DNA of 64,000 nucleotides. It comes from Candidatus Nanoarchaeia archaeon. Lineage in GTDB: Archaea; Nanobdellota; Nanobdellia; Woesearchaeales; GW2011-AR9. A program made the position numbers and the translations under genes. This document shows, piece after piece, positions 1 through 64,000 of the stretch. The stretch is taken from NCBI GenBank assembly GCA_035288985.1, contig DATDYP010000005.1, forward strand, positions 1,444 through 65,443. The letters run 5' to 3'. The notes below the pieces were generated by a model, which had not been told where the DNA came from, searched no databases, and saw nothing but the letters and a program-made list of their open reading frames with translations. Numbering within the stretch: position 1 is the first letter of the stretch; every line of letters begins with the position of its first letter.

Positions 1-492
1 GTGAACATGAGCCTACTTGATAAGTATGCAGAACTGATCAGCAGAGGAAACCCGGATTTCATCGAAGTGAAAGCCTACATGTTTGTAGGGCCGTCAATGC
101 AGAGGTTAAGTAAAGAGAACATGCCCCTGCATGAGGAAGTGGTGGTTTTTTCCAAGGAGCTGGAGAGATACCTGTCCGATCACGAGATCGTCTCTGAACA
201 CATCCCCTCCAGAGTGGTCATGTTTGCGAAAAAGAAATACAAAGTTGACGGCGTCTGGAAAACCTGGATTGATTTCCCAAAGTTCCATCAGTTGTATGAG
301 CAGTTCCTGAAAGATGGAAAAGAATTCACTTCTGACGATTATATGCAGCGCACTCCGCAGGTAGGATTAAGCGGAAAGGGGACACTGGCAAATATGCCTG
401 AACTGGTAAGGGAAAAATACCTTAAAGAGCACCCCGAAGCCCATGTCTTTGTTGATGAGAAAACACAGGAATTGGATTTCTACGAGCGTTGA
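1..492 (+). CDS. taw1: tRNA 4-demethylwyosine synthase (Taw1/TYW1-like radical SAM enzyme), C-terminal part; 5' end lies outside the window
   Basis: Frame open from base 1. C-terminal TYW1-like sequence NPDFIEVKAYMFVGPS. Family resemblance only. Confidence 0.55.
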   Translation: MNMSLLDKYAELISRGNPDFIEVKAYMFVGPSMQRLSKENMPLHEEVVVFSKELERYLSDHEIVSEHIPSRVVMFAKKKYKVDGVWKTWIDFPKFHQLYEQFLKDGKEFTSDDYMQRTPQVGLSGKGTLANMPELVREKYLKEHPEAHVFVDEKTQELDFYER

Positions 493-504
493 TTCTTCCA
501 AGCT

Positions 505-1908
505 TTACAAAATTTCCCGTTCAGGTAATTTCAATCTGTGCCCGTGGGGAACGTCTACTTTCAGAAAGTCATGATCCCTTATGTACTCTGGTGTAAGGAT
601 AGCATTAGGGTCTTCGCCGCGCTCAACAGCCCTGGCAGCTTCGGCCATCATAAAATTGATCCAGATCATCTGCGTCTTGTTGTAGATCGGCCCGGTATTG
701 TTGTATCCCCGTGGATCGGCATTGGTGATCACGATGTGATCTATTGCTGGGGTGGTGAGAATTTTTGTCGAGGCGCCGGCAAAATTAGTCCTGGTTGCGT
801 ACACTACTACTTTCGCCGGTTTCCCTCTGATTTTTGGATCGCGGACAATCCCGTCAATATTCATGCCGCTTAAAGCCTGGATGTTCCGTTCCATGGTCAT
901 TCCCGAGCGGATGCAGTCATCGGTAAGGAAAATATACATACCATCTATACCCCGCTCATCTGATAAATTATCAGAATGTGTCAGCCCCAGCATCTTGATA
1001 TTGGCGTTATCTGCTGATTTCTGTTTGTCCATCACCGCCAGTGCTGAATTTTCCAATCCGGAACAGAGCCGTGCCTGTCGCGTAAAATCTTCAGCGCCAA
1101 CATCGGGAGCCATGAATAAGACATTCCTTCCTCCATCAGAAAGGTCAAACTCTAAATTCCGTTTTCCGAAATCAGAAACAAACAAGCCTACCATAGGAGC
1201 AAGATCCACTTCCACAAACCTGATCTGGTACCGCATCGTTGAACCAGGATTGCTATCTCGAAGGGGGGCAAGCTTTTCGTTCACTTCTGCACACATCCGT
1301 TCCAAATCGCGTGGAGCATGACAGTGAGGAGTGATGATTGTATCTACTCCTGCCATGGCATACTGCTGTAATAGCAAACCGGCCATAGGAGCCTGCCCAT
1401 CAGCTTTGAACAGCGCTGTCTGGGACTGCATCCTTGGATGATCTGTATCATGGACGCCCCTCTCCTGAGCGCTGTAATTAAGCGTGTAGGCAAGAAGAAC
1501 AACCGCTTCGGCACCGTTATACTTAGCTGTAGCAGCGATCATCTGATTCATCATGGCTAAAGCTTGGGGATCAAACTGCTTGCTGTAGGTATGTACTAGA
1601 TAGACAACTCTTCCTTTCAAACCAGAGCCAAACTGCGTTTGTCCGTCTGGACTACGATAATTAAGTAAATAACGAGAATATTGTTCCTGCGCCAAGGCAT
1701 TTCGAGTTTGGAAGGTAGGTGTGTATTCCTCATCAGAATGAAGGCTATGCCCGATCAGCAGTTCCGGCTGGTTTGCTGAAACACCTAAATGTCCTGCAAT
1801 TCTCTGTGGTTCCTTTGGACCGGACCTGGTAGTGACAACAACTCTTTCTTCAGGATTAAGAAGCCTGTCCCCGAGCTTATAACTGGCTTTATGGAAAGGG
1901 TATAACAT
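505..1908 (-). CDS. Ribose-phosphate pyrophosphokinase (PRPP synthetase)-like protein, unusually long (467 aa)
   Basis: PRPP-binding loop YIFLTDDCIRSGMT and ITPHCH motif. Two-lobed PRTase-like layout with extra N- and C-terminal sequence. Confidence 0.5.
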   Translation of the reverse strand: MLYPFHKASYKLGDRLLNPEERVVVTTRSGPKEPQRIAGHLGVSANQPELLIGHSLHSDEEYTPTFQTRNALAQEQYSRYLLNYRSPDGQTQFGSGLKGRVVYLVHTYSKQFDPQALAMMNQMIAATAKYNGAEAVVLLAYTLNYSAQERGVHDTDHPRMQSQTALFKADGQAPMAGLLLQQYAMAGVDTIITPHCHAPRDLERMCAEVNEKLAPLRDSNPGSTMRYQIRFVEVDLAPMVGLFVSDFGKRNLEFDLSDGGRNVLFMAPDVGAEDFTRQARLCSGLENSALAVMDKQKSADNANIKMLGLTHSDNLSDERGIDGMYIFLTDDCIRSGMTMERNIQALSGMNIDGIVRDPKIRGKPAKVVVYATRTNFAGASTKILTTPAIDHIVITNADPRGYNNTGPIYNKTQMIWINFMMAEAARAVERGEDPNAILTPEYIRDHDFLKVDVPHGHRLKLPEREIL

Positions 1909-2018
1909 GCGTGCAATTCTTTCATTTTCCTTTTTATCTTTTTCTGGGCTGGAGTAGTTAGTTTCAGGTGGCTGTGAAACATAAATTATTTAAATAATAA
2001 TCATTAGTTGAATGTAAA

Positions 2019-2300
2019 ATGAGATTTACAGATGAACTGAAATATGCTGGAAAGATAGCAAAACATTTCGTAACTGTCGTTGGCAGTGATGATGATGGAA
2101 TGAGACAACAAGCCCGGCAAATGGTTGTTGCAGAAGTTGCGAAGCATGTGTGCGACAGGGACGAAAATAAAAGATTTGATCCAGTGTATCAAGATCTTTG
2201 GCGTGTTGCTGAGAAATGTGGGTACACTGAGCGTGGAAGTACTACCCCTCATGGTGAATTCGCGAGGTTAGCTGGTTTGGAGAACCTTTTACCAGACTAA
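2019..2300 (+). CDS. Hypothetical protein (93 aa)
   Basis: ORF only; no recognisable motif. Confidence 0.3.
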   Translation: MRFTDELKYAGKIAKHFVTVVGSDDDGMRQQARQMVVAEVAKHVCDRDENKRFDPVYQDLWRVAEKCGYTERGSTTPHGEFARLAGLENLLPD

Positions 2301-2421
2301 TTTTGTATTAGACAAAAATCGTTTCAGGCAAAAACTATCAGAAAACTGTTGGTTTTCTGGAAGTTTCCGGAAATCAATGGATTTCCGATAACCTTATAAA
2401 AACCTCTCATTATTTCTGTCC

Positions 2422-2628
2422 ATGACCTTAACAACAGAAGATAAGCTGGTGCTCAAGGCGCTGGTAGAGAAAGAGCTGGCAGATATCCGAAAGGATGAGA
2501 AAAACTTCAAGGTTGTCAACTCCCCAGTATTAAGCAGCATTGTCCGCACCAGGGAGAATGATTTTCCCTTTCTGAAAAGCGCTAAGCTCTACGAGAAGTA
2601 CCTGGAAGCCTTGCAGAAAAAACTCTAA
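2422..2628 (+). CDS. Hypothetical small protein (68 aa), 2 nt upstream of pfdA
   Basis: ORF with TATA-like ccttataaaaacc about 25 nt upstream. Tightly coupled to the prefoldin gene. Confidence 0.35.
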   Translation: MTLTTEDKLVLKALVEKELADIRKDEKNFKVVNSPVLSSIVRTRENDFPFLKSAKLYEKYLEALQKKL

Positions 2629-2630
2629 CC

Positions 2631-3032
2631 ATGGAAAAAGAAGAACGATTGAAAGAGAAGTACTTGCAGTTCCAGATGATCCAGCAGCAGATTGAGCAGA
2701 TAACCCAGCATGTTGAAGCGCTCAACCAGAGAAATGCTGAAGTGGATGTTTCTATCGAAGCGATTACAGAGCTTGGAAAAACGAAGAAGGATACTGAGAT
2801 CCTCTCGCCAATTGCTAACGGCATTTTTGTCAAGGCCGAACTGAAAGATAATGCTGCTCTGATTGTCAATGTCGGCGCAGATACTGCTGTGGAGAAGACA
2901 ATATCAGAAATAGTTGAAATCCTGAAACAGCAGCAGCAGGAAATTGCAGAAAATATTGTCGAAGCGGAAAAAGTATTCGCGATGCTGCAAGAGCAGGCCA
3001 TGAATATCTATAAAGAAGTGGAAGAGGAGTAG
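2631..3032 (+). CDS. pfdA: Prefoldin alpha subunit
   Basis: Coiled-coil N and C termini flank EILSPIANGIFVKAELKD..LIVNVGADTAVEKT beta-hairpins. Lies directly upstream of ftsY, as in many archaea. Confidence 0.7.
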   Translation: MEKEERLKEKYLQFQMIQQQIEQITQHVEALNQRNAEVDVSIEAITELGKTKKDTEILSPIANGIFVKAELKDNAALIVNVGADTAVEKTISEIVEILKQQQQEIAENIVEAEKVFAMLQEQAMNIYKEVEEE

Positions 3033-3033
3033 A

Positions 3034-5040
3034 ATGTTTGGCAAGCTTAAAGAGAAATTAAAGAGCACCTTATCCATCTTCTCAAAGAAAGCTGAAGAAG
3101 AAGCTGAAGTCAAAGAAGAGGTTATTGAGAAGATAGAAGAGGAAGTACAACAAAAAGAAGTTGTTAAGCCTAGGGAAGTCAAAAAAGAGCCGAAAGCTGA
3201 GAAGGAAAAAAAGGAGCCGATAAAGGAGCCAAAAGAGCCGCGACAAAGAAGTGTACTTTTATTCCACGGCTGGGAAGATAATTCTGAATCAGGCTTCATA
3301 CCTTCTCTGCGGGAGTATTTGAATAAGCATGGCTATAAAGCCAAGTCATTTGACCAGCCTAACACTGAAGCGCCGGAATTTGAACAGTGGTTTTCGTTTG
3401 CGGAAGAGAAGATTCACGATTCAAACAAAGAAGATCTCAGTCTCATCGGGCACAGTATGGGCGGATTGCTGGCTTTAAAAGTAGCGGAAAAATACAACAT
3501 TAAAAAACTCATTCTCATCGCTCCAGTCGGTTCGAGACCATCAGAGAAGTATTTTACAGAGATGGGGAAGAGATTAAACCGGGAAGATCTGGATATTTTC
3601 AAAAAATATCAGAACCAGTCTTTGAATAGTGCAGCAATAAAGAAGAATGCAGTGGAAATTGCCTTTGTCTTTGGACTGAAAGATCCCTGGATAACTGAGG
3701 AGATCAGGAATTTCTACATCGAATCGTTCAAAGATGTTGCAGAGATCCATGTTTTTGACCGCTACCTGCATATGAGCGAGAGCGAAGGTGTTACAGACCT
3801 GCCTATTGTACGAGAACTGTTTGCAAGGAAAATAAAACCTAGTGTGGTTGAGCACAAGGATCAGAAGAAAGAAAAAGTTGTTGAAGAAAAGCCTGAGGAA
3901 AAAGAAGGAGTTAAGGAAAAATCTAAAGAAAAGAAAGTTAAGGAAGAACCAACTGAAGAAAAACCTGAAAAAAAATCATTCTTACACAAATTATTCAGCA
4001 AAAAAGAAGAAAAGGAAGAAGCTGTTGAAGAGAAGAAAGAGACAAAACCTGAGATAAAAAAAGTAGAGGAAAGAGCAGAGCCTCAGGAAGCACCAAAAAT
4101 AAAGATCCAAGAGGAAAAAGGAAAAGAGGTACCAGAAAGAGAAGAAGCAGAAGAGCCCGAAGAAAAAAGATCATTTTTCAGCAAAGTAAAACAATCACTA
4201 ACCACAAAAACGATCTCAGCAGAGAAATTTGAAGAATTATTCTGGGATTTGGAGATAGTGCTTCTGGAAAATAATGTCTCTGTGGAAGTCATTGAAAAGA
4301 TCAAAGAAGACCTGAAAGAGGAGTTAGTAGAAAAACCTCTTCCCAGAGATGTGCCGCGGAAGATTGAAGAGACGCTCAAACAGACGCTGAAAGAGATTCT
4401 AACCTATGAACCCATTGACTTGCTGAAAAAAGCAAACAGCAAGAAAGGGCCGTTTGTGATTGCCGTGTTTGGCATTAATGGGACTGGCAAGACCACCTCC
4501 ATCGCCAAGCTGGCGCACTATTTCCAGAAAAACAATATCTCGGTTGTTCTGGCTGCCTGCGATACCTTCAGAGCTGCAGCAATCCAGCAGTTAGAAGAAC
4601 ATGCTGACAAGCTGGGAGTGAAGATGATCAAGCATGATTACGGCTCGGATGCTGCTGCTGTAGCCTTTGACGCGATCAAGTATGCAGAGAAAAACAATAT
4701 CAAAGTGGTGATGATCGATACTGCTGGAAGGCTGCATTCCAACACCAACCTCATGGCTGAACTGGAAAAAATCATCCGGGTGGCTAAGCCTGACTTTAAG
4801 ATTTTTGTCGGCGAGAGCATCACCGGTAATGATTGTATTGAACAGGCTAAGACTTTCAACAAGCTTGTGGAGATGGACGGTGCTATCTTAACCAAAGCAG
4901 ATGTGGATGAGAAAGGAGGAGCACCGTTGTCTATCTCTTATACAATTAAGAAACCAATCCTGTTTCTAGGCATCGGACAGCGCTACCAGGATTTAGAAGA
5001 ATTTAATGCTGAAGTAATTCTGAAAAGATTAGGGTTTTGA
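3034..5040 (+). CDS. ftsY: Signal recognition particle receptor FtsY with an embedded alpha/beta-hydrolase domain
   Basis: C-terminal NG domain: GINGTGKTT, DTAGR, TKADVD. N-terminal MFGKLKEKLK motif. Residues ~73-265 look like a serine hydrolase (LLFHGW, GHSMGG) and are flanked by K/E-rich linkers. Confidence 0.85.
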   Translation: MFGKLKEKLKSTLSIFSKKAEEEAEVKEEVIEKIEEEVQQKEVVKPREVKKEPKAEKEKKEPIKEPKEPRQRSVLLFHGWEDNSESGFIPSLREYLNKHGYKAKSFDQPNTEAPEFEQWFSFAEEKIHDSNKEDLSLIGHSMGGLLALKVAEKYNIKKLILIAPVGSRPSEKYFTEMGKRLNREDLDIFKKYQNQSLNSAAIKKNAVEIAFVFGLKDPWITEEIRNFYIESFKDVAEIHVFDRYLHMSESEGVTDLPIVRELFARKIKPSVVEHKDQKKEKVVEEKPEEKEGVKEKSKEKKVKEEPTEEKPEKKSFLHKLFSKKEEKEEAVEEKKETKPEIKKVEERAEPQEAPKIKIQEEKGKEVPEREEAEEPEEKRSFFSKVKQSLTTKTISAEKFEELFWDLEIVLLENNVSVEVIEKIKEDLKEELVEKPLPRDVPRKIEETLKQTLKEILTYEPIDLLKKANSKKGPFVIAVFGINGTGKTTSIAKLAHYFQKNNISVVLAACDTFRAAAIQQLEEHADKLGVKMIKHDYGSDAAAVAFDAIKYAEKNNIKVVMIDTAGRLHSNTNLMAELEKIIRVAKPDFKIFVGESITGNDCIEQAKTFNKLVEMDGAILTKADVDEKGGAPLSISYTIKKPILFLGIGQRYQDLEEFNAEVILKRLGF

Positions 5041-5045
5041 TTGAT

Positions 5046-5822
5046 TCAGATTCCATCACCCTTTCGACCTAAAACTCTGTCAAGATGAGCTAAAACTATC
5101 GCAAGTTCCTCTTTTGAGAGGAATAGGCCAGGATTAGAATAAAAGTCTTGAGGTGATGGCATATCTGTAGAAGGGCGCCTGCGCTTTGCAACATGAGGCT
5201 TCGCAATCTCCACTCCAATAGTGTCTATGATCTCAGGAGAAACTGCTTGAGGCTGTACGGCCCTAGTCCACCTCTTGCCATAGGAAGTAGTCTTTAAACC
5301 AGGCACTTGAGAAAATTGAATTAAAAGATTGTCAATAGCTTCATATTCGGTATTTACTTTTCTGGCAGGCACATTGGAAAATGCAACTTGGTTGTCTGGA
5401 AAAGAATGATCAGGAGATTGTAATGAATACCAGTGAATATGCGGCGCTCCTAAATATCCTTTCGGAAGACCTACAATATCCCCAGCCCTGACAACATCTC
5501 CTACTTCATAAACAGGATCAAGATGCTCAATACGCACGGCGGAACCATCCTCATGCTCAATAACGATAAGATTAGTTGCATGAGCATCAGAGTAAAGACC
5601 ATCTCTCCGCACTGTATAAACTACCCCATCTCGGGATGCAGTGATCGGAGTCTGTGGAGTAACCCGGAAAAAGAAAGCGCTTCCAGGAATGAGTAAATCA
5701 TTTACTACCGCTGAAAGGGATGGATTAGACCCTACATTAAGGTCAGTCGGATGGGGCACTCTGATGCGATCATATAAAGCAGCTACATCTTCTTCCAAAA
5801 ACGGTAATCTGTATTCAGCCAT
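5046..5822 (-). CDS. M23/LytM-like peptidase domain protein (putative)
   Basis: LIVIEHEDGSAVRIEHL..VGDVVRAGDIVG..GAPHIHW matches the M23 core ending in HxH. The N-terminal HxxxD motif is not clear. Confidence 0.4.
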   Translation of the reverse strand: MAEYRLPFLEEDVAALYDRIRVPHPTDLNVGSNPSLSAVVNDLLIPGSAFFFRVTPQTPITASRDGVVYTVRRDGLYSDAHATNLIVIEHEDGSAVRIEHLDPVYEVGDVVRAGDIVGLPKGYLGAPHIHWYSLQSPDHSFPDNQVAFSNVPARKVNTEYEAIDNLLIQFSQVPGLKTTSYGKRWTRAVQPQAVSPEIIDTIGVEIAKPHVAKRRRPSTDMPSPQDFYSNPGLFLSKEELAIVLAHLDRVLGRKGDGI

Positions 5823-5938
5823 AATGAGAGAAAATGAAGGGATGATTTATAAAATTTTCTTTTTTACTTACTTGAGAGGAGTTAAAGTTGATGGGAGAAA
5901 CTACTATCGCCCACAACTCACAAAACTCCACCGATATC

Positions 5939-5946
5939 TTTATAAA
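5939..5946 (+). promoter_or_regulatory. TATA box (tttataaa) for secE
   Basis: 22 nt upstream of ATG 5969. Same spacing as other promoters in this window. Confidence 0.45.
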
Positions 5947-5968
5947 TCAACCTCATCCTCAGAGGGTC

Positions 5969-6160
5969 ATGGATGTCGTTGAGGAAACACGAAAGCAGAA
6001 GGTAAAAAGGTTTATAAAGGAAACTATCAGGGTATTACGTATCACCAAAAAGCCAAGTAAGGAAGAATATATCAGCATTGTCAAAGTTACTGGTGTGGGC
6101 ATCGCCGTCCTTGGGACTCTCGGCTTGGTAGTGTTCCTGGGAAAACAGCTCTTATTTTAG
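5969..6160 (+). CDS. secE: Protein translocase subunit SecE (Sec61-gamma)
   Basis: Basic KKPSKEEY followed by a single TM helix VTGVGIAVLGTLGLVVFLG. Immediately upstream of spt5. The ORF-track start at 5888 is probably too far upstream. Confidence 0.65.
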   Translation: MDVVEETRKQKVKRFIKETIRVLRITKKPSKEEYISIVKVTGVGIAVLGTLGLVVFLGKQLLF

Positions 6161-6167
6161 GGAAAAC

Positions 6168-6641
6168 ATGGAAAGCAAAATATTCGGATTAAGGACAGCT
6201 GCAAACAGGGAAGATCAGGTTGTAGACTATCTTATCTCCAAGCTGCAGAAGAAGCCGCAAGGGGTTTTAGCTGTCATCAGGCCCCATGGCATGAGAGGAT
6301 ACATCTTTATTGAAGCATCGTCTAAACAGGATGCCGAAGCAACATTACAGGGTGTTCCTTATGCAAGAGGACTTCTTCCACACGAAATTCCCTATCCTGA
6401 AATTGAACACATGCTTGAGCAGGTCAAGGTAGAGATGAATATCAGGAAGAAAGATATCGTTGAAATCATTTCCGGTCCATTCAAGCGCGAGAATGCAAAG
6501 GTCATCAGAATTAACAAGCAGAAGGAAGAAATTGTTGTAGAATTGCTTGAAGCGGCCGTGCCTATTCCCATCACCGTAAAGATGGATGCTGTCAAAGTCG
6601 TCAGGCGGGAAAGTTCTGAAGACGATGAAGACAAAGAGTGA
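6168..6641 (+). CDS. spt5: Transcription elongation factor Spt5 (NusG homolog)
   Basis: NGN domain plus KOW motif KKDIVEIISGPFKRENAKVIRI. Conserved secE-spt5 gene order. Confidence 0.85.
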   Translation: MESKIFGLRTAANREDQVVDYLISKLQKKPQGVLAVIRPHGMRGYIFIEASSKQDAEATLQGVPYARGLLPHEIPYPEIEHMLEQVKVEMNIRKKDIVEIISGPFKRENAKVIRINKQKEEIVVELLEAAVPIPITVKMDAVKVVRRESSEDDEDKE

Positions 6642-6683
6642 TTCTTCATATAATTTTTAAACGCCTCATTTTTCTGCATTATT

Positions 6684-7145
6684 ATGACTTCACTACCAGA
6701 CTATCTTCGGCAATTGCGCCGCTCCAGAGGACTAAGTGCAGAAAGCTTAAGCTTGATCATACAGGATGCTGTTCCTGCAGATGTGGGAAAAAGATCCGCA
6801 TCAACTATCTGCAGTTATATCTGGGAATTTGAAAAAGGCTTGGGAAGCTTCAATAGAGCGCTGGCAGGGGATGATCCATATAAAACTGTCCTTCTTCTGT
6901 ATGTCGGCGCGCTGAATCCTTCGGAAGAGGAACAAGAGGCACTATCCCAGATGCTTTCTCCTTATGCAGACAGGAAGATGCAACAGAGCTTCTTCAGAGA
7001 AGTTTCACGCTTACAACCAGATCCAGCGCTGCTGCTGACACCTGGAAAGATGTTAGATAAACTTCCTGATGGAGATGATAAAGATCAACTGGTACGAAAA
7101 GTGGAGAGGTTATATCAAAGGTATTCAGGTGTAAAAAAGAGATGA
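6684..7145 (+). CDS. Hypothetical protein with possible N-terminal XRE-like HTH
   Basis: LRQLRRSRGLSAESLSLIIQ resembles an HTH. Otherwise unknown. Confidence 0.3.
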   Translation: MTSLPDYLRQLRRSRGLSAESLSLIIQDAVPADVGKRSASTICSYIWEFEKGLGSFNRALAGDDPYKTVLLLYVGALNPSEEEQEALSQMLSPYADRKMQQSFFREVSRLQPDPALLLTPGKMLDKLPDGDDKDQLVRKVERLYQRYSGVKKR

Positions 7146-7175
7146 TTGTTTAAGGACTGATCTTTATGATTTATT

Positions 7176-8000
7176 TCACTCCCGCATCAAACGGGAATCC
7201 TCCCGGTAATCCTTATATACATCAATAATGTTCAACTGCAGCATCAAGGCAATTTCATCTAACACAGCCTGATCCAAAAATGTCCCTATTCTCAGGGATT
7301 TTCTATCACCCAGGGCTGGCAAGGGCATCTCGGCTGTTACCTTAATAAGATCATCCAATGCAAGGAGATCTTTGCCATCAGCAGTTTCAAGATACAGTTT
7401 ACCCAGCAAGCGCTCTGCGATTTTAACGTTATTTTTAGTTGCCCTTGGAACCTTGAAATTAGAACGCCGTAAAGTTCCATCTACTGCGTTTACAAAACTA
7501 CATCCTAAATCAAGATACAAAATATTTCCCGTTTCAGCAACATAGCGAAAGTTCTGAGCCTTATTAGAAACATCTGACACCAGCAGAAGGTCACGGTATA
7601 ATTTATCCCTTTCCAAGGCGCGCTGTCTTCCTTCAGAATCCTGTACGGGAGGCACTTCCATGATCTCAGAGACGAAGTAGAGAGGCATGCGTTCATTAAT
7701 TCTGGGAATATCACGCGAATCATAACTTACTTTAAGGCTTCCATCATTCACCAAGACATAGAAGTTCGGCGCATGCAATCCTGCCCGTTGAGCAAGGTGA
7801 AGTGTGATCGCTTCATAAATCGGCTGTTCGATGTGATCAAAAGGAAGTTCATCCCCGGTTACAGAAACGCCATTAGCAAATGAAGAACTATGGCAATATT
7901 TGAGATAGGCGTGAAATTCACGATTGCCCACTCTCACAATAGCTTTCCCGCCTGGATTAGAGCCTTTTCTACCAGTATAAAAATGGATGTCTACGGTCAT
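7176..8000 (-). CDS. Hypothetical protein with a kinase-like motif arrangement (atypical PI3/4-kinase or protein-kinase-like fold, speculative)
   Basis: G-rich loop GRKGSNPGGKAIV, then DVSNKAQN and YLDLG, spaced like catalytic and DFG-type motifs. ATG at 8000 preferred over TTG at 8027. Confidence 0.3.
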   Translation of the reverse strand: MTVDIHFYTGRKGSNPGGKAIVRVGNREFHAYLKYCHSSSFANGVSVTGDELPFDHIEQPIYEAITLHLAQRAGLHAPNFYVLVNDGSLKVSYDSRDIPRINERMPLYFVSEIMEVPPVQDSEGRQRALERDKLYRDLLLVSDVSNKAQNFRYVAETGNILYLDLGCSFVNAVDGTLRRSNFKVPRATKNNVKIAERLLGKLYLETADGKDLLALDDLIKVTAEMPLPALGDRKSLRIGTFLDQAVLDEIALMLQLNIIDVYKDYREDSRLMRE

Positions 8001-8023
8001 ATTAAAAACCTGCTGATTAAAAA

Positions 8024-8788
8024 TCAACCTCGTTTAAGCGTGTCTTTAAGTTCTCTAAGATAACGTCCACTCGGTCCGAGATCTATCCGTTTTCCATTCT
8101 CGGAAAGAACGTATCTTTTTGCTAATTCGTATAATTTCGCCTTTTGCTCTCTATCAAGTTCGTAGGCAAGCACTCCTGGTCCAATCTTTCTATGTTCTAA
8201 AACTCCAACCATATGGAGCACATCTAAAAAATGGCTCTCCTCATGCTCAGCAGGTTCTAGTTTACCCTTTATTAGTCTGGAAGGTGTAGCCACTCGGACA
8301 GGGATTCCTAATACATAAATCGTTTCAACATCAGCTTCAGAGAAAGTATCCCCATCTTTCATAAGAGTATAATCTATTTTACATTCAGCGGTATCAACAT
8401 TGCCTTTTGGTCCTAATTTAAGGGTTATTTTATTCTCTAAATTAGGGCTTTCCCGATCATTTGTTACATCATAAGTAGACCTCAGGGCATTTAAAACTCC
8501 TCTTGATCCCTGCATGTCGATATCATCAGATCCACGCCAAACAGGGATGATTCTATCGCCAAATCTACTAACAAGTTGGGATAGTACCCCATATCCACCA
8601 AAAAGATGCTGTTGCTTATCTAAGTCGTATAGGATGGTTAAAGCAGAGATGTCACCAATATACCCTAAGACTGTTTTGGTAGGCTCTGGAGTTCTATCTA
8701 CTATTCTAAAAATCTCCTCCAGGTCAGCTTCGGTAAGATCACCCTGTAATCTATTAGCTAAGTAATCATCCCTTATTTTAAATGTCAT
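8024..8788 (-). CDS. Nucleotidyltransferase-fold protein (AbiEii/DUF1814-like, putative)
   Basis: FGGYGVLSQLVS...RGSDDIDM resembles the GG...DxD Pol-beta/AbiEii signature. Leaderless ATG 24 nt after a TATA at ~8812-8819. Confidence 0.4.
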   Translation of the reverse strand: MTFKIRDDYLANRLQGDLTEADLEEIFRIVDRTPEPTKTVLGYIGDISALTILYDLDKQQHLFGGYGVLSQLVSRFGDRIIPVWRGSDDIDMQGSRGVLNALRSTYDVTNDRESPNLENKITLKLGPKGNVDTAECKIDYTLMKDGDTFSEADVETIYVLGIPVRVATPSRLIKGKLEPAEHEESHFLDVLHMVGVLEHRKIGPGVLAYELDREQKAKLYELAKRYVLSENGKRIDLGPSGRYLRELKDTLKRG

Positions 8789-8916
8789 AAAGGTAAAAGA
8801 AGTTACGTATTTATAAATTTTTCCTTATTTTATTACTAAACAGTAGTTACAAAACAAGTAGTCATACCCTAAGCATAATTTCAGGTATCATCAGTCATAG
8901 AAGGGGTAATTAGAAC

Positions 8917-9231
8917 TCAAATCTCAACCATCTCAATCTCAATATTGAGGTTTTCAGGGATGGGGACTCTCATCACCAGGCGTAAGGTCCGCTCATCAGC
9001 ATTAAGATCGATCAGCCGCTTGTGGACCCGCATTTCGTAGCGTTCCCAGCTGGCTTTCCCCTCACCGGAGGGCGACTTACGCGTGGTAACCTTTAATTTT
9101 TTTGTGGGAAGAGGAATAGGGCCGTGAAGCTTGACGCCAGTTTTTTCAGCTATCTCTCTAATATCTCTGCAAATCTGATTGATTTTGTCAATCTCGATAC
9201 TGGCTAATTTTATTCTCGCTCTTTGCACCAT
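8917..9231 (-). CDS. rps10: 30S ribosomal protein S10 (uS10)
   Basis: RIKLASIEIDKINQICRDI...GPIPLPTKKL...HKRLIDL. Downstream of tuf, as in the archaeal str cluster. Confidence 0.9.
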   Translation of the reverse strand: MVQRARIKLASIEIDKINQICRDIREIAEKTGVKLHGPIPLPTKKLKVTTRKSPSGEGKASWERYEMRVHKRLIDLNADERTLRLVMRVPIPENLNIEIEMVEI

Positions 9232-9334
9232 TTTTCATTCCTACACAATAAATGCACGTCTTTGCTTATTGTGCCTTTTTAACTTAGTTGAGTGTAAATA
9301 TTAATAATAAATAAAACAAGCGTAATTACACCAA

Positions 9335-10627
9335 TTACAATTGTTTCTTAACTACATCCATACACATGCCAGCTGCGACAGTTACACCGGAATCCCGGAT
9401 TGCAAACCTGGACATCTGTGGAATCTCGCTGTTCTTCTCGATGACCACTGCCTGCATCGGCTTTAACCTGACTACAGCTGCATCGCCGTTTCGCAGGATA
9501 TCTTTGTTTTCCGTAACTTCTGCACCTGTTGCTGGGTTTATCTTCTTCAGGATCTCAACAAACTGGCAGGCAACTTGAGCAGTGTGGATGTGGAATACAG
9601 GTGTGTATCCGACAGTCACAACGCTGGGATGCTGCATGATCACGACTTGCGCCGTAAATTCAGTAGCAACAGTAGGCACATGACTAGCATGTCCTAAGAC
9701 ATCTCCTCTGGCAATATCCTTCTTGCCGAGGCCGCGCACGTTAAATCCGACGTTAGCGCCAGGCCCAGCTTCATTAACATTCTCGTGATGCATCTCAATA
9801 GACTTGACTTCACCGGGAACACCTTTTCCTTCTCTTCCAGGAACAATCATGACTTTGTCGCCTACTTTCATGACGCCGGTTTCAACCCGTCCAACTGGAA
9901 CTACGCCGATACCAGTGATATTATAAACATCCTGGATTGGCAGCCGTAATGGCAGGTCAGTAGGTTTTTGAGGAACATCAAACTTGTTGATGGCCTCTAG
10001 TAAAGTATCGCCAGTCCACCAAGGCATTTTGTCAGGCTTCTTCAAGACGTTCTGGCCAGGTAATGAAGCAAGTGGTATGAATCGTACATCAGCAACCTTC
10101 CACCCCGCTTGGGTAGCGTGCTTCTTGACTTCCTCAACGACTTCCTTATACCTTTTTTCAGCATAATCAACACCTGAAATGTCCATCTTGTTTACTGCTA
10201 CTATAAGTTGTCCAACACCAAAGATCTTGCTTAAGCGCAGATGCTCGATGGTCTGTGCATTGACACCGTCATTGGCAGCAACGACAAGAACAGCGCAGTC
10301 TGCCTGAGAAGCGCCAGTGATCATGTTCTTGATAAAGTCCCTGTGCCCAGGTGCGTCAATGATAGTAAAGTAATATTTGTCAGTATGGAACTGCTTGTGC
10401 GACAGGTCGATGGTAACCCCACGTTCCTGTTCTTCTTTCAGATTGTCCATAACGAAGGCAAACTCGAACCCTCTTTTACCAAGCTGTTCGGCCTTCTCTT
10501 TCAATTTTCTCATCGCCTGTTCGTCGATGTTTCCTGAATCGAAGAGCAATCGTCCGACAGTCGTCGATTTACCATGGTCTACGTGACCGATGAATACCAA
10601 GTTGATGTGTTCTTTTGCTTTTGCCAT
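9335..10627 (-). CDS. tuf: Translation elongation factor EF-1 alpha
   Basis: [17 protein letters not shown] and NKMD motifs. Full-length, 430 aa. GGAGG 8 nt upstream of the ATG. Confidence 0.97.
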
Positions 10628-10701
10628 GTTGTATATTGTTCCTCCGTCTTTTTCTCGTGTTTCTCGATTATGAATAAGGTAAGCCTTCTTTTTTAGGGTT
10701 A

Positions 10702-10709
10702 TTTATAAA
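10702..10709. promoter_or_regulatory. Palindromic TATA box (tttataaa), possibly used in both directions (tuf on the minus strand, structured element on the plus strand)
   Basis: 26 nt upstream of the element arm at 10736 on the plus strand. About 75 nt upstream of the tuf ATG on the minus strand. Confidence 0.4.
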
Positions 10710-10735
10710 GATTTCGGTTAGAATAGGAAAACAAA

Positions 10736-10860
10736 GCCAAAGTCGTCGTCATGGCCTTAAGGTTTGCGAGAAAATGTTCACTTTAGTCAAAAATTAAGTC
10801 CTATCCTTTCAAATCTTTACGACGAGGATAGGTCGAGCAAACGGCCAAGACGACTTTGGC
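10736..10860 (+). ncRNA. Candidate structured small RNA (unknown class): 12-bp terminal stem plus GGCC/GGCC clamp. Homolog of the element at 51446-51591.
   Basis: GCCAAAGTCGTC (10736-47) pairs perfectly with GACGACTTTGGC (10849-60). GGCC at 10753-56 and 10843-46. Inner helix GTTTGC/GCAAAC. TATA at -27; T8 run at 10873-80. Strand is uncertain. Confidence 0.35.
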
Positions 10861-10865
10861 AAATA

Positions 10866-11240
10866 TCAACTATTTTTTTTCAAATCCAGATCTTTTCTGA
10901 CTTTATCATAATATTTATGATCTCCCAAATGAAATTCAATATAGATTGAATTCTTCACTTTTACAAACAGAATTCTATACTCGGTATTTTCAATGCTAAA
11001 CGGATAGCGAAAAGTGAGGAGCTCATTAGCAGACCATCCTTTATATTGCCTTTTTGAACCAACAACTATTGGCTGAATTTTCTTCTGAATAACCTCTTCC
11101 AGCCAAGCATAAATCTTCTCAGCTTTCGTCTCTGTTAATAAATTTACAATTTGATCGAAATTCCTTCCCAGAAATCCTACTTCATAATCTTGAGAGATAA
11201 TTGCTTCTACTTTCTTTCTAAAGTTTTTTGGATTAACCAT
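10866..11240 (-). CDS. RelE/ParE-like toxin-fold protein (putative)
   Basis: C-terminal YRILFVKVKNSIYIEFHLGDHKYY resembles the RelE/ParE core. ATGGTTAA overlap with the upstream NTase gene. AT-rich. Confidence 0.4.
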   Translation of the reverse strand: MVNPKNFRKKVEAIISQDYEVGFLGRNFDQIVNLLTETKAEKIYAWLEEVIQKKIQPIVVGSKRQYKGWSANELLTFRYPFSIENTEYRILFVKVKNSIYIEFHLGDHKYYDKVRKDLDLKKNS

Positions 11241-11889
11241 GAGCTGCTTTCACAGCCTCATGAGCCAATTCGTATAAAAAGCTTTGGGCATCATATTCTC
11301 GTAAATCTTTATAATATCCTGCTTGAGTATAAAAGAATCGTTTTGCATACGAAAATTTCATTTCTTTTCTAATAATTTCAATGAGTTCATTTTTGAGGTA
11401 ATCAAGAACCTCCTGATAATCTTTAAAAGAATTAATTTTCTGTGTCAGTTGAAAAGTATCTAACACTTCGCCAGTTCTAAAGTACTCTGTGTACAAAATC
11501 AAGAAACGCACATTTTTGTGGAATTTATCCTTCTCATTCATCAGGGTAGGAATCGCTTCATTAATGACATTCCAATAATCAGAGAAAGTTACTTTGAGCT
11601 GTTTCGTGGTAAGAATATTTTTAGCAATACAGCTTTTAGAGCTGGAATGGTAAAATAAAGAGTACAAATCATTAAAGTCTATTACCGTAATTTTAACTTT
11701 TTTATTTGATATTTTAAACTCCTTTTTGCTTCTGGAAATCACAAAAACATCAATATCGTTATATTTATCCTTGTAGAGGAAAGACCCGGTGATGAAACAG
11801 TATTTAGCTGGAATTTGCTTTAAGAGTTCTTCTGCTAACTTGATTCTTTCTTTGACGAGAGGTCTGTTTTGGGGATTGTAGATGATCAT
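11233..11889 (-). CDS. Minimal nucleotidyltransferase (MNT-like) domain protein
   Basis: FITGSFLYKDKYNDIDVFVI matches the GS...DxD Pol-beta NTase signature. Helical C-terminal half. AT-rich. Confidence 0.55.
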   Translation of the reverse strand: MIIYNPQNRPLVKERIKLAEELLKQIPAKYCFITGSFLYKDKYNDIDVFVISRSKKEFKISNKKVKITVIDFNDLYSLFYHSSSKSCIAKNILTTKQLKVTFSDYWNVINEAIPTLMNEKDKFHKNVRFLILYTEYFRTGEVLDTFQLTQKINSFKDYQEVLDYLKNELIEIIRKEMKFSYAKRFFYTQAGYYKDLREYDAQSFLYELAHEAVKAAHG

Positions 11890-12025
11890 TTGTTACTTAA
11901 AATATACAATCTTTATAAATTTTGCTTAAAAAATATAAAAATATATTAAAAAAGTAAACATACCGCCAGAATAATTTTTATGACTGCCTGATTACTAAAG
12001 CAGAGAAGCTAATCAACGAGGTTGA

Positions 12026-12409
12026 TCAGTAATCATTTCCGTCTATAATAACTCCCCTTTCCACTACCGTCCGTTCAGGCATTCCATTATATCCAGGTTT
12101 GCCATCAAAAGATTTATGCAAGGCATGGAGCAATTCAGGATGCCCAGGGCCGACTTCATTTACTACAAGAACTCGGCTGCTGCCAAGACAATCAGCCTCC
12201 ACCATAACATATGAAGACTGATTCCTGCTAATGGGAGCAACATAATAAGTTTTAGCCATTACCAGGCCGCTAGTTGTGCTAAGACAATTTATGCCTCCTA
12301 AGCTATCTAGGATTCCTTCTAAGTTGCGCATTACACCATGCTGAGGCATCCCTTCTACAGGAAGATGGTGAAAGATTCTTTGTTCATACCTAACTACTCT
12401 TCTTACCAT
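12026..12409 (-). CDS. Hypothetical protein (127 aa), starts 2 nt after the fusA stop
   Basis: ORF only. GC-richer than the adjacent islet. No motif recognised. Confidence 0.4.
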   Translation of the reverse strand: MVRRVVRYEQRIFHHLPVEGMPQHGVMRNLEGILDSLGGINCLSTTSGLVMAKTYYVAPISRNQSSYVMVEADCLGSSRVLVVNEVGPGHPELLHALHKSFDGKPGYNGMPERTVVERGVIIDGNDY

Positions 12410-12411
12410 CT

Positions 12412-14610
12412 TTAAGCTCCCAATTCTCCCTGGCTCAATCCTTTTCTCTGGACGATCTGGTTGCGCACTTTTTCCTGCAATTCCATCGGCAGTTTCTCAA
12501 ACATCTGGTCTACTAACGATGAATTTCCCCGGCCTTCTGTACCAGAACGTAAGTCGCTGCTCCAGCCAATCAACTCGGCAACAGGTAATTTTGCAACTAC
12601 AATCACTTGATCCTCTTCTTGGTTCATCTCTAGAAGCTGGCCTCTCTTTGAAGCGACTAGCTTAGAGATTTCTCCCGTATATTCAGTGGGTGCTTCAATT
12701 CTTTGGATCTGTAATGGTTCAAACAAGACTGGGCCAGCCTGCATCATCGCGCCTCGGATACCTTCTCTAACTGCGGGATACATCTGCGCTGGACCGCGGT
12801 GGATAGCATCTTCGTGCAAGGTGCAATCGGTCAAAATAACTTTAACATTCGTACATGGTTCTCTTGCTAATGGCCCTTGTTTCATGACATCATCAAACAT
12901 ATCTAAGACTAACTCTAAGATCTCGTGAATGTAGACAATACCTCTGGTCTGGTCCATGAACATATTACTGCCGTAAATAGCTTTGACCATACCTGCAGTC
13001 TTGGCATCCCAGCCTGCTTCATCACGCAGGAAAGTAACCACTTCATCATCTCTTTTTTTGAATCGTCCCTGTGGCAGTTTGCTCTCTTTGATTCCTTGTG
13101 CAATTACTGGCTCAAGCGGTTCAACTTTGAAGTATAATTTGTTGTGCTTGTTTGGAGACTTTCCTTCCACTTCCGGGCTGGGTTTGGAGATGGTCTCACG
13201 GTATACGACGATAGGCGGTGAAGTCTTGATTTCCACTCCCTTCTCGGTGATAATCCTATTTTCAATGATTTCCAGGTGCAATTCTCCCATCCCGTGCATT
13301 AAATTTTGGCCGGTCTCTTCGTTGATCTCGATCTTGACCGAAGGATCTTCCCTACTTACTTTCCGTAAAACTTCAATCAGCTTTGGCAAGTCAGAGGATT
13401 TCTTCGGTTCAATCGCTTTGGTGATGACCGGTTCGAAGATGTGCTTCAATTCTTCGAAAGTCTGTTCCGGTTCCAAAGTTATAGTCTCTCCGGCAAATCC
13501 TAAGACTCCGGAAATTGCCAGTACGTTACCAGCCGGAAGTGATTCCATAATCTCAGGTTTAATGCCATTATAGATATAGACGTTCTGGATCCGCTGTTTC
13601 TGCTTGGCGTTGTTAAGGTATACTTCCATGCCGCTGCGGAGAGTGCCAGAAAACAATCTTCCTGCAGAGATATCTTTTCCTGAACGGGGATCGATAACAA
13701 TTCTTGTGATGACAAAGGCTACTTTTCCATTAGGGTTGCAGGTGATCAAGTCCTTTCCGAACTGTGATTCTGGATCCCCATGCCAGATCTTAGGGATCCT
13801 GTAGATCTGTGCATCGACTGGATTGGGAAGATGTTTGATGACCATGTCTAAAATTACTTCATGCAATGGCGCATTATTCCAGACCCATTCTTTGCGTTCC
13901 GCTTCTTCCATCTCATAGATCCTAAGAATATCTGAAAATTTTACATTTTTCTTGTGCATGTAAGGGAATGACAAGGCCCAGTTCTCACGGGCGCTTCCAA
14001 AAGCTACGCCGCCATCCTGAACATTAACTTTCCATTGCTCTTTGTATTGTGTTTCTGCGATTCGCCCGACCAAATTATTAAATTCAACTACCAAGGCCAT
14101 GATTCTTTCAGCGATCTTTTCCGGACTCAGTTTTAATTCTTTTACTAAGCGATCGACTTTATTGATGAACAGGACTGGCTTAACTCGTTCTCGCAGCGCT
14201 TGACGGACCACGGTTTCTGTCTGCGGCATGATTCCTTCTACTGCACAGATCAGGACAACGGTTCCATCGATAGCTCTCATCGCCCTAGTGACGTTACCGC
14301 CAAAGTCAACGTGTCCAGGAGTGTCGATCAGATTGATCAAAAATTCTTGGTTATTATATTCGTGTACCATGGAAACGTTCGCTGCATCTACGGTCATCAA
14401 TCGTTCCTGCTCATCAGCATGCTGCCAGGTAGCCATGCCTCCTTCAAGTTGGCCAGCGAATTTAGCTGACATCATCCCTGCTGCAGCCATAAGATTATCA
14501 GTCATCGCCGTCTTGCCGTGGTGGATGTGAGCACTCGTCGCGATGTTCCGAATGTATTTCGGTGTCTGCGCGATCTTCATTACTTTATCAGCAAATTTTT
14601 CTCCTGCCAT
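12412..14610 (-). CDS. fusA: Translation elongation factor EF-2
   Basis: AHIHHGKTA, DTPGHVDF and NKVDR motifs, plus the diphthamide loop HEDAIHRG. 732 aa. Confidence 0.97.
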   Translation of the reverse strand: MAGEKFADKVMKIAQTPKYIRNIATSAHIHHGKTAMTDNLMAAAGMMSAKFAGQLEGGMATWQHADEQERLMTVDAANVSMVHEYNNQEFLINLIDTPGHVDFGGNVTRAMRAIDGTVVLICAVEGIMPQTETVVRQALRERVKPVLFINKVDRLVKELKLSPEKIAERIMALVVEFNNLVGRIAETQYKEQWKVNVQDGGVAFGSARENWALSFPYMHKKNVKFSDILRIYEMEEAERKEWVWNNAPLHEVILDMVIKHLPNPVDAQIYRIPKIWHGDPESQFGKDLITCNPNGKVAFVITRIVIDPRSGKDISAGRLFSGTLRSGMEVYLNNAKQKQRIQNVYIYNGIKPEIMESLPAGNVLAISGVLGFAGETITLEPEQTFEELKHIFEPVITKAIEPKKSSDLPKLIEVLRKVSREDPSVKIEINEETGQNLMHGMGELHLEIIENRIITEKGVEIKTSPPIVVYRETISKPSPEVEGKSPNKHNKLYFKVEPLEPVIAQGIKESKLPQGRFKKRDDEVVTFLRDEAGWDAKTAGMVKAIYGSNMFMDQTRGIVYIHEILELVLDMFDDVMKQGPLAREPCTNVKVILTDCTLHEDAIHRGPAQMYPAVREGIRGAMMQAGPVLFEPLQIQRIEAPTEYTGEISKLVASKRGQLLEMNQEEDQVIVVAKLPVAELIGWSSDLRSGTEGRGNSSLVDQMFEKLPMELQEKVRNQIVQRKGLSQGELGA

Positions 14611-14611
14611 G

Positions 14612-14911
14612 TTAATTATACCTCGTCAAACTATTATTTTCTCTTTCTTGGATAAGCCTATCTGCAAATCGGTCTTGAATAGCATAAGCATGTCCGCCAA
14701 ATCTCCTGCGATCAAGGACGTTTATCTCCATCGGATCTCTTGAAAAAAGAAACTCTCCGACCTTCTTTCCATCGGCGTAGCATTCCATCATCGGTTCGCT
14801 AACCTGTTCATCAGGAGAATCATGTGTTTCAATATTTGCAAGAGTGAAGCAGATGCTTCCTTCACTGGCTAATTCTTGAAGTACTTGTGCAACTAATGTA
14901 ACTTTATCCAT
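14612..14911 (-). CDS. Hypothetical protein (99 aa) wedged between ndk and fusA
   Basis: ORF with 1-nt and 3-nt spacers to its neighbours. No motif recognised. Confidence 0.45.
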   Translation of the reverse strand: MDKVTLVAQVLQELASEGSICFTLANIETHDSPDEQVSEPMMECYADGKKVGEFLFSRDPMEINVLDRRRFGGHAYAIQDRFADRLIQERENNSLTRYN

Positions 14912-14914
14912 AGT

Positions 14915-15394
14915 CTAAAACACATGCATCTCATGCACACTCTTATACTTATGAAGCTCCGCTGGCGTGAACCATAAGGCAATTTCTTCTTGCGCCTCTG
15001 CGGCAGTGCCGGAAGCATGAACTAGATTTTTGATAGCCTTACCCTTAGCATCGGCTGAGGTATAGGAATGATGTGCAAAATCTCCTCGTATCGTTCCTGG
15101 AGGCGCGGTTTTTGGTTCAGTGCTTCCAACCATCTTGCGCACCACTTCAACTGCATGCACTCCTTCCAAGGCGATGGCGATGACCGGTCCTTCGGTGATC
15201 ATCTCCTCCAGTCCGGCATAAAACTTTTTACCGACATGGGCATGGTAATGCTTTTTTGCAAATGCTGTATCAACCAGTTTCATCTTGATGCCGATGATCT
15301 TAAGGCCAGCATCTTCAAATCTGGCTAGGATTCTGCCGGAAAGTCCTCGCTGCACTCCGTCGGGTTTCAGTAAGACCAGAGTTCGTTCAATCAT
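14915..15394 (-). CDS. ndk: Nucleoside diphosphate kinase
   Basis: ERTLVLLKPDGVQRG, and the active-site region NLVHASGT. ATG at 15394 preferred; it overlaps the upstream ORF by 8 nt. Confidence 0.9.
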   Translation of the reverse strand: MIERTLVLLKPDGVQRGLSGRILARFEDAGLKIIGIKMKLVDTAFAKKHYHAHVGKKFYAGLEEMITEGPVIAIALEGVHAVEVVRKMVGSTEPKTAPPGTIRGDFAHHSYTSADAKGKAIKNLVHASGTAAEAQEEIALWFTPAELHKYKSVHEMHVF

Positions 15395-15677
15395 GTTGCG
15401 GTTCTCCTCTCCAAATCTCATAACCAACACCTAATAAAAATCCAACTCCCAATCCCGCTAATCCAGCTACGCTATAATCGGCAACAGACTCCGGAAAAGG
15501 TGTTACTTCATTCCTGACCGTCCTTCCCAAATAGAGACTTGCCTCGCCAAGAACTACGCCCAAATAAAGAAATTTCCCAAATCTAGCATTAGACTCCACT
15601 GTCATTTCAACGGGTACGTCGTACATAAAACCAAGTTCTTCATCACTTGACAGAGGAAGTTGAGAATCCAGCGACAT
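15387..15677 (-). CDS. Hypothetical membrane protein (96 aa)
   Basis: Two hydrophobic segments (FLYLGVVLGEASLYL, VAGLAGLGVGFLLGVGY). Lies in the L24e-ndk operon. Confidence 0.4.
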   Translation of the reverse strand: MSLDSQLPLSSDEELGFMYDVPVEMTVESNARFGKFLYLGVVLGEASLYLGRTVRNEVTPFPESVADYSVAGLAGLGVGFLLGVGYEIWRGEPQHD

Positions 15678-15679
15678 GC

Positions 15680-15874
15680 TTACTCTCCTCTCCCTTTCTT
15701 CCGTTCTGCTCTGGATGCTTCAGTCCAGCGCGTCGTTCCTGGCTTCCTCTTCAGCTTGAGAAGATTCTTCTCGCATTTTGTAGAACAGAAATAGGCAATC
15801 TTGCCGCTAGTGTAAACATACATTTTCCCTGTTCCTTTTTCAATCTGAGTTCCGCAAAAAGTGCATTTTGGCAT
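15680..15874 (-). CDS. rpl24e: 50S ribosomal protein L24e
   Basis: Zinc ribbon CTFCG...FCSTKC and typical L24e sequence. Confidence 0.9.
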   Translation of the reverse strand: MPKCTFCGTQIEKGTGKMYVYTSGKIAYFCSTKCEKNLLKLKRKPGTTRWTEASRAERKKGRGE

Positions 15875-15886
15875 TGTAAAACCTCC

Positions 15887-16174
15887 TTATCGTCGTCCGC
15901 GCCGCGCGCCGCCGAGACGCTGTGCTTCAATTTCTGTCTCTAGCAGCATGAGGATATCGCCAACCCGGACTGGTCCTTTGACATTCCGCCGGATGACTTT
16001 ATTCTGATCTCTTCCTTCTAAGATCTGGCACATTACTTGAGTCAATTCTCCTCTGCTTCCAGTCCTACCGACTAACTCCTTAACTTCGGAAGGGATTCCC
16101 TGGGTGAATTTAATTTCTCCTTCTACCTTAACTTCTTCCTCCTTTTTTTCTGCTCCAAACGGTTTCTTTGCCAT
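15887..16174 (-). CDS. rps28e: 30S ribosomal protein S28e (with K/E-rich N-terminal extension)
   Basis: [18 protein letters not shown]...[18 protein letters not shown] at 16174 preferred over the GTG at 16183 that overlaps the L7Ae stop. Confidence 0.85.
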
Positions 16175-16179
16175 GATCC

Positions 16180-16509
16180 TCACCTACGGGATTTAGCCAG
16201 CGCTTCAATAGCAGATTTAGCTTCCCCTTCCCTGACCACGGCAACGGCAGCAGTAGCGACAGCAAGACCAGCAGCTGCACCAAGATCATCTTTTTTAGAA
16301 ACTCCAAAACAGGGCACGCCTTTCTCCTTGCTTAACAAGGGCAGGTGCATGACAATCTCTTTAGGACTGACATCTTCAGCATAGACTACGAGCTTGGCAT
16401 TCCCTTTTTCTAATGCCTTTGTCGCTTCATTTGCCCCTTTACTTATCTTTCCTGTAGTTCGGGCAACTTCTACAGCTTCCAGTATTTTTGCTTCATCAGC
16501 CATTTTCAA
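16180..16509 (-). CDS. rpl7ae: 50S ribosomal protein L7Ae (K-turn binding)
   Basis: [26 protein letters not shown], and the conserved L7Ae-S28e-L24e gene order. Confidence 0.9.
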
Positions 16510-16686
16510 GACCTCGACTTAGTTTTTTAATATTATGCGAGAATAACAAATATGTTACCTCGTTGTCCGCTAGCTTGCTAGTGGATGCCGAAGGACTTGT
16601 CCTTCGAGCAATTTACCAACTCATTGGCGTAACTCTTGGAAATGTGGCTTATTTATAAAAGTTTCCAGAGGAATGGCCCTATTCAA

Positions 16687-17358
16687 TCATGCCGTAATGC
16701 TAAAAAAGACTTGACAGTAATCTTTTGTGCCTGACTTATCTTTGACCATAAGCATTACGGACCCACGTTCATCTTCTTCTTCAAAGGAATGAGCAACTAA
16801 GATTTCATCCGGCCCAGTTATTTCAGAACTAATAACTCCATCACCAAATTCAAGCTCATAATAAATTATATCTCCTTGACTCTTTGTTCCGTCAAAAGTG
16901 AATGGTACATTTACTTGAGGATTGTATGGCCCGCCGCAATCTGCTTTAACAACGGTCTCTTGATCGTTTTCTCGCACACAACGTCCTTCGTGGCAAACAT
17001 ACCCTTCACCAACAAACTCAGAGCAGAATAGTCTTAATGTCAGGGCATATTTCTGGTCTTGACAAGAATACTCTATTAAGAATGGTTCTTGCTCCGGCGC
17101 TTCTTCAAGAGTTTCACAGAAATCTGTTTTTGTTCCAAACTTGTGTGTAACGCCACGATACATATCATATGCGGCAGTTACAGTCCCTCTTTCCAGGAAG
17201 TCTTCGTTATGTGCACTGTACCCTTCTTGAATTTCAGCAGTGTCTGTATCAATACAAAGTTCTTCTATATCAGGTGTTGCTGCATTAGTTTCTGGCTCTG
17301 TTGGCGTTGCACATCCCGCTACTAGAAAGACAAGTAAGATGAACAATATTTCTTTCAT
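16687..17358 (-). CDS. Lipoprotein with C-terminal PKD-like domain
   Basis: Signal/lipobox LLVFLVAGC. C-terminal VPFTFDGTKSQGDIIYYELEFGDG resembles a PKD repeat. Confidence 0.5.
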   Translation of the reverse strand: MKEILFILLVFLVAGCATPTEPETNAATPDIEELCIDTDTAEIQEGYSAHNEDFLERGTVTAAYDMYRGVTHKFGTKTDFCETLEEAPEQEPFLIEYSCQDQKYALTLRLFCSEFVGEGYVCHEGRCVRENDQETVVKADCGGPYNPQVNVPFTFDGTKSQGDIIYYELEFGDGVISSEITGPDEILVAHSFEEEDERGSVMLMVKDKSGTKDYCQVFFSITA

Positions 17359-17409
17359 AAAAACATAAATAAGTCCAAATATATATAATTTTCTTGTAAT
17401 GTCAAAATA

Positions 17410-17590
17410 GGACTGGCGGACTACCGGTCAATAGACCGGTAGCATGTTCGCTCCGCTCACCGCCAGCCTAATTTTGAGCACGCCAGTATACCACAAATAA
17501 GTATGTGGTTTGCTTTGCAAACCACCATTCAATAGAATGGTGGTATACTCAGCGTATCAAAGGCCCGAGGTTTAGAAGGATTTGATTTTT
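17410..17590 (+). ncRNA. Candidate structured RNA or regulatory region: cluster of perfect hairpins with mutually exclusive alternatives
   Basis: Hairpins 17421-42 (9 bp, loop AATA), 17505-25 (9 bp) and 17521-44 (10 bp, loop AATA). Enclosing stem CTGGCGG/CCGCCAG. TATA-like atatatataa at 17379-90; T5 at 17586-90. Confidence 0.3.
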
Positions 17591-17669
17591 CAAGGAATCA
17601 AAAAGCCGCAGCAAGCCTGTGTAATATAAAATCATAAATGATATAAAGATATAGGCAATATCCCAATTT

Positions 17670-17933
17670 ATGAAATTAAATGCATATAGGATCAATCGAG
17701 AATCGAATCCTTGTGGTGTTTATTACTTTGCAAAAGATGAAGAAACCGCTGAATCTTTCGCTCGAAGTCATACCTATTTTGGGGGGAGGGATATTAAACT
17801 TGAAATCCAACCACTTGGAGAAGTAGACCTTCCAGATGGATTAGTTGCGAAAATCATTGAAACAATGCCATCATTCGAGTGTGAAAGAAAAAAAACAGAG
17901 CCTATTACTTTACACTTAGTTGTAAAAAAGTGA
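17670..17933 (+). CDS. Hypothetical protein (87 aa)
   Basis: ORF only; AT-rich. Confidence 0.3.
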   Translation: MKLNAYRINRESNPCGVYYFAKDEETAESFARSHTYFGGRDIKLEIQPLGEVDLPDGLVAKIIETMPSFECERKKTEPITLHLVVKK

Positions 17934-18005
17934 GGTTTATCTAACAAAAACATTAAACAAGATCTGGAAGGAACATTTATTAAGTTATTTTCAATTTAAT
18001 ATCTT

Positions 18006-18482
18006 ATGAAAAAAGCTCTTTTTCTTTATGGACCATCTGGAGTCGGTAAAACCACTGTAGCCAGAATTTATTCCAGAAAACATGACTATAAACACTGCGA
18101 TGTAGACCAATTTGAACTAGTATATTCACCACATCGAAGCCCGACAAGAAGCGCTATTGCACAAAAATTATGTTATACCTATGCAAAAGAGCTGGTTAAG
18201 TATAAGCACAATATTCTTGTAGAAGCCCTCAAGCCTCAGTATAAAAAAAATCTAAAAAGAATATTGAGTAAAAATAATTATAGCATTCAGGAAGTTTCCC
18301 TCTGCGCCAGTATAGAACATTGTATCCAACGGGATTCTACTCGCACAGACCGTAAGTTCGGAGAAGAAGTGATTCGGGAAGTATATCTAAAATATTTTTC
18401 CAAGAAGGGGCATGTGATTGACGTTTCTGACAAAACTCCAAAGGAAGTCTTACAGGCTATTGAGCAAGTGTTAAAAGATTAA
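18006..18482 (+). CDS. P-loop NTPase/kinase (AAA_33 or zeta-toxin-like, putative)
   Basis: Walker A LYGPSGVGKTT at the N terminus. Small, kinase-sized protein. Confidence 0.5.
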   Translation: MKKALFLYGPSGVGKTTVARIYSRKHDYKHCDVDQFELVYSPHRSPTRSAIAQKLCYTYAKELVKYKHNILVEALKPQYKKNLKRILSKNNYSIQEVSLCASIEHCIQRDSTRTDRKFGEEVIREVYLKYFSKKGHVIDVSDKTPKEVLQAIEQVLKD

Positions 18483-18524
18483 TTCCAGAGATGAAGATAT
18501 TTGTGTCTAGGACCACACGCATAA

Positions 18525-18785
18525 TCATTTGGTGCGCACTCTTTTAATTGCTTCATCTACATCACTTGGATTCAATCCTTTCTTCCTAGCGAAGTCCCTT
18601 GTTTTTTTGAGCAATTTGCCAAAGCCTTTAAAAGATGGCACTTCCAACTTTTTTAATATGATAGTATCATCTTCTCCAATAACGACGAACTTCTCCCCAG
18701 AGTGGAGATGCAGTCTATTCCTGACCTCTTGAGGAATTACAACCTGTCCTCGTGAACTAAGGCTGGTAACTTCAAGCTTTTCCAT
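18525..18785 (-). CDS. AbrB/SpoVT/MazE-family DNA-binding protein (antitoxin-like)
   Basis: SSRGQVVIPQEVRNRLHLHSGEKFVVIGEDDTIILKK, a swapped-hairpin beta-barrel motif. Confidence 0.65.
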   Translation of the reverse strand: MEKLEVTSLSSRGQVVIPQEVRNRLHLHSGEKFVVIGEDDTIILKKLEVPSFKGFGKLLKKTRDFARKKGLNPSDVDEAIKRVRTK

Positions 18786-18899
18786 TTTTACATGCCTCCA
18801 GATAAGTATATCTTACTAATAAGAACATCTTATATTTAAATCTTTGCTCCTAAAAATTACACCAAAACTATTATAAAACAACCATTAAATTGTACAACA

Positions 18900-19220
18900 A
18901 TGATACGTCTTTACCACCATCAGCGGACAAATGACATCGGAACAACAACTGCACACGGTTTTGCACTACTGGATGTTAAACCGCTGGAAGCTCCGAGACC
19001 TATTGTACTGCGCAGAAACCCGACGAATAAGGGTAATGAACTAGAGCGGAAAGCAGAAGAAGCCGCCAGGCGTTATGAAACAAGTGAGGTACAGGTTGGC
19101 TACACATTAAGCCCAGCCGGCATGCCAGCCAGAGATGCGGCTAGAGAGGTAAGGCTCGATGTCTATGCCCTGCAGATATACCAGATTCTAGACGTGAGAG
19201 GATATATAGAAGTACAATGA
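18900..19220 (+). CDS. Hypothetical protein (106 aa), 4-nt overlap with the downstream AAA+ activator gene
   Basis: ORF; ATGA overlap at 19217-19220. Confidence 0.35.
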   Translation: MIRLYHHQRTNDIGTTTAHGFALLDVKPLEAPRPIVLRRNPTNKGNELERKAEEAARRYETSEVQVGYTLSPAGMPARDAAREVRLDVYALQIYQILDVRGYIEVQ

Positions 19221-20194
19221 CCGAACCACATTACGGAATGATTGGACAAAGCGAAGCGATGCTGAGAGTGTTTAAGGATATTGATAAAATTACGGAAAAA
19301 GGAGTTGGCGCACCTCTTTTCATCGTCGGCGAGACCGGAACTGGAAAGGAATTAGTGGCAAAAGCGATTCACGATTACGGAGCGCGGCAGAAAGGTAGAT
19401 TTTTCCCTGTTGACTCTTCATGCATCAACGGCGAGATTGCAGAATCCCTGCTCTTTGGCCATACACGGGGTTCATTTACTGGAGCAATGGCTAACCAAGA
19501 AGGATACTTTCAAGCTGCAAGACGAGGAACATTATTTTTAGATGAAATAGGCAACCTTCCTTTATCCATCCAGGCCAAACTACTACGAGCCTTGGAATAT
19601 GGATACACTGCTGTCGGGAGCCATACTGAGGAAAAAGCTGATTTCCAGCTGATCACGGCATCAAACAGATCTCTCACGGAACTAGTCAGAACAGGAGAGT
19701 TTAGAGAAGATCTCTATTACAGGATAGCGGGGCACACCATCTCTCTTCCGCCGCTCCGGGAACGGCGAGGTGATGTTGAAGTGCTGGCCGACTATTTCCT
19801 GGAACAGTACAACACCGGGATGGAAATAAGTCCGGCAGCAATGAATCTCCTTAACTCCTACTACTGGCCGGGAAACGTGCGACAGCTTCGTAATGTCATG
19901 GAAATTGCCGTGATAAAAGCGGAAGGCACTGTTATAGAAGCTGGAGATATAGAATCACAATTAGAAAAAACAGAGGGCCTAGAAGGAATCGAAGAAGAAA
20001 TTACCCTTACGGCAATAATAGAGAGAGCGTTTCCGAGCAGTGATCCCTCAAAACTTCCTACCCTAGATCAAATTGAGCGTTGTTATACTGATCGTGTATT
20101 AAAAGCAACTGGATACAGCAAAACAGATGCTGCAAAAATTCTGAAGATATCTATACGCACTCTGCAGCACTGGGCCAAGTGCCGCTCAGAGTAA
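19217..20194 (+). CDS. Sigma-54-interaction-domain AAA+ transcriptional activator (bacterial enhancer-binding-protein type) lacking a sensor domain
   Basis: Walker A GETGTGKE, ESLLFGH, GSFTGA (GAFTGA-like loop), Walker B LFLDEIG, NVRQLRN. C-terminal Fis-type HTH AAKILKISIRTLQHW. Confidence 0.8.
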   Translation: MTEPHYGMIGQSEAMLRVFKDIDKITEKGVGAPLFIVGETGTGKELVAKAIHDYGARQKGRFFPVDSSCINGEIAESLLFGHTRGSFTGAMANQEGYFQAARRGTLFLDEIGNLPLSIQAKLLRALEYGYTAVGSHTEEKADFQLITASNRSLTELVRTGEFREDLYYRIAGHTISLPPLRERRGDVEVLADYFLEQYNTGMEISPAAMNLLNSYYWPGNVRQLRNVMEIAVIKAEGTVIEAGDIESQLEKTEGLEGIEEEITLTAIIERAFPSSDPSKLPTLDQIERCYTDRVLKATGYSKTDAAKILKISIRTLQHWAKCRSE

Positions 20195-20264
20195 GATGAC
20201 AGCAAATCATTTTTTTCAACTTCATAGAGAAAAATAATATAAATAAACAACCCTATTCCCATAA

Positions 20265-20507
20265 ATGTTAAACCGCATCAAACAAAAACTGGAAGCAGCC
20301 TTTCCGGGAGCAAAAGTGCAGATAGCTGACACCAGCGCTGGGCATGAAACTCACAACTCTTCAGGAGCGCATCTTGCGGTAGTAGTTACATACAAAGGCT
20401 TCGCCGGAAAAAGTTTGGTCGAACAGCACCAGATGGTCTATAATGCCTTGAAAGAAGAGATGAAAGAGCAAGTACATGCCTTGAAAATCAAGACCGGGAC
20501 ACCCTAA
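20265..20507 (+). CDS. bolA: BolA family protein
   Basis: SGAHLAVVVTYKGFAGKSLVEQHQMVYNAL, the typical BolA core. Adjacent to a monothiol glutaredoxin. Confidence 0.7.
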   Translation: MLNRIKQKLEAAFPGAKVQIADTSAGHETHNSSGAHLAVVVTYKGFAGKSLVEQHQMVYNALKEEMKEQVHALKIKTGTP

Positions 20508-20508
20508 A

Positions 20509-20820
20509 ATGAACCCAGAAACAAAAAAAATAATTGAAGAAAAGATCAACTCCGTCAACGTATTTTTATTTATGAAAGGCACGCCTGAAGATCCGCAGTG
20601 CGGCTTCTCTGCGCAGGTAGTAAGCATTCTCGAAGACTTAGGAATAGAATTCGGATCATTTGACGTACTTTCAGACGAAAACATCAGACAAGGAGTTAAA
20701 GAATACGCCAATTGGCCGACCATTCCTCAGCTATATATCAATGGCAAATTCATCGGCGGCTGTGATATTGTGCGAGAATTAGCTGCTTCTGGAGAATTGC
20801 AGGGATTGGTCGTGAAATGA
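20509..20820 (+). CDS. grxD: Monothiol glutaredoxin (Grx4/GrxD type)
   Basis: FMKGTPEDPQCGFS active site, WPTIPQLYING. Confidence 0.85.
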   Translation: MNPETKKIIEEKINSVNVFLFMKGTPEDPQCGFSAQVVSILEDLGIEFGSFDVLSDENIRQGVKEYANWPTIPQLYINGKFIGGCDIVRELAASGELQGLVVK

Positions 20821-21896
20821 AATTTAACAAAGACGATTATATGCTCAGTTTTTCAGTTGAAGGAGTTAGTGTTTTTGTTACAGATGTACACAGAGAAGCT
20901 TATGCAGAATTAGAAGTGCTATACATTATTGACCGTGGTTTGTTTAAACAATACTTCACTAAAAAAGCATTTCAACGCGCTCTTGATAACGGCTTAAAAT
21001 TTTATAGTAATAAGTCTACTTTTGACAGTTTTCAAAAAGAATTGAATGATCATTGCAAAAAATTTAAACTATTCTTTGAATCAGATATAAAAAGAAAAGA
21101 TACCATCTCTTCAGAAACACTGCAAAAATTCTTTGATTATACCACTAAATTATGTAAAGAATATGCTAAAATGAATTTTGAATATATCGATAAGGCATTC
21201 ACCTTTAAAGACAAAAACATGGTTATTGAAGAGAATCTCAAAACAATCACCACATTAAAAGATGAAATCCGCGCTTTTATGAATACCGTCCTTTTTGAGG
21301 AAGAAGGATACGCACTTCACGTTTTTAAAATTTTAAGTGATCAGTTTTCTATAGAGAAACAACTGCCAGAGAATCTGACCCAAAAAGAATTACTAGATTT
21401 ATTTGAAGGAAAAAATCCTAACAACGAAGCTGCCCTAAAAAGACAAGAGGCATTTATTTCCACCTACGATAATCCCTTGCCATATGAAGGAGATACCGCA
21501 AGAGTGATTGCTAAACAGTTTGAAGAGAGAGCAATGAATACAAATCAAATAATTGGACAAACTGCCAGCCAAGGAAAGATTTCTGGAAGAGTCAAAATTA
21601 TTCCTGTTAATTATGGAGATCTGGCCGGAATGAATAAGGAAATTGGGAAAATGCAACAGGGGGATATTTTGGTAGCAAAAACAACAGCTCCTGAGTTAAT
21701 CGTAGCTTGTAGAAAGGCTGGTGCTATCGTAACAGACATGGGTGGATTACTTTCTCATGCTGCCATTGTTAGTCGTGAGTTTGGCATCCCTTGCATCGTT
21801 GGAACAGGTAATGCTACCTCAATTCTCAAGGACGGAGATCAAGTAGAAGTAGATGCTACTAACGGAATTGTTAAAATAACTAAGAAAGCAGAATAA
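20817..21896 (+). CDS. PEP-utilising-enzyme mobile (swivelling phosphohistidine) domain protein with unknown N-terminal region
   Basis: C-terminal GDILVAKTTAPELI...TDMGGLLSHAAIVSREFGIPCIVG. No ATP-grasp or PEP-binding domain seen. Confidence 0.55.
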   Translation: MKFNKDDYMLSFSVEGVSVFVTDVHREAYAELEVLYIIDRGLFKQYFTKKAFQRALDNGLKFYSNKSTFDSFQKELNDHCKKFKLFFESDIKRKDTISSETLQKFFDYTTKLCKEYAKMNFEYIDKAFTFKDKNMVIEENLKTITTLKDEIRAFMNTVLFEEEGYALHVFKILSDQFSIEKQLPENLTQKELLDLFEGKNPNNEAALKRQEAFISTYDNPLPYEGDTARVIAKQFEERAMNTNQIIGQTASQGKISGRVKIIPVNYGDLAGMNKEIGKMQQGDILVAKTTAPELIVACRKAGAIVTDMGGLLSHAAIVSREFGIPCIVGTGNATSILKDGDQVEVDATNGIVKITKKAE

Positions 21897-21976
21897 AGGA
21901 TATAACAAAAAAAACTTTTCTTCCCTACTCAGAATTCACAAGCTTCTTAAAGGAAAATTGCCCATATTAACGTAAG

Positions 21977-23080
21977 ATGTGCGGCATTATAGGCTATATT
22001 GGTGAAAAAGAGGCTAATGATATTCTAATCCAAGGCTTGGAACGTTTAGAATACCGGGGATATGATTCTGACTTAATATCCTCTGAGAACCGATTTTCTT
22101 ATAAAAGGACAGGATCAAATCAAAATATGAATTATGATGTTCAAAAATTGAAGGATATTCAACCATCAGAAGAGGGCATGAATATCTTAAATTTTATGAA
22201 TCCAGAAGATTATTATTGTCGGATTTCTCTATCATTTCAAAAAATTTTAGAACAGAAAATCACTAATTATACAAAAATCGGAAAAACAGTAAATGTATCA
22301 CGTGCAACCATAGCAAGAATATCTACTGTCGAAAATTATTGGATGAATTTTGAAACATTATTAGTATTAGCTAGTTTTCTAAATATCACTAAAAATGAGA
22401 TTTTTGATAATATTACTTCAATTAAAACCCATAATTCTTTCCCGGTTTATTTCAATCTTAAGAATCTCAAATCCCCAGCTTTGTTTAGAATAATAGGCCA
22501 TATTTTAGGCGATGGAGGGATTCATGTTGCTGAAAAAGCAGGCAGATTTAAAGCGTTTTACACAAACAATAAAAAGGAACTGATAGATTCTTTTTCTCAA
22601 GACGTGAAAGAAATATTTGGAGAATTTAAATTATATCATAGAATAAGAGCATCTCAGGTGAATGAGATCTGGTTACCAACGACGATCGGGACTATCTTTT
22701 ACAACATTATGAATTATGAAGTTCTCAATAAGAAAAAAAGAATTCCTAAGTTTATATTTGAAACTCATGATAAATATTTATTAGGGACATTTCTCCAAGC
22801 TTTATACGATGATGAAGGCTATCTCTACCCAGAAAAAAGAATGATAGTGATTGCTCAAAAAAGCAGAGATCTGATTGATGATATTCGACAAGTAGTAATA
22901 AAATTAGGGATTAGACCTAATCAAATATTAATACATCGATCAAAAAATAGAACAACAATGTATTATTTTTCTATAACTCACAGAGACAATTTTAAAATTT
23001 TTAATGAGTATATTGGATTCAAGCATCCAGTAAAGATAAAGAAACTAGAAATGTTAATGAAAAAATATGAGGAACAGTAA
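21977..23080 (+). CDS. LAGLIDADG homing endonuclease (two-motif type) fused in frame to a diverged copy of glmS codons 1-31
   Basis: Starts [31 protein letters not shown] (glmS-like), then an HTH-like [27 protein letters not shown] motifs [11 protein letters not shown] and [12 protein letters not shown]. Strongly AT-rich. Confidence 0.7.
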
Positions 23081-23082
23081 AT

Positions 23083-24822
23083 ATGTGTGGAATAATAGGA
23101 TACATTGGAGATAAGAATAGCGTTGAGATAATAATAGATGGACTAAAAAAACTTGAATATAGAGGATACGATTCTTGGGGTATTGTAGTCCAAAATGAAA
23201 AGAAACTCTTAATAAAAAAGGAAGCAGGAAAAATAAGTGATATTAACTCCTCAACTACAAAACTTCCAGATAGTGGAATCGCAATAGGGCATACAAGATG
23301 GGCAACGACAGGAAAAGTTACTAACGAAAACGCCCATCCCTTCACCGACCAATCCAAGCAATTTGCAGTTGTGCATAATGGCATCATCGAGAATTATCTG
23401 GAACTGAAAGAAGAGCTTAGAAAAGAAGGAGTGGAATTCTCATCAGATACTGATTCTGAAGTGATTGTTCATCTGGTCGCAAAAAATTTTGCTGGAAATC
23501 TCAAGGAAGCAGTGCTGAAAACTATCAAAAAATTACAAGGGGCGTATGCCTTCTGCATTCTCAAAAATGATTCACAAGAGATCATCGGCGCCAGAAATGG
23601 AAGTCCTTTAGTCATCGGCATGGGCAAAAAAGAAAATTTCTTTGCCTCTGATGTTTCTGCTATTATCGAACATACTAGAGATGTTATTTACCTTAATGAT
23701 TTTCAGGTTGCCAGAATAACAAAAGACAATGTTGAAGTGTATAATTTCCAAGGCGAAGAGGAACCTCTCGATGTTCGCGAGGTTAACTGGACTTTAGAAA
23801 AAGCGCAGAAACAAGGCTACAAGCATTTCATGCTCAAAGAGATCTTTGAACAGCCAGAAGTGGTGCGGGAAACGCTGAAAGTTCCTCTGAATGTCACTAT
23901 CAATTTCTCACGGATTATTGTGGTAGCCTGCGGAACGGCCAGTTATGCTGGATTGGTGGGAAAATATATCATTGAAGAAGTAGCTAAAATTCCTGTTGTC
24001 TATGAAATTGCTTCAGAATTCAGGTATAAAGAGCCTCTTCTGGACAATAAGGATCTGGTCGTAGTCATTTCCCAAAGCGGGGAAACTGCTGATACCCTTG
24101 CTGCCGTGAGATTAGCGAAAGAAAAAGGCGCAAAAACGTTGGGCATCATTAACGTTGTTGACAGCACTATCGCCAGAGAAGTTAATGAAAGGATCTACAC
24201 CAGGGCTGGGCCGGAAATTGGCGTGGCCTCAACCAAAGCCTTCATCTCCCAATTGATAATCATGTATAAATTAGCTTTCCATCTAGCCGGAAAAGAATTT
24301 AATAGCGCAGTGATTGAGCCAAAAATAAAAGAAGTCCTCGCCAAACACGAAGAGATCAAGCAACTGGCGCAGAAATACTGCTTATACCAAAACTTCCTCT
24401 ACATCGGCAGAAACAGGAATTTCCCCTTAGCCTTGGAAGGAGCCTTAAAGTTAAAAGAAATTTCCTATATCCATGCCGAAGCCTACCCTGCTGGAGAATT
24501 GAAACACGGCCCTATCGCTTTGGTTTCAGAAGAGATGCCTACGCTTGCGATCTGCCCTCGCGATTCCGTCTATGCCAAAACCTTCAGCAACATTGAGGAG
24601 ATCAAAGCCCGGGAAGGGAAAGTGATTACTATCGCTACGGAAGGGGATCAAGAAATCAGAAAAGTAAGTAATGATGTTATTTACATCCCTAAAGTTGATG
24701 AAATATTGTATCCTTTGCTGTGCACGATTCCACTGCAATTGTTTGCGTATTATATTGCGGACATGAAGGAATGCGATGTTGACAAGCCGAGGAATCTGGC
24801 TAAGTCTGTAACAGTAGAATAA
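23083..24822 (+). CDS. glmS: Glutamine--fructose-6-phosphate aminotransferase (isomerising)
   Basis: N-terminal MCGIIGY (Cys nucleophile), RWATTG, two SIS domains, C-terminal AKSVTVE. 579 aa. Confidence 0.95.
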   Translation: MCGIIGYIGDKNSVEIIIDGLKKLEYRGYDSWGIVVQNEKKLLIKKEAGKISDINSSTTKLPDSGIAIGHTRWATTGKVTNENAHPFTDQSKQFAVVHNGIIENYLELKEELRKEGVEFSSDTDSEVIVHLVAKNFAGNLKEAVLKTIKKLQGAYAFCILKNDSQEIIGARNGSPLVIGMGKKENFFASDVSAIIEHTRDVIYLNDFQVARITKDNVEVYNFQGEEEPLDVREVNWTLEKAQKQGYKHFMLKEIFEQPEVVRETLKVPLNVTINFSRIIVVACGTASYAGLVGKYIIEEVAKIPVVYEIASEFRYKEPLLDNKDLVVVISQSGETADTLAAVRLAKEKGAKTLGIINVVDSTIAREVNERIYTRAGPEIGVASTKAFISQLIIMYKLAFHLAGKEFNSAVIEPKIKEVLAKHEEIKQLAQKYCLYQNFLYIGRNRNFPLALEGALKLKEISYIHAEAYPAGELKHGPIALVSEEMPTLAICPRDSVYAKTFSNIEEIKAREGKVITIATEGDQEIRKVSNDVIYIPKVDEILYPLLCTIPLQLFAYYIADMKECDVDKPRNLAKSVTVE

Positions 24823-24868
24823 ATCTTCCAAGGTAAGTTTTTTAAAACACCATCATCTTCTGTCCCTT

Positions 24869-25105
24869 ATGGATCTAGAAGAAAGGGCTATGTACAGTAC
24901 GTTGGGAGTTATTGCTCCTATAGCCATGTTTGCGATATTAAATGCCGCTGCATACAAACAAACGATGCAGATATTAGAAAGTGGGACGCACCCCGCTGTA
25001 CATCGGATAACGTGGGAGCACTGGAGAGACTTATCCCCTGGATATACTTTCATGTACTATGCAACGATGCCTGGCAGGGAGCTGGCTTTTAGACAATACG
25101 AATGA
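24869..25105 (+). CDS. Hypothetical small protein (78 aa), possibly membrane
   Basis: ORF with a hydrophobic stretch LGVIAPIAMFAILNAAA. Confidence 0.3.
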   Translation: MDLEERAMYSTLGVIAPIAMFAILNAAAYKQTMQILESGTHPAVHRITWEHWRDLSPGYTFMYYATMPGRELAFRQYE

Positions 25106-25115
25106 GACCGAAAAA

Positions 25116-25808
25116 ATGAAAAGAACTGATCGCATTGATCTCGGTAAATCTGTACGGAGGATAAAAGAAGATCTTCAGGCACAAGGTACAGGACGGCTAG
25201 CCTGTGACATCGATGACACGATAGCAAAAACATCAGATGCATATCATGACTTGCTGTCAAGACAATTTCCTCCTCCGGAAGCGCTCACCAAAGACAGCCT
25301 GAGAAAACATTACGCCTTAACCGGAAGGATTCTTCATTGGGGAGATATTCCAGAAGCTAACGCCTTTGCCTATGAGTTCATTGATGATCCTCACTTTCAT
25401 GCCCAAATGGACCCGCTGGACGGAGCAATCGCAGGAACGCAGGAATTATGGCTGCAACAGCGCCTTGCCTGTTATCTTACGGTAAGATCAGAAGCGATGA
25501 GAAGTGAAACAGAATGCTGGTTTTCAAGATATGACTTACCCACCTTACCGCTGGCTATGCGAGATGCTGCGCATTCAGCAAGCAATGCCCAATGGAAGGC
25601 TGCTGCTCTGGAATATCTTTTTCCTGAAGTGCAGGGAATCATTGATAATGACGCGCGTATTGCACGGTTGTTAGAAGAACAGGGATACCGGGGAAAGGTG
25701 TTCTTATTAGGGTTAAATGAACATGAATATGCTCCTTCAAACATCGTAACTCCGATAGAAGATTGGGCGGAATTGACACGGGTAATTCTGGATATGTTCC
25801 CAGAATAA
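25116..25808 (+). CDS. HAD-superfamily hydrolase-like protein (putative)
   Basis: LACDIDDTIAKT gives the DxDxT motif I. Start is uncertain (ORF opens at 25059). Confidence 0.4.
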   Translation: MKRTDRIDLGKSVRRIKEDLQAQGTGRLACDIDDTIAKTSDAYHDLLSRQFPPPEALTKDSLRKHYALTGRILHWGDIPEANAFAYEFIDDPHFHAQMDPLDGAIAGTQELWLQQRLACYLTVRSEAMRSETECWFSRYDLPTLPLAMRDAAHSASNAQWKAAALEYLFPEVQGIIDNDARIARLLEEQGYRGKVFLLGLNEHEYAPSNIVTPIEDWAELTRVILDMFPE

Positions 25809-25974
25809 TGTACTCCTTTGCGAATGAATGATGGCGGGCCGTAGTGGTTTTCTCTGTTTTTTGTATATAAGAGATGGTATAAAGGTTGGGGGGAAGCAAG
25901 TATTAATATTTCAAATTTATAGAAATAATAATTACTCAGATAATTTTATATATTACCTAAAGAGAAATAACATT

Positions 25975-26787
25975 ATGCTGAATAGTAGGAAACGAAAAAA
26001 AACAAGTCCAACAAAAATAGATAAGTATCAGATTAAAAAATCAAAGTATGGTCCTGTTGGATTGATACGTGAGAATAAAGGACTAACATCAACCTCCAAA
26101 AACTTTAATAGATGGTTTCTTAAAAAATTTCCAACAGAAAGGGATGCTCATTTTTTCAGCCACGTTTATCATTCACGGTTTGGCCAGTTTGGAAGATTGT
26201 TTCAATTTTATATTGAACTTTATGAATATCTTGACATATCATCAAGTGATGTCTCCCATTTAAAACAACTCTACTATTCCTTAGAAAATAGTGATGCTAA
26301 TAGAAAAAAAGAAGATTTCAAAAGGAATTTTCTTTTTCTTTTACGAAAATTAGAAGAAACTGATGAGAACATTTATTCTCGACTAAAAGATTTTTATAAT
26401 ATTGAATGTTATAGAATCAGTGAAGGGATGAACTGTTTAAGTAGCCGATGTAATCTTGCTGCTGTTGTAATGATTGTTTCTGCTGTAGAGAATAGATTAC
26501 ATAAAGTAATAGAAAAAAAAGAAAAGTCCTTGTACGAAAAGGAATTTAAAAAAGCAACTTTAGGTAGCATAATAGAGTTGTGGCGAAAAGATACTCGCTA
26601 TAAAGATCCTAAATATGATCGATTAAAAAATATCCTTCCTGAAAAACACAACCACTTAATCGAAGTTCTAAATACATATAGAATATTTTCTGCACATGCA
26701 AAAGAAGAGTTTATTTCTTCACAAATGGCAAAAGCAATAATTCTACTCTCCTTTTTATTACTGATGGACAAAAGCCTAAGAATTTAA
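25975..26787 (+). CDS. Hypothetical protein with C-terminal HEPN-like Rx4H motif (putative)
   Basis: NTYRIFSAHAKEE contains R-x4-H. AT-rich islet. TATA-like taattttatatatt about 20 nt upstream of ATG 25975. Confidence 0.3.
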   Translation: MLNSRKRKKTSPTKIDKYQIKKSKYGPVGLIRENKGLTSTSKNFNRWFLKKFPTERDAHFFSHVYHSRFGQFGRLFQFYIELYEYLDISSSDVSHLKQLYYSLENSDANRKKEDFKRNFLFLLRKLEETDENIYSRLKDFYNIECYRISEGMNCLSSRCNLAAVVMIVSAVENRLHKVIEKKEKSLYEKEFKKATLGSIIELWRKDTRYKDPKYDRLKNILPEKHNHLIEVLNTYRIFSAHAKEEFISSQMAKAIILLSFLLLMDKSLRI

Positions 26788-26819
26788 TCAGGAAAATTTC
26801 TACTTTTCGATGCCAGGGT

Positions 26820-27356
26820 CTAACACAACTCTCTCTTCAGCATCTTATGAGCATTATTGATTTCTTTGAACTTCTCCAAGTCCCCGCCCATATCGGGATG
26901 CGCTTGTTTAGCCAATTGTTTATAGCTCTTGTTAATGACTTCGATGTCCAGGCAAGTATCTTCCACGCCCAGAATCTTCCGCGCTTCTTGCCGTTGAATC
27001 TCCACATCCCGGTCTTCCATGAAGTCGCGGGCAAATTCTTCTACGGTCTTTTCTTCTTTCAATAAGGCTGCAACTTCCGCTTCAACCACTTTCAAAACCA
27101 CATGCAAGTTCTGTACAAAAGTAGCTCCGCTTCTATAACTAAAATACATGTTTCGACCATCAAAATACCAAGAAGCAGAAGCAGCTCTTTTCATTCTGGC
27201 AATTTTTGGCAAGACTACTTCTACATCATTTTCGGGAATACCTATTTTCTGCAAAGCAGCAATGATACTGTTCTTAAACTGCAACGCCCGCCGATCATAC
27301 GAATCTTTAATCACCAGTTCATTAAATTCATGTCCGCGCAACAGTATCCTGGCCAT
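26820..27356 (-). CDS. J-domain protein (J domain at the C terminus)
   Basis: C-terminal ILGVEDTCLDIEVINKSYKQLAKQAHPDMGGDLEKFKEINNAHKML with an HPD motif. The TGATG junction with the helicase gene favours the ATG at 27356. Confidence 0.65.
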   Translation of the reverse strand: MARILLRGHEFNELVIKDSYDRRALQFKNSIIAALQKIGIPENDVEVVLPKIARMKRAASASWYFDGRNMYFSYRSGATFVQNLHVVLKVVEAEVAALLKEEKTVEEFARDFMEDRDVEIQRQEARKILGVEDTCLDIEVINKSYKQLAKQAHPDMGGDLEKFKEINNAHKMLKRELC

Positions 27357-28774
27357 CAGCGCCTCCGTCCTCTTCGAGGGCCACGCCAACTTCTGTCGAA
27401 ACTGGGCCGACGCTCATGACGTTCATTTCGATGCTCTTGCTGTACTTTCTGGATCTCGGCATAACTGTCCCGTTCGCTGGACTGGAATAGCTGTTTAAGC
27501 AAAGCAGCAACTACAGGTACTGGCGTATTGCTGATCAGAATCTCTTTGGCCAGAGCAGTATATTTTCCTGAAACGTCTGATTTTAAAATAGTATCGAGCT
27601 CTAACTTTAGGTTTTCTATCTTCCTGGCCTTTACTTCTTCAATGGAAGGAACTTCCTGGCGTTGTAATTGACCATGGACTCTTTTTTCCATAGAACGGAA
27701 CTTTCCTTTCTCTGATGGGATCACAAAGGTGATAGCGATCCCTTTTTTTCCAGCTCGGCCGGTTCTTCCAATCCGATGCACATACGATTCTGAACTTTGC
27801 GGCAAGGAATAATTCACAACATGAGTCAGATCATTCACGTCAATACCTCTGGCAGCTACATCTGTAGCTACTAAGATAGTGATCTTCCTGATCCGGAAAG
27901 ACTGCAGAATCCTTTCCCGCTGATCCTGGGAGATATCCCCATGGATAGCCGCAGCGCTATATCCAGCGTGCATTAATTTACGGCTCAGCTCATCTACTTC
28001 AGTTCTGGTTCTGCAGAAAACAATTCCATAGAAATCTTTAGTCAGATCCAGAACTCTGCGCAGGCACTCAAAGCGGTCGCCCGGCCGGACTTCATAATAT
28101 AATTGTTCTGTCAAGGAGGGAGCATGCTGTTGCCGTTCAATTTCCAGCATCACGGGGTCATGCATGAATTTTCTGGCGATGCCAATGATCAGCTTAGGCA
28201 TCGTTGCTGAAAATAAAAGCATCCTTTTTTTTGCATTAGTGTTCTTTAAGATAAGCTCAATATCCTCCAAAAATCCCATGTTCAGCATCTCATCGGCTTC
28301 ATCTAAGACCGCAAAAGAAACCATCGATAAATTCAAGCTTTTTCTCTGCAGCTGATCAATCACGCGCCCAGGTGTTCCTACTACGATGTCAATTCCCTGG
28401 CGTAATTTATCGCGCTGTTCTGAACCAGATGCACCACCATAGACAGCTAACACCCGCAATCGCTTTTTACCCATCAACGATTCAAATTCCTTAGCCACTT
28501 GTAATGCCAGTTCTCGGGTAGGAGTAAGAATGACAGCTTGCACATGCCCGGCATTTTCTTTGATTTTTTCAATTATCGGCAAAGCGAAACCGGCAGTCTT
28601 GCCAGTACCAGTCTGCGATTGAGCGATGATATCGCGCTTGCCTTCCAATAACAGGGGGATGGCTTTTCGCTGAATTTCCGTAGGAGCAGTATATCCTTTC
28701 CTTTGTAAGGCTTGCAGAGCATTCTCCGACAACCCCAATTTTCTAAATTGTTCCATAAGCATATTTTCTATCAT
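27356..28774 (-). CDS. DEAD-box ATP-dependent RNA helicase with R-rich C-terminal tail
   Basis: AQSQTGTGKT, DEAD, SAT and HRIGRTGRAG motifs. Start may be at Met5 or Met7 (28762 or 28756). Confidence 0.9.
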   Translation of the reverse strand: MIENMLMEQFRKLGLSENALQALQRKGYTAPTEIQRKAIPLLLEGKRDIIAQSQTGTGKTAGFALPIIEKIKENAGHVQAVILTPTRELALQVAKEFESLMGKKRLRVLAVYGGASGSEQRDKLRQGIDIVVGTPGRVIDQLQRKSLNLSMVSFAVLDEADEMLNMGFLEDIELILKNTNAKKRMLLFSATMPKLIIGIARKFMHDPVMLEIERQQHAPSLTEQLYYEVRPGDRFECLRRVLDLTKDFYGIVFCRTRTEVDELSRKLMHAGYSAAAIHGDISQDQRERILQSFRIRKITILVATDVAARGIDVNDLTHVVNYSLPQSSESYVHRIGRTGRAGKKGIAITFVIPSEKGKFRSMEKRVHGQLQRQEVPSIEEVKARKIENLKLELDTILKSDVSGKYTALAKEILISNTPVPVVAALLKQLFQSSERDSYAEIQKVQQEHRNERHERRPSFDRSWRGPRRGRRR

Positions 28775-28776
28775 TC

Positions 28777-28785
28777 TTTTATAAA
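28777..28785. promoter_or_regulatory. Palindromic TATA box (ttttataaa) in a 35-nt divergent intergenic region
   Basis: 24 nt upstream of GTG 28810 (mre11-like gene) and 20 nt upstream of ATG 28756 (helicase Met7). A second TATA-like ttataat lies at 28796-28802. Confidence 0.4.
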
Positions 28786-28809
28786 CCTTTGTAAGATTAT
28801 AACCAGTAG

Positions 28810-30105
28810 GTGGTGAAATCTATCGTATCAGGCATTACCACAATCCATAAAAACAGCTCTGCACCCCTCGATCAGATGAAATATGCTCATCTCGCGGATC
28901 TTCATCTTGGCTCCTGGAGGGACCAGAAGATGCGGGATCTTTCAACAACAGCATTCCTCACTGCCATCGACCAGTGCATCCAAAATCAGGTGGATTTTAT
29001 TCTCTTCGCTGGAGATATCTTCAATACCTCTCTGCCTTCTCTGGATACGCTTAAAATCGTTGCCAAAAAACTGAAAGAACTGCAGGACCGGAATATCCCA
29101 CTTTATGTCATCGCCGGATCACATGACTTCTCGCCTAGCGGAAAGACCATGGTCGATGTTCTGGAAAATGCAGGCCTGCTTAAGAATGTCTGTAAAGGTG
29201 TTGTCGACCAAGAGACAAAGGAACTGCATCTGCACTTTACCACCGATCCAAAAACAGGGGCTAGGCTTACAGGAATCTTAGGCCGAAAAGGGCTGTTGGA
29301 CAAGACCTACTACCAAAACCTGCATCGCTCCAACCTGGAACAAGAGCCTGGTTATAAAATCTTCATGTTCCATACTACGGTAAGCGAACTGAAACCAAAA
29401 CATCTGGAAATGCTTGAATCCCATCCGGTATCATTCCTGCCTAAGAATTTCAACTACTATGCTGGTGGCCATATCCATCATCCCAGCAGGATTGAACTTC
29501 CTGAGTATGGGACACTTACCTATCCCGGCGCATTATTCCCCAATAATTTTGCGGAAGTGGAGAAATACAGCCACGGAGGATATTACATCATCACTGTCGA
29601 GAACGGCATCCAGCAAATTCAATGGGAACCTTTAGAAATCATACGGCATGAGCACTATTTCCTGGACTGCAGCTATAAAGTGCCGGCAGTGGTTACAAAC
29701 GAAGTCATTACTTTTTTTCAGAGTAAAGACCTTACCAACACCTTAGTAACGATCCGCCTTTCCGGCTTGCTGCAGAATGGAAATGCTTCTGACATCGATT
29801 TCAAGCGTATTTTTGAGACACTATACCAGCAAGGGGCATATTTTGTGATGAGAAATACCAGCAAGCTTGCCTCAGAAGAGTTTGAGGAAATTAAGATCTC
29901 CACCTCCAACCCAGAGACGATGGAAGAGGAGATCATCAAAGAACACCTGCAGCAGGTTACTCTGTTCGACGCTGAAACGGAATTGCAGTTGACAAAATCA
30001 TTGCTGACCTCACTAAATACCAGCAGGAAGGAAGGGGAAACGATCACCGATTTCCAGAACCGGATCGAGAGCGATGTTGCGAAGTTGTTGAATATTGAGT
30101 TGTAA
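28810..30105 (+). CDS. mre11: Mre11-like DNA repair metallophosphoesterase
   Basis: Phosphoesterase motifs DLHLG, GDIFN, GSHD, GGHIH. Alternative start at ATG 28876. No rad50 follows. Confidence 0.65.
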   Translation: MVKSIVSGITTIHKNSSAPLDQMKYAHLADLHLGSWRDQKMRDLSTTAFLTAIDQCIQNQVDFILFAGDIFNTSLPSLDTLKIVAKKLKELQDRNIPLYVIAGSHDFSPSGKTMVDVLENAGLLKNVCKGVVDQETKELHLHFTTDPKTGARLTGILGRKGLLDKTYYQNLHRSNLEQEPGYKIFMFHTTVSELKPKHLEMLESHPVSFLPKNFNYYAGGHIHHPSRIELPEYGTLTYPGALFPNNFAEVEKYSHGGYYIITVENGIQQIQWEPLEIIRHEHYFLDCSYKVPAVVTNEVITFFQSKDLTNTLVTIRLSGLLQNGNASDIDFKRIFETLYQQGAYFVMRNTSKLASEEFEEIKISTSNPETMEEEIIKEHLQQVTLFDAETELQLTKSLLTSLNTSRKEGETITDFQNRIESDVAKLLNIEL

Positions 30106-30114
30106 AACAGTACA

Positions 30115-30127
30115 AAAATATTTAAAT
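30115..30127 (+). promoter_or_regulatory. TATA box (aaaatatttaaat) for the tRNA-Arg locus
   Basis: Ends 24 nt upstream of the tRNA 5' end at 30152. Confidence 0.5.
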
Positions 30128-30151
30128 GATAATCAAAATTCTTTTACCTAC

Positions 30152-30245
30152 GGACCCGTAGCCTAACCTGGATAGGGCGACAGGACTATAGTCTCGCCAA
30201 AGCCTCCTAAGCTGTAGGTTGTGAGTTCAAATCTCATCGGGTCCG
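30152..30245 (+). tRNA. tRNA-Arg(CCU) with a 19-nt non-canonical intron (30184-30202, between positions 30/31)
   Basis: Acceptor GGACCCG/CGGGTCC, D stem GCCT/GGGC, T arm GTGAG-TTCAAAT-CTCAT. After intron removal the anticodon arm is ACAGC-CTCCTAA-GCTGT (anticodon 30206-08). Confidence 0.75.
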
Positions 30246-30291
30246 CTTTCATAATCCAGCCTCAAGATCTTATGATGAGCTCAAAAGTAAT

Positions 30292-30448
30292 CCTTCTATA
30301 GGATGAAGAGAGTTAACTGAAGATGAGCAAGCTGTAGGTTGTGAGTTCAAATGCCTGCTACACTAGGCGAACGTACTCAAGTGGATCTCTTGCAGAGACC
30401 CACGACATAGCTGTATAATGTAGCAGTTTGAAAGTCTCATCGGGTCCG
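30292..30448 (+). other. tRNA-Arg-like partial copy without a 5' half: UCU anticodon segment plus 3' half, interrupted by an 83-nt T-loop insert (30353-30435)
   Basis: Exact repeats of tRNA-Arg 30209-32 (at 30329-52) and 30233-49 (at 30436-52). CCTTCTA at 30292-98. No acceptor 5' strand, D arm or TATA box. Followed by T5. Confidence 0.4.
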
Positions 30449-30449
30449 C

Positions 30450-30454
30450 TTTTT
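30450..30454 (+). terminator. Oligo-T terminator after the tRNA-Arg locus
   Basis: TTTTT two nt after discriminator base 30448. The first tRNA copy is followed by only TTT. Confidence 0.45.
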
Positions 30455-30480
30455 CTGAATCAAATAAATACTCTAAAACG

Positions 30481-30867
30481 TCAATCAACATCAATCACGA
30501 CAGACCCGGTTTCATCAACTTCAGCCACCCCGTTCCCACCCTTATAGAGGCGGACAAAAAGATCACTAGTTAGAAGACTCCTAACAGGATCAGTCCTGAC
30601 ACTCGCATAGCCAAAGCGTCCAAGACCAAATCGAGTATCCAATTCCAATTTTGCCAGAAGGCCCTGCGATTGCAGGTCTTCTATTGCATCGGCAAGATGA
30701 TCTTCACAGGACTGAGCATATTCAGCTTTATGTCCAGATCCAACTACACTGCACGAGTTAGCTGTTCTAGATATCATTCCCGGGTCAGTAAAATCCCTAC
30801 CTAGTTGATACACCACAGGCTGTTTCCCGTCAGCAGTACAATAGTCGCATAGACTTCTCATTTTCAA
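30481..30867 (-). CDS. Hypothetical protein (128 aa)
   Basis: ORF only. Confidence 0.35.
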   Translation of the reverse strand: MKMRSLCDYCTADGKQPVVYQLGRDFTDPGMISRTANSCSVVGSGHKAEYAQSCEDHLADAIEDLQSQGLLAKLELDTRFGLGRFGYASVRTDPVRSLLTSDLFVRLYKGGNGVAEVDETGSVVIDVD

Positions 30868-31005
30868 TGTCTCTGATAACTTTCAATAATCTTCAGCTGA
30901 AAGAGGGTTACTTTTTAAATGTTAACACCATTTCAGGACAAAATAATAGAAGACAGAACTAGAAAACAAAAGATTTAAATTGTACTTAACAGCTAAAACT
31001 ATAAA

Positions 31006-31350
31006 ATGGAACCATCAGCTAACATCCCTCAGGAAAAGCAGTGTAGAGTTTTACAAGTTCCCACTCTTGATATTGAAGTATTACACCTACTCCGGTCTGC
31101 TAAAACTCTCGCAGGAGAACGGGGATATCATCCCATCAGTGCAGCCGAACCAGGGATTAATGATCTTACCAAAGCGACATATCTATTTGCAACAGTTGAT
31201 GCTGCAAGTGAATTCGGCCGAACTCTTTCTGGGTTAGGAGTTCCATATTCTGTGTTTCCAGCAAGTGAATACAGACGTCTTTCTACTGAGGAAATGAACC
31301 CAGTTATAGGTGCTATATTTTCTGCATTTGCACCTGATACTGATGAATAA
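31006..31350 (+). CDS. Hypothetical protein (114 aa)
   Basis: ORF only. Confidence 0.3.
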   Translation: MEPSANIPQEKQCRVLQVPTLDIEVLHLLRSAKTLAGERGYHPISAAEPGINDLTKATYLFATVDAASEFGRTLSGLGVPYSVFPASEYRRLSTEEMNPVIGAIFSAFAPDTDE

Positions 31351-31433
31351 ATTCTCACCTGTTTCTACAATAAACTAGTTCAAAACAATTCATACCACAA
31401 ATCTTTTTATACTTAAACATCTCCTACGTAACA

Positions 31434-32516
31434 ATGGCCAGTCCTCTTGATTATATGACCCAGGGATCTAGAATATTTCTCACCAGCTGGAAGAATCGCC
31501 TTGCCCCTAAAAAATACAAGGGAACAGCGCAAGAGATCTGCGAAAAAATTGTCAAAGACTGCTGGAACGGACGTTATTTACGCACCTCTACTTCCAATTT
31601 CCCGCAATTCTGGACCCGCGATTTTGGCTGGTGCACCCATTCGTTGTTACAGTTGAAATACGGGGCGGAGGTGCAGCAGACACTACGCTATGCCCTGAAC
31701 AGATTCAGGAAATATAAGAAAATCACCACTACCATAACTCCTCTGGGGAAACCCTTTGACTTTCCAACACCGGCCGTTGATTCGCTGCCCTGGCTGATCC
31801 ATAGCCTCAGACTGGCTAAATTCCCTTACCACTCCTACAAGCCTTTTCTGAACTGGGAAATACAAAAATTCTTCACCAGATTCATTGACCTGAAGACAGG
31901 ATTGGTAAAACCAGACTTGCACGTCTCTTCCCTGAAAGATTTTGCGATCAGGAAAAGCTCCTGCTATGACAACTGCATGGTTGCATTGCTAGCTAGGGAT
32001 CTTGCAGCGATGAAATTAGACAACCCTTTCAGTAAGTACGACTACCAAGGCTTGTTGCTGCACCATTTCTGGAACGGGGAATATTTTTATGATGACCTTA
32101 CCAAGAAAGAGTATGTTGCAGGAGATGCAAATATCTTTCCCTTCCTGCTGGGAATAGTTACAGATACGAAGATGAGGGAATCAGCCCTGGCTAAAATCCA
32201 CCAGGAAGGATTAGATGAACCCTTTCCCTTGAAATACACATCTGGAAGAAGCAAGGTGAAGTTCATCTGGCAGGAGATCTTTCTGCATAATTATGAAGGC
32301 AATGCCATCTGGATGCACATGGGGCCGTTATACGTCAAACTCCTGCAGCAGGTTGACAATAAACGTGCAGAAGAGTATAAACAACGCTACAAGGACCTTA
32401 TCGAGAAGTACGGTAATTTTCTGGAAGTCTTTGACGCAAATGGCAAACCGTTCAGCACGCCCTTCTACCGCTGCGACAGAGGGATGCTCTGGGCTGCCAA
32501 TTATCTGACGTTATGA
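31434..32516 (+). CDS. Six-hairpin glycosidase-like protein (putative glycoside hydrolase)
   Basis: QFWTRDFGW and W/Y-rich helical repeats resemble (alpha/alpha)6-barrel glucosidases. Weak call. Confidence 0.35.
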   Translation: MASPLDYMTQGSRIFLTSWKNRLAPKKYKGTAQEICEKIVKDCWNGRYLRTSTSNFPQFWTRDFGWCTHSLLQLKYGAEVQQTLRYALNRFRKYKKITTTITPLGKPFDFPTPAVDSLPWLIHSLRLAKFPYHSYKPFLNWEIQKFFTRFIDLKTGLVKPDLHVSSLKDFAIRKSSCYDNCMVALLARDLAAMKLDNPFSKYDYQGLLLHHFWNGEYFYDDLTKKEYVAGDANIFPFLLGIVTDTKMRESALAKIHQEGLDEPFPLKYTSGRSKVKFIWQEIFLHNYEGNAIWMHMGPLYVKLLQQVDNKRAEEYKQRYKDLIEKYGNFLEVFDANGKPFSTPFYRCDRGMLWAANYLTL

Positions 32517-32569
32517 CTGAAACAGAAGGGAGAAGTATTGAAAGGGTTGATTAACCCTTTACAAACATA

Positions 32570-32884
32570 TTGTTTATGAATAATCAAACCTTTCAAAGAA
32601 GTGTTTTGAATAGTTTTTCAAAACCCTCTCTTGAATTCTTTGCTGATGATGATCTTTGTGTCAGAATAAACCAAATAGAATTAGCACTTAAAGTAAGTAT
32701 ATTATTTGATGCCGTTAGAGATTACATTCAAGGCCGATCCTCTGATGAGTCTGATGTGAGTACGAGAACAACAGAATTATATAAAGAATTACGCTGGTTG
32801 GTACATAATTATGTTTCTCCTTCTTGGGAAAATCGCAGTATGGAAGCTCTGAAGGAACGCTGGAATTTATACCAAAGGACATAA
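32570..32884 (+). CDS. Hypothetical protein (104 aa)
   Basis: ORF only; AT-rich. Confidence 0.3.
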   Translation: MFMNNQTFQRSVLNSFSKPSLEFFADDDLCVRINQIELALKVSILFDAVRDYIQGRSSDESDVSTRTTELYKELRWLVHNYVSPSWENRSMEALKERWNLYQRT

Positions 32885-32972
32885 ATTTTCGAAGAAAATT
32901 TAAGCCCTTTGTATATATAAAGGAGGGAAATTTTGTTCGAAAATTTCAATCCTTTAGTATAACGCAAAAAAG
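32883..32972. repeat. Imperfect tandem duplication (~45-bp period), each unit containing a TTCGAA-centred near-palindrome
   Basis: Unit 1 is aaattttcgaagaaaatttaagccctttgtata. Unit 2 is aaattttgttcgaaaatttcaatcctttagtata. Confidence 0.45.
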
Positions 32973-33101
32973 ATGGTATGAAAATGATTAATGAAACTGA
33001 GCTAGCTCGCAAAGGATAAAAACCGCTAACCTATAACTATTGTGAATATATATCCTCCAGTATACAAATTATTTAAAACCATTGCCTTTCTTTAAAGCCT
33101 A

Positions 33102-33794
33102 ATGGCCCCTTTATTCTCTATAGTCATCCCTGCCTATAATGAAGAAAAATACATCCGGAAAACACTGCAGAGCATTAAATCGCAGACCTTCCGGGATTTT
33201 GAAATTATTGTTGTCGCCAATGGATGCACTGATAAGACGGAAGAGATTGTCAAAAAAAGAGCCAACAGTGATTTGCGGCTGCTTTCCCTGCCAAAAGCCA
33301 ATGTTTCCGTAGCAAGAAATGCCGGTGCGCTGAATGCAAATGGAAACGTTCTTGTTTTTGTTGATGCAGATACAACCTTGGAAGCAGATTCGCTGAAAAA
33401 GATCAAAGATGAGTTTACTCCCGAGTATGCTGTTGCCACAACTCTGGTTAAGCCGGATCTGGAGAAGATCAAATACAGAGCTGCACTGTCATTCAAGAAT
33501 TTCTACAACAAGACGAAACTGTATCAGGGATGCAGCGGTGTGTTAATCTGCAGGAAAGATGACTTTAAAGCCGTCCAGGGCTACGATCCCAGTATCGTTG
33601 TAAAAGAACATAAAAAATTAATAACTAAATTACACCAGCGGGGAAAATACCGATGCGTCAATACGGAAGCAACAAACTCCATGCGCAGGTTTGAACAATG
33701 GGGGCTGGGAAAAGCCACATCATTCTGGATTTCCCAATGGCTTAAAGATAAATTCAGCAACGTTAAGAACAGCGAGTATGAGACCATACGATGA
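33102..33794 (+). CDS. Family 2 glycosyltransferase
   Basis: SIVIPAYNEEKYI, and DAD in FVDADTTL (DxD). Confidence 0.8.
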   Translation: MAPLFSIVIPAYNEEKYIRKTLQSIKSQTFRDFEIIVVANGCTDKTEEIVKKRANSDLRLLSLPKANVSVARNAGALNANGNVLVFVDADTTLEADSLKKIKDEFTPEYAVATTLVKPDLEKIKYRAALSFKNFYNKTKLYQGCSGVLICRKDDFKAVQGYDPSIVVKEHKKLITKLHQRGKYRCVNTEATNSMRRFEQWGLGKATSFWISQWLKDKFSNVKNSEYETIR

Positions 33795-34363
33795 TCATAA
33801 CCATTTCCGGAACGCCGGGAAGCGGGAAAAGCACCATCGCGCAAATTCTGGCTAAGAAACTTCATGCAGAACGAATATATGTAGGTGGCATACGAAGAGA
33901 ACTAGCGCGGGAGAAGGGTATGACCCTGCTGGAGCTGAATGAGTATGCCAAGACGCATCCTGAAACTGACGTTGATGTGGATAAAAAGGCTGCCGAACAG
34001 GCGCGAAAGCTCCACACAAAGGCAAAGGACGTCATTGTCGAAGGCAGGGTGCAGTTTCATTTCCTGCCAGAATCGGTAAAACTGTTTATCAAAGTCAGTC
34101 CGGAAGAAGGTGCACGAAGAATATGGAAAGAACTGCAGGATGCAGCGGCACAACAACAGCGTAATGAAGGGAAGATTGAATCATTTGAAGCCATGAAAAA
34201 ACGAATTTACCAACGGGAGGAGGAAGATGCTGCTAGATACCAGCAATATTACGGGTTTGACCACCGTGATGAATCGCGGTATGATTTTGTTCTGGACACG
34301 ACAACAATCAGCGCAGAGAATGCTGCTGAAACAATCCTTAAATATCTCAAAAAGAGGGAGTAG
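33791..34363 (+). CDS. cmk: Cytidylate kinase, archaeal type (or related NMP kinase)
   Basis: P-loop ISGTPGSGKST. Size and sequence are typical of archaeal Cmk. ATGA overlap with the upstream gene. Confidence 0.7.
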   Translation: MIITISGTPGSGKSTIAQILAKKLHAERIYVGGIRRELAREKGMTLLELNEYAKTHPETDVDVDKKAAEQARKLHTKAKDVIVEGRVQFHFLPESVKLFIKVSPEEGARRIWKELQDAAAQQQRNEGKIESFEAMKKRIYQREEEDAARYQQYYGFDHRDESRYDFVLDTTTISAENAAETILKYLKKRE

Positions 34364-34364
34364 A

Positions 34365-35174
34365 ATGAATAAACTACTCCTAGCCCTTTCCGGTCTTCTC
34401 GGTTTACAGGCTTTGCCCGGCTGCGCTCCGGAATACCCGCAATATTCTGGAAAATACCAGTTAAACAATGAAGCTACCTACAGCGATCCGTCCTTTGCCG
34501 GTGAGAAGCGGCTGCCCTGGGATCTGACCATTACCCACCGCATGAAATACATCGCCAACACCTGGGACGACCGGCTGCGTTTTGAGTTTACTCCTCAAAA
34601 TCCTGAAACTGAAATTACCGGAGCAGTAGTGTTTGATCTGGAAAATCTCACCCGTGCAGAAGAAAGTTCATTTCCCCACGAATATTTCAAAGGAGAGCTC
34701 ATTTATGCAGAAAAAAAGTATTACGGTGGCGCTTTCTGTAATTCCCAATACCAGTACCATGCCTTTGCAGTATTGATTCCAGGAGGAGATGAACTGGCCA
34801 AGGTCTATCCGGAACGCGGGGAGCATCTCTACACCGAAAACGGCCTGCCTGTCCATGAAACCTTTAATCCTGATGAATTTGAGCCTGATAAAGATGCTAT
34901 TTGCGGCTGGTATGATGCCATCGAACAAAATGGAGGCGTAATCACACTCGATTTTTTAATATCCAGGAACATCAAGGATACTCGCACTGGCTGTGACGAA
35001 GACAGCTATCTCCCTTATGACGATAGAGGGAGGGAATCGCTGAGAGCAACCTACCACTCCACGGAACTTCATGATGAGGAAGATCCACGCGTAGGATATG
35101 AGTCCCTGCCTGATAATACTATTCCCTCAATTGATTTGTTTAAGGAAGTTATATCCGGAGTTAGGGATTTATGA
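34365..35174 (+). CDS. Lipoprotein, function unknown
   Basis: Signal/lipobox MNKLLLALSGLLGLQALPGC. ATG at 34365 preferred over the ORF-track start at 34227. Confidence 0.5.
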   Translation: MNKLLLALSGLLGLQALPGCAPEYPQYSGKYQLNNEATYSDPSFAGEKRLPWDLTITHRMKYIANTWDDRLRFEFTPQNPETEITGAVVFDLENLTRAEESSFPHEYFKGELIYAEKKYYGGAFCNSQYQYHAFAVLIPGGDELAKVYPERGEHLYTENGLPVHETFNPDEFEPDKDAICGWYDAIEQNGGVITLDFLISRNIKDTRTGCDEDSYLPYDDRGRESLRATYHSTELHDEEDPRVGYESLPDNTIPSIDLFKEVISGVRDL

Positions 35175-35242
35175 GATGATGGTGAGGTTTAAGAAACTAG
35201 CATAATAAAACTTATAAAGTTCTCTTTAAATAACACTATTTT

Positions 35243-35926
35243 ATGGCAGAAAAAGTCAAAGAACACGATTTTGTGAAAGTAAACTACACCGGAAAGCTTG
35301 CCGATGGGACTGTTTTTGACACCACTGAAGAAAAAATCGCCAAGGAAAACAAGCTCTTCTCTCCCAAGATGAATTATTCTCCTGCAACAGTCTGTGTCGG
35401 GGAAAAGCAAGTCCTTCCCGGCCTTGATGAGCAATTCAATGGCAAGGAAATCGGCAAAGAATACGCTATTACGCTTCCTCCAGAAAAAGCCTTTGGGAAA
35501 AGGGACATTAAAAAAATGAAGATTGTGCCCATGGGCACTTTCCGTGAGCATAAGATCAATCCCCAGCCTGGATTACAGGTTGATATTGATGGGGAGATGG
35601 GATTAATAACCAGAGTCTCCGGAGGAAGAGTCATCGTTAACTTTAATCATCCCCTGGCCGGAAAGGAAGTTATCTATACATTCAAGATCCTAAGCACAGT
35701 CACAGATACAGGCGAGAAAGTCCGTTCCTTTCTCTCAACAATGCTGAGAATGCCGGAAGAGAATATTGAAGTAATTGTGAGTGGTGAAACAGCAACAGTC
35801 ACCCTGCCGGTAGAATTTCCGGTGCAGATCTCCAGCATACTAGCACAGAAATTGATGCAGGTAACGGGATTGAAAGACGTTCTTCTGCAAAAGAGAGGCA
35901 GTGAGGCTAAGAGCCTGGCAAAATAG
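35243..35926 (+). CDS. FKBP-type peptidyl-prolyl cis-trans isomerase (SlyD-like, long archaeal type)
   Basis: VKVNYTGKLADGTVFDTT, then an IF-domain insert, then NFNHPLAGKEVIYTFKI. Confidence 0.85.
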   Translation: MAEKVKEHDFVKVNYTGKLADGTVFDTTEEKIAKENKLFSPKMNYSPATVCVGEKQVLPGLDEQFNGKEIGKEYAITLPPEKAFGKRDIKKMKIVPMGTFREHKINPQPGLQVDIDGEMGLITRVSGGRVIVNFNHPLAGKEVIYTFKILSTVTDTGEKVRSFLSTMLRMPEENIEVIVSGETATVTLPVEFPVQISSILAQKLMQVTGLKDVLLQKRGSEAKSLAK

Positions 35927-36016
35927 ATGAAGAGTAGATAGATTTCAGTGCAATAATCTTTATATACCCGTTTTCTCATCTGATCTTCATTAAAAAGAGT
36001 GAGGGTAGTTTTTACC

Positions 36017-37156
36017 ATGAATTCCTATGATACTGAACGGGAAGATATGCATAAAGTAAACTATGTTGCGGATCTCCATGCTGAGCGTATTTCCCACAAG
36101 AAAGCAAATATTGATATTGACCAGGAATTAGAACGCCTTATTTCCAGCCAGAAAACCCGCATCCGGGTCATTGGCTGCGGCGGAGCTGGCAATAACACCA
36201 TTAACCGCATCTCTGAAGTAGGCATCAAGGGCATCCAGACGACAGCTATCAATACCGATGCTCAAGATTTGCTATACACTACGGCAGACCATAAAATTCT
36301 CATCGGCAGGGAGCTGACACAAGGATTAGGCGCAGGCTCTAACCCAAAAATTGGCGAGGAAGCAGCAAAAGAGAGCGAGCATGAGATTAAAAAAAACCTT
36401 ATGGGAGCAGACATGGTTTTTATCACCTGCGGCTTAGGAGGCGGAACTGGAACTGGCAGTGCGCCTTTCGTGGCCGGCGTGGCGAAAAAAATGGGGATAT
36501 TAAGTGTCGGAGTAGTGACTATGCCTTTCAGCATGGAAGGATCGCACCGCTTTGAGAACGCCATGATCGGCCTGGAAAAACTGGAACAAAACGTCAACAC
36601 CTTAATAGTCATTCCTAATGATAAATTATTAGAGCTTGCACCACGTCTGCCCTTGCAGACGGCATTCAAGGTAGCGGATGAGATTCTTACCAATTCCGTC
36701 AAAGGAATTGCCGAGCTTGTTACTAGAACAGGGTTGGTAAATCTTGATTTTGCTGATGTGAAAGCAATCATGCGGGAAGGCGGCGTAGCTTTGATCGGCG
36801 TCGGAGAATCGGACTCAGATAACAGCGCTGAGGAGTCGGTGCAGAAAGCCCTTGACAACCCTTTGATTGATGTGGACATTTCTGATGCGACAGGCGCATT
36901 GATTAATATTTCAGGCGGAGAGAACTTGACTCTGGAAGATTCTAGAAAGATTGTGGAAACTGTTGCCGAACGTCTGGATCCGAAGGCAAAAATAATCTGG
37001 GGAGCGCAGATTTACAAGGATTTAGAGAAGACCATCAGGACCATGCTGATCATCACTGGCGTAAGTTCAGATCAGATCTTTGGCGAAGGAGATACGTTCA
37101 CCGGCAAGAGACAGCGGGAGATCCAGTCTGAATTGGGGATTGAATTTGTGAATTAG
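36017..37156 (+). CDS. ftsZ: Cell division protein FtsZ
   Basis: GCGGAGNNTINR and the tubulin signature GLGGGTGTGSAP. ATG at 36017 with upstream GTGAGGG preferred over GTG at 35999. Confidence 0.95.
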   Translation: MNSYDTEREDMHKVNYVADLHAERISHKKANIDIDQELERLISSQKTRIRVIGCGGAGNNTINRISEVGIKGIQTTAINTDAQDLLYTTADHKILIGRELTQGLGAGSNPKIGEEAAKESEHEIKKNLMGADMVFITCGLGGGTGTGSAPFVAGVAKKMGILSVGVVTMPFSMEGSHRFENAMIGLEKLEQNVNTLIVIPNDKLLELAPRLPLQTAFKVADEILTNSVKGIAELVTRTGLVNLDFADVKAIMREGGVALIGVGESDSDNSAEESVQKALDNPLIDVDISDATGALINISGGENLTLEDSRKIVETVAERLDPKAKIIWGAQIYKDLEKTIRTMLIITGVSSDQIFGEGDTFTGKRQREIQSELGIEFVN

Positions 37157-37193
37157 AACGAAGTGACCTTTAATTTAAACGCGGAGAATTTTT

Positions 37194-38153
37194 ATGGTTA
37201 TATGGAATTTTATTAACGGTCTAGATAAGAAGCCAATTGATTCTGTCAATCCAATATGGATATCAGCTTTAGAGGCTGCTTTGCAATCTCAAGCAACTCC
37301 TTTTCAATCAGGATACCATGTAAATACAGGAGGCGCTACAAGAGATGGAAAGATTGTATCTGGTGCCAATCATGAAATGGCGATTACGGATTCAATCACT
37401 CATGGTGAAGAGGCAGTTATTGCAGCTGCTCTAGATCAGTATGGAAAAGATGATCCCCTGCAAGTGATCGCTTTTATTGCAAGTGAGGGAGGAAAGATAG
37501 CAAGCCCCTGCGGTAACTGTAGGGATGCGATAAAACAGTATACTGATTTAGACAATCTAGTTATCATTAATGCTCCTAGAGATGAAGGAGTAGCGGTAGT
37601 TGTTCCGGGAAGAGCATTTTTTAAAGATAGCTTTGATGAAATTACTGGCGATGGAAAGAAGGGCTTGTTGAGCTCTGCTGGATTCTCTGAGGCAGTAAAG
37701 GCAGAGAAAAATGCATATGGAATTTATCTTTCAGAAGCTAGTCCCAGAGTATATGGAGCAGCTATTGAATGCGTAAATGGAGCAGTTTTTAGAGGAAGTT
37801 TCAGAGGAAATGTAGCCTATCATCCGGACTTGCCAATTTCTGCAGCGATAGCAAATTTTAGGGATGGAAGTGATGATCCAACCAGAATAAAGGTCAGATC
37901 AATCATTGTTGCTGCTGCAGCAAGGCCTGAGGTGCTGTATAAAGATAGACAAGACGCATTAGAATTTGCAGAAGCAGTTCAATCATTGAGTGGAAAGTCA
38001 GGACAGGCATTGCCGGTATATTTAATTGATGCTGGTAACAACAGAGTGTTCAGGACTGATACTAGCGAATGGCTGCCATTCAGCTTCTCTCCTCAGCATC
38101 TAGGATTGGCGAATGCTGTTGCAGATGGATACAGAAGGATACTTCAGTTGTAA
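37194..38153 (+). CDS. Cytidine-deaminase-fold protein, tandem-domain type (putative)
   Basis: THGEEAVIAAAL plus SPCGNCRD (H/C-A-E and PCxxC-like zinc motifs). The second half looks like a degenerate CDA fold. Confidence 0.45.
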   Translation: MVIWNFINGLDKKPIDSVNPIWISALEAALQSQATPFQSGYHVNTGGATRDGKIVSGANHEMAITDSITHGEEAVIAAALDQYGKDDPLQVIAFIASEGGKIASPCGNCRDAIKQYTDLDNLVIINAPRDEGVAVVVPGRAFFKDSFDEITGDGKKGLLSSAGFSEAVKAEKNAYGIYLSEASPRVYGAAIECVNGAVFRGSFRGNVAYHPDLPISAAIANFRDGSDDPTRIKVRSIIVAAAARPEVLYKDRQDALEFAEAVQSLSGKSGQALPVYLIDAGNNRVFRTDTSEWLPFSFSPQHLGLANAVADGYRRILQL

Positions 38154-38300
38154 TTTTATTGCTCCTTGGGGTTCCAGGTGTATTTTTTGAATTTAATACG
38201 TTATCACTCACGAAGCTTTGCTGAGACTAATTGTCGTCAAGCTCTGGGGTTACTAGCTTTCTGAGAGCATTTAAATAATAGTTAGTGTTTCTTTTTTTTA

Positions 38301-38609
38301 ATGTCGTACCAATTTAAAAAAACAGATGAGTTTGGAGTGGAATTTAATAAGTTGCCAGTAGATATTCGGAAAAGATTTGAAAATCAGTTTCGCAAAGTTG
38401 AAGAAAACCCATTTAGTTTAGGCAAACCGTTAGGATATACATGGTTTAGAGAATTGAAAAATGGGGGACATAGAGTTTACTATCTTATTTATGAAAACAA
38501 AATAATTGTTTTATTTGTTGGAGTTTCAGGAAAAAAAGACCAACAGTCATCAATAAATATAATTAAAAGCAACCTGCCTTTTTTCAAGGAATTTATAGAA
38601 AAAGAGTAG
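38301..38609 (+). CDS. RelE/ParE-family toxin-like protein
   Basis: GKPLGYTWFRELKNGGHRVYYLIYENKIIVLFVGVSGKKDQ. AT-rich islet. Confidence 0.55.
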   Translation: MSYQFKKTDEFGVEFNKLPVDIRKRFENQFRKVEENPFSLGKPLGYTWFRELKNGGHRVYYLIYENKIIVLFVGVSGKKDQQSSINIIKSNLPFFKEFIEKE

Positions 38610-38946
38610 AAAATATTATAAATAAGGGGATGATATAATCATCATGGATAAAGGAATTCAAAAGTTAATTGATGAACGACAATTGCTCATAAATGAATTG
38701 TGTATAGAGATGGTTAAAATAGATAAAAATATGGTTAAGAATAAACAAAATGAGCAAAGAAATTAAAAATATTAAAGAAGAACTAAAAGAGCAAAATAAG
38801 TTTCTTAAGTCACTTTTAAGATCATTTGATGATATAAAAAAAGGCAAAATATCTGATTTTAAGTTTTCTAGTTAATTATTCTAAAAGGTATTAAAGAGGT
38901 ATATGGTATGATTACCAAGACGAGGTTACTTCTAAACTCAGCCAAG

Positions 38947-39408
38947 TCATAAGTCAAACAACTTCTTACATACCTCCTCAAACGCTTCCCTCTGTTCGGG
39001 ATACAGGGTAAGAAGACTGCGAGCTTCATCATAAGAACACCATTTACTGTCAGTATGCCCTTCATCTTCTGAAAGATGTATTTCTAGGTCCGGACCAGTA
39101 TAACGAACGGCAACGGCAGTCAAATCAACATGAATATCCCTTCCCAGTCTTACAGCATTATAACTAGTTGAATGGGCAGCCTGGCACATGACTTCTAAAT
39201 TTGATTTTGGCAGGTCGGTCTCTTCATGTGTTTCCCGTTTTGCCGCGGCCGAAAGGTCTTCATCATCTTCCAATCCACCCTGCGGATTCTGCCAGTACTG
39301 TTTCCGCGCTGCAAACAGCAGCAAGAATTGGTATTCTTGATCTATCTTGCGATAGACGATTGCCCGGACATTCTTTCTGGTATCCATAGAAACAATGAAT
39401 ATATTCAT
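38947..39408 (-). CDS. Nudix hydrolase
   Basis: Nudix box GGLEDDEDLSAAAKRETHEETDL. Start uncertain (39408 or 39450). Confidence 0.75.
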   Translation of the reverse strand: MNIFIVSMDTRKNVRAIVYRKIDQEYQFLLLFAARKQYWQNPQGGLEDDEDLSAAAKRETHEETDLPKSNLEVMCQAAHSTSYNAVRLGRDIHVDLTAVAVRYTGPDLEIHLSEDEGHTDSKWCSYDEARSLLTLYPEQREAFEEVCKKLFDL

Positions 39409-39506
39409 TTTTTTTAAAAAGATTGTTGTAGAAGTAGAGAACCCCCTCATAAAGAGTAGAATAGATTACAGATATCTATAAAAGGGATTAAATTTTACGT
39501 TATAAT

Positions 39507-40325
39507 ATGAACCTAGTAGTCCTCGATTTTGATGGAACGATCACCAATGTTGATGAAGAAGCTAGACCCTATGTAGAAGGATACAAAAATGATGTAAAAG
39601 ATCTGGTCGGTCTTTCCCAAGCTGACTTTGATCGCGCTTGGGAAAGTGCTGCACAAGAAATCAGGAGCAATCCTTCCCGTTATGGATGGGAAAACGCTGG
39701 CAGAATCATTGCCCCTGCCTATGGAGACCCAATTCTGTTTTCGCAAACTGTTGTCCCCCTTTTATTTGACCAGGTAGGAATTTTGAAAGATGAACAAGAA
39801 CGCACAGCGACAATAGAGCAGTTATACGAGCAGAATTATCCAAAAACAAAAACGGTGTTCCGGGAAGGCGCTGATGAGTTCTTAACAGCTCTTCTCCAGA
39901 ATACGGCTGCCTGTGTCGTAACCAATGCCCGGACTCAGAAAGTAGAAGCAAAATTAGCCCAGCTGCCGACACGGCATGCTCTACCCGTGTACGGACATGC
40001 CAGAAAGAACGTCCTTGATCTTTCTTGGACGGATGTTCCGGAGAGTATTGATGCTGGCCTTGGCAGGCCGGTGTTCTTACAGAGAAAGATGTATGCTGAC
40101 GTACTGGCAGGGATAATGGAAGAAAAACAATGTACTTCTAAGGATGTCACGGTATTCGGGGACATTTTTGAAATGGATCTGGCCTTGCCGCAAGCTTTGG
40201 GAATGAATATCGCTCTAGCAGTAGGCAGCAACACGCTGCAATGCGAACGTGAAGCAGTCAGAAGGGTAGGAGGAGTTTGTATCTACAGCCTTGAGGAAGC
40301 AAGCAGGTATCTCTGCAACAGATAA
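39507..40325 (+). CDS. HAD-superfamily hydrolase
   Basis: VVLDFDGTITN (motif I), VTNAR, GDIFEMD. Confidence 0.6.
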   Translation: MNLVVLDFDGTITNVDEEARPYVEGYKNDVKDLVGLSQADFDRAWESAAQEIRSNPSRYGWENAGRIIAPAYGDPILFSQTVVPLLFDQVGILKDEQERTATIEQLYEQNYPKTKTVFREGADEFLTALLQNTAACVVTNARTQKVEAKLAQLPTRHALPVYGHARKNVLDLSWTDVPESIDAGLGRPVFLQRKMYADVLAGIMEEKQCTSKDVTVFGDIFEMDLALPQALGMNIALAVGSNTLQCEREAVRRVGGVCIYSLEEASRYLCNR

Positions 40326-40373
40326 ACCACACCTTCAGAATGTTTTTAAAGTCATTTTCTAAACAGGCTAGGT

Positions 40374-41645
40374 ATGACTAACGTTCACGTTATTACTCAA
40401 GACAGTCCTGTGATCCAGGCAGATTCGGAACGTATGAAAGGGCTGCTGAAACAGGCTACGTTTGAAATAACAGAAAACCTGGAAGAAGGAGATATTGTCA
40501 TTTTCAACACCTGTTCTGCTAGGACGTCCAGTGAAACAGACTTCTTTACAGAGCTTGAGGAATTGAAAAAAGAGTACCCTTATAAGATTTTTATCGTAGC
40601 AGGGTGCTTGGCGCTCTCTAACTCCTCAAGACTGAAACCATTTTCTGCAGTAGGGCCGGAACAATTTCACAGGATCGTGGAGGCAGTTGAGGAATCACTG
40701 AATGACAATGTTGTCAAAATGCTGAAAAGTGAAGAGACACCGCCTTTGATGCTGCCTACACTACGAGGAAGTTCCATCGTGGAAATAATTCCTGTCAACA
40801 GGGGCTGTCTCCCTTCTTGTACTTACTGCAAACCAAAACCTGACCGGAACATGAAGTCATATCCTCTTGAAGACATTGTTGCAACGGCGCGGAAGGCCCT
40901 GCAGGAAGGTGTTAAAGAAATCTGGCTAACCTCCTGGGATACCTTGTGCTATGGATTTGATACGGGAACAAATATCGCCAAGCTTCTCCAAGAGCTGGTA
41001 AATCTTCCAGGGGCATTCAAGATACGGCTGGACATGGGCAATCCTGCGCACCTGCTGAAAATGAAAGACCAACTCTTTCCGCTGTTAGGACATGAAAAAA
41101 TGTTTAAGTTCCTTCACTTACCAGCCCAGAGTGGAAGCAATAAATTACTCAAGGCCATGCACAAAGAACATACCAAAGAAGACTTTCTGGAACTGGTGAG
41201 CGAACTTAAAATAGCTGTTCCCAATATTACCCTGGCTACTGATTTCGTGGTTGGCTTCCCTTCTGAAACAGATGATGACCACTGGCAGACGCTAGAATTA
41301 GTGCGGAAAACCATGCCGGATCTGATCAGCATCTGGCAATACCGGCTGCGCGATAGTCCCTCAGCTGAGCCAGGGCAGGAAGAGATCATTAAGCGCAGGG
41401 CCTCTGTGCTTACCGATATTTTTCATAATATTTCCAAGCTTCAAAATGAAAGATGGCGGGGCTGGGAAGGAGAGATACTTATCGAACAGAAAGGCAGGGA
41501 GGAGCAGCAATGGATAGGCCGGAATGAATACTATAAGCCAGTCATTGTAGAAGGTAACTTTACTCTCGGTGCAATGGTTAAGGTGCGGATCATGAAAACT
41601 GATACCTCCGGCCTGAAAGGGGAAGTTGTAGAAATAAAACAATGA
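40374..41645 (+). CDS. Radical-SAM methylthiotransferase (MiaB/MtaB-like, archaeal type)
   Basis: N-terminal MTTase domain (FNTCS), radical-SAM CLPSCTYC, C-terminal TRAM-like domain. Confidence 0.8.
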   Translation: MTNVHVITQDSPVIQADSERMKGLLKQATFEITENLEEGDIVIFNTCSARTSSETDFFTELEELKKEYPYKIFIVAGCLALSNSSRLKPFSAVGPEQFHRIVEAVEESLNDNVVKMLKSEETPPLMLPTLRGSSIVEIIPVNRGCLPSCTYCKPKPDRNMKSYPLEDIVATARKALQEGVKEIWLTSWDTLCYGFDTGTNIAKLLQELVNLPGAFKIRLDMGNPAHLLKMKDQLFPLLGHEKMFKFLHLPAQSGSNKLLKAMHKEHTKEDFLELVSELKIAVPNITLATDFVVGFPSETDDDHWQTLELVRKTMPDLISIWQYRLRDSPSAEPGQEEIIKRRASVLTDIFHNISKLQNERWRGWEGEILIEQKGREEQQWIGRNEYYKPVIVEGNFTLGAMVKVRIMKTDTSGLKGEVVEIKQ

Positions 41646-41647
41646 GA

Positions 41648-42262
41648 CTACCCTTCTGGAAACATCCCTTGTTCGATCTCTTTGGTGATTTCCTTCTTCA
41701 TTTCTTCCAGAACTTCTTCTTCCGTTTTTAGAGGAGGCCTTTCCCCGGCATAGGATTGCAGCAGGTGTTTCACTTGAGCATAAATGTGTACGGTATCTTC
41801 TACCAACTCTGACGTGGCGCCGCTTTCTACAGGAAAGGTATAGATATATTTGTTAAACACGCCTTTGAGAAAATACACTAAGGGCTTCATACCCCATCGG
41901 CCTTCATAATTGGTGATCGACCAGGCGTCGAAAGCAACATGCACATCTCCTTTGTCAAACTTGCGCGGAACACCGTTCTTTTTCTCGGTATGTTCCGTAA
42001 CATTATCCAGAGTGATCCTGATCTTGATCATCAGATTGATGTAGTTAGTGACAATCTTATACGGCCGCAGTTCCAGGTACAATTTGCGTCCAGTAGGAGT
42101 GACTTTCTCTTCCGCTCTTTTTTCCTGCTTGGTGTATCCTTTCTCTTCCAAAGCAGCATTCACCTGGGAGAAGATCTCATCAGCCAGGAAGATTCCGCTG
42201 TACCTGAATTCCTTGTTGTTGACAACTAAATTCTTTTCAACAGTAAATGAGATATCTGCCAT
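41648..42262 (-). CDS. Uncharacterised protein, paralog family member A
   Basis: Shares FRYSGIF..DEIF, NYINLMIKIRITL, GDVHVAFDAW and AQVKHLLQSY blocks with the ORFs at 42265-42786 and 46875-47408. Confidence 0.5.
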   Translation of the reverse strand: MADISFTVEKNLVVNNKEFRYSGIFLADEIFSQVNAALEEKGYTKQEKRAEEKVTPTGRKLYLELRPYKIVTNYINLMIKIRITLDNVTEHTEKKNGVPRKFDKGDVHVAFDAWSITNYEGRWGMKPLVYFLKGVFNKYIYTFPVESGATSELVEDTVHIYAQVKHLLQSYAGERPPLKTEEEVLEEMKKEITKEIEQGMFPEG

Positions 42263-42264
42263 GA

Positions 42265-42786
42265 TTAGCTTCCCTGCTTGCTGTAAGAGTAGTGGAATGA
42301 ATTGAGATAGGTCTTAACCTGCCGATGTACATCTTCAATATCTCCCCTGATCCATGTTTCCGCTTTCGCGAAATGGTCCCGGAAAAAGTATTTCTCAAAA
42401 ACAATGCTCATAAACCAGTGGAGAGGCTTACTACTCCATTGGTTATCTCTGTCACTGATGACAAAACCATCAAAGGTGATATTGATCTTGCCATTACTAA
42501 CATTCAGTTTCTGCTGGTCCTTTTCAAGATCAGCAGGAGTAACGTTGGAAATGAGGATCTTGATCTTGACCGCAATCTTGTAGTAATCGCTGATATTCTT
42601 CCAAGGCTCGAAGATCATGCGGATCTGCTTCCCTGCCGGTGTAACCTGAAGCTCATTCATCTTCTCATACCAATCCCAGCCTTTTTCAAAGAAAAATGAG
42701 GCCACGACGTTATATAATTCATCTGGGTTAAAGACACCATCGTACTCTAGTTTGAGGTGGTCAACCACCAGGGTTCGTTCTACCAT
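42265..42786 (-). CDS. Uncharacterised protein, paralog family member B
   Basis: LEYDGVFNPDELY, DYYKIAVKIKILI, GKINITFDGF, RQVKTYLNSF. 2-nt spacer to member A. Confidence 0.5.
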   Translation of the reverse strand: MVERTLVVDHLKLEYDGVFNPDELYNVVASFFFEKGWDWYEKMNELQVTPAGKQIRMIFEPWKNISDYYKIAVKIKILISNVTPADLEKDQQKLNVSNGKINITFDGFVISDRDNQWSSKPLHWFMSIVFEKYFFRDHFAKAETWIRGDIEDVHRQVKTYLNSFHYSYSKQGS

Positions 42787-42920
42787 CGGTTAGTTTCTCT
42801 AAAGGCTAAAGCTATCATATCTGGATTAAAGGTTTTTTACTTATAAAGATTGTGGGGAAGAGAGCAGGGGATGGTTTTTTTCCATTAATTTTAAAAAGAG
42901 ATGCCCCTCCTGAATCTAAA

Positions 42921-43679
42921 ATGGAAAGCAGAACTATTGGAAGATTGGCGGGAATCCGCAGATATCCAGTTAAGAGTATGGCGGGAGAAGATGTTAATGC
43001 TGTTTATGTTCATGAAACCGGCCTCAATGGAGATAGAGTATTTGCTTTTTACGATCACAATTCTAGGAGGGATGAGCTGCCTTATTTTACCGGTCGGGAG
43101 AAAAAAGGATTACTATTAGCAAAACCTGAAATAATTAATGAACCTGATAGAACTCAGCCCTATCCCGAGGGATATAAACCAATAGTTGATGTGGTCTTGC
43201 CAAATGGAAAGGGAATCTATGAAGTATCGGATCCTGCAATTATTGCCTATATCACAGAATTATGTGTCCCAAGAGAAGTTTCAGTAACAGTGGACTACCG
43301 CAGAGCTGGTATCCAAGACAGTAAGCCGATTTCTATTATGGGATTACAGACAGTAGATCAACTAGCTCGAGAATCAGGAGTTAGTGGATTAGACCCAAGA
43401 AGATTTAGAGAGAATTTTTATGTTTCCTGGGATAATAATCAACCATTTTTTGAAGATAGCTTAGTAGGAAGATGCTTGCAGGTTGGAGATGAATTAGTGA
43501 TACATGTCGTGAAAAAAAATGAGCGGTGCCCGATGATTTGTGTTGATCCGGATACAGCAGAATATGATAAAAGGGTGCTAGGTACAGTGGCAAGAGAGCA
43601 TGGGATGAACGCGGGAGTATATGCGATGGTGAGAACACCAGGTGCAGTACGCCGGAATGATTCAATAGTTCTGCTGTGA
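42921..43679 (+). CDS. MOSC domain protein
   Basis: IRRYPVKSMAGEDV...LNGDRVFAF (MOSC_N beta-barrel) and a C-terminal MOSC-like region with a conserved Cys (NERCPMICVDPDT). ATG at 42921 preferred. Confidence 0.65.
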   Translation: MESRTIGRLAGIRRYPVKSMAGEDVNAVYVHETGLNGDRVFAFYDHNSRRDELPYFTGREKKGLLLAKPEIINEPDRTQPYPEGYKPIVDVVLPNGKGIYEVSDPAIIAYITELCVPREVSVTVDYRRAGIQDSKPISIMGLQTVDQLARESGVSGLDPRRFRENFYVSWDNNQPFFEDSLVGRCLQVGDELVIHVVKKNERCPMICVDPDTAEYDKRVLGTVAREHGMNAGVYAMVRTPGAVRRNDSIVLL

Positions 43680-43775
43680 TACTGATGCAAAAAGAAAAAT
43701 GTATTCTTTTCACCACCACAAACTTTAATAACCATCACGGAATTCTGGAATAGCAAGAGGGGTGTAGCATAACGC

Positions 43776-44414
43776 ATGGCGAGGTCATTTTTACGAAATT
43801 TATTCAAGAAATTATCGTTTAACCCGTTCGGTAGAAAAAGCCATTTCAAGCTAGGTCTTTACGGGCCTCCCAATGGCGGGAAATCAACGCTAGCCAACCG
43901 GATCTGCCAGGACTGGCTGGGCGAGGAAATGTCTTCTGTTTCGCATATCGCCCACGAAACAAGGGAAATCAATATTAAGGAGCAGGTCAATATTAAGAAC
44001 AAAAAAGGAAAAGAACTGACCTTCTCACTTGTCGACACGCCAGGAATTTCTACCAGGATTGATTATGAAGACTTTATCAGGAAGGGCATGAAGAAAGCTG
44101 ATGCCAAAAAACGGGCTAAGGAAGCAACAAAAGGAGTCATCGATTCTATCAAATGGCTTGACGACATGGATTCAGTTGTAGTGGTCTTAGATGCTACTCA
44201 GGATCCGTACTCCCAAGTGAATATCACCATCATTGGTAATCTGCAGGCTCGTAATATCCCAGTCCTGATAGCAGCTAATAAAGTAGATCTGAAAAAAGCA
44301 AATATGGATTCAATTAAAGCTGCCTTCCCCCAATATGAAGTGGTAGGCATTTCCGCTAAATACGGGAAAAACGTAGAAGATTTCTACGAGCAGCTCTTTA
44401 AGCTGGTACGGTAA
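43776..44414 (+). CDS. Small GTP-binding protein (Era/HSR1-like archaeal GTPase)
   Basis: G1 GPPNGGKST, G3 DTPG, G4 NKVD. Confidence 0.75.
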   Translation: MARSFLRNLFKKLSFNPFGRKSHFKLGLYGPPNGGKSTLANRICQDWLGEEMSSVSHIAHETREINIKEQVNIKNKKGKELTFSLVDTPGISTRIDYEDFIRKGMKKADAKKRAKEATKGVIDSIKWLDDMDSVVVVLDATQDPYSQVNITIIGNLQARNIPVLIAANKVDLKKANMDSIKAAFPQYEVVGISAKYGKNVEDFYEQLFKLVR

Positions 44415-44487
44415 GCATGTATCCGAACAGGCAAGGAATACATTTAAAAACCCTAAAAATTTACTACAATACTGAAAAGAGGACATA

Positions 44488-44895
44488 ATGGTAACATTTC
44501 AATTCGTTCCCTTCCATGAAGTGGAGAATCTCTCAGCAGCAAAGAGAGTTAACAAGCTTCTAAAAATAGTGAAGGAAGACAAGATTGTCATCATGGAAGG
44601 AAGGCTGAGGAAGCAGGAAGAAGCTGATCTTATTGAGATCACTATGGAGGAGATTTCGCCCAAATTTAAGGGCATCGAGCTCAGCGTCATTTACCCGGAC
44701 AAGAACAGCCAGGATGCGATGCAGAGAGTAAAGGGGGCATTTGCCAATATGCTCTTAGGCGACCGCCAGGGGTTGACCATCATCGGGCCGGCTTCTATCG
44801 TGAAGCGGATCGAAAAAAATCCGGATAAAATAGAGTTGTTTACCAACGAAAGCCCAGGCGGCAGGTACCGGGGCAAAAAGAGAAAAAGAAAGTAG
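44488..44895 (+). CDS. Conserved archaeal protein that accompanies the GTPase (DUF2073-like, putative)
   Basis: Sits between the GTPase and a Zn-ribbon gene, matching a triad remembered from Euryarchaeota. Basic C-terminal tail. Confidence 0.4.
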   Translation: MVTFQFVPFHEVENLSAAKRVNKLLKIVKEDKIVIMEGRLRKQEEADLIEITMEEISPKFKGIELSVIYPDKNSQDAMQRVKGAFANMLLGDRQGLTIIGPASIVKRIEKNPDKIELFTNESPGGRYRGKKRKRK

Positions 44896-44951
44896 GGATG
44901 TATATACTCTTTAATAGAAACCTATAAATAGGCTCAAGCCAGAGTAATATC

Positions 44952-45323
44952 ATGCCACACCAATGTGTCCGTTGCAGCGCTCTCTATCAAGATGGCGCGG
45001 AAGAAATCCTCAAGGGCTGTAGTTGTGGTGCCAGGCTTTTTTTCTATATCAAGAAGAAGGATATCGATCACGGCAAGGAACTTCTGACCAATCTGTCGGA
45101 CGATGACAAGAAGAATATTGAAAAAGATATTACTGAAATACTGAATATCAAGCTGGATGTAAATGCTCCTGTTGTGCTTGACATTGAAGCCATCAGGGTC
45201 ATCAAACCGGGAAAATACGAGCTGGATCTGGTGCACTTGTTTAAGAAGGATCCGTTAATAATCAAATTAGAAGAAGGAAAATACATCATCGATCTGCCCC
45301 AGGCCTTTAAGAAGGAGAAATAA
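44952..45323 (+). CDS. Zn-ribbon protein (DUF2072-like, putative)
   Basis: N-terminal CVRC...CSCG four-Cys ribbon. Confidence 0.5.
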   Translation: MPHQCVRCSALYQDGAEEILKGCSCGARLFFYIKKKDIDHGKELLTNLSDDDKKNIEKDITEILNIKLDVNAPVVLDIEAIRVIKPGKYELDLVHLFKKDPLIIKLEEGKYIIDLPQAFKKEK

Positions 45324-45400
45324 ATCTTATTGCAAGAGACAACAAGGAGGATTAAGACCGCGCTCATTCTCAAAAACAGTAGGTCTATGACAGGTGTCCA

Positions 45401-45691
45401 ATGATGAAATTAACGCCAACGGAACTGAAATTGCTCAAGGAAGCGGCTATCGCTGAATATAAGCTCAAGCAAGAAGCAGCAAGTGAACGAAAGAAGTTTA
45501 TGTTCGCCACTTTTGTACACCGGCTTAGAAAAGCGCTTCCCTTCAACATAGCTGTTGGATTAGCGGCATCAGGAATCCTTGTGTATGTTAACGGCTTGAA
45601 ATCTCTGGCTGCCCTGCTGCTGTCAGGGATCATCTGGCTGACTCTCATCTCTACGGTGTTATCAACATTTTTGAAAGAGAATAATAAATAA
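45401..45691 (+). CDS. Hypothetical membrane protein (96 aa)
   Basis: Two hydrophobic helices (FNIAVGLAASGILVYV, LLLSGIIWLTLISTVL). Confidence 0.4.
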   Translation: MMKLTPTELKLLKEAAIAEYKLKQEAASERKKFMFATFVHRLRKALPFNIAVGLAASGILVYVNGLKSLAALLLSGIIWLTLISTVLSTFLKENNK

Positions 45692-45710
45692 GCTCCTTTG
45701 TTGAGAACGG

Positions 45711-45962
45711 CACAGTTCAAAAAGTGAGTGATGGCGGGCCGTTCGCCTCGTGCACACAAAGTGACAACGATCACTTTGGTGCCCCAATAAAGTCGTTGCT
45801 TTATTGCGGGCTTCTTGGTATGTTTATTCTTGCAGGAAGCACCTACCAATACTTGCATAGCTTATGGAATTTAAAATAAATTCCAAATCCTCGACTTCGT
45901 CTGCGGAATCGTTGTTCTCGGTTCACATAGTGGCCTTGCCATCACTCACAAAACGGATTGTG
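45711..45962 (+). ncRNA. Candidate structured RNA (~250 nt, unknown class) with 12-bp terminal stem plus GGCC clamp
   Basis: GTGAGTGATGGC (45724-35) pairs with GCCATCACTCAC (45938-49). GGCC at 45737-40 and 45932-35. Internal hairpins CAAAGTGA/TCACTTTG, AATAAAG/CTTTATT, GGAATTT/AAATTCC. 316-bp non-coding gap. Confidence 0.3.
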
Positions 45963-46008
45963 CCTCCCGAACAAAATGTTTTTAAACAGAGTTCCTTTTT
46001 GAGATAGT

Positions 46009-46521
46009 ATGTCGGAATTAAAAAACCAGCTCTGCAATTTTTGCGGGGAACAGAAACTTACTTTAAAGGAAGAGGAGATAGAGATCCCTTACTTTGGCAG
46101 GGTTTACATTTTTTCCATGGAATGCGGTTCCTGCCATTACCGGAAGTCCGATGTCGAGCCGGCAGAACAAAAAGAGCCCTGCAAATACACCCTCGAAGTT
46201 TCTTCCGAAGACGATCTTAACATCAAGATTGTCAAATCCGGTGAAGCGACAGTGAAGATACCCCATATCATCACCATGGAGGCCGGACCGGCTTCTAACG
46301 GCTACGTCACAAATGTAGAAGGGCTGCTGGAAAGGGTCAAGAAAAACATCGAATCTGCCGCTGATGCGGAGGACGATGCTGCAGCCAAAAAAAAGGCTAA
46401 GAATCTGATCAAGAAATTAAACAAAGTTCTGGTAGGCAGGGAGAGCCTTAAGATCATCATTGAAGATCCTACCGGGCATAGCGTAATTATCTCTGACAAA
46501 GCGCAGCGAAGCAAGCTTTAG
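46009..46521 (+). CDS. ZPR1-type zinc-finger protein
   Basis: CNFCG...IPYFGRVYIFSMECGSCHYR, a ZPR1 zinc ribbon followed by a beta-rich domain. Confidence 0.75.
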   Translation: MSELKNQLCNFCGEQKLTLKEEEIEIPYFGRVYIFSMECGSCHYRKSDVEPAEQKEPCKYTLEVSSEDDLNIKIVKSGEATVKIPHIITMEAGPASNGYVTNVEGLLERVKKNIESAADAEDDAAAKKKAKNLIKKLNKVLVGRESLKIIIEDPTGHSVIISDKAQRSKL

Positions 46522-46542
46522 ACAGTGTCTTCTAAAAGCAAA

Positions 46543-46551
46543 TTTTATAAA
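46543..46551 (+). promoter_or_regulatory. TATA box (ttttataaa) for tRNA-Gly
   Basis: Ends 24 nt upstream of the tRNA 5' end at 46576. Confidence 0.5.
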
Positions 46552-46575
46552 GGAGAGGCATAATGATCGTGTGAT

Positions 46576-46696
46576 GCACCGGTAGTATAACGGCTAGTAT
46601 CCCGGCCTTCCACTTCGTAAGAAGAAGAGAGCCGGTTGTCCGGGTGATCTTGAAGTTTAGGCTTCAGGTCCGGAAATTCGAATCCCGGCCGGTGCA
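46576..46696 (+). tRNA. tRNA-Gly(UCC) with two introns (46613-46629 at position 37/38; 46645-46676 at 53/54)
   Basis: Acceptor GCACCGG/CCGGTGC, anticodon arm CCGGC-CTTCCA|A-GCCGG, T arm CCGGG|TTCGAAT-CCCGG. 72 nt after removing 17 + 32 nt. T5 follows. Confidence 0.8.
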
Positions 46697-46701
46697 TTTT
46701 T
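46697..46701 (+). terminator. Oligo-T terminator after tRNA-Gly
   Basis: TTTTT directly after discriminator base 46696. Confidence 0.5.
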
Positions 46702-46874
46702 CTAATATCCTAAAACCGACCTTTTTTGTTTTATACAAGTGGTAAGAAAAGATTATATAGTATCCTACTTCCGTCCAGAGGGGGAGAAGGCGAAAACTGG
46801 TGGGAGTTTAGCTTAGAAAAGCCAGCTGGTTGATCTAATTGATTGTAAAACTTCCTTTGTTCGCAAGATTCTCC

Positions 46875-47408
46875 CTAATCTTCTTTAAGGTATCCTTTAT
46901 ATGCGTATTTCTGGTTCTGCATTTCAAGGTACTTCTTCATCACAGCATGTAAGTTCCACATACGATAATAGAGCTGGTCCCAATAAGTTGATTCCAGGTC
47001 TTTTTTAATAAAAATGCCGGTATACCACGAACCTAATCTTTCGGCAAACTTGCTGCCGCCAAAAATGTCCTGCCAGTCAGGGATGAGGGAACCGTCCATC
47101 GTCACTTGTATCCGCGCACTGGACAGGCGCTTCTTCTTGCCGTTCTCTTCAACCATAACTTCCTTCAAATCCCAGATGTGAAGATGCACACCTATTTTAT
47201 ATTGGATAAAAGACGTTACTTTTTTAGACAATTCCCATTTGATCTCCTGCTCCGCACCTGCAGGGATGGGTACTTTATGCTTGTAATCCACCTCATGCCA
47301 CAAAAATCCATAATTTTTACCCCAATCTGTAACAGCTACATAAAGGCCGTCCAGATCAAACACGCCGGCAAAGCGCAGCATGATCGGCTTCATAGCTATG
47401 GGTTTCAT
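46875..47408 (-). CDS. Uncharacterised protein, paralog family member C
   Basis: LRFAGVFDLDGLY, SFIQYKIGVHLHI, ARIQVTMDGS, HAVMKKYLEMQ. These blocks are collinear with members A and B. Confidence 0.5.
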   Translation of the reverse strand: MKPIAMKPIMLRFAGVFDLDGLYVAVTDWGKNYGFLWHEVDYKHKVPIPAGAEQEIKWELSKKVTSFIQYKIGVHLHIWDLKEVMVEENGKKKRLSSARIQVTMDGSLIPDWQDIFGGSKFAERLGSWYTGIFIKKDLESTYWDQLYYRMWNLHAVMKKYLEMQNQKYAYKGYLKED

Positions 47409-47502
47409 TATCGCCTGTTATTATTTTACGTTATATAAAGATTTCTGAGGATATTCTAGAGAAAATAAGTCTTTATTAATAACAGGTTAAGCAAATCTTG
47501 CA

Positions 47503-47946
47503 GTGGCAGCAAAACGATATTATGTTGACAGTTGCGTCTGGTTGAATCTTTTCAAAAAAGAAGGTGATGCTGTTAAAGGAGAACCGTATTGGAGATCAGC
47601 AGAATCATTTTTGGAGCGAGTAATGTTCTCCGATGATGAGATTTTATATTCCGGCTTTGTATTGAAAGAGTTGCGGCATGTCTTAGATAATGAAACAGAA
47701 TTCGCGGAAAGATTGGAATTCTTACGACAAGAACCGACATTTACATTTGCAAAAGCGACAGAAGAAGATTACGATTTTGCAAGGGCATTAGAATCTGGAT
47801 TCAATTTTGACTTAAGCTTCTTTGACTGCATGCATATTGCAATGTCAAAACGCTTAGGCTGTATACTTGTAACTAGGGAGAAGCTCTTGATAGAAAAAGC
47901 GAAGAACTATATAGCTGTAGACAAACCCGAAAACTTATCTCCCTAA
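47503..47946 (+). CDS. PIN-domain protein (VapC-like, putative)
   Basis: N-terminal YYVDSCVWLNL (first acidic residue) and C-terminal FDCMHIAMSKRLGCILVTRE. GTG start. Confidence 0.55.
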   Translation: MAAKRYYVDSCVWLNLFKKEGDAVKGEPYWRSAESFLERVMFSDDEILYSGFVLKELRHVLDNETEFAERLEFLRQEPTFTFAKATEEDYDFARALESGFNFDLSFFDCMHIAMSKRLGCILVTREKLLIEKAKNYIAVDKPENLSP

Positions 47947-48189
47947 AGCATTAATTTCATTTAAATCCTTAAGGGTGAAACCTTTTGATAATCTCTTCCT
48001 GATTTCTCTGATCTCCTTAACTGAATCCCCGGTATTTGGTACGGAACTAACTTGTTTTTCCAGAACTAATTTTCTGAGAGCATCTCTTATGACATCGGAC
48101 TTGTTCGTGTAGAAACCTTTTGTTACTAGTTTTTCAACTTCGTCCATTAAGCCTTCCGGCAATCGTACTTGAGCAACAGTCATTGTCAT
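47935..48189 (-). CDS. Ribbon-helix-helix (CopG/NikR-N-like) DNA-binding protein
   Basis: VRLPEGLMDEVEKLVTKGFYTNKSDVIRDALRKLV. Convergent with the PIN gene; the 3' ends overlap by 12 nt. Confidence 0.6.
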   Translation of the reverse strand: MTMTVAQVRLPEGLMDEVEKLVTKGFYTNKSDVIRDALRKLVLEKQVSSVPNTGDSVKEIREIRKRLSKGFTLKDLNEINALGR

Positions 48190-48266
48190 ACGCTAGTAAT
48201 ACAGACGTAGTATAAAAATGTTTGTGTTTTTGTGGGAGAGAATTAGGTTAAGAGAGGAGAAGAAAA

Positions 48267-51200
48267 TCACACCTTCTCAAAATAAGCCGTAAACTCCTCT
48301 TCCTTTACCTTGAAAGAATCAATTAGTTTATATTTCTTCTTAGGCTCAGACACGGCAACATCAAAACTTTGAGCGCCAACCTTAGCTTGTATTTCATTCT
48401 TTAAAGGCCCCAGCATCTTTTGCATGCCTGTACTTGTTTTCAAAGATAAGATTATTTTATCCGTCTTCTGCAGGCCAGCTTTCTTCCGCAGCTCCTGGAC
48501 ATTCCTGGCTAATTCCCGCGCAAATCCTTCCGCTTCCAATTCATCAGTGCGTTCAGTATTGACCAAGATAACAGCATCCTTAAACTCAGAAAGCTGATAA
48601 TTACGCGGCGCTTCACGTTCCAGCAGCAGCATCTCTGCAGTAATCTCGACCTGCTTCCCATCAATAGCGAAAGTATATTTTCCGTCTTTCTGCAGATGCT
48701 GAAGAATAGTTTGCGGACTGTCTAAAGCTAACTTTGCAATTATCTGCGGGGACAACTTTCCATAAGCCGGGCCGATCTTGGCATAGTTTGGCTTGACCTT
48801 AGTTTGGATTTCTGCACCATCTTTTACAGCGACAATTGCTTTTGCATTAAGTAGGGAGCATAACACGCCCTGTAATTGTGAAACAACACCCTGTATGGAT
48901 GGATTTTCGCTGATTACCCGAACTTCTTTTACCGGCCATCTAACTCCTAGCTTCGCTTTTTCGCGGGCATGCAAACCTGCTTGGATAATTCCTTGAGCTG
49001 CAGCTATTTGCTCTTCTAATTTTTTGTTTATTTTCTTACCATCCGCTTCGGGCCAGGAATAGTGCATGATACTTTCTTCCTTCATGCCAAATTCTTCTTT
49101 AAGATTCAAGTACATTGCCTCGCAGATGAATGGTGCGATCAGGCTGAACATCTTTATGGTTTCCAAGAAAACGTTCCCGATAGTATATAGACAAGCTTCT
49201 TTTTCCTCATCGCTGCCGGAAGCGCTCTTCTCCCTAACCATCTGGATATAGGTTCTCGATAATTCCAGAAACAGGTTTTCTAAAGGAGCGATAGATTCAT
49301 CCAAGCGGTATTCTTCCAATAGTGCGGTAACCTCTTTGATGGTTGAATGTAATCTGGAGAGAAGGTATTTCTCTTCGTTGTCTAAGACTACTTTTTTCAG
49401 TGTGAAGGGGTTACAGTCATTCTCCCTAGACATGGTCAGCAGAAACTTATGGGTATTCCACAGCACCAGCAGCAGCCTGGACTTGGCAGCACACTCTTCC
49501 CAGCTGAAATTGATATCCTCCCCTGCATTGGTCTGGAACATATAATATCGCAGCACATCAGCGCCATGTTTTTGGACAAGCTCATCCGGAGAAATAATAT
49601 TCCCTAATGATTTGGACATCTTCACCCCGGAAACATCAGTCACAAAGCCATTCATGTAGACATTTTTAAAGGCCGGCTTGCCGAAAGCCAGGAATGAAGC
49701 GACCATCAATAAATTAAACCAGCCGCGGATCTGGTCCTTTCCTTCAAGGATAAAATCTGCTGGAAAAAACTGATCAAATAATTTTTTCTCCTGCGGATAA
49801 TTAAGGCAATTCCAGGAGACTGTACCGGCATCAATCCAGACGTCCAGAACGTCAGGAATTCTGGTATATACTTTTCCCTTTTTGGTGATAGTGATAGTGT
49901 CAATTTCCGGGATGTGCATCCCTTTCATTTTCTGTCCAGACAGTTTTTCCAGTTCAGCGATGCTGCCGACAACAAGATAGTCTCCATCCTTGGCCTGCCA
50001 GATCGGTACTGGCGTTCCCCAGTAGCGCTGTTTGGTGATGGAATTGTCACGTAAATTATCCAGCCAGGAATCAAAGGCATTCTTGGCAGCAGCAGGATTC
50101 CAGTAAATCTTTTTATTTGCCGCCAGCATTTTTTTCTTAAGATCCTCGACTTTGAAGAACCATTGTTTTGTAGTCCTGAAAATGACCGGCTGATGGCTTC
50201 GCTCACCATGCGGATAGTCATGGACGTACGGTTCCTTTGCCAGTAAAGAATGCGCTTCATCTAAAGCCTGGATGAATTTGCGGTCATCTGTCTTTGCTTT
50301 CCAGCCGCTAAACTGGCCGAAATGTTCAAACAAGCCTTCCTCATTAACACAGTTAAAGGGCGGTATGCCGTGGTGATGCCCGACTTCATAGTCCTCCGGG
50401 CCGCAGCCAGGAGCCATGTGCACTAAACCTGTACCGGAAGAATCATCGACATATTCGCTGCTGAGAACGACTGTGAACAGTTTAGGATTTTGCTGCAGCT
50501 CTTTAGGAAGATATTCCTTAATCCCCAGAGGATGCTTGTAGGATTGGCCTTCCAACTCCTTTCCCGGATATTTTTTCTTGATGGAATACTTTTTCACACC
50601 GGCCTTTTGCAGCACCTGAGCAGATAATTTTTCTGCAACTATCCATACTTCACTATCAACAGCAACCTCAACATAGGCCATATCGGGATTGACCATCACG
50701 CCTAAATTTAAGGGAATCGTCCAGGGTGTAGTAGTCCAGACGATAAAGAATTTCGCTGGATTTTTGGCATGCTGAAATTTAACGTAAATTGAAGTGTCGG
50801 TAAGTTTTTTATATTCCAATTCGTGTTTGGCAACAGCAGTCTGCGTTGCCGCATCCCAATGCATGGTTCGTAATCCCTGATATAACCTTCCTTTCTTCTG
50901 CGCTTGTTTGATCAGCCACCATTCTGATTCCATGAATTGTTTCGTAATCGGCTGATACGGATCGGAGAAATCCATAGTAAGACCCAGGCGGATAAAATCT
51001 TCATTCATCCTTTGCATCATTTCGGTGCAAAAGATTTCACATTCCTTCATGAATTTGGCAATACCAAATTTTTCAATATCTTCCTTATTCTTCAGGCCCA
51101 GCTTAGCCATGGTCTTCTGCTCCGTAGGCAGGCCATGCATGTCATAGCCCATCCTGTCCCAGACATTATAGCCCTGCATGCGCTTATAGCGAAGAACGAT

Positions 51201-51389
51201 ATCTTTCATAGAAGTCTGCCAGGCAGTGCCCAGATGAACTCTTCCCGAGGTATAGGGCGGCCCTTCCAGGAAGTAGAACTTCTTGCCATTCTGATTCTGT
51301 TTACGGAGATGCTCCACAGCCTTAATCTTCTGCCAGAATTGAAGTATTTGCGGTTCTAATTGCTGGGGATGGTAGTCAGGAAAGTGCAT
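48267..51389 (-). CDS. ileS: Isoleucyl-tRNA synthetase
   Basis: PPYTSGRVHLGTAW (HIGH-type), KMSKS, editing-domain insert. 1040 aa. Leaderless ATG 23 nt from the TATA at 51413-20. Confidence 0.97.
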   Translation of the reverse strand: MHFPDYHPQQLEPQILQFWQKIKAVEHLRKQNQNGKKFYFLEGPPYTSGRVHLGTAWQTSMKDIVLRYKRMQGYNVWDRMGYDMHGLPTEQKTMAKLGLKNKEDIEKFGIAKFMKECEIFCTEMMQRMNEDFIRLGLTMDFSDPYQPITKQFMESEWWLIKQAQKKGRLYQGLRTMHWDAATQTAVAKHELEYKKLTDTSIYVKFQHAKNPAKFFIVWTTTPWTIPLNLGVMVNPDMAYVEVAVDSEVWIVAEKLSAQVLQKAGVKKYSIKKKYPGKELEGQSYKHPLGIKEYLPKELQQNPKLFTVVLSSEYVDDSSGTGLVHMAPGCGPEDYEVGHHHGIPPFNCVNEEGLFEHFGQFSGWKAKTDDRKFIQALDEAHSLLAKEPYVHDYPHGERSHQPVIFRTTKQWFFKVEDLKKKMLAANKKIYWNPAAAKNAFDSWLDNLRDNSITKQRYWGTPVPIWQAKDGDYLVVGSIAELEKLSGQKMKGMHIPEIDTITITKKGKVYTRIPDVLDVWIDAGTVSWNCLNYPQEKKLFDQFFPADFILEGKDQIRGWFNLLMVASFLAFGKPAFKNVYMNGFVTDVSGVKMSKSLGNIISPDELVQKHGADVLRYYMFQTNAGEDINFSWEECAAKSRLLLVLWNTHKFLLTMSRENDCNPFTLKKVVLDNEEKYLLSRLHSTIKEVTALLEEYRLDESIAPLENLFLELSRTYIQMVREKSASGSDEEKEACLYTIGNVFLETIKMFSLIAPFICEAMYLNLKEEFGMKEESIMHYSWPEADGKKINKKLEEQIAAAQGIIQAGLHAREKAKLGVRWPVKEVRVISENPSIQGVVSQLQGVLCSLLNAKAIVAVKDGAEIQTKVKPNYAKIGPAYGKLSPQIIAKLALDSPQTILQHLQKDGKYTFAIDGKQVEITAEMLLLEREAPRNYQLSEFKDAVILVNTERTDELEAEGFARELARNVQELRKKAGLQKTDKIILSLKTSTGMQKMLGPLKNEIQAKVGAQSFDVAVSEPKKKYKLIDSFKVKEEEFTAYFEKV

Positions 51390-51412
51390 AGAAAGTTGAT
51401 AGTTAAAGGTTT

Positions 51413-51420
51413 TTTATAAA
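51413..51420. promoter_or_regulatory. Palindromic TATA box (tttataaa) between ileS (minus strand) and the structured element (plus strand)
   Basis: 23 nt from the ileS ATG (51389) and 25 nt from the element arm start (51446). Confidence 0.45.
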
Positions 51421-51445
51421 CATTATGCTCTCAGCAGCAATGTAG

Positions 51446-51591
51446 AAAAAGTCGCCGCCTAGGCCATGATGCGAATGAGGAACTGCTTTTCGTAAGACTT
51501 ATTGGTAGTTCAATTCTTTCGAAAGATTGTGCCTTTTGCAAAAAAAAGACGAAGCGAGAATTGACCGAATGAGCGGCCAAGGCGACTTTTT
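51446..51591 (+). ncRNA. Candidate structured small RNA (unknown class), homolog of the element at 10736-10860
   Basis: AAAAAGTCGCC (51446-56) pairs with GGCGACTTTTT (51581-91). GGCC at 51462-65 and 51575-78. Same arm-N5-GGCC...GGCC-AA-arm layout. Ends in T6. Strand is uncertain. Confidence 0.35.
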
Positions 51592-51618
51592 TGAAATTTT
51601 CTACAAAGCGGCTCTGCT

Positions 51619-52824
51619 TTACTTCCCAGCTAGACGGTAATATACGCCAGCCCCTTTCAGTTTTTTTTCTTTTGTTAATGTACCTTCTTTGCTTAAAGAG
51701 CTCATGAAAAGCCTAGTGACTTCATCATTCCACCCTAATAGGCGGGCAACCTCTACAGGTCTTGCTCCCCGGCCATGCTCGTCCATGTACATTGTAATTG
51801 CGGTAGTAATGTCAGATACTCTTTCTTCATGACTTACTGCATTAAGGTGAGGAGAAACCTGGCGATATAATTCAATGCCGGCATCTAGATAAGCAGTAAA
51901 TCGTTGCGCATCCCTCCTGAATTCAGTAAGAAGTTCCCGCGCTTGCTGTAATTCATCACCCTGCTGAAGAGCTTTTCGTAGAAAGGTCACATAGCCTAAG
52001 AATGCCTGTGCAGAGTCATGTATGCTTACAGAACTAGAAGCTTTTTGACCATCTTTATTAGGTCCAGTTGACTGATAGTTAATCAGCCCTAATTTAGCTA
52101 ATTGCGCAATCTGTTTAGAAATAACACTTCCAAGATTTTTCAGCCGTAAGCCTGTCCCTGCAATTTCTGGTATTGTAGAAGCCCCATCTCTGACTGCCTC
52201 AAGAACTCTGACTCTATTATACGGAGCTCTGCTATCACCCTTGGAATGAGTAGAGGACAATACTGAATAAAGAGAGATATTGTTATCAACTGCAAATTTA
52301 AGGGAGTACGCTGCTAAAGGCTGTCCATACTTGCTGCCTGCTTCTGAGATGACAAACTGTTTTCTTGCAAGTCCTGGGATTAATAAGCGGTTGTACTCCT
52401 CGCTGGCAACAAGCCCAATATTCACCAACGATTGATTACAGTATTCTCCCATTACATGAATACCTGGTAACTGAACTGTGGTTTGTCTTTCAATACGTCT
52501 CCAGATATCAGTAGGACTGGCAGGAAACCCATTAAGAGCAAGAACAACTGCCTGTTTCAATTCAGAATTGACAGAATTGAGTACCGCTTCCAGGCGCACT
52601 TCCTCATTTTCTGGAAAGTCATGGACGGTCCTGTCAACAAGAAGATCAGCAAATTCTTCAACTGTAATAATTCCAGCAACTCTGGCCTGCTGTAAATGCC
52701 TGAATAAAGCCTTGCTGCCTAATTGGTATCTATCTCTCAGATCTGAAAAAGAGGTCCCGCTGGTAAAATCTGCTGCTATCCCTAAAATAAGATCCTGCGT
52801 ATCCATAGCCTTATTTTCTTTCAT
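51619..52824 (-). CDS. Hypothetical protein with probable winged-helix domains
   Basis: HTH-like SKALFRHLQQARVAGIIT and a C-terminal VEVARLLGWNDEVTRLFMSSLSKEGTL. Otherwise unknown. Confidence 0.3.
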   Translation of the reverse strand: MKENKAMDTQDLILGIAADFTSGTSFSDLRDRYQLGSKALFRHLQQARVAGIITVEEFADLLVDRTVHDFPENEEVRLEAVLNSVNSELKQAVVLALNGFPASPTDIWRRIERQTTVQLPGIHVMGEYCNQSLVNIGLVASEEYNRLLIPGLARKQFVISEAGSKYGQPLAAYSLKFAVDNNISLYSVLSSTHSKGDSRAPYNRVRVLEAVRDGASTIPEIAGTGLRLKNLGSVISKQIAQLAKLGLINYQSTGPNKDGQKASSSVSIHDSAQAFLGYVTFLRKALQQGDELQQARELLTEFRRDAQRFTAYLDAGIELYRQVSPHLNAVSHEERVSDITTAITMYMDEHGRGARPVEVARLLGWNDEVTRLFMSSLSKEGTLTKEKKLKGAGVYYRLAGK

Positions 52825-52881
52825 CTGTTTATAAAGATTTTGTTAAATTATCCCTTAGAAGTAGTGACTTAAAGTAACCCA

Positions 52882-53604
52882 TTACACTTTGAGAATCAGC
52901 ACATTCCCACGTCCCTTCTTGATCTTCTCGATCATGCCTTTGTGTTCAAGTTCAGTTACAATAAGGCTTACCTTAGCTTCAGAAAGGTACAGCATTTCCT
53001 TGCGCAGTTCCTTCTGATTGATCCGGCCATCGTGTTTTTTGATGATTTCCAAAGCCTGATCGAGATACCCAGGCTCTTTGGCAAGCTCTTCTTTATGCTG
53101 TTCTAAGGTTTTTTGGTTTTCCTGCTTGATTCTTCTTCTAAAGATGCGTAAAGAGCCGTATTTTTTTCTGGTGTAGATGATCCTTGCCAGAAGAAGGGCA
53201 AAAATGACACCGGCAATGATCCAGGACCATAAAGGAGTAGATTTTTCATCCGTATCAATGGGCAATTCCTCCTGCGTTTCCTGCCATAATTCGTCTTCTT
53301 CGACAAAATCAGGGAGCAAGAATAAATCAAGGACATATTCTCCGGTAGGAGAGAGGATTTCCACATTTTCGGTAATAGTGTAGCGGTCATTTTTTGCGGT
53401 GAGAAGATATTTTCCGATTGGCAGATCAAAGGAATAGGTCCCTGTCTTAGCTAAGAATTTCTGCTGGGGAACGGTATTGACTTCTACTAAGACGTCCTGG
53501 GCTTGATCTAAATTCTCATCATAAATGCTTCCTTTCAGGGTAGCTGCTGAAACTAAGGGGATGATAAGTAAAAGAAATAGAAATAAGGGTAATTTGTGCT
53601 TCAT
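52882..53604 (-). CDS. Membrane-anchored protein with extracellular beta-sandwich-like domain and cytoplasmic winged-helix domain
   Basis: Signal sequence MKHKLPLFLFLLLIIPLVSA, TM helix LWSWIIAGVIFALLLARIIY, C-terminal INQKELRKEMLYLSEAKVSLIVTELEHKGMIEKIKKGRGN. Confidence 0.5.
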   Translation of the reverse strand: MKHKLPLFLFLLLIIPLVSAATLKGSIYDENLDQAQDVLVEVNTVPQQKFLAKTGTYSFDLPIGKYLLTAKNDRYTITENVEILSPTGEYVLDLFLLPDFVEEDELWQETQEELPIDTDEKSTPLWSWIIAGVIFALLLARIIYTRKKYGSLRIFRRRIKQENQKTLEQHKEELAKEPGYLDQALEIIKKHDGRINQKELRKEMLYLSEAKVSLIVTELEHKGMIEKIKKGRGNVLILKV

Positions 53605-53651
53605 GATCTTATATACTCTAGAATAATATAAAAAGATATCGGGGATTGGCT

Positions 53652-54008
53652 CTAATCCTGTTTGAATAACCATTCACATAAAGTAGCATTATGGTAAACT
53701 CTTGCCCTAAACCCCTCGGCACGTAAAGCTTCAAGCACCCAATCAACACATTGCTTATCCAAACTCCTCCCTTCTGAAACTCCTTCATAATTGCATCCAC
53801 AAACAGCAACTGGTTCTAGAGGATCTAATCTCGTTGGAATTTCTAGACTCCCCTCGGGCACATAAAACCGCCTATTTTTTGGCACCTCTTTCTGTATTCT
53901 AGCTGACTCAGCTCGAACAGAATCGCCATTAATAAAATTTCGAAAACTTAACATTACAGATCTCTTATGTACTATTACATATTGTTCTTGATACATTACG
54001 AAGACCAT
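53652..54008 (-). CDS. Hypothetical protein (118 aa)
   Basis: ORF only. Confidence 0.3.
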   Translation of the reverse strand: MVFVMYQEQYVIVHKRSVMLSFRNFINGDSVRAESARIQKEVPKNRRFYVPEGSLEIPTRLDPLEPVAVCGCNYEGVSEGRSLDKQCVDWVLEALRAEGFRARVYHNATLCEWLFKQD

Positions 54009-54210
54009 TTAAACACTCATAATAAAAAACTTACGTTTATTTTTCCCTTTTTTCTAAAAATTCTCTTTTTTTCCTACACTAAAACCTTATCTAACCTCCA
54101 TAAACCTTCCTAAAGCTTCGTAAAGTATTCTGTAAAGTGTTTCCAAAAGTATCTTTAAAAAGAAGGCTGGTCGCTAGATCCACAGTGACAATTCAAACGG
54201 AGGTCAGAAC

Positions 54211-55407
54211 ATGACATCAATGAAACAAAAAATAAGCGCGACGCTGGTGCTGCTGCTGTTTGTATTTAGCATCATACCGGCAGGATTAGCGGAAGAAGGA
54301 AGCAGTAATTTAGTAGATGTAGAAGTAGATGCAGAGGCTGACGTTGAGTCTGATGCAGCTGACGCGGAAGTAAAGACGGAGTCAAAGACGAAAGTAAAAA
54401 CCGAAGATGAAGATTCTGAAGTAGAAGAGGAAACAGAAGTAAAAACAGAGGAGAAAGATGGGGAAGTCAAGGAAGAAGTAAAGATTAAAACGAGAGTAAG
54501 AAACGGCTTGATCAAAAAAGAGATTAAGCGAGAAGTAAAAATACTTCAAAATGCCCGCGAACGGCTTGAAGAAGCTAAAGAGCGTTTTAAGGAAGCCAGA
54601 GACGATCAACGTGAACACCGCCTGAAAGTTCTGGATTTGAATAAAGTCCTGAAGCGGTGCAATCCGGAAAGGCAGGATTGTTCTACGTTAAAAGTAGAAT
54701 TACGCCTTGGAGTAAAGAATCATCTGCTGAAATCAGCACAGGTAGTGGAACGCTCCCTGGAAAAGCTGACTAAAACAATAGAAAAGATGGAAGACTTGTC
54801 TGAAGAAGAAAAAGAACATGCTCTTTCCCTGGCTGCTGAATTAGAAGCAGAATTAGATGCACAGAAAGCAAAGATCGACAGCTTTACTGCTGAAACTCCG
54901 CAGGAAGAGATCAGAGCTGCCATTAAAGACCTGAAGGAATTAAACCAAAAGGTGCACAAATTACAGCGGCGATTGGTCGGCTTGCTGGTAAATGCAAAGC
55001 TTCATGTCTTAGTGGAGAAACATGCTGAACTTCATGCGGGCATGCAGGCGCGCATCGATGCCTTGGCAGAAACTGGCGCAGATGTAACTGAGCTGGAAGC
55101 GATCCTAGCTGAATTCGATGCTAAAGTGGAAGAGCTGAAGCAGGATTATGAAACTGCCAAGCAGAAGTGGATGGAAGCTAAGGATGCAGAAGATTTTGAC
55201 CTGTTCAACCGAGCCTTGCGGGCAGCTCAGCATGAGGTACGGAAAGACCTGCAGGAAACCAAGAAAATATTGCGGGAATTCCTTCACACCTACAAGGAGA
55301 TACAGCAAGATCTGAAAGAAGAAACTGAAGACAGCACTGAAGATGCGGAAGAAACCAACGCTGAAGCTAGCGCTGAGGCAGAAGTTTCGGCAGAAGCACA
55401 GGCATAG
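54211..55407 (+). CDS. Secreted acidic coiled-coil protein
   Basis: Signal-like ATLVLLLFVFSIIPAGLA, E/K-rich heptad-like sequence. GGAGGT 7 nt upstream of the ATG. Confidence 0.45.
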   Translation: MTSMKQKISATLVLLLFVFSIIPAGLAEEGSSNLVDVEVDAEADVESDAADAEVKTESKTKVKTEDEDSEVEEETEVKTEEKDGEVKEEVKIKTRVRNGLIKKEIKREVKILQNARERLEEAKERFKEARDDQREHRLKVLDLNKVLKRCNPERQDCSTLKVELRLGVKNHLLKSAQVVERSLEKLTKTIEKMEDLSEEEKEHALSLAAELEAELDAQKAKIDSFTAETPQEEIRAAIKDLKELNQKVHKLQRRLVGLLVNAKLHVLVEKHAELHAGMQARIDALAETGADVTELEAILAEFDAKVEELKQDYETAKQKWMEAKDAEDFDLFNRALRAAQHEVRKDLQETKKILREFLHTYKEIQQDLKEETEDSTEDAEETNAEASAEAEVSAEAQA

Positions 55408-55420
55408 GTGGTGGCCAAAA

Positions 55421-55657
55421 ATGATGAAACGAACCATTGCCTTTGTCTGCTTCGCTATCTTCGTCAGCATGGTTGCAGTCAGCTGTACGCAACAATTGCC
55501 CAGCGCTGAAGATCAAGCCGTAACAACTGGATTGAAAGAAAGTGCTGAAGAAAAGGATCTCTCCACTGGATTGAATGATCTTGAAGAGATCGAAGCGCTT
55601 GAAACTGATCTTGATGACCTCGGCCTTGAGGAGCTGGAGAAAATTGATCTTGAATAG
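55421..55657 (+). CDS. Small acidic lipoprotein
   Basis: MMKRTIAFVCFAIFVSMVAVSC lipobox. ATG at 55421 preferred. Confidence 0.45.
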   Translation: MMKRTIAFVCFAIFVSMVAVSCTQQLPSAEDQAVTTGLKESAEEKDLSTGLNDLEEIEALETDLDDLGLEELEKIDLE

Positions 55658-55723
55658 ATTTTATTTTATTTTTTTACTTTTCTTTACCAAGATTTTATAA
55701 AATACCTCTTTTTCCAGTTCCAG

Positions 55724-56416
55724 ATGAGAGAATTGATCTATCTTCCGGTCATCCACGAAGTGCCTGAATGCCATTATCTTGAACTGAATGAACAGGAACG
55801 GGAAGATGTTGATGCTTTTGAACGGGATGTCCTCCCTGGGTTCTGGATAATGATTAACAGATTGGTTAGAGATATTCATGCTAAAACACCAATCCATAAA
55901 GTGTACGGAGAAGGGTTTTTTCCTGATGTCAATCTAGAGGATGTTATAGCAGAAGGGGTGCAGCAGGGGCGCTGCATGGCACAGCCAGCCCATTACCTGA
56001 TTTCACATGGAGCAGCTGCTATGCCTACTGAACATCGGGCCTTAGCATATCTTAGCCATAAAGTAGAAGAGATCCGCCTTCAACTAAATCCCATCCCCAT
56101 GCCGGACGAACTGGCAGAAAGATTTGACATCAATCAGGGTCTGGAATTGGCAAGGCTATATTTGGCTGATAATGATTATCGAGTAGTTGGAGACCTCTGC
56201 CGCGGCGAGACAAAGTTTGACGTGAACCGGCTGCGAGATAAACATATTGCACAAAGGATTAATGAAACACTGCTGGATGACGAGTATGGAATGCTATTCC
56301 TGGGAGCCGGCCATAAAGCACATGAAGTTCTTGCCTACGAGGTTGGGGAAGGGATTATTGTTAGAAGAGAAGGAAATGGCTTCACGGAAGATATATTGAA
56401 GATGATTAGAGAATAG
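55724..56416 (+). CDS. Hypothetical protein (possible TraB/GumN-like fold, weak)
   Basis: MLFLGAGHKAHE resembles the GAGH motif of TraB/GumN proteins. Weak call. Confidence 0.25.
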   Translation: MRELIYLPVIHEVPECHYLELNEQEREDVDAFERDVLPGFWIMINRLVRDIHAKTPIHKVYGEGFFPDVNLEDVIAEGVQQGRCMAQPAHYLISHGAAAMPTEHRALAYLSHKVEEIRLQLNPIPMPDELAERFDINQGLELARLYLADNDYRVVGDLCRGETKFDVNRLRDKHIAQRINETLLDDEYGMLFLGAGHKAHEVLAYEVGEGIIVRREGNGFTEDILKMIRE

Positions 56417-56440
56417 AATAAGCTGAACCAGATTATGTTA

Positions 56441-57721
56441 CTATTTATGTTTTGCAACAACTCTGGCATTATCAACAAAGCCGATTGGCGTCCAAAATCC
56501 TTTCAGGAAAGTTTCATCGATCGTACTTCTACCATTTTCATCATATCTGATTCCCTGCCGTTCAAAATCCTGCAATGCCCTCTGGACTGGTTGCGCAGCA
56601 TATCTCAATTCACTGACTAATTGAAAGTTTAGATTGCCCTGCAAATCAAAACCATAGCGGTTCTGTTCTACAAAATGTAGTGGATAGGTTGGCTCCAGAG
56701 TTACTTCCGATAACAGTTCAATTTTTTTCTTCACGACTGCAGGATCATCATGATCGCCTAGGGATTTATCTCCCAATACAGAGATTGCATACTGAAAAAG
56801 CTTCAGATTGTATTCTTCTAACAGTGTAGTATCCTTTGCTTCCTGATAGATTTCATCGAAAATGCGCTTGATTCCCAATGCTTTCTGCGTTTCAGGAGAG
56901 TTTTTCAGATCATCAAATATAACTTGTTGATAAAATTGCGCCACTGACTCCATCGTAGCTTCCGTAAGTGTCGAGGCCTTCGTTAAAAAGTAGGGCAGAT
57001 CAGTGGTGCTAGTCACAACATGGTTCAGCGCATGCCCCATCCCTTCATGGCCGTATAATTTTATCAACTCCCTTTCCCTCAGATGTAAACTGCCATCTTC
57101 AGAGGAATAAACAATAGCAGGGATGGCAATCGCTAAGGCCATGGTTGATGGATTGAAATAAGAACGATCATTGGTTGTAGGGACAGCATCGATGTTCTGT
57201 AAAGACTCGCCAACCCTTGACAAGTCCTGCAATAATGTTCCTAGTATTTTATGATATTTTTGTATTCGGACAGAACCAAACTTCTCAGCCTTCCTTTTCA
57301 CGGTCGGCACATCAACCTGCAAGCCTAGTTCATAATTTTCAACCTCAGTTGATTGGAAGAGCCTATCAATAGAATCCAAGGTCCTTTCCCTGTTCGCTTC
57401 CAACCATCCTCGCAATTGGGTTATGTCAGAAAGAGGAATTCCATACCTGGCTATAATAGTGTCAAAATCACAGGCCTTTCCACTTAAATAATGATCTAAC
57501 AAGGCCACTTCCCCTTGTAACCGTCTTTTTAATTCCGCTCGATGAACGCCATAATCAGATGGTGGATTTTCAACATCTGGAATGCTTTCAGCTAAGGCAG
57601 CAAGTTCTCCAGCAACTCTTCCCGCCTCCCTGGACGGATAGACCTGGAATTTACTGTTAAATTTTGAAGCTTTTTCTAGCCGTTTCAATAATCCCTCTGC
57701 CTGTTCGAATAATTGGGTCAT
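56441..57721 (-). CDS. Putative gluzincin-like metallopeptidase (DUF885-like)
   Basis: YGHEGMGHALNH with a downstream TEATMESVAQFY fits an HExxGH...E pattern. Weak family call. Confidence 0.35.
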   Translation of the reverse strand: MTQLFEQAEGLLKRLEKASKFNSKFQVYPSREAGRVAGELAALAESIPDVENPPSDYGVHRAELKRRLQGEVALLDHYLSGKACDFDTIIARYGIPLSDITQLRGWLEANRERTLDSIDRLFQSTEVENYELGLQVDVPTVKRKAEKFGSVRIQKYHKILGTLLQDLSRVGESLQNIDAVPTTNDRSYFNPSTMALAIAIPAIVYSSEDGSLHLRERELIKLYGHEGMGHALNHVVTSTTDLPYFLTKASTLTEATMESVAQFYQQVIFDDLKNSPETQKALGIKRIFDEIYQEAKDTTLLEEYNLKLFQYAISVLGDKSLGDHDDPAVVKKKIELLSEVTLEPTYPLHFVEQNRYGFDLQGNLNFQLVSELRYAAQPVQRALQDFERQGIRYDENGRSTIDETFLKGFWTPIGFVDNARVVAKHK

Positions 57722-57835
57722 TTTAAAGGCTAAGATAAACAGTAGTATTTAAAGGTTTCTGTTTTGTAACTACTGCTTGATGACAACTTTTTATAATGTA
57801 GAAGTAGGTTTCAGGCCTAGTCAGCTCTATGCCTA

Positions 57836-60226
57836 TCAATACCCCCTATTACCCTGGTTGAGATTAGGCAATGGTATCGTCGGTCCAGGCAAGCCAGTAT
57901 TCTCCCAGCTAGGCCTGGCAGTAGGCAAATTAAGAGGAACGTCTAAATCAAGGTTGTTTCCTGCCAGCCGTTGCTGGAATTCTTCCATGGCTCGTCGCTG
58001 TTCTTTCTGCTGTTCCAACGGCAATTGCCACGGACGCAATACTGTATACTCGTCAGGGTTGATACCCTCCAGTTCAAGATTTATAGGAAAAAGATTCCTG
58101 CCCTGATTGACGAAATAGGCATCATCCTTAGCAACAAGTTTTGCCCTATTTTCATGGAATAAATCTGAGATCCGTACTGGTTGGTAATTCAAGTTTGCAG
58201 CCAGTTCCGGTGATAAATATTGATTCCCGCTCTGTGTTAAGAGATAATCACCTTTATTGTTTCTAAAGATAGGCATCGCGCCGCTGTCAATGCCACGCTG
58301 TATTTCCTCAGCCTTATCAACTGATAAGTCAGGCAGCTGTTCTGGGAGTTCGTCATCGACAGTATATGAAATGCCAAACATCTCATCAATCTGTTCATCC
58401 GTTTTTGTGTTAGCTTTGAAACCCGGAACCTTACGGTACGCTCCAGTAGCTTGCAGCTCTTCCTCCGTTAAAATGCCATTATTTATACCACTAATGTACA
58501 GACCTTTGGCTTCCTCTAGTGTAAGACTTCTGGTTCGTTCCATGCTTAAGGGCTTGTAAACTTCATCAACCATGGCCGTCCACATTTCCGGCTTGATGCC
58601 TGGAAGGAAATAAGATTGCCCCTGCCCGGATATTGTTCTAGCTGCTTTAACAAGAAGCTCTTTACCCCAATCAGAAGGAATATCTTGATACTTTTTCCCA
58701 TCAATTTTAGTGGCTTCCTGAAGATCGGCGATATGTTCAGCAGCCTGTCCGTACAAATCTCTGTTCACCCCAAACATAATTCTTATCAATCTGTTCTTGT
58801 AAAACCCAAGATCAAATCCAGAAAAACCAAGCTCATCTATATTGATAGAAAATATTTTTGCAGCTTCCCGTGCCAGAAGATCAGCCACCTCATGCTGAAC
58901 TTTTAAAACATCGCTGTCAGTAAACGTATCTTCTAAAGACTTGCCTTCCAGCCATCGTTCCTTTACTGTATCAAGAGCTGCTTTAACAATATCCCTAGCC
59001 TGCTCACCATAACGTCCGGAAACAGCGAGATTATGTTTAATTGCTTGATCTAAGGCTTTGCCATTTAATCCTTCGTATTGAAGGTTAAAACTAGTGCCTT
59101 CCAAAGCATAATTTCTATCCAGAGCTGTGCTCTTCTGGAACATCTCCTTCCAAGGTTCAGCAAGTACTGGCCTGTTAATAGCTGTAAAGGTTACTTTTTC
59201 ACTTTCGTGGTCAATATCATGCTCTCCATGAAGGTTTACCTTCATAGTGCCATCAATGGTTTTATGAATATGATACTCGTCAACTTTAACTAATTGTTTT
59301 GTTCCTTCATCAAAATGAGCAACACAAAATGCTCCATGCGAGGAATCATTGTATTCTAATGCCAGTATTCCCGGTGTGAAGGTAAGGATCTTGACGGACT
59401 TCCCAGAAACTTTGTCCATGTAGGTCTTAAATTCTACTTCAGCATCACTGAGATGGTGATGTCCATTGACAATTAACTTAGGCGTGGGCAGGCCAAGACT
59501 ATTTCGCTGCAGCAGATATTCCTGAAAGTGCTGCGCGTAATTATCAACATGCTGCCCTTCAATCGGCGGCGGGATGTGAGTTACGATCATATCAATCTCA
59601 TTCCCTTCCTGTGTTTCTGCTCGAGGCTTGAGGAGAAGCTTGCCAAGATCATGGGAATGGCTAATGCCTTTGTCCGGATAGTCGCTAAAAAATCCCTGGG
59701 AAAAGACACCGGCTTTGGTAGGTGGAGCTCCACCGCCGCCAGCGTAGAGAACAGTCATGCCGTCTTCAACAGCAAATTCATTGTGATGCACTTTTTCTCC
59801 AAGAACCTCCAGCATCGGTTCCTCAACGTCCCAGTTTCCAGGTACATATTCCAAAGTAGGGTCTATGTCGTAGAGTAACTGATACGTATGTCGTCCGTGG
59901 TTAAGAAGCGATTCCAGTCCAGCTCCTCTCGGCTGGGAAAACATAGCTAAAGTTTCGTCGCTGTACAAGCCTTTCTGGATATTCTTACGAAGTGAGCTGC
60001 CTGTCAGTTTGCCATCATGACCTATTGCCGGCAGTAATTGAGCGCGAAATTGTTCTGCGCGAAGAGCAGCATCTTTGGTCTCGCTAGCAGATAGTTCATG
60101 AGTTAGATCCCCTAACGAAGTCCGCCTGGCTATCCCCCGTTCATCAGCGATTCTTCTAGCTATGTCAAAACCTTGAAAATTACCGTGTCCATCTCCGATA
60201 AAAACTCGGTGTAGTGTACCAGCCAT
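57836..60226 (-). CDS. Large calcineurin-like metallophosphoesterase with ~500-aa unknown C-terminal region
   Basis: N-terminal motifs IGDGHGN, GNWD, VTHIPP, NGHHH. The rest is unrecognised. Confidence 0.55.
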   Translation of the reverse strand: MAGTLHRVFIGDGHGNFQGFDIARRIADERGIARRTSLGDLTHELSASETKDAALRAEQFRAQLLPAIGHDGKLTGSSLRKNIQKGLYSDETLAMFSQPRGAGLESLLNHGRHTYQLLYDIDPTLEYVPGNWDVEEPMLEVLGEKVHHNEFAVEDGMTVLYAGGGGAPPTKAGVFSQGFFSDYPDKGISHSHDLGKLLLKPRAETQEGNEIDMIVTHIPPPIEGQHVDNYAQHFQEYLLQRNSLGLPTPKLIVNGHHHLSDAEVEFKTYMDKVSGKSVKILTFTPGILALEYNDSSHGAFCVAHFDEGTKQLVKVDEYHIHKTIDGTMKVNLHGEHDIDHESEKVTFTAINRPVLAEPWKEMFQKSTALDRNYALEGTSFNLQYEGLNGKALDQAIKHNLAVSGRYGEQARDIVKAALDTVKERWLEGKSLEDTFTDSDVLKVQHEVADLLAREAAKIFSINIDELGFSGFDLGFYKNRLIRIMFGVNRDLYGQAAEHIADLQEATKIDGKKYQDIPSDWGKELLVKAARTISGQGQSYFLPGIKPEMWTAMVDEVYKPLSMERTRSLTLEEAKGLYISGINNGILTEEELQATGAYRKVPGFKANTKTDEQIDEMFGISYTVDDELPEQLPDLSVDKAEEIQRGIDSGAMPIFRNNKGDYLLTQSGNQYLSPELAANLNYQPVRISDLFHENRAKLVAKDDAYFVNQGRNLFPINLELEGINPDEYTVLRPWQLPLEQQKEQRRAMEEFQQRLAGNNLDLDVPLNLPTARPSWENTGLPGPTIPLPNLNQGNRGY

Positions 60227-60289
60227 TTTTACAGTAAAATATAAGAAATACTTTATAAATCTTTCCGTTTTATCACTCTAGAGTGACAA

Positions 60290-60979
60290 TCAAGCTGCTT
60301 TTTTCTTTTCCTTCTCTTTACTCTTGTCCTTTACGCCCTTGAATCTGCCCCTCAATATTTGCCTAGCGGCATCTTCGTCAACGGTGTCTGTTTCATAATC
60401 CCAAGCAGCTAGCAAGCGCTTAGCTTCTTCCACGCTTGGTTTTCCTTCCATCTTGATCGGCAGAGCCTTGACAATCTCATCAATATGAGTTTCTTTAATA
60501 TGCCCAGTGGTTTCTGCTTGTAAATCTTGCTTCATCTGATTTGCAAGACCCGGAATGATACGTTGCCCGTAAATGTCCCATTTCAGCTTTCCACCATACA
60601 GCTCCTGCTGCTGCTGCACCAGTTGATCATTATACCCGGTAAATACTTCCAGAAATTTGTCTTTGTGGTAGCCCTTCAACTCTTCCCACGTTTTCCGCAG
60701 TTTGTCGTCAAGAACGTTTTTTGCATACCAATCCTTCATCTCCTTACGAAGGCCATCCTTCACTTCTTGAGCACTTTTAACTTGTTTTCCTTCCTCATCC
60801 AAGATTCCATCATCAAGCCGTTTATATTCTATCCGGCCTGTTTTTTTATTTTTAAGAACCTTTTCCACGGCATGGTGAAACGCGCCATGATGATGTTGCT
60901 GCCAGGTGTCAGACAATTCTTCAGAGTGCTCAGAAGCTTTCTTGTACTTTGCGATAGGACTTTCTTCCTTGCCAGCCAT
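60290..60979 (-). CDS. Hypothetical protein (229 aa), K/E-rich
   Basis: ORF with TATA-like context. First gene of the minus-strand run 60979-56441. Confidence 0.4.
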   Translation of the reverse strand: MAGKEESPIAKYKKASEHSEELSDTWQQHHHGAFHHAVEKVLKNKKTGRIEYKRLDDGILDEEGKQVKSAQEVKDGLRKEMKDWYAKNVLDDKLRKTWEELKGYHKDKFLEVFTGYNDQLVQQQQELYGGKLKWDIYGQRIIPGLANQMKQDLQAETTGHIKETHIDEIVKALPIKMEGKPSVEEAKRLLAAWDYETDTVDEDAARQILRGRFKGVKDKSKEKEKKKAA

Positions 60980-61157
60980 GCTACAACTAAAAGTTCAGCC
61001 TTTAAATAGTTTTCTAAAGGGAAAAATATATAAAAATGAGGAGAAATAGAGTTTGAAAGTTATGACCAAAATGTCCCACCAAGGACAAGAAACAATTATA
61101 AATATTTAAAGTATATATTACAAAGCATAATCAAAACGTCTCACACCGGAGGGCTCT

Positions 61158-63023
61158 ATGGCAAAAAAAACGTCTAAAACACTTCAACCTAAACAGATCA
61201 AAACCGTTACTGATACTCTTCCGCAGCTTCCTAATCTTCCGCCTGAAGTGGAGAAGAAAATGAAAGCTTTAAAGGAGAAGCTGGATACGCTCAAAAGCAA
61301 GGTTCTGGATAAGTTTGGCGATTATATTGTGGGCATAACGCTGCTGCCGCCTGAAAAGAAAATGCCTAAAGATGGGGAGAAGGCTGAAGAGAAGAAAGAA
61401 GAGGATGAGAAAAAGATCAACATTCTTGTTGTCGTTGACGACACCACCTCAAAAAAGATGTCTAAAGATGAATTATACCAAAAATTTTCCTCTATTATCA
61501 AGAAGCTGGCAGAAGATGTTGATAAAGACATCGTCACTCAAAGTGTCCTCCTGACTGATATCTGGCAGAATTGTTATGATGCCAAGTACGACTTAAATAA
61601 AATGATCTCGCTGGGCGTGCCTATCCATGACACCGGCATGCTGGCAGCAATCAAGATTGCAGAAATTCATAAAAGCATGGTGCTGAAGAAGTTTGAGAAA
61701 TACATCCTCAGCTACGTCCTGGCAGGTTCCCTGACTCAGGGAAGAGCCACGCCAACTTCAGACATTGATGTCTGGATTGTCATTGATGATACTGACGTTA
61801 AAAAAATGACCCGCGTGGAATTGAAGGATAAATTAAGAGCAATCATCATCGGCATGGGCATCGAAGCTGGAGAGATGACTGGCATCAAGAATAAACTTAA
61901 CATTCAGGTTTACATCCTGACCGATTTCTGGGAGTCCTTGAAAGAAGCTAACCCGATCATCTTTACCCTGCTTAGGGATGGCGTGCCTTTCTACGACAGA
62001 GGAATTTTCATGCCTTGGAAACAATTGTTGCGCATGGGACGGATCAAGCCCAGCCGGGAAGCTATCGATTTGTTCATGAGTACCGGTGAGCAGAGCATCA
62101 AGCGCGTACAGGCGCGGCTGAAGGAGATGGGCATGGAAGACACCTTTTACGCCATCCTCACGCCATCGCAGGCAGCGATCATGCTGTACGGCCTGCCTCC
62201 GCCTACGCCGAGGGAAACACCCGACGTTCTGGAAGAGATTTTTGTCAAGAAAGAGAAGATGCTGGAAAAAAAATATGTTGACATGCTGCGCAAGAATGTA
62301 GATCTACGGAAAAAGATCGAACATGGGGAGAAGAAAGAATTGACCGGAACAGAATTGGACGAATATGTCAGCAATGCTGAAAGTTATCTTAAACGGATCC
62401 GCGAGCTGTTCAAGGAGATTGAAGCCAGGCATGATGAAAAAAGTATCCTCTACTTGTATGATGAAATCATAACCATCATCAGGGATGTCCTTAAGATGGA
62501 AGGGATTGAACGTGCGCAGGATGTAGAGCTGATCAAATTGTTTGAAGATGAATTGATTTCCACAGGAAAAATTCCGGCCCGCTATCTGCGTGATCTGAAT
62601 GAGATCATTGATGCCAAGCACAAGCATGACAAGAAAACATTGACCAAGAATGACATTGAAAAAGCGCGCAAGGGAAGTTCAGGTTTAGTGCGGTTTATGG
62701 TCGAATACATGCAGCGCAAGCGCGGCAAGGAATTGGAGCGGGCTAAGATCAGGGTCAAGCACGGGGAGAAGTATGGCGAAATCATCCTCTTCGATACGGT
62801 AGCCTTCGTCATCCATGACATCGATGCTAAGGATCAGCGCATCGAGAAAGGAGTTATCAAAGCTGATGGATCTCTGGGTCCTTTAACAGAAAGCACCATG
62901 GAAGAATTCGAGAAAGAACTAGCCAAGATGAAATTCCCGAAGAGAGTCTTTGTCAAAGAGCCGCTCTTTGAGGATCTCAAAAACATCTTCGGTCGGGACG
63001 TGGAAGTGCTGCTGCAGTATTGA
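61158..63023 (+). CDS. Large nucleotidyltransferase-domain protein (degenerate plus intact Pol-beta NTase modules and helical C-terminal region)
   Basis: LAGSLTQGRATPTSDIDVWIVIDD (GS...DxD), preceded by a degenerate copy (YIVGITLL...INILVVVDD). Confidence 0.5.
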   Translation: MAKKTSKTLQPKQIKTVTDTLPQLPNLPPEVEKKMKALKEKLDTLKSKVLDKFGDYIVGITLLPPEKKMPKDGEKAEEKKEEDEKKINILVVVDDTTSKKMSKDELYQKFSSIIKKLAEDVDKDIVTQSVLLTDIWQNCYDAKYDLNKMISLGVPIHDTGMLAAIKIAEIHKSMVLKKFEKYILSYVLAGSLTQGRATPTSDIDVWIVIDDTDVKKMTRVELKDKLRAIIIGMGIEAGEMTGIKNKLNIQVYILTDFWESLKEANPIIFTLLRDGVPFYDRGIFMPWKQLLRMGRIKPSREAIDLFMSTGEQSIKRVQARLKEMGMEDTFYAILTPSQAAIMLYGLPPPTPRETPDVLEEIFVKKEKMLEKKYVDMLRKNVDLRKKIEHGEKKELTGTELDEYVSNAESYLKRIRELFKEIEARHDEKSILYLYDEIITIIRDVLKMEGIERAQDVELIKLFEDELISTGKIPARYLRDLNEIIDAKHKHDKKTLTKNDIEKARKGSSGLVRFMVEYMQRKRGKELERAKIRVKHGEKYGEIILFDTVAFVIHDIDAKDQRIEKGVIKADGSLGPLTESTMEEFEKELAKMKFPKRVFVKEPLFEDLKNIFGRDVEVLLQY

Positions 63024-63068
63024 GATAGAAGTTAAAATTGTTTTTTGTTTATTTATGGTTATTAGTTT

Positions 63069-63392
63069 TTAGTTATTTTTCCTACGAACCAATTTCACGT
63101 TTGAACTAATCTCGTAAGCCAAAATTTCTTCCTGATTATAATGAGTTAAAGTAAATGCAATTATTTTGTCTATACTCATCTCATCACAATAAATTCTGAC
63201 GGGAATCATGGTGTCGATGAACGTTCTGCCATCAGGGTTAATCCATTGTCCTTTAACAGTTCTTAAGAGGGTAAGGCCCCCACTCAGCTCTCGTACTTTC
63301 TCGTCCCAGGCTTTGTGGTGCTCTAAAGAGTAGGCAGCACCAGTATTTGAGTTTTGAGGAACAAGGATTTCCCATAATTTCTGAATGCCCAT
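63069..63392 (-). CDS. Hypothetical protein (~108 aa)
   Basis: ORF. ATG at 63392 preferred because the TTG at 63455 lies almost inside the TATA-like ttatttatata. Confidence 0.3.
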   Translation of the reverse strand: MGIQKLWEILVPQNSNTGAAYSLEHHKAWDEKVRELSGGLTLLRTVKGQWINPDGRTFIDTMIPVRIYCDEMSIDKIIAFTLTHYNQEEILAYEISSNVKLVRRKNN

Positions 63393-63490
63393 GCCCTTCT
63401 TAAAACGGCGTCGTTTAAAAAAGTTGACTAAATGTTGTTTAACCACCAACAACAAAACCTATATAAATAAGGCCTAATAATAACTACAAA

Positions 63491-64000
63491 ATGACTATTG
63501 CAAGACCCTATGGCCTGGAACAGGAAGATGACAATACTAGTCCAGGATATCCTGAAGTTGAAGAAGAGGATTATAGTCCAGACGAGACTATTAGAGATGT
63601 CATCTGCCTTGATCCGATGAATAAAAAGGAATTATCCGGTTTGGATATTGACACTATCGTTACTGATGCTTCAGGAGTAATAAACGCCTCCAAAGCTTTG
63701 GTTCCTTTTATCCAAAACGGCGGAAATCTGTTTATCGCCGAGAGCGCACTTGCAGAAGCTCAGGAAGAACTTCCAACCCTACCAAAAGAAACTAATCGAG
63801 CTACAGTTATGGAGTATTTAACAACCAGCAGCCATGTCCTCGACATACAGGAGCAGCGACGAGTGCCAGAGATCAACCGAGAGTATGGTTTGATGGAGAA
63901 GCTCTTGTCAATGACACGAAGGAATGGCACTTATCGATGCATCGTTGATCAGATTGATGAGATTGCAGGATTATGGAGCCAACTGATTCAACAGCATGGC
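63491..64000 (+). CDS. Hypothetical protein, 3' end outside the window (not in the supplied ORF track)
   Basis: ATG at 63491 followed by 170 codons without a stop up to the window edge. TATA-like ctatataaataa about 20 nt upstream. Confidence 0.4.
   Translation, partial: MTIARPYGLEQEDDNTSPGYPEVEEEDYSPDETIRDVICLDPMNKKELSGLDIDTIVTDASGVINASKALVPFIQNGGNLFIAESALAEAQEELPTLPKETNRATVMEYLTTSSHVLDIQEQRRVPEINREYGLMEKLLSMTRRNGTYRCIVDQIDEIAGLWSQLIQQHG

Follow-up and report, generated by a model that had tools for sequence, protein, structure and literature searches.

The structured element at positions 10736–10860 of the window, by which we mean the whole 64,000-nt stretch of archaeal DNA analyzed here, is probably a member of a MITE-like family of non-autonomous DNA transposons of DPANN archaea (Woese-, Pace- and Nanoarchaeota), which resembles the IS5/IS903 elements and targets promoters with unusual precision. 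Homologues of EF-1alpha and IleRS put the window itself in the Woesearchaeota (Nanoarchaeota of the GTDB taxonomy). A sequence-only reading of the same DNA had proposed a small-RNA-like element with a TATA box and an oligo-T run of its own; a structured, inserted family element with covarying helices is what stands of this proposal, while a private promoter and terminator are not supported. The features of the window are collected in Table 1, and loci outside the window are referred to by L numbers.

Table 1. Elements, their ends and the neighboring core promoters in the window.
Feature	Positions	Strand	Description
EF-1alpha BRE/TATA core promoter	10702–10717	−	reverse complement ..CCGAAATC-TTTATAAA; insertion landmark, not private to copy 1
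Gap between BRE and P1, copy 1	10716–10735	+	20 nt, GGTTAGAAT + AGGAAAACAA(A); read against the target logo
Copy 1 core	10736–10860	+	P1 12 bp / 5+2 loop / P2 GGCC / 5-nt bulge / P3 GUUUGC-GCAAAC / small hairpin / CCUAUCC hairpin
Third, longer related element	45709–45964	−	27-nt imperfect inverted repeat GGCACAGTTCAAAAAGTGAGTGATGGC; interior modules common to the L269 copy
IleRS TATA (51413–51420) and 6-nt BRE position	51413–51426	−	leaderless gene, ATG at 51389, 23 nt from TATA
Copy 2 left end	51427–51445	+	decayed duplication GCTCTCAGC (51427–51435) and decayed inverted repeat AGCAATGTAG (51436–51445)
Copy 2 core	51446–51591	+	type B: AAAAAGUCGCC GCCUA GGCC ... GGCC AA GGCGACUUUUU; 97 bits
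Copy 2 right end	51592–51619	+	9-nt spacer TGAAATTTT, inverted repeat CTACAAAGCG, decayed duplication GCTCTGCTT

A structured element upstream of the EF-1alpha gene

Copy 1 is bounded by a perfect 12-bp inverted repeat (GCCAAAGTCGTC at 10736–47 and GACGACTTTGGC at 10849–60), which confirms the terminal helix (P1) of the sequence-only reading, and folding reproduces the remainder of the structure drawn there, namely the GUCAU/AA loop, the GGCC/GGCC helix (P2), the 5-nt bulge, the GUUUGC/GCAAAC helix (P3) and the CCUAUCC...GGAUAGG hairpin. The minimum free energy of the plus strand is −47.1 kcal/mol, compared with −25.0 ± 3.5 kcal/mol for dinucleotide shuffles (z −6.4; none of 200 shuffles was as good), and the minus strand is nearly as stable when folded (−45.4 kcal/mol, z −5.8). 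The z value of the plus strand, the identical sequence in independent ENA assemblies and the approximately 95 homologues described below refute the idea that the hairpin arose by chance or through misassembly. The sole entry of the ORF scan that overlaps the core is a 61-aa ORF with a TTG start at 10764–10949, for which a coding role is not evident.

No known RNA class had been recognized by eye, and the Rfam check agrees, since it gave nothing at the gathering threshold and only noise at E<10. The 4-bp helix between unpaired stretches and the 5+2 internal loop recall bulge-helix-bulge stems and k-turn RNAs. However, the bulges of the element are 5/2 and 5/0 and lie mostly on one strand, which is the wrong geometry for a bulge-helix-bulge motif with its 3-4-3 arrangement of 3-nt bulges on opposite strands, and a k-turn, whether placed in the 5+2 loop or in P3, is rejected because there are no G.A pairs beside the bulge. 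Resemblances to 5S rRNA, to the SRP Alu or S domain and to the RNase P P4/CR-I motif ("AAAGUC") are without Rfam support and their helices pair differently; a hammerhead-like "CUGAGAA...GAA" junction has the wrong topology, as its flanking strands pair together; and a Y-RNA-like analogy has no supporting evidence.

The element could alternatively belong to a genuine small non-coding RNA family, either mobile or transposon-derived and domesticated, and we consider this unlikely. Copy 1 would then give a plus-strand transcript of ~125 nt, starting ~23 nt from a shared palindromic TATA and ending in the P1 U-run or in the downstream T-runs, while the conserved 5+2 loop and the GGCC clamp would bind a protein. 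The TATA box at 10702–09 (TTTATAAA), the 26 nt that separate it from the copy 1 stem and the T8 run at 10873–80 are indeed located as the earlier reading had them, and this spacing suits a transcription start just before P1. Nevertheless, the TATA box said to be the element's own is that of the EF-1alpha BRE/TATA promoter (CCGAAATCTTTATAAATAA), which is conserved in three relatives (L320, L321 and L322; EF-1alpha identity ~90%) that all lack the element, one of the three having the neighboring two-gene islet too. The T8 run, a would-be terminator, is coding sequence near the C-terminal end of ORF 10866–11240 (product ending KKNS). Together with the lack of an Rfam match, the absence of the element from the nearest relatives and the coding nature of this T-run count against an RNA gene. 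Divergent transcription toward the element may arise at the palindromic EF-1alpha TATA, which would place a start near 10732–33; no BRE facing copy 1 from this TATA was found.

On its other side copy 1 adjoins a small gene islet between EF-2 and EF-1alpha (10866–11889, containing ORF124 and ORF218, and 12026–12409), in which no gene matches Pfam. By eye, ORF218 shows a nucleotidyltransferase-like GS..D.D motif. The ORF218–ORF124 pair is kept in the relative L320 and missing from L321, and the C-terminus of ORF124 diverges from its L320 homologue exactly at the point where copy 1 abuts. Three neighbors of elements, ORF124, ORF218 and ORF401, show no mutual resemblance by eye and none of them has a Pfam family, thus a fixed partner protein is unlikely. 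That the neighboring genes vary by locus also weighs against the small-RNA interpretation.

A family of miniature elements with transposon hallmarks

We searched genome and metagenome collections with a gapped pattern made from the two window copies. Among genomes it matched ~20 AT-rich MAGs of archaea, which bear the labels Woese-, Pace- or Nanoarchaeota, its GC-rich bacterial matches being chance matches, and among metagenomes it gave 98 loci; combined, the two yield ~95 distinct copies of the same architecture. Habitats rich in copies include the Hainich aquifer and the groundwater sampled by JGI. The IMG/VR scan returned chance matches only and no true copy. Since the pattern demanded intact P1 and P2, ascertainment accounts for part of the apparent invariance of these two helices. 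A covariance model made from 20 of the copies recovers family copies at 55–120 bits, and in 637 kb of loci it detected six more, which are diverged, truncated or tandem. The model scores copy 1 at 102 bits and copy 2 at 97 bits, and the layout shared by the two marks a family and not a one-off hairpin, as had been proposed.

The elements are about 125–170 bp in size. The left half of a canonical copy consists of a 9-bp duplication, the 10-bp inverted repeat GGCTCTGTAG, then AAAAAGTCGCC-GCCTA-GGCC and a variable hairpin interior, and the right half of GGCC-AA-GGCGACTTTTT, an optional 9-nt spacer (YGAGAYTTT), CTACAGAGCC and the same 9-bp duplication. Approximately half of the copies carry both the 10-bp terminal inverted repeats and an exact 9-bp target-site duplication, which is the very combination, MITE copies with duplications, that had been named beforehand as speaking against an RNA gene. 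The left-end inverted repeat (GGCTCTGTAG/CTACAGAGCC family ends) is recognizable with at most three mismatches in 62 of 95 copies, and exact direct repeats of 8 nt or more stand at fixed offsets in 46 of 95. When one mismatch is allowed, the 9-bp duplication is found at 52 instances of the element, of which 45 are distinct and have long flanks, and all 52 pairs of inverted repeat and duplication span 100–200 bp. Copies shortened by deletion, a pair in tandem and variants whose ends are altered also belong to the family. At L289 elements stand in tandem (6983–7106 and 7145–7294), and a 48-nt mini-derivative at L271:3686–3733 has only P1, P2 and a P3 stub. The latter is followed by a sequence that looks tRNA-like by eye. 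The window has a single detected tRNA (30152–30246, 94–95 nt; 46 bits as tRNA in Rfam), to which ARAGORN assigned no anticodon and whose length suggests an intron.

There are three copies in the 64-kb window and two each on several 50–60-kb contigs. A survey from 2024 placed a Woesearchaeota genome among the MITE-richest archaea, at 105 per Mb (PMC11602168).

Copy 2 retains both ends in decayed form: its left and right inverted repeats match the family repeat (GGCTCTGTAG) at 7 of 10 and 8 of 10 positions, and its duplication is half-decayed (GCTCTGCTT against the left GCTCTCAGC, 5 of 9 matches). It stands at the canonical 6+9+10 nt from the IleRS TATA, so that the core starts 25 nt from 51413–20. 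Both of the IleRS relatives examined (L328 and L329) have the promoter and lack the element. Directly upstream of IleRS, the Woesearchaeota-like contig L329 encodes at 148–1446 a 432-aa protein with bacterial sigma-70 domains (r1_2, r2 and r4; r3 only faint). The third element of the window is a weak match to the covariance model (14.7 bits, at 45787–45900), and its hairpin modules CACAAAGTGACAACGATCACTTTGGTG and CCAATAAAGTCGTTGCTTTATTG also occur in the truncated L269 copy; it lies 9+6 nt (15 nt) from the TATA at 45980–87 of the leaderless ORF 46009–46521. All three window copies keep the canonical distance from a TATA. The window also contains an AT-rich palindrome of 48+48 nt without spacer at 32867–32962, with 79% complementarity.

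In the subclass to which copy 1 belongs, the canonical ends are absent or decayed; the distance of copy 1 from the EF-1alpha TATA is nevertheless the canonical one. Its subclass is "type A," which is common to L019, L229, L236, L242 and L284, and neither a terminal inverted repeat nor a target-site duplication is recognizable in it (2–3 of 10 matches to the family repeat). The 20-nt gap before its P1 occupies the position of the 9-bp duplication plus 10-bp inverted repeat of canonical copies; it fits the target consensus GGTnnnnAn and agrees with the inverted-repeat consensus in only 2 of 10 bases. The gap partly resembles, by eye, the left flank of L019, and therefore the type A subclass may have different termini. 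Between loci whose flanks are unrelated (L236/L284 and L232/L281), type A copies without canonical ends are 90–98% identical, which requires either mobility without canonical ends or strong purifying selection. This near-identity also counts in favor of a small-RNA family.

Two pairs of orthologous sites were found (L283:639–763 with L284:594–716, and L222:10446–10570 with L308:616–759). In both, the flanks are 74–83% identical and the ends of the elements are the same, and the interiors are of different classes and differ more than the flanks. The promoter may be a hot spot that was hit more than once, or one copy may have replaced another. Interiors that differ at orthologous sites and evolve faster than their flanks do not favor an RNA gene. 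BLAST among the fetched loci found no clean empty site with a single-copy duplication, and the five relatives without the element at the EF-1alpha or IleRS promoter are distant ones (IleRS ~75% identical).

A fixed insertion site beside BRE and TATA

For 36 duplication-bearing sites we oriented the flanks on the nearby AT-rich octamer and derived a target logo, which reads T[A/T]TATAAA, 6 bases kkTTTy, the 9-bp duplication GGTnnnnAn and then the element. On the opposite strand the kkTTTy block reads as a purine-rich BRE. The register is invariant across the 36 sites, and the far flank is random. ORFs reading away from the element start ~34–39 nt beyond the duplication, with their ATG ~22 nt past the TATA, so the target genes have mostly leaderless promoters. 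The elements integrate exactly 6 bp from the TATA and directly upstream of the BRE of the neighboring gene, leaving its promoter intact; the insertion point therefore lies at approximately −46 to −38 relative to the start of that gene.

The element turns its 5′ end toward the promoter at 25 sites and its 3′ end at 11. The excess agrees with transcription of an RNA from the neighboring TATA; against that reading, one third of the copies are oriented the other way and the target logo contains no BRE-like signal on the side needed for initiation toward the element.

It is also conceivable, though quite improbable in our judgment, that the element acts as a cis-acting DNA or RNA module, either a bidirectional terminator or insulator that shields the promoter from read-through or an upstream regulatory cassette. 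A run of U5–6 ends P1 on both strands, and copies lie directly upstream of core promoters, often right after a convergent gene, as such a module would. However, the U-runs of type A are interrupted (CUUUGG), and the duplications and inverted repeats mean that the copies were placed by transposition, so that any role in cis would be secondary.

Covariation and strand

The helices of the family covary. All six P3 pairs show compensatory changes, and one pair of P1 alternates between C-G and U-A in 25 sequences. Paired cells amount to 95%, compared with 34–54% in a control with the partners slid; double-sided changes occur in 11 of 21 pairs, and none of 500 shuffles reached the observed values. 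The apical hairpin changes its sequence between interior classes and is still a hairpin, and the covariation of P3 holds within interior classes. The changes in P3 and in the apical hairpins point to selection for a single-strand fold-back, of RNA or of DNA, since covariation gives the same signal for RNA and for single-stranded DNA.

The evidence on strand is weak. Tandem G.A pairs in P3 are confined to the plus strand (64 G.A cells against 3 C.U), and the plus strand is on average only 1.3 kcal/mol more stable, with G-U counts equal on both strands. An RNA transcribed from the plus strand is favored by the architecture kept across sequence classes, the compensation at every P3 pair, the one-sided G.A tandems and the small advantage in stability, whereas the equal G-U counts tell against it. 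Because P3 covaries strongly and the copies without canonical ends are nearly identical at unrelated loci, the element may also act as a transcribed or domesticated RNA.

Relationship to the IS5 and IS903 elements

The transposon interpretation is joined to a known group by the ends. The inverted repeat of IS903 (GGCTTTGTTGAATAAATC, checked on an annotated IS903 copy) shares 14 of 18 bases with the terminal 18 bases of the family. Within the IS5 family, duplications of 9 bp are made by the IS903 group. IS6/IS26-like ends, an alternative candidate, were dropped in favor of IS903 with its 9-bp duplication and verified 14/18 match.

Related full-length elements exist in the same archaea. One of 1023 bp is located at L246:332–1354, on a contig that also has a miniature copy. 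Its inverted repeats are perfect over 18 bp (GGCTAATATGAAACCCTC, starting GGCT), its duplication is 9 bp long (TTATTCTCC), and it encodes a DDE_Tnp_1+DUF772 transposase of 305 aa; the insertion lies 6 bp from a TATA-like box. A hairpin immediately before the ATG of the transposase gene includes a GAGG/GGAGG motif, a possible ribosome-binding site. The transposase has 614 relatives at E<1e-10, some of them named IS5 family transposase of Pacearchaeota or Woesearchaeota, and relatives at L323–L327 share the target geometry. All full-length IS flanks examined (L246, L323, L324, L325 and L326) show the TATA+6+9 arrangement, and hence the targeting is a property of the transposase family. The left end at L323 (GGCTCTTGTGAAA) is close to the end of the miniature element; full-length IS ends agree with the family ends at 10 of 18 positions only, and at L323 over the first ~13. 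Among all fetched loci, no autonomous IS with exactly the ends of the family (GGCTCTGTAGAAAAAGTC) was found between matching ends.

The traits of the IS5/IS903 group are thus divided, with duplication and ends in the miniature elements and the transposase only in the related full-length IS. We propose that the miniature elements would be mobilized in trans by IS5-family, IS903-group-like DDE transposases of the same archaea. In the simplest reading, the invariant P1 and P2 could be subterminal transposase-binding sites; a pure transposase-binding model leaves the covariation of P3 and the one-strand G.A tandems unexplained.

Comparison with known mobile elements

IS903 and its MITE derivatives are similar to the family in the 9-bp duplication, in ends starting GGC with 14/18 identity of the inverted repeats, and in the presence of related full-length DDE_Tnp_1+DUF772 elements in the same archaea. 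The family differs in that it is without a transposase gene, contains a long structured interior, has no exact parent IS among those found, and inserts with base-pair precision beside an archaeal BRE/TATA. To our knowledge such precise BRE/TATA-adjacent insertion is undescribed for IS903, and we found no paper on IS or MITE elements that insert a constant number of bases away from an archaeal BRE/TATA.

Correia elements (Neisseria MITEs), ERIC, RUP and BOX are likewise short, fold-back, multi-copy intergenic elements. MITEs of this type lie close to promoters, fold into stable hairpins upon transcription and can resemble small RNAs. They differ from the family in host domain and in their ends; Correia elements duplicate TA, and targeting of promoters at a fixed distance is not known for this type. 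A functional analogy, and only that, is provided by Ty3 and other promoter-tethered retrotransposons of eukaryotes, whose integration sites keep a constant distance from a landmark of the core promoter. Ty3 uses the Pol III start site, to which it is led by TFIIIB, a complex with TBP and a TFB homologue among its components. The present family consists of DNA transposons or MITEs and not of LTR retroelements, and tethering by TBP/TFB is for it a hypothesis only.

The family may be guided by a BRE-TATA landing pad bound by TBP/TFB, which would explain the invariant 6-bp offset. Separately, the type A copies without canonical ends (10736–10860) may be domesticated sRNAs, transcribed divergently from a captured TATA. 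We hold this combined view to be speculative and rather doubtful. Direct read-out of TTTATAAA and the BRE would explain the targeting data as well as tethering to TBP/TFB does. Insertion of a DDE-type IS with base-pair precision upstream of core promoters is unusual in itself, and it raises the question of whether the transposase reads the BRE/TATA sequence directly or the TBP/TFB complex upon it. If guidance by TBP/TFB is true, it is a prokaryotic counterpart of Ty3-like promoter tethering.

Implications

In DPANN genomes a covarying, promoter-adjacent "sRNA" is a tempting mis-annotation, which is corrected where the element is recognized, as we probably should here, as part of a transposon family. 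Because the register is fixed, the insertions flag BRE/TATA promoters of uncultivated archaea at single-base resolution, and they can thus aid the annotation of promoters and transcription starts. Insertions beside housekeeping promoters, such as those of EF-1alpha and IleRS, could alter upstream regulation or give rise to divergent transcripts.

Follow-up and report, generated by a model that had tools for sequence, protein, structure and literature searches.

How does an open reading frame (ORF) for a putative homing endonuclease come to begin with the first codons of glmS when an intact glmS starts directly behind it, and which of the two glmS 5' ends is the host's own? Homing endonucleases are thought to survive in essential protein genes only by way of self-splicing introns or inteins, or else to lie between genes. 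The locus addressed here was found in a 64,000-nucleotide stretch of contig DATDYP010000005.1 (the window, analyzed at its full length), assigned to a Candidatus Nanoarchaeia archaeon. The window DNA stems from a metagenome-type assembly and is heterogeneous in GC content. The original prediction for this DNA had described a LAGLIDADG ORF that starts with a duplicate of the glmS leader and lies two nucleotides upstream of an intact glmS, and had interpreted it as a free-standing endonuclease that homed into this gene. All of its sequence-level statements were confirmed, the pattern lies well outside what chance would produce, and the homing scenario found support on every point that could be tested, including empty sites in 11 relatives.

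Layout of the glmS locus

The upstream ORF is composed of 31 native glmS codons, a linker predicted to be disordered, an HTH-like region and a complete two-motif LAGLIDADG endonuclease, and only two nucleotides (AT) separate its TAA from the glmS ATG (Table 1). The host's own glmS 5' end is displaced upstream and fused in frame to the endonuclease, native glmS codons 32-79 are replaced by the cassette, and the low-GC foreign tract continues past the endonuclease stop to cover the initial ~237 nt of the glmS behind it. Sequence comparison delimits the cassette to a short spacer, the HTH and two-motif LAGLIDADG gene, a Shine-Dalgarno (SD)-like motif, and a foreign glmS segment that is complete from codon 1 to about codon 75-79.

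Table 1. Features of the glmS locus, numbered by their position in the window
Feature	Position	Strand	Remarks
Native glmS upstream element, conserved, CTTTTCTTCCCTACTCAGAATTCACAAGCTTCTTAAAGG	21915..21953	+	Near base-for-base alignment with the glmS upstream regions of relatives
TATA-like CTTAAA	21946-21951	+	25 nt ahead of ATG 21977
Upstream ORF (endonuclease)	21977..23080	+	367 aa; TAA stop at 23078-23080
Copy 1: native glmS codons 1-31 and first base of codon 32	21977..22070	+	In-frame N-terminus of the endonuclease ORF
Whole cassette, about 1.25 kb	22071..23319	+	Linker, endonuclease, SD-like motif and foreign glmS codons 1-79
Linker, aa 32-67 of the ORF	22071..22177	+	Predicted disordered, pLDDT 30-59
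Endonuclease core, aa 68-367 and stop	22178..23080	+	Pfam, AF2 model, Foldseek, dN/dS
HTH-like domain, aa 90-144	22244-22408	+	Pfam HTH_26, 0.012 (weak)
LAGLIDADG motif 1, GHILGDGG	22496-22519	+	
LAGLIDADG motif 2, LQALYDDEG	22793-22819	+	
Shine-Dalgarno-like GAGGA	23069..23073	+	In the final endonuclease codons, with 9 nt between it and the glmS ATG
glmS, full	ATG 23083 to 24822	+	579 aa; GATase and two SIS domains
Copy 2: foreign glmS codons 1-79	23083..23319	+	Identity drop against empty alleles; low GC
Native glmS remainder, codons 80-579 and stop	23320..24822	+	Matches empty alleles as closely as they match one another

The putative endonuclease

The body of the ORF matches Pfam LAGLIDADG_3 (8.6e-14), a type of endonuclease domain associated with inteins, and its best sequence matches include the RFC, IF-2 and RtcB intein models. 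Its acidic residues are D179 in motif 1 and D278, D279 and E280 in motif 2, and the positions D179/G180/G181 and D278/D279/G281 are invariant in 39 family members. The AlphaFold (AF2) model is confident for aa 68-367 (pLDDT >90). Foldseek matched this model to I-DmoI, PI-PfuI, PI-PkoII and PI-SceI at a probability of 1.00, as well as to the endonuclease domain of the Tli VMA intein, with a TM of about 0.7 over all of I-DmoI, and the predicted structure displays the pseudo-dimeric alpha-beta-beta-alpha-beta-beta-alpha LAGLIDADG fold. The dN/dS of 0.07-0.10 indicates purifying selection. Based on the invariant acidic motifs, the low dN/dS and the confidently modeled I-DmoI-like fold, the endonuclease looks intact.

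Origin of the two glmS 5' copies

The two 93-nt leaders encode 22 of 31 identical residues and share 63% of their nucleotides, with synonymous sites between them being saturated (pS 0.97). Either an old duplication or a foreign glmS allele had been suggested as the source of these differences, and both leaders were aligned with glmS from related genomes. Compared with four empty (insert-free) alleles, copy 1 displays 77-86% nucleotide identity, with a pN of 0.04-0.09, and the leader of copy 2 62-68%. The protein encoded by copy 1 agrees with the empty-allele consensus, and its homology to native glmS stops at GATTCTG; the upstream element aligns with those of 11 insert-free relatives and of the insert-bearing loci L001 and L023. 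Judged against these 11 genomes, which share the gene neighborhood, the upstream leader and promoter region is identified by its sequence as the native copy, and codons 1 to ~79 of the downstream glmS as foreign.

The boundary between foreign and native glmS is sharp. Nucleotide identity of the window glmS to the 11 empty alleles amounts to 0.39-0.60 over codons 1-79 and to 0.74-0.83 downstream, the switch falling directly after codon 79 (GTT), and the window GlmS is 49% identical to its closest empty allele (L014) over aa 1-79 versus 91% over the rest. Of the two origins suggested, this boundary and the 11 empty alleles favor the foreign one. They also support the proposal that duplication or co-conversion of the 5' end preserved the host gene; the duplication itself stands, but its supposed length of 31 codons does not, as the foreign segment spans 79. 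The low GC of copy 2 is continuous with that of the endonuclease. Its N-terminus is 55% identical to those of L002 and L008, whereas native alleles reach only 38-43% with L008; with the L002 N-terminus, empty alleles share 46-55%, a range that overlaps the 55% of copy 2. The GlmS that is expressed takes its catalytic Cys1 and its HTRWATTGKV loop from copy 2. The reading frame of this foreign 5' segment continues into host codon 80 and beyond, so that the locus still encodes a complete chimeric GlmS whose N-terminal Cys is free.

Distribution of the element and empty sites

The endonuclease family comprises about 50 proteins, all from DPANN archaea, and was examined at 15 distinct loci drawn from independent NCBI, ENA, JGI and Logan assemblies. 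At these loci, whose outer flanks differ, the endonuclease gene always adjoins a full glmS, at a distance of -13 to +5 nt. An identical copy of the window protein was found on 6 contigs. Related contigs carry genes for archaeal ribosomal protein, Spt4 and Rpb7, an archaeal chromosomal setting, and a search for a viral or plasmid vehicle found no relatives of the endonuclease among IMG/VR viral contigs or GenBank phages.

The search for empty sites revealed that the insert is absent in 11 of 13 related species (12 from the scan plus L001), the GlmS of these 11 being 81-85% identical to that of the window. The bolA/grx neighbors upstream of the window locus are present in six of them, and among these six the PEP-utilizer gene is also present only in L019. 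In the closest pair of a filled and an empty allele (L001/L021), both flanks share 89-93% nucleotide identity, and the difference is exactly the cassette unit. Counting the window, the insert occurs in 3 of 14 closely related species. These three genomes are not mutually nearest by glmS, and the nearest glmS relative of each is an empty allele; the window glmS, for instance, is 91% identical to the empty L014 and 87% to the filled L001. Between distant hosts, endonuclease identity (54%) is above that of GlmS (37-40%). Seen from these sequence comparisons, the endonuclease element looks mobile. The three insert-bearing genomes of the window clade have diverged deeply, the element being 72-77% identical at the nucleotide level and dS saturated. 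No recent transfer was detected among them, and the element may instead have persisted vertically for a long time with occasional recombinational loss.

The mosaic pattern is repeated in a second clade, where sequence comparison places the break at codon 75. There, copy 1 of L096 is 93% identical in nucleotides to the empty allele L108 and copy 2 71%, and the L096 glmS is 68-73% identical to L108 up to nt ~225 and 83-89% beyond it. Both clades are polymorphic for the presence of the insert at a single homologous site, with a shared gene neighborhood and breakpoints at codons 75-79. That copy 2 travels with the endonuclease is clear from the nearest-neighbor test in the window clade, for which close empty alleles were sampled. 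Two alleles without an endonuclease (L107 and L051) have an element-type N-terminus, and the "foreign" type of segment therefore also occurs by itself. Among more distant proteins, a 30%-identical relative in L102 has an overlap with the start of a SufS-like gene, for which a duplicated leader was sought and none convincing was found; L103 and L104 have other neighbors. Host-gene fusions were not found at the N-termini of second-tier relatives, of which 29 among the best profile matches were inspected.

Insertion site and linker

The break after RGYDS had been regarded as the target site, and this does not hold for the family. In at least seven family proteins the in-frame leader ends at GH(T/V)RWA, and out-of-frame remnants of the same stretch (IGHTRW, SHTRWA, HIRWA, TRWA) lie just 5' of the "leaderless" endonuclease genes of L008, L097, L098 and L099. 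These motifs locate the family-wide insertion point after codon 75, at the boundary of codons 75/76 between HTRWA and T, in the conserved glutamine-site loop and not at RGYDS. The RGYDS break is the end of the recognizable native sequence in the window lineage. We tentatively propose that linker aa 32-67 probably represent glmS codons 32-75 in decayed and partly deleted form, together with a spacer of about 20 codons that belongs to the element. MAFFT aligned RFSYKR of the linker beneath the GH(T/V)RWA of other family leaders, the distance from this motif to MNILN is 17-25 aa across the endonuclease family, and the GlmS HMM alignment of the ORF extends to about aa 55. When linker DNA was compared with native codons 33-80, the signal was marginal in the window (z 0.5-2.0), about z 2 in L001 and up to z 5 in L023.

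Expression signals

Native glmS starts have a TATA-like box about 25 nt upstream, and an SD-like motif was sought upstream of ATG 21977 and found to be absent. The upstream element is thus a candidate promoter of a leaderless glmS mRNA, which would now drive the endonuclease ORF. In line with this, the idea that the endonuclease borrows the native promoter and start is supported by the alignment of copy 1 and the upstream element with empty alleles. At the downstream glmS, which has its own ATG or GTG start in all loci, positions -16..-4 relative to the start contain an SD-like 4-mer in 13 of 15 loci. Intervals of the same kind inside the endonuclease bodies contain one in 6.2% of cases (binomial p = 2e-14), and native (empty-site) glmS starts have one in 2 of 11. 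These signals point to leaderless transcription combined with SD-driven reinitiation. The translational coupling that had been suggested for the two ORFs is plausible, given that the SD-like motif lies within the last endonuclease codons in these 13 of 15 loci.

Alternative explanations

Several observations would also fit a domesticated, immobile resident, i.e., a fixed and vertically inherited partner in a glmS operon such as a DNA-binding regulator, with the mosaic being one ancient relic: the low dN/dS despite saturated dS among the three closest copies, the position beside glmS that is invariant over a wide phylogenetic distance, the extra HTH domain, and the missing viral or plasmid vehicle in the IMG/VR and GenBank phage searches. 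Yet we consider such a resident unlikely, since the gene is patchily present in close species that are not mutually nearest by glmS (3 of 14), both catalytic acidic positions are invariant in the 39 members, filled and empty alleles coexist at about 91% flank identity, and leaders are frameshifted, deleted or missing, a turnover typical of selfish elements. Moreover, a filled allele has lost native codons 32-79 and cannot restore the native-type empty state by itself, so that empty alleles in sister lineages imply either gain or recombinational allele replacement. Quite improbable, in our view, is a former GlmS intein inserted before Thr76, which would have lost its splicing blocks while the gene was rescued by a 5' duplication, an alternative that the original prediction had kept. 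The endonuclease domain is indeed of an intein-associated type, with best matches to PI-PkoII, PI-PfuI, Tli VMA and the RFC/IF-2/RtcB models, and the insertion point lies directly ahead of a Thr, a valid +1 nucleophile, in a conserved active-site loop. The GlmS of Methanocaldococcus jannaschii carries an intein, which we count in favor of this alternative; its insertion site was not found in the literature searched. However, the HMM search matched no Hint or N-/C-terminal splicing model at E up to 1 (Pfam) and 10 (NCBIfam), and the leader is followed by D/A/E or linker instead of Cys/Ser, with no terminal His-Asn. Every family member ends in a stop followed by a separate glmS start (the window ORF in KKYEEQ and TAA), a GlmS-sized intein host was found neither among the about 50 family members nor among the best 150 profile matches, and the next tier of free-standing relatives is likewise without intein.

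A group I or archaeal intron was rejected, as the Rfam gathering search of the whole window returned only one tRNA (30152-30245) and nothing near the locus; since glmS is complete, no splicing is needed. That the leaders are direct repeats of one gene segment in one genome could suggest a purely local history, in which a tandem 5' duplication arose within the locus, rapid divergence of the expressed copy followed, and an endonuclease gene of unrelated origin came to lie between the repeats, with nothing foreign involved. We disfavor this scenario as very improbable: it is at odds with the sharp boundary between copy 2 (49%) and the adjoining 500 codons (91% identical to the native type), with copy 2 being nearer to the distant insert-bearing N-termini of L002 and L008 than native alleles are to L008, and with the two-allele pattern and its same breakpoint seen again in the second clade. 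As to an assembly or binning chimera joining two glmS alleles, for which the metagenome-type assembly and the heterogeneous GC could be invoked, its probability seems negligible in view of the identical protein on 6 contigs, the same architecture in 15 loci from independent assemblies, and reading frames that are intact and under selection.

Proposed homing mechanism

We therefore consider it likely that the locus harbors a mobile cassette whose homing endonuclease is specialized for the glmS gene in DPANN archaea (Woesearchaeota / Nanoarchaeota), with cleavage of glmS as a predicted activity. The endonuclease would be transcribed from the native glmS promoter and translated from the native, apparently leaderless start codon, and glmS would be translated as a second cistron via the SD-like motif. 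In an insert-free genome, the enzyme would cut glmS near codons 75-80, and during repair the displaced 5' copy would serve as the left homology arm and glmS past codon 79 as the right arm, by which the cassette would be copied in. The element-borne copy would escape re-cutting because its site region differs from native alleles. Differences between native and element-borne alleles are CGN to AGA, AGC to GCN, CAY to ACN and CCN to GTN, and the foreign segment of the chimeric GlmS has Thr at position 77, where His is usual. In the window lineage, codons 32-75 of the displaced native copy would later have been lost or have decayed. Recombination between the copies, which are direct repeats, could remove the endonuclease, with cleavage-resistant "footprint" alleles like those of L107 and L051 as the outcome. 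A Pro79-to-Val/Ile signature is present in 13 of 15 filled versus 3 of 78 empty alleles; it was rejected as an immunity mutation, being confounded by phylogeny since second-clade empty alleles also have Val. Beyond the cassette itself, we lean, with some reserve, towards seeing here an active and undescribed class of archaeal selfish elements that home without intron or intein, carry a "portable 5' exon" and their own ribosome-binding site, capture the leaderless start of the host, and, as a side effect, repeatedly exchange the catalytic N-terminal part of GlmS, from Cys1 through the HTRWAT loop, between distant DPANN archaea.

Relation to known systems

The free-standing homing endonucleases of T-even phages (SegF, SegG, MobE) perform "intronless homing". 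Like the glmS element they lie beside the targeted gene, free of intron or intein, and spread by double-strand-break repair and co-conversion that create mosaic genes, but they are of the GIY-YIG or HNH type, are located between genes or split a gene in two, and are not known to duplicate the 5' end of their target or to fuse to it. With PI-PfuI, PI-PkoII, PI-SceI, the Tli VMA intein and the archaeal intron-encoded I-DmoI, the element shares the two-domain LAGLIDADG fold and motif pattern as well as the insertion at conserved active-site motifs of essential genes, yet it has no Hint domain and no ribozyme, and the host gene is kept by a duplicate at the DNA level and not by splicing. The literature searched contained no description of an endonuclease in or next to glmS, nor of such an architecture in prokaryotes. 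To our knowledge, the solution of bringing a spare copy of the displaced gene piece has been reported so far only for 3' gene ends in fungal mitochondria.

These are the mORFs with a foreign gene terminus in atp6 of Allomyces macrogynus, in atp6, atp9, cox2 and nad3 of Glomus sp., in atp9 of Rhizopus and in cox2 of Mortierella (PMC3630166). In both systems a LAGLIDADG ORF (among mORFs also GIY-YIG) moves together with a foreign version of one terminus of the gene it invades, and this ORF can share the reading frame of the host gene. The foreign terminus is expressed as an in-frame fusion with the core of the resident gene, which yields a hybrid gene made by horizontal transfer, and the displaced native end is kept adjacent as a duplicate, being the copy that resembles close relatives. 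Whereas mORFs replace the 3' (C-terminal) end in organelles, the glmS cassette replaces the 5' (N-terminal) end of an archaeal chromosomal gene, and an entire family of endonucleases keeps to a single gene and a single site. The displaced native end would, furthermore, not be silent, but give its promoter and start codon to the endonuclease, and as the start is given away, the cassette must bring its own translation signal, the SD-like motif. The glmS cassette works like the mORF class without being a member by descent or setting. In "fractured genes" (PMC2677866), a free-standing endonuclease gene likewise lies inside a conserved protein gene in environmental prokaryotic sequences, between gene halves that carry split inteins; there, the host protein is reported to be re-joined by split-intein trans-splicing, in contrast to the glmS locus, which re-joins nothing as its downstream gene is complete.

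The glmS family can be seen as the mirror-image (5') version of the spare-copy solution, realized by a conserved endonuclease family at one site of an archaeal chromosomal housekeeping gene, and the in-frame fusion would give the parasite free expression since the native glmS start appears leaderless. If true, this would widen the repertoire of strategies of prokaryotic selfish elements and explain mosaic GlmS sequences able to mislead phylogenies and annotation, the upstream ORF being prone to erroneous annotation as a pseudogene or fragment of glmS. It would also provide a natural set of LAGLIDADG enzymes with a predictable target, at about codons 70-85 of glmS.

An apparently intact LAGLIDADG endonuclease ahead of glmS

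The original prediction of a LAGLIDADG open reading frame with a glmS-like leader, ending 2 nt before an intact glmS, is borne out by coordinates, domains, motifs and structural model. Between the two 93-nt leaders, 22 of 31 residues and 63% of bases are identical, and synonymous differences are saturated. In the body of the ORF, a LAGLIDADG_3 domain accompanies a weak match to a Cro/C1-type HTH (aa 90-144), and the motifs GHILGDGG and LQALYDDEG are invariant among 39 family members. The AlphaFold model leaves residues 1-66 disordered, is confident from 68 onwards, and matches single-chain LAGLIDADG enzymes (I-DmoI, PI-PfuI, PI-PkoII, PI-SceI and the Tli VMA intein endonuclease domain). On these grounds, the ORF is predicted to encode a complete enzyme. 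The adjoining glmS carries Thr at codon 77, in the glutamine-site loop, where nearly all GlmS have His (WATTG versus WATHG); Thr or Cys also occupies this position in some other element-linked alleles.

Features of the glmS locus and the surrounding window
Feature	Position	Strand	Description
Enhancer-binding protein	19217-20194		Sigma54_activat (2e-53), AAA lid, Fis-type HTH
Conserved non-coding element	21915-21953		~40 nt, upstream of glmS
Endonuclease ORF	21977-23080	+	367 aa, N-terminal glmS-like leader, stop TAA
Inserted unit	about 22071-23319	+	from comparison with empty alleles
glmS	start 23083	+	two bases past the endonuclease TAA; 579 aa, glutaminase + two-SIS, normal architecture
glmS codon 77	23311-23313		Thr
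Low-GC island	25800-26800		28-31% GC, flanks 43-50%
ORF in low-GC island	25828-26787		319 aa
tRNA	30152-30245		94 nt, Rfam 46 bits, no anticodon assigned by ARAGORN

Native and foreign parts of the locus

Which leader is native, undecided in the original prediction, can be read from empty sites in related genomes. A scan of species-representative genomes found 12 species with GlmS 79-85% identical to that of the window, 11 of them without the endonuclease; six of these 11 share the window's upstream bolA/grx neighbours, and one of the six (L019) also the PEP-utilizer gene. The GlmS N-terminus of these empty alleles matches the window's upstream leader, and at the DNA level 60 nt of upstream sequence plus the leader can be aligned with them up to GATTCTG (codon 31/32), where similarity ends. 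Identity of the downstream glmS to the empty alleles is just 0.39-0.60 in its first ~237 nt, versus 0.74-0.83 from right after codon 79, the level found among the empty alleles themselves. Compared with GlmS of the empty locus L014, aa 1-79 are 49% identical and the remainder 91%. The foreign codons 1-79 and the endonuclease form one continuous low-GC block. Since the empty alleles match the upstream leader together with its promoter, this copy is the native one; codons 1-79 of the expressed glmS, after which the identity switches, are foreign. The closest filled and empty pair (L001 and L021), 89-93% identical on both flanks, differs by exactly the 1.25-kb unit.

A second clade, with filled (L002, L096) and empty (L105, L106, L108) alleles, has one common gene neighbourhood, Ribosomal_S2 - glmS - PGM; in L002 and L108, Trm5 can also be seen upstream. 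Compared over 105 nt from the start, the upstream and downstream copies of L096 are 93% and 71% nt identical to the empty L108, and its glmS is 68-73% identical to that of L108 over nt 0-225, then 83-89%. Two further alleles (L107 2501-4273 and L051 3965-5827) have an element-type N-terminus (…HTRWATTGRV and …HTRWATCGKV) without a preceding endonuclease gene; they may be the footprints left after direct-repeat recombination removed the endonuclease, or the portable segment may come from such lineages in nature.

An endonuclease family dedicated to one site

A sequence search returned 44 relatives of the endonuclease body, all of 200-415 aa and metagenomic, the named ones being Nanoarchaeota or Woesearchaeota. 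Against 1.8 billion representatives, a profile search yielded a few more members and, past the family, a large and more distant tier made up of free-standing archaeal HTH-LAGLIDADG proteins together with some inteins that lie in large proteins. Nineteen members carry a significant N-terminal GlmS leader. At all 15 distinct loci examined (the window, L001, L002, L004, L007, L008, L011, L023, L094 and L096-L101), a full-length glmS start adjoins the endonuclease gene end (13 nt overlap to 5 nt gap), while the outer neighbours vary. Past codon 79, the glmS of L097 (start 3504) finds its closest counterpart (71%) in the glmS of the CPR bacterium L054 (Komeilibacteria) rather than in an archaeal one, which hints at inter-domain transfer of glmS itself. 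A distant relative (L102 2734-3804, about 30% identity, LAGLIDADG_3 and C-terminal wHTH) overlaps at its end, by 8 nt, the start of a gene for a SufS-like cysteine desulfurase (3797 onward; MFNVEKIREDFPILK...), possibly a parallel gene-adjacent arrangement; no duplicated leader is evident at that gene.

In-frame leaders extend to GH(T/V)RWA in P0014, P0016, P0019, P0035, P0036 and P0045 and, in decayed form, in P0030 and P0034; frameshifted remnants precede endonuclease genes without an in-frame leader (IGHTRW in L008, SHTRWA in L097, HIRWA in L098, TRWA in L099). Because leaders and remnants end at HTRWA and 17-25 codons separate the motif from the endonuclease core throughout the family, the left junction is placed after codon 75 (HTRWA|T), only a few codons away from where the foreign tract ends on the right, at codon 79; such near-coincident boundaries are expected for a single insertion at one site. 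The break after RGYDS originally proposed does mark the end of native similarity in the window, but it is lineage-specific. There, RFSYKR falls under the GH(T/V)RWA position (MAFFT) and native codons 32-75 appear deleted or decayed, residual DNA homology of the linker to them being marginal.

Alternative origins

A decayed intein is unsupported for the present structure: Pfam and NCBIfam scans matched no Hint or intein splicing domain in the ORF, which has its own stop codon while glmS has a separate start, and the free-standing reading of the original prediction is kept. The intein-type endonuclease and an insertion site preceding Thr make it a possible remote origin. Domestication as a regulator is argued against by the patchy distribution and intact catalytic motifs, in-situ duplication of the glmS 5' end by the sharp 49%/91% GlmS mosaic and the second clade, and an assembly artefact by the independent assemblies behind the 15 loci.

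Mobility and proposed homing route

Several observations favour a mobile element that is still active. The endonuclease core is under constraint (dN/dS = 0.07-0.10), with invariant catalytic positions. The insert occurs in three of 14 closely related species, the window counted, which are not mutual nearest relatives by glmS. Between distant hosts, the endonuclease is 54% identical versus 37-40% for GlmS. Against such mobility, the copies in the three species diverged from one another long ago (72-77% nt identity, dS saturated), and no viral or plasmid vehicle was found among IMG/VR viral contigs and GenBank phages searched for endonuclease relatives. We propose that the endonuclease would cut the empty allele near codons 75-80, the right end then pairing with donor glmS downstream of codon 79 and the left end with the displaced upstream copy, not the diverged downstream one. 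The upstream copy would thus be re-templated from each new host, which would explain its native-looking, conserved first 31 codons (pN 0.04-0.09). Since native codons 32-79 are gone, a filled allele cannot revert alone to a native-type empty allele, which also speaks for mobility.

Other features of the contig

The enhancer-binding protein is bacterial-type on an apparent DPANN archaeal contig, which is odd because, to our knowledge, archaea lack sigma-54; L019 has a 60%-identical copy. The tRNA is probably an intron-containing archaeal one. The low-GC island may be another foreign insertion; its ORF has no convincing family match.

Inferred expression logic and significance

Native glmS starts are preceded, at a distance of about 25 nt, by a conserved TATA-like box and, at 9 of 11, lack an SD-like motif, which suggests a leaderless mRNA. 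The conserved element with this box also precedes the endonuclease ORF in filled alleles. This non-coding element, CTTTTCTTCCCTACTCAGAATTCACAAGCTTCTTAAAG, lies at equivalent positions in L014-L025 and hardly varies among a dozen species, although identity of their coding sequences is only about 80%. Its conservation exceeds the need of a TATA box alone; it includes the palindrome GAATTC and may hold a regulator binding site. An SD-like 4-mer, encoded by the last endonuclease codons, lies 4-16 nt before the downstream glmS start at 13 of the 15 loci (background 6.2%, p = 2e-14).

The closest known system is that of fungal mitochondrial endonuclease ORFs, which bring in a C-terminal segment of the gene from a foreign source, while the native C-terminus stays behind downstream as a duplicate (Allomyces atp6; Glomus atp6, atp9, cox2 and nad3; PMC3630166). 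The glmS element works the same way, joining a foreign terminal segment and leaving the native end as a duplicate, but in mirror image, at the 5' end; unlike them, it resides on an archaeal chromosome, captures the host start and belongs to a family dedicated to one site. The literature searched describes neither an endonuclease at glmS nor such an arrangement in prokaryotes.

GlmS is an N-terminal-nucleophile amidotransferase requiring a free Cys1, so plain insertion in frame, or fusion to its N-terminus, would inactivate it. As predicted from sequence, the cassette would solve this: the endonuclease takes over the old start, and glmS receives a fresh, complete 5' end that includes a ribosome-binding site. 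We consider it likely that the locus harbors a mobile homing-endonuclease cassette dedicated to glmS with a portable foreign 5' segment, and give present-day homing activity somewhat better than an even chance.

Follow-up and report, generated by a model that had tools for sequence, protein, structure and literature searches.

The DNA analysed here, referred to as the window, is an archaeal stretch of 64 kb with a GC content of 42% that contains TATA boxes and an intron-containing tRNA. The nearest proteins to the product of its ileS gene carry the names Nanoarchaeota, Nanoarchaeia or Woesearchaeota. The region under study is an intergenic segment (51390-51618) flanked by two minus-strand genes, ileS and an ORF of 401 aa. 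It holds a palindromic TATA box, separated by 23 nt from the ileS ATG, and an element of ~175 bp (~51436-51610) that folds as a hairpin, the first arm of which begins 25 nt beyond the same TATA box. Both distances had already been given correctly in an initial annotation of this region. The features are listed in Table 1, where copy 2 is the element beside ileS.

Table 1. Features of the ileS locus and of the other copies in the window (P1 to P5 are the helices of the fold; L numbers, here and in the text, are our handles for loci)
Feature	Position	Strand	Remarks
Copy 1, older family copy	10727-10860	+	P1 GCCAAAGTCGTC (10736-10747) with GACGACTTTGGC (10849-10860)
Decayed third copy	45786-45901	-	Head TTGGTAGGTGCTTCCTGC...ATACCAAGAAGC, 84% identical over 44 nt to L156
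ileS	48267-51389	-	ATG at 51389; leaderless
Palindromic TATA box TTTATAAA	51413-51420		ileS promoter; landmark for insertion; possible plus-strand start signal for the element
6-nt spacer, TATA box to target-site duplication	51421-51426		BRE position of the ileS promoter, intact
Left decayed 9-bp target-site duplication GCTCTCAGC	51427-51435		Fits the family rule (ends 15 nt before GTCG)
Left terminal inverted repeat, outer part AGCAATGTA	51436-51444	+	Degenerate; family consensus GGCTCTGTA
P1, 5' strand GAAAAAGTCGCC	51445-51456	+	Inner part of the left inverted repeat; 12 pairs
Internal loop GCCTA	51457-51461	+	Family GYCNN; faces AA at 51579-51580
P2, 5' strand GGCC ("clamp")	51462-51465	+	Scored in family alignments
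5-nt bulge ATGAT	51466-51470	+	In the family A-rich, usually AAGAT
P3, 5' strand GCGAATGAGG	51471-51480	+	Partner 51565-51574; 6 Watson-Crick and two tandem sheared G·A pairs
Variable head	51481-51564	+	GAAC, mini-hairpin P4, TTGGTAG, helix P5
Mini-hairpin P4, UC-GUAA-GA	51490-51497	+	Within the head
Helix P5	51510-51517 with 51557-51564	+	Extra insert holds both palindromes
P3, 3' strand CCGAATGAGC	51565-51574	+	Pairs with 51471-51480
P2, 3' strand GGCC, then AA loop	51575-51580	+	Family alignments
P1, 3' strand GGCGACTTTTTT	51581-51592	+	T6 run 51587-51592, an archaeal oligo-T termination signal
Right terminal inverted repeat, outer part: GAAAT insert, TTTC, TACAAAGCG	51593-51610	+	Consensus GAGAT-TTTC-TACAGAGCC
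Right decayed duplication GCTCTGCTT	51611-51619		Abuts the stop codon of the 401-aa ORF; family rule 24 nt after CGAC
401-aa ORF	51619-52824	-	Ends 8 nt from the element
Inverted-repeat end, as search string			GGCTCTGTAGAAAAAGTCG

The annotation had described the hairpin as the second copy of an element at 10736-10860, with compensatory substitutions preserving the stem. The arms AAAAAGTCGCC (51446-51456) and GGCGACTTTTT (51581-51591) are present and align with CCAAAGTCGTC and GACGACTTTGG of the 10736-10860 copy, and the three differences between the 5' arms (C>A, C>A and T>C) are matched by G>T, G>T and A>G in the 3' arms, all pairs being Watson-Crick. The N5-GGCC and GGCC-AA segments common to both copies, the T6 run and the palindromes CTTTCGAAAG (51516-51525) and TTTTGCAAAA (51535-51544) were likewise found as described. 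The proposed direct repeat CGAATGAG does occur twice, at 51472-51479 and 51566-51573, but its two occurrences are really the two strands of one helix, GCGAAUGAGG/CCGAAUGAGC, in which Watson-Crick pairs are combined with two tandem sheared G·A pairs. The similarity reported for the 3' interior of the two copies proved weak, and the boundaries had been drawn too narrowly: the helix begins one base earlier (G51445-U51592), and the annotated end had missed both an outer inverted repeat, which extends the element to ~51436-51610, and the flanking direct repeats that show its mobility. The 15-nt pattern of the 5' side occurs at only these two sites within the window, and both copies fold better than 200 of 200 shuffles on either strand (z = -3.0 and -5.9).

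Copy 2 fits the geometry of the family described below and is old. Its outer inverted repeat (AGCAATGTA/TACAAAGCG) contains three mismatches, and its duplication (GCTCTCAGC versus GCTCTGCTT) is degenerate, with 5 of 9 bases matching, or 7 when a 2-nt indel is admitted; what survives is GCTCT(ca)GC on the left and GCTCTGC on the right. In copy 1, GTCG lies at the same 31-nt offset from a TATA box (10704-10711) as in copy 2; neither its outer repeat nor its duplication can still be recognised, yet the fold is kept. Next to copy 1 are three unannotated minus-strand ORFs (10866-12409; 124, 218 and 127 aa) without a Pfam hit, and the usually contiguous row of EF-2, EF-1alpha and S10 is interrupted by these ORFs and copy 1. 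The third copy no longer has its ends or the GGCC clamp. It overlaps the beginning of a 157-aa ORF (45385-45858, minus strand) that is itself doubtful and on which two gene callers disagree.

We scanned species-representative genomes with a search pattern in which the covarying positions were left free. The scan revealed 29 true copies in low-GC MAGs of Woese-, Pace- and Nanoarchaeota, often several per MAG, and its remaining matches fell by chance in high-GC bacteria. Scanning metagenomes yielded 103 stretches, the majority of them from groundwater and sediment; other contigs of the window's own sample were among them. The genome and metagenome copies collapse to 106 distinct cores, and the claim that the hairpin is a second copy of a repeated element was thus borne out by more than 100 distinct family copies. 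The elements are ~145-175 bp long, with cores of 109-137 nt, and there is no ORF inside; the copy density here is 30-50 per Mb. A viral origin was rejected, as all seven matches on viral contigs were high-GC chance matches.

All of the copies share a 12-bp helix P1, an internal loop GYCNN opposite AA, the helix P2 (GGCC/GGCC), an A-rich 5-nt bulge, a helix P3 of 6-12 bp, in which fixed positions are often taken by one or two tandem G·A pairs, and a three-way head composed of the mini-hairpin P4 and a 7-9-bp helix P5. Family forms of 83 nt and 50 nt retain the handle only. In a MAFFT alignment of the 29 copies, P1-P3 were 92.6% paired, compared with 80% in shuffles; in 94 distinct copies aligned to a model, an alignment that is biased toward the structure to which the model was fitted, they were 94.1% paired, and 16 of 22 pairs covaried. 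No shuffle reached either value, and slid partners gave no more than 45% with the 29 copies and 53% at most. P1, with 12 pairs, was 96% paired and 9 of its pairs covaried, while all six scored pairs of P3 covaried with both sides changing. Among the divergent copies found by the model only, some have a wholly different P1 that still pairs (AGGAACACCACC/GGUGGUGUUCCU and GUUAAGUCUGCC/GGCAGACUUAAC), and in one divergent copy P2 has changed to AGCC/GGCU with its pairing kept.

These results support the view of the initial annotation that the closing helix is under constraint, since its pairing is kept across the family copies. The correlation of the arm differences also extends to more copies: the arm position that had been left free in the pattern is C-G in 24 and U-A in 5 of the 29 copies, with none broken, and among the 94 copies it is C-G in 70 and U-A in 21. 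The compensatory changes had been taken to indicate either RNA structure or terminal inverted repeats, and there is evidence for both readings; two of the three changes, however, lie in the A-run/T-run end, and these need no RNA, because a transposon would keep this end symmetric.

The ends of the element carry the evidence for its mobility. Most copies have terminal inverted repeats of ~21-30 bp, GGCTCTGTAGAAAAAGTCGYC and GRCGACTTTTT(insert)TTTCTACAGAGCC, the outer part being GGCTCTGTAG...CTACAGAGCC. Immediately outside the latter there are direct repeats that differ at every locus, for example TTTTTCACC, ACAGAAATC, CTTCAGTGG and CTTTTTAAC. An exact flanking repeat of at least 9 nt was found in 49 of 102 copies but in only 7 of 508 control pairs, in which the flanks of different copies were combined. 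The modal length of the duplication is 9; the left repeat ends 15 nt before GTCG, and the right repeat starts 24 nt after CGAC, or 15 nt after it where the right-end insert is lacking. The copies lie at many unrelated sites, with several per contig, and the window alone holds two intact copies and one remnant. The flanking repeats are target-site duplications, and the hairpin upstream of ileS is a copy of a family of small non-coding mobile elements (MITEs) in DPANN archaea. The "GGCC-clamp" stem consists of P1, as the inner inverted repeat, and a conserved sub-terminal segment (the loop GYCNN/AA and P2) to which the transposase presumably binds. Correlated change at both ends is what would be expected of transposon ends. 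In most copies (for example at window 51593-51601 and in L014 and L128) the right inverted repeat contains a 9-nt insert, GAGATTTTC, that duplicates the preceding TTTTC, and the A-run of the 5' side can therefore pair with either of two U-runs; the GTCGTC-type copies (L040, L059, L133 and L212) have no insert and a continuous repeat.

A family of immobile genes for small non-coding RNAs that have a promoter and a terminator of their own, like tRNA or Y-RNA paralogues, would also account for the strong covariation, for the intergenic copies with a TATA box at a fixed distance and a T-run after them, for the more than 10 subfamilies of heads, each present in several species, and for the same site being occupied in two species (L014 and L059). 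This model was abandoned in view of the flanking 9-bp repeats, which vary from copy to copy, unlike a conserved processing signal. About half of the family has locus-specific 9-bp direct repeats around the inverted repeats, the TATA boxes lie outside these repeats and half of them demonstrably belong to a neighbouring leaderless gene, and the element is missing at the ileS locus of relatives. We consider the immobile gene family very improbable.

The ileS locus of the four closest relatives (ileS proteins 73-76% identical) lacks the element. There, the DUF7343 gene is followed by ileS directly or with one unrelated ORF between them, and all four have a TATA box of their own 22-23 nt before the ileS ATG. 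The flanking sequences of these relatives have diverged too far for a base-by-base alignment of the empty site, and among the collected family loci no pair of filled and empty sites was alignable base by base. In ~0.9 Mb of family loci, a search that was not systematic found no transposase gene with the same inverted repeats, and no pairs of inverted repeats 0.3-6 kb apart with a matching duplication were found. The 401-aa ORF, which the closest relatives lack at this position, gives no Pfam hit and by eye resembles winged-helix repeats; on these grounds, and for want of similarity to the ORF found there in L232, it was rejected as the transposase. The L232 ORF (432 aa, 1648-2946) lies between the DUF7343 gene and ileS and gives Pfam hits to sigma-70 regions 2 and 4, and the spot between these two genes looks like a variable insertion site.

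The same loci bear on whether the hairpin is a cis-acting part of one of the two genes that enclose it, serving either ileS, as a regulatory leader or upstream element, or the 401-aa ORF, as its 3' UTR or terminator. Its position between both genes fits such a role, and read on the minus strand it would form the 3' UTR of the 401-aa gene, ending in a T5 run. However, the leaderless ileS is transcribed away from the element, relatives have the same kind of ileS promoter without it, the neighbours of family members are unrelated, and the constraint is on the plus strand, which is antisense to that of the 401-aa gene. A cis-acting role is therefore scarcely credible. The suggestion that every family member might sit next to a translation-related gene also failed, because the neighbouring genes are unrelated to one another: the TATA boxes that adjoin the copies are those of unrelated genes, and recurrent neighbours are explained by synteny only. 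A constant protein partner was rejected likewise, as clustering of the neighbours gave nothing but synteny.

What the insertion sites do have in common is a TATA box. We rebuilt the pre-insertion sites of the copies with clear duplications, and in these a left-side TATA box lies 5-7 nt from the duplication in 22 of 28 cases, in 17 of the 28 at exactly 6 nt, and a right-side TATA box lies at 5-7 nt in 12 of 17. At least one side has a TATA box at this distance in 37 of 44 copies: the left alone in 25, the right alone in 10, and both sides in 2. Across the family, the TATA peak ends ~30 nt before GTCG. In addition, for 32 of 64 left-side TATA boxes a divergent ORF of 60 aa or more has its ATG 21-25 nt beyond the box. 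The adjoining TATA boxes are real promoters, half of those on the left being in the same leaderless arrangement as at ileS. The back-to-back geometry with the leaderless ileS promoter that had been noted at this locus is thus real and represents a family-wide rule; the element stands just outside the BRE/TATA core of its host, which is why it had been seen as "back-to-back with the ileS promoter". At ileS, integration upstream of the leaderless gene would have left the BRE/TATA core promoter intact.

The interior of the element was compared for signs of the strand on which selection acts. In P3, 210 G·A oppositions stand against 12 C/T oppositions, the sheared G·A pairs being found on one strand only, which indicates that the constraint acts on the plus strand as a single strand. 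P4 switches among C-GUAA-G (34 copies), G-CUUG-C (12) and C-UUUA-G (21), and in P5, 26 of the 28 GTGCnnn...nnnGCAC heads have variable triplets that complement each other, with 7 pair combinations. These observations suggest that the interior (P3 with its sheared G·A pairs, P4 and P5) has been selected as a single plus-strand molecule, most likely RNA. The explanation that we favour for the ileS locus, and hold to be probable, is that a MITE of ~175 bp, its target-site duplication now decayed, inserted 6 bp upstream of the ileS TATA box and that its interior was selected, likely as a plus-strand RNA.

The fold might instead matter without any RNA role, the hairpin acting as DNA, for example in a single-stranded or cruciform state while the element transposes or replicates, or being inherited from master copies, with transcription incidental. 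Mobility needs only the inverted repeats and duplications, the orientation relative to the adjoining TATA box is biased only ~2:1 (27 left versus 12 right), and tandem sheared G·A pairs and GNA-type loops form in DNA too. Furthermore, P3 is 97.6% paired in copies with exact duplications, which are presumably younger, compared with 89% in the others, as would fit a slow decay after insertion; it could be the master copies, as they spread, whose fold is under selection, and not the resident ones. On the other hand, cut-and-paste transposons with fixed duplications are not known to require an internal single-strand structure, and the excess of G·A over C/T oppositions, together with tetraloop switches matched to the closing pair, is typical of RNA. 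P1-P5 also persist in copies whose outer repeat and duplication are lost or whose ends are not recognisable (copy 1 of the window, L015 and L059), and the external TATA box places the predicted start on the first base of P1. We therefore regard a fold maintained without an RNA role as unlikely.

The predicted start was calibrated on a tRNA of the window. This plus-strand tRNA (30119-30245) has a 28-nt intron, and its anticodon was not named by ARAGORN. Its TATA box ATTTAAAT ends 24 nt before position +1 (30152), which makes the tRNA essentially leaderless, as are those of Nanoarchaeum, which has no RNase P. In the element, the distance from the TATA box to P1 is 6 + 9 + 9 = 24 nt, equal to this tRNA-calibrated distance. 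If selection acted on a plus-strand RNA, as we favour, its 5' end would be the first base of P1, ~24 nt away from the adjoining TATA box (for copy 2, at a predicted 51444/51445), and it would stop at the T-run that forms the other strand of P1. A transcript from a captured TATA box that begins and ends in P1 would be a closed, nuclease-resistant hairpin. As to its role, the most economical guess is that it would confine divergent transcription inside the element and so render the insertion harmless; it is possible that the RNA is actually used by the element or its host. Initiation on the plus strand from the adjoining TATA box is an assumption, since the BRE faces the other way; nor could a neighbouring TATA box drive sense transcription in every case, because about a quarter of the copies have a TATA box only on the right.

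A more specific proposal, which we put forward tentatively and think rather doubtful, is that the family represents promoter-homing mobile RNA genes, which land one BRE-width (6 bp) upstream of a TATA box and are expressed as the captured TBP/TFB site, set apart by the 9-bp duplication and the 9-bp outer repeat, fires divergently at the base where the closing helix begins. If it is true, the element would have no promoter of its own and be expressed wherever it inserts, and an RNA with a shared "handle" and more than 10 diverged "heads" would be functional for the element or the host.

The element was also compared with known RNAs. Rfam 15, with its models of 5S rRNA, tRNA, C/D and H/ACA sRNAs, SRP, RNase P, Y RNA and ribozymes, gave no hit at the gathering score and none at E up to 10 for copy 2 or up to 5 for 14 diverse members, and ARAGORN reported no tRNA at the element. 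A 5S rRNA, suggested by the size, the three-way junction and the AAGUUAAG and GAAC motifs, was rejected in view of the many divergent paralogues per genome and the lack of a model hit, and the tRNA-like, split-tRNA and minihelix readings of GGCUCUGUAG...CUACAGAGCC were rejected for lack of D, T and anticodon arms. In a K-turn or box C/D RNA the tandem G·A pairs immediately follow a 3-nt bulge, and RUGAUGA and CUGA boxes are needed; here the tandem G·A is enclosed by Watson-Crick pairs within P3, at least 2 bp separate it from the 5-nt bulge, and the boxes are unconserved. The archaeal bulge-helix-bulge has a central 4-bp helix with a 3-nt bulge 5' of it on each strand, whereas around GGCC the 5' strand carries both larger loops and the 3' strand just AA, on the 3' side, so that the handedness is wrong. 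The H/ACA, hammerhead and hairpin-ribozyme readings failed on geometry or box order.

Among mobile elements, fixed 9-bp duplications with symmetric AT-flanked targets are known from IS903 of the IS5 family and from IS10 and IS50 of the IS4 family. The present family resembles these in its fixed 9-bp duplication and its symmetric target preference, with a TATA-like box 6 nt to either side, and differs in that no transposase or matching full-length IS was identified here. Integration of the yeast retrotransposon Ty3 is tethered to TFIIIB, which comprises TBP and a TFB homologue. The likeness to Ty3 is one of working only, namely a base-precise distance from a TBP-bound promoter element that leaves the promoter usable; Ty3 is a retroelement and inserts at the transcription start, whereas the family is DNA transposon-like and inserts on the upstream side, at ~-39 to -47. 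Hairpin-forming MITEs are well known, including Correia in Neisseria, ERIC/IRU in enterobacteria, RUP/BOX in streptococci and the SM1-type in archaea. Like the family, they are non-coding and intergenic, ~110-180 bp long and present in many copies, with inverted repeats and target duplications, and the whole element can fold as a hairpin when transcribed. The family is set apart from them by its 9-bp duplication, three-way-junction interior, sheared G·A pairs and tetraloop switches, and by the many diverged heads under one pair of ends and the 6-bp spacing to the TATA box; we found none of these features described for the named hairpin MITEs. Prokaryotic hairpin MITEs are also covered by a review (PMC10969869).

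In a recent census (PMC11602168, NAR 2024), a Woesearchaea genome is among the most MITE-dense archaeal genomes, with 105 per Mb, a density that fits the one observed for the family here. As far as its text was read, the census gives counts only, with no structure, target-site rule or family. In the literature we found no description of the family, its fold or TATA-spaced insertion, this bulk census being the only related report found. The present results explain a conspicuous, recurrent intergenic hairpin of DPANN archaea (Woese-, Pace- and Nanoarchaeota), which might otherwise be mistaken for a new RNA gene or for an element that regulates translation genes. Insertion beside TATA boxes with base precision, if it holds, would be, to our knowledge, an undescribed form of promoter-directed integration of a DNA element in Archaea and would offer a handle on the recognition of TBP/TFB-bound or TATA-shaped DNA. 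The copies are natural markers of real promoters and leaderless genes in unculturable organisms, and their strand-specific covarying fold raises the question of whether functional RNA is carried by mobile elements in minimal genomes.

Elsewhere in the window, a GC-rich intergenic region on the plus strand (17404-17600) contains the strongly self-complementary segments GGACTGGCGG...CCGCCAGCC, ACCACAAATAAGTATGTGGT and AACCACCATTCAATAGAATGGTGGT; Rfam gave no hit on it at E up to 1, and it may hold one or more unannotated structured RNAs. Within the family, some copies are clustered: L199 has copies at 6982-7107 and 7145-7294, L142 at 1819-1941 and 3052-3195, and L213 has three ends within 3.3 kb. 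The second copy of L199 has a completely different P1 and an unrecognisable outer repeat, which suggests several end-types and possibly several mobilising enzymes. Finally, two different members, L091 (3293-3412) and L135 (11524-11642), carry the same insert of ~40 nt, AGGTAGTTGAGCGAGCCAGAG(G)CGAGCTCTGGCAAGT..., which splits the 5' handle between GTCGCCGC and GCC and may be a nested mini-insertion or an intron-like piece.
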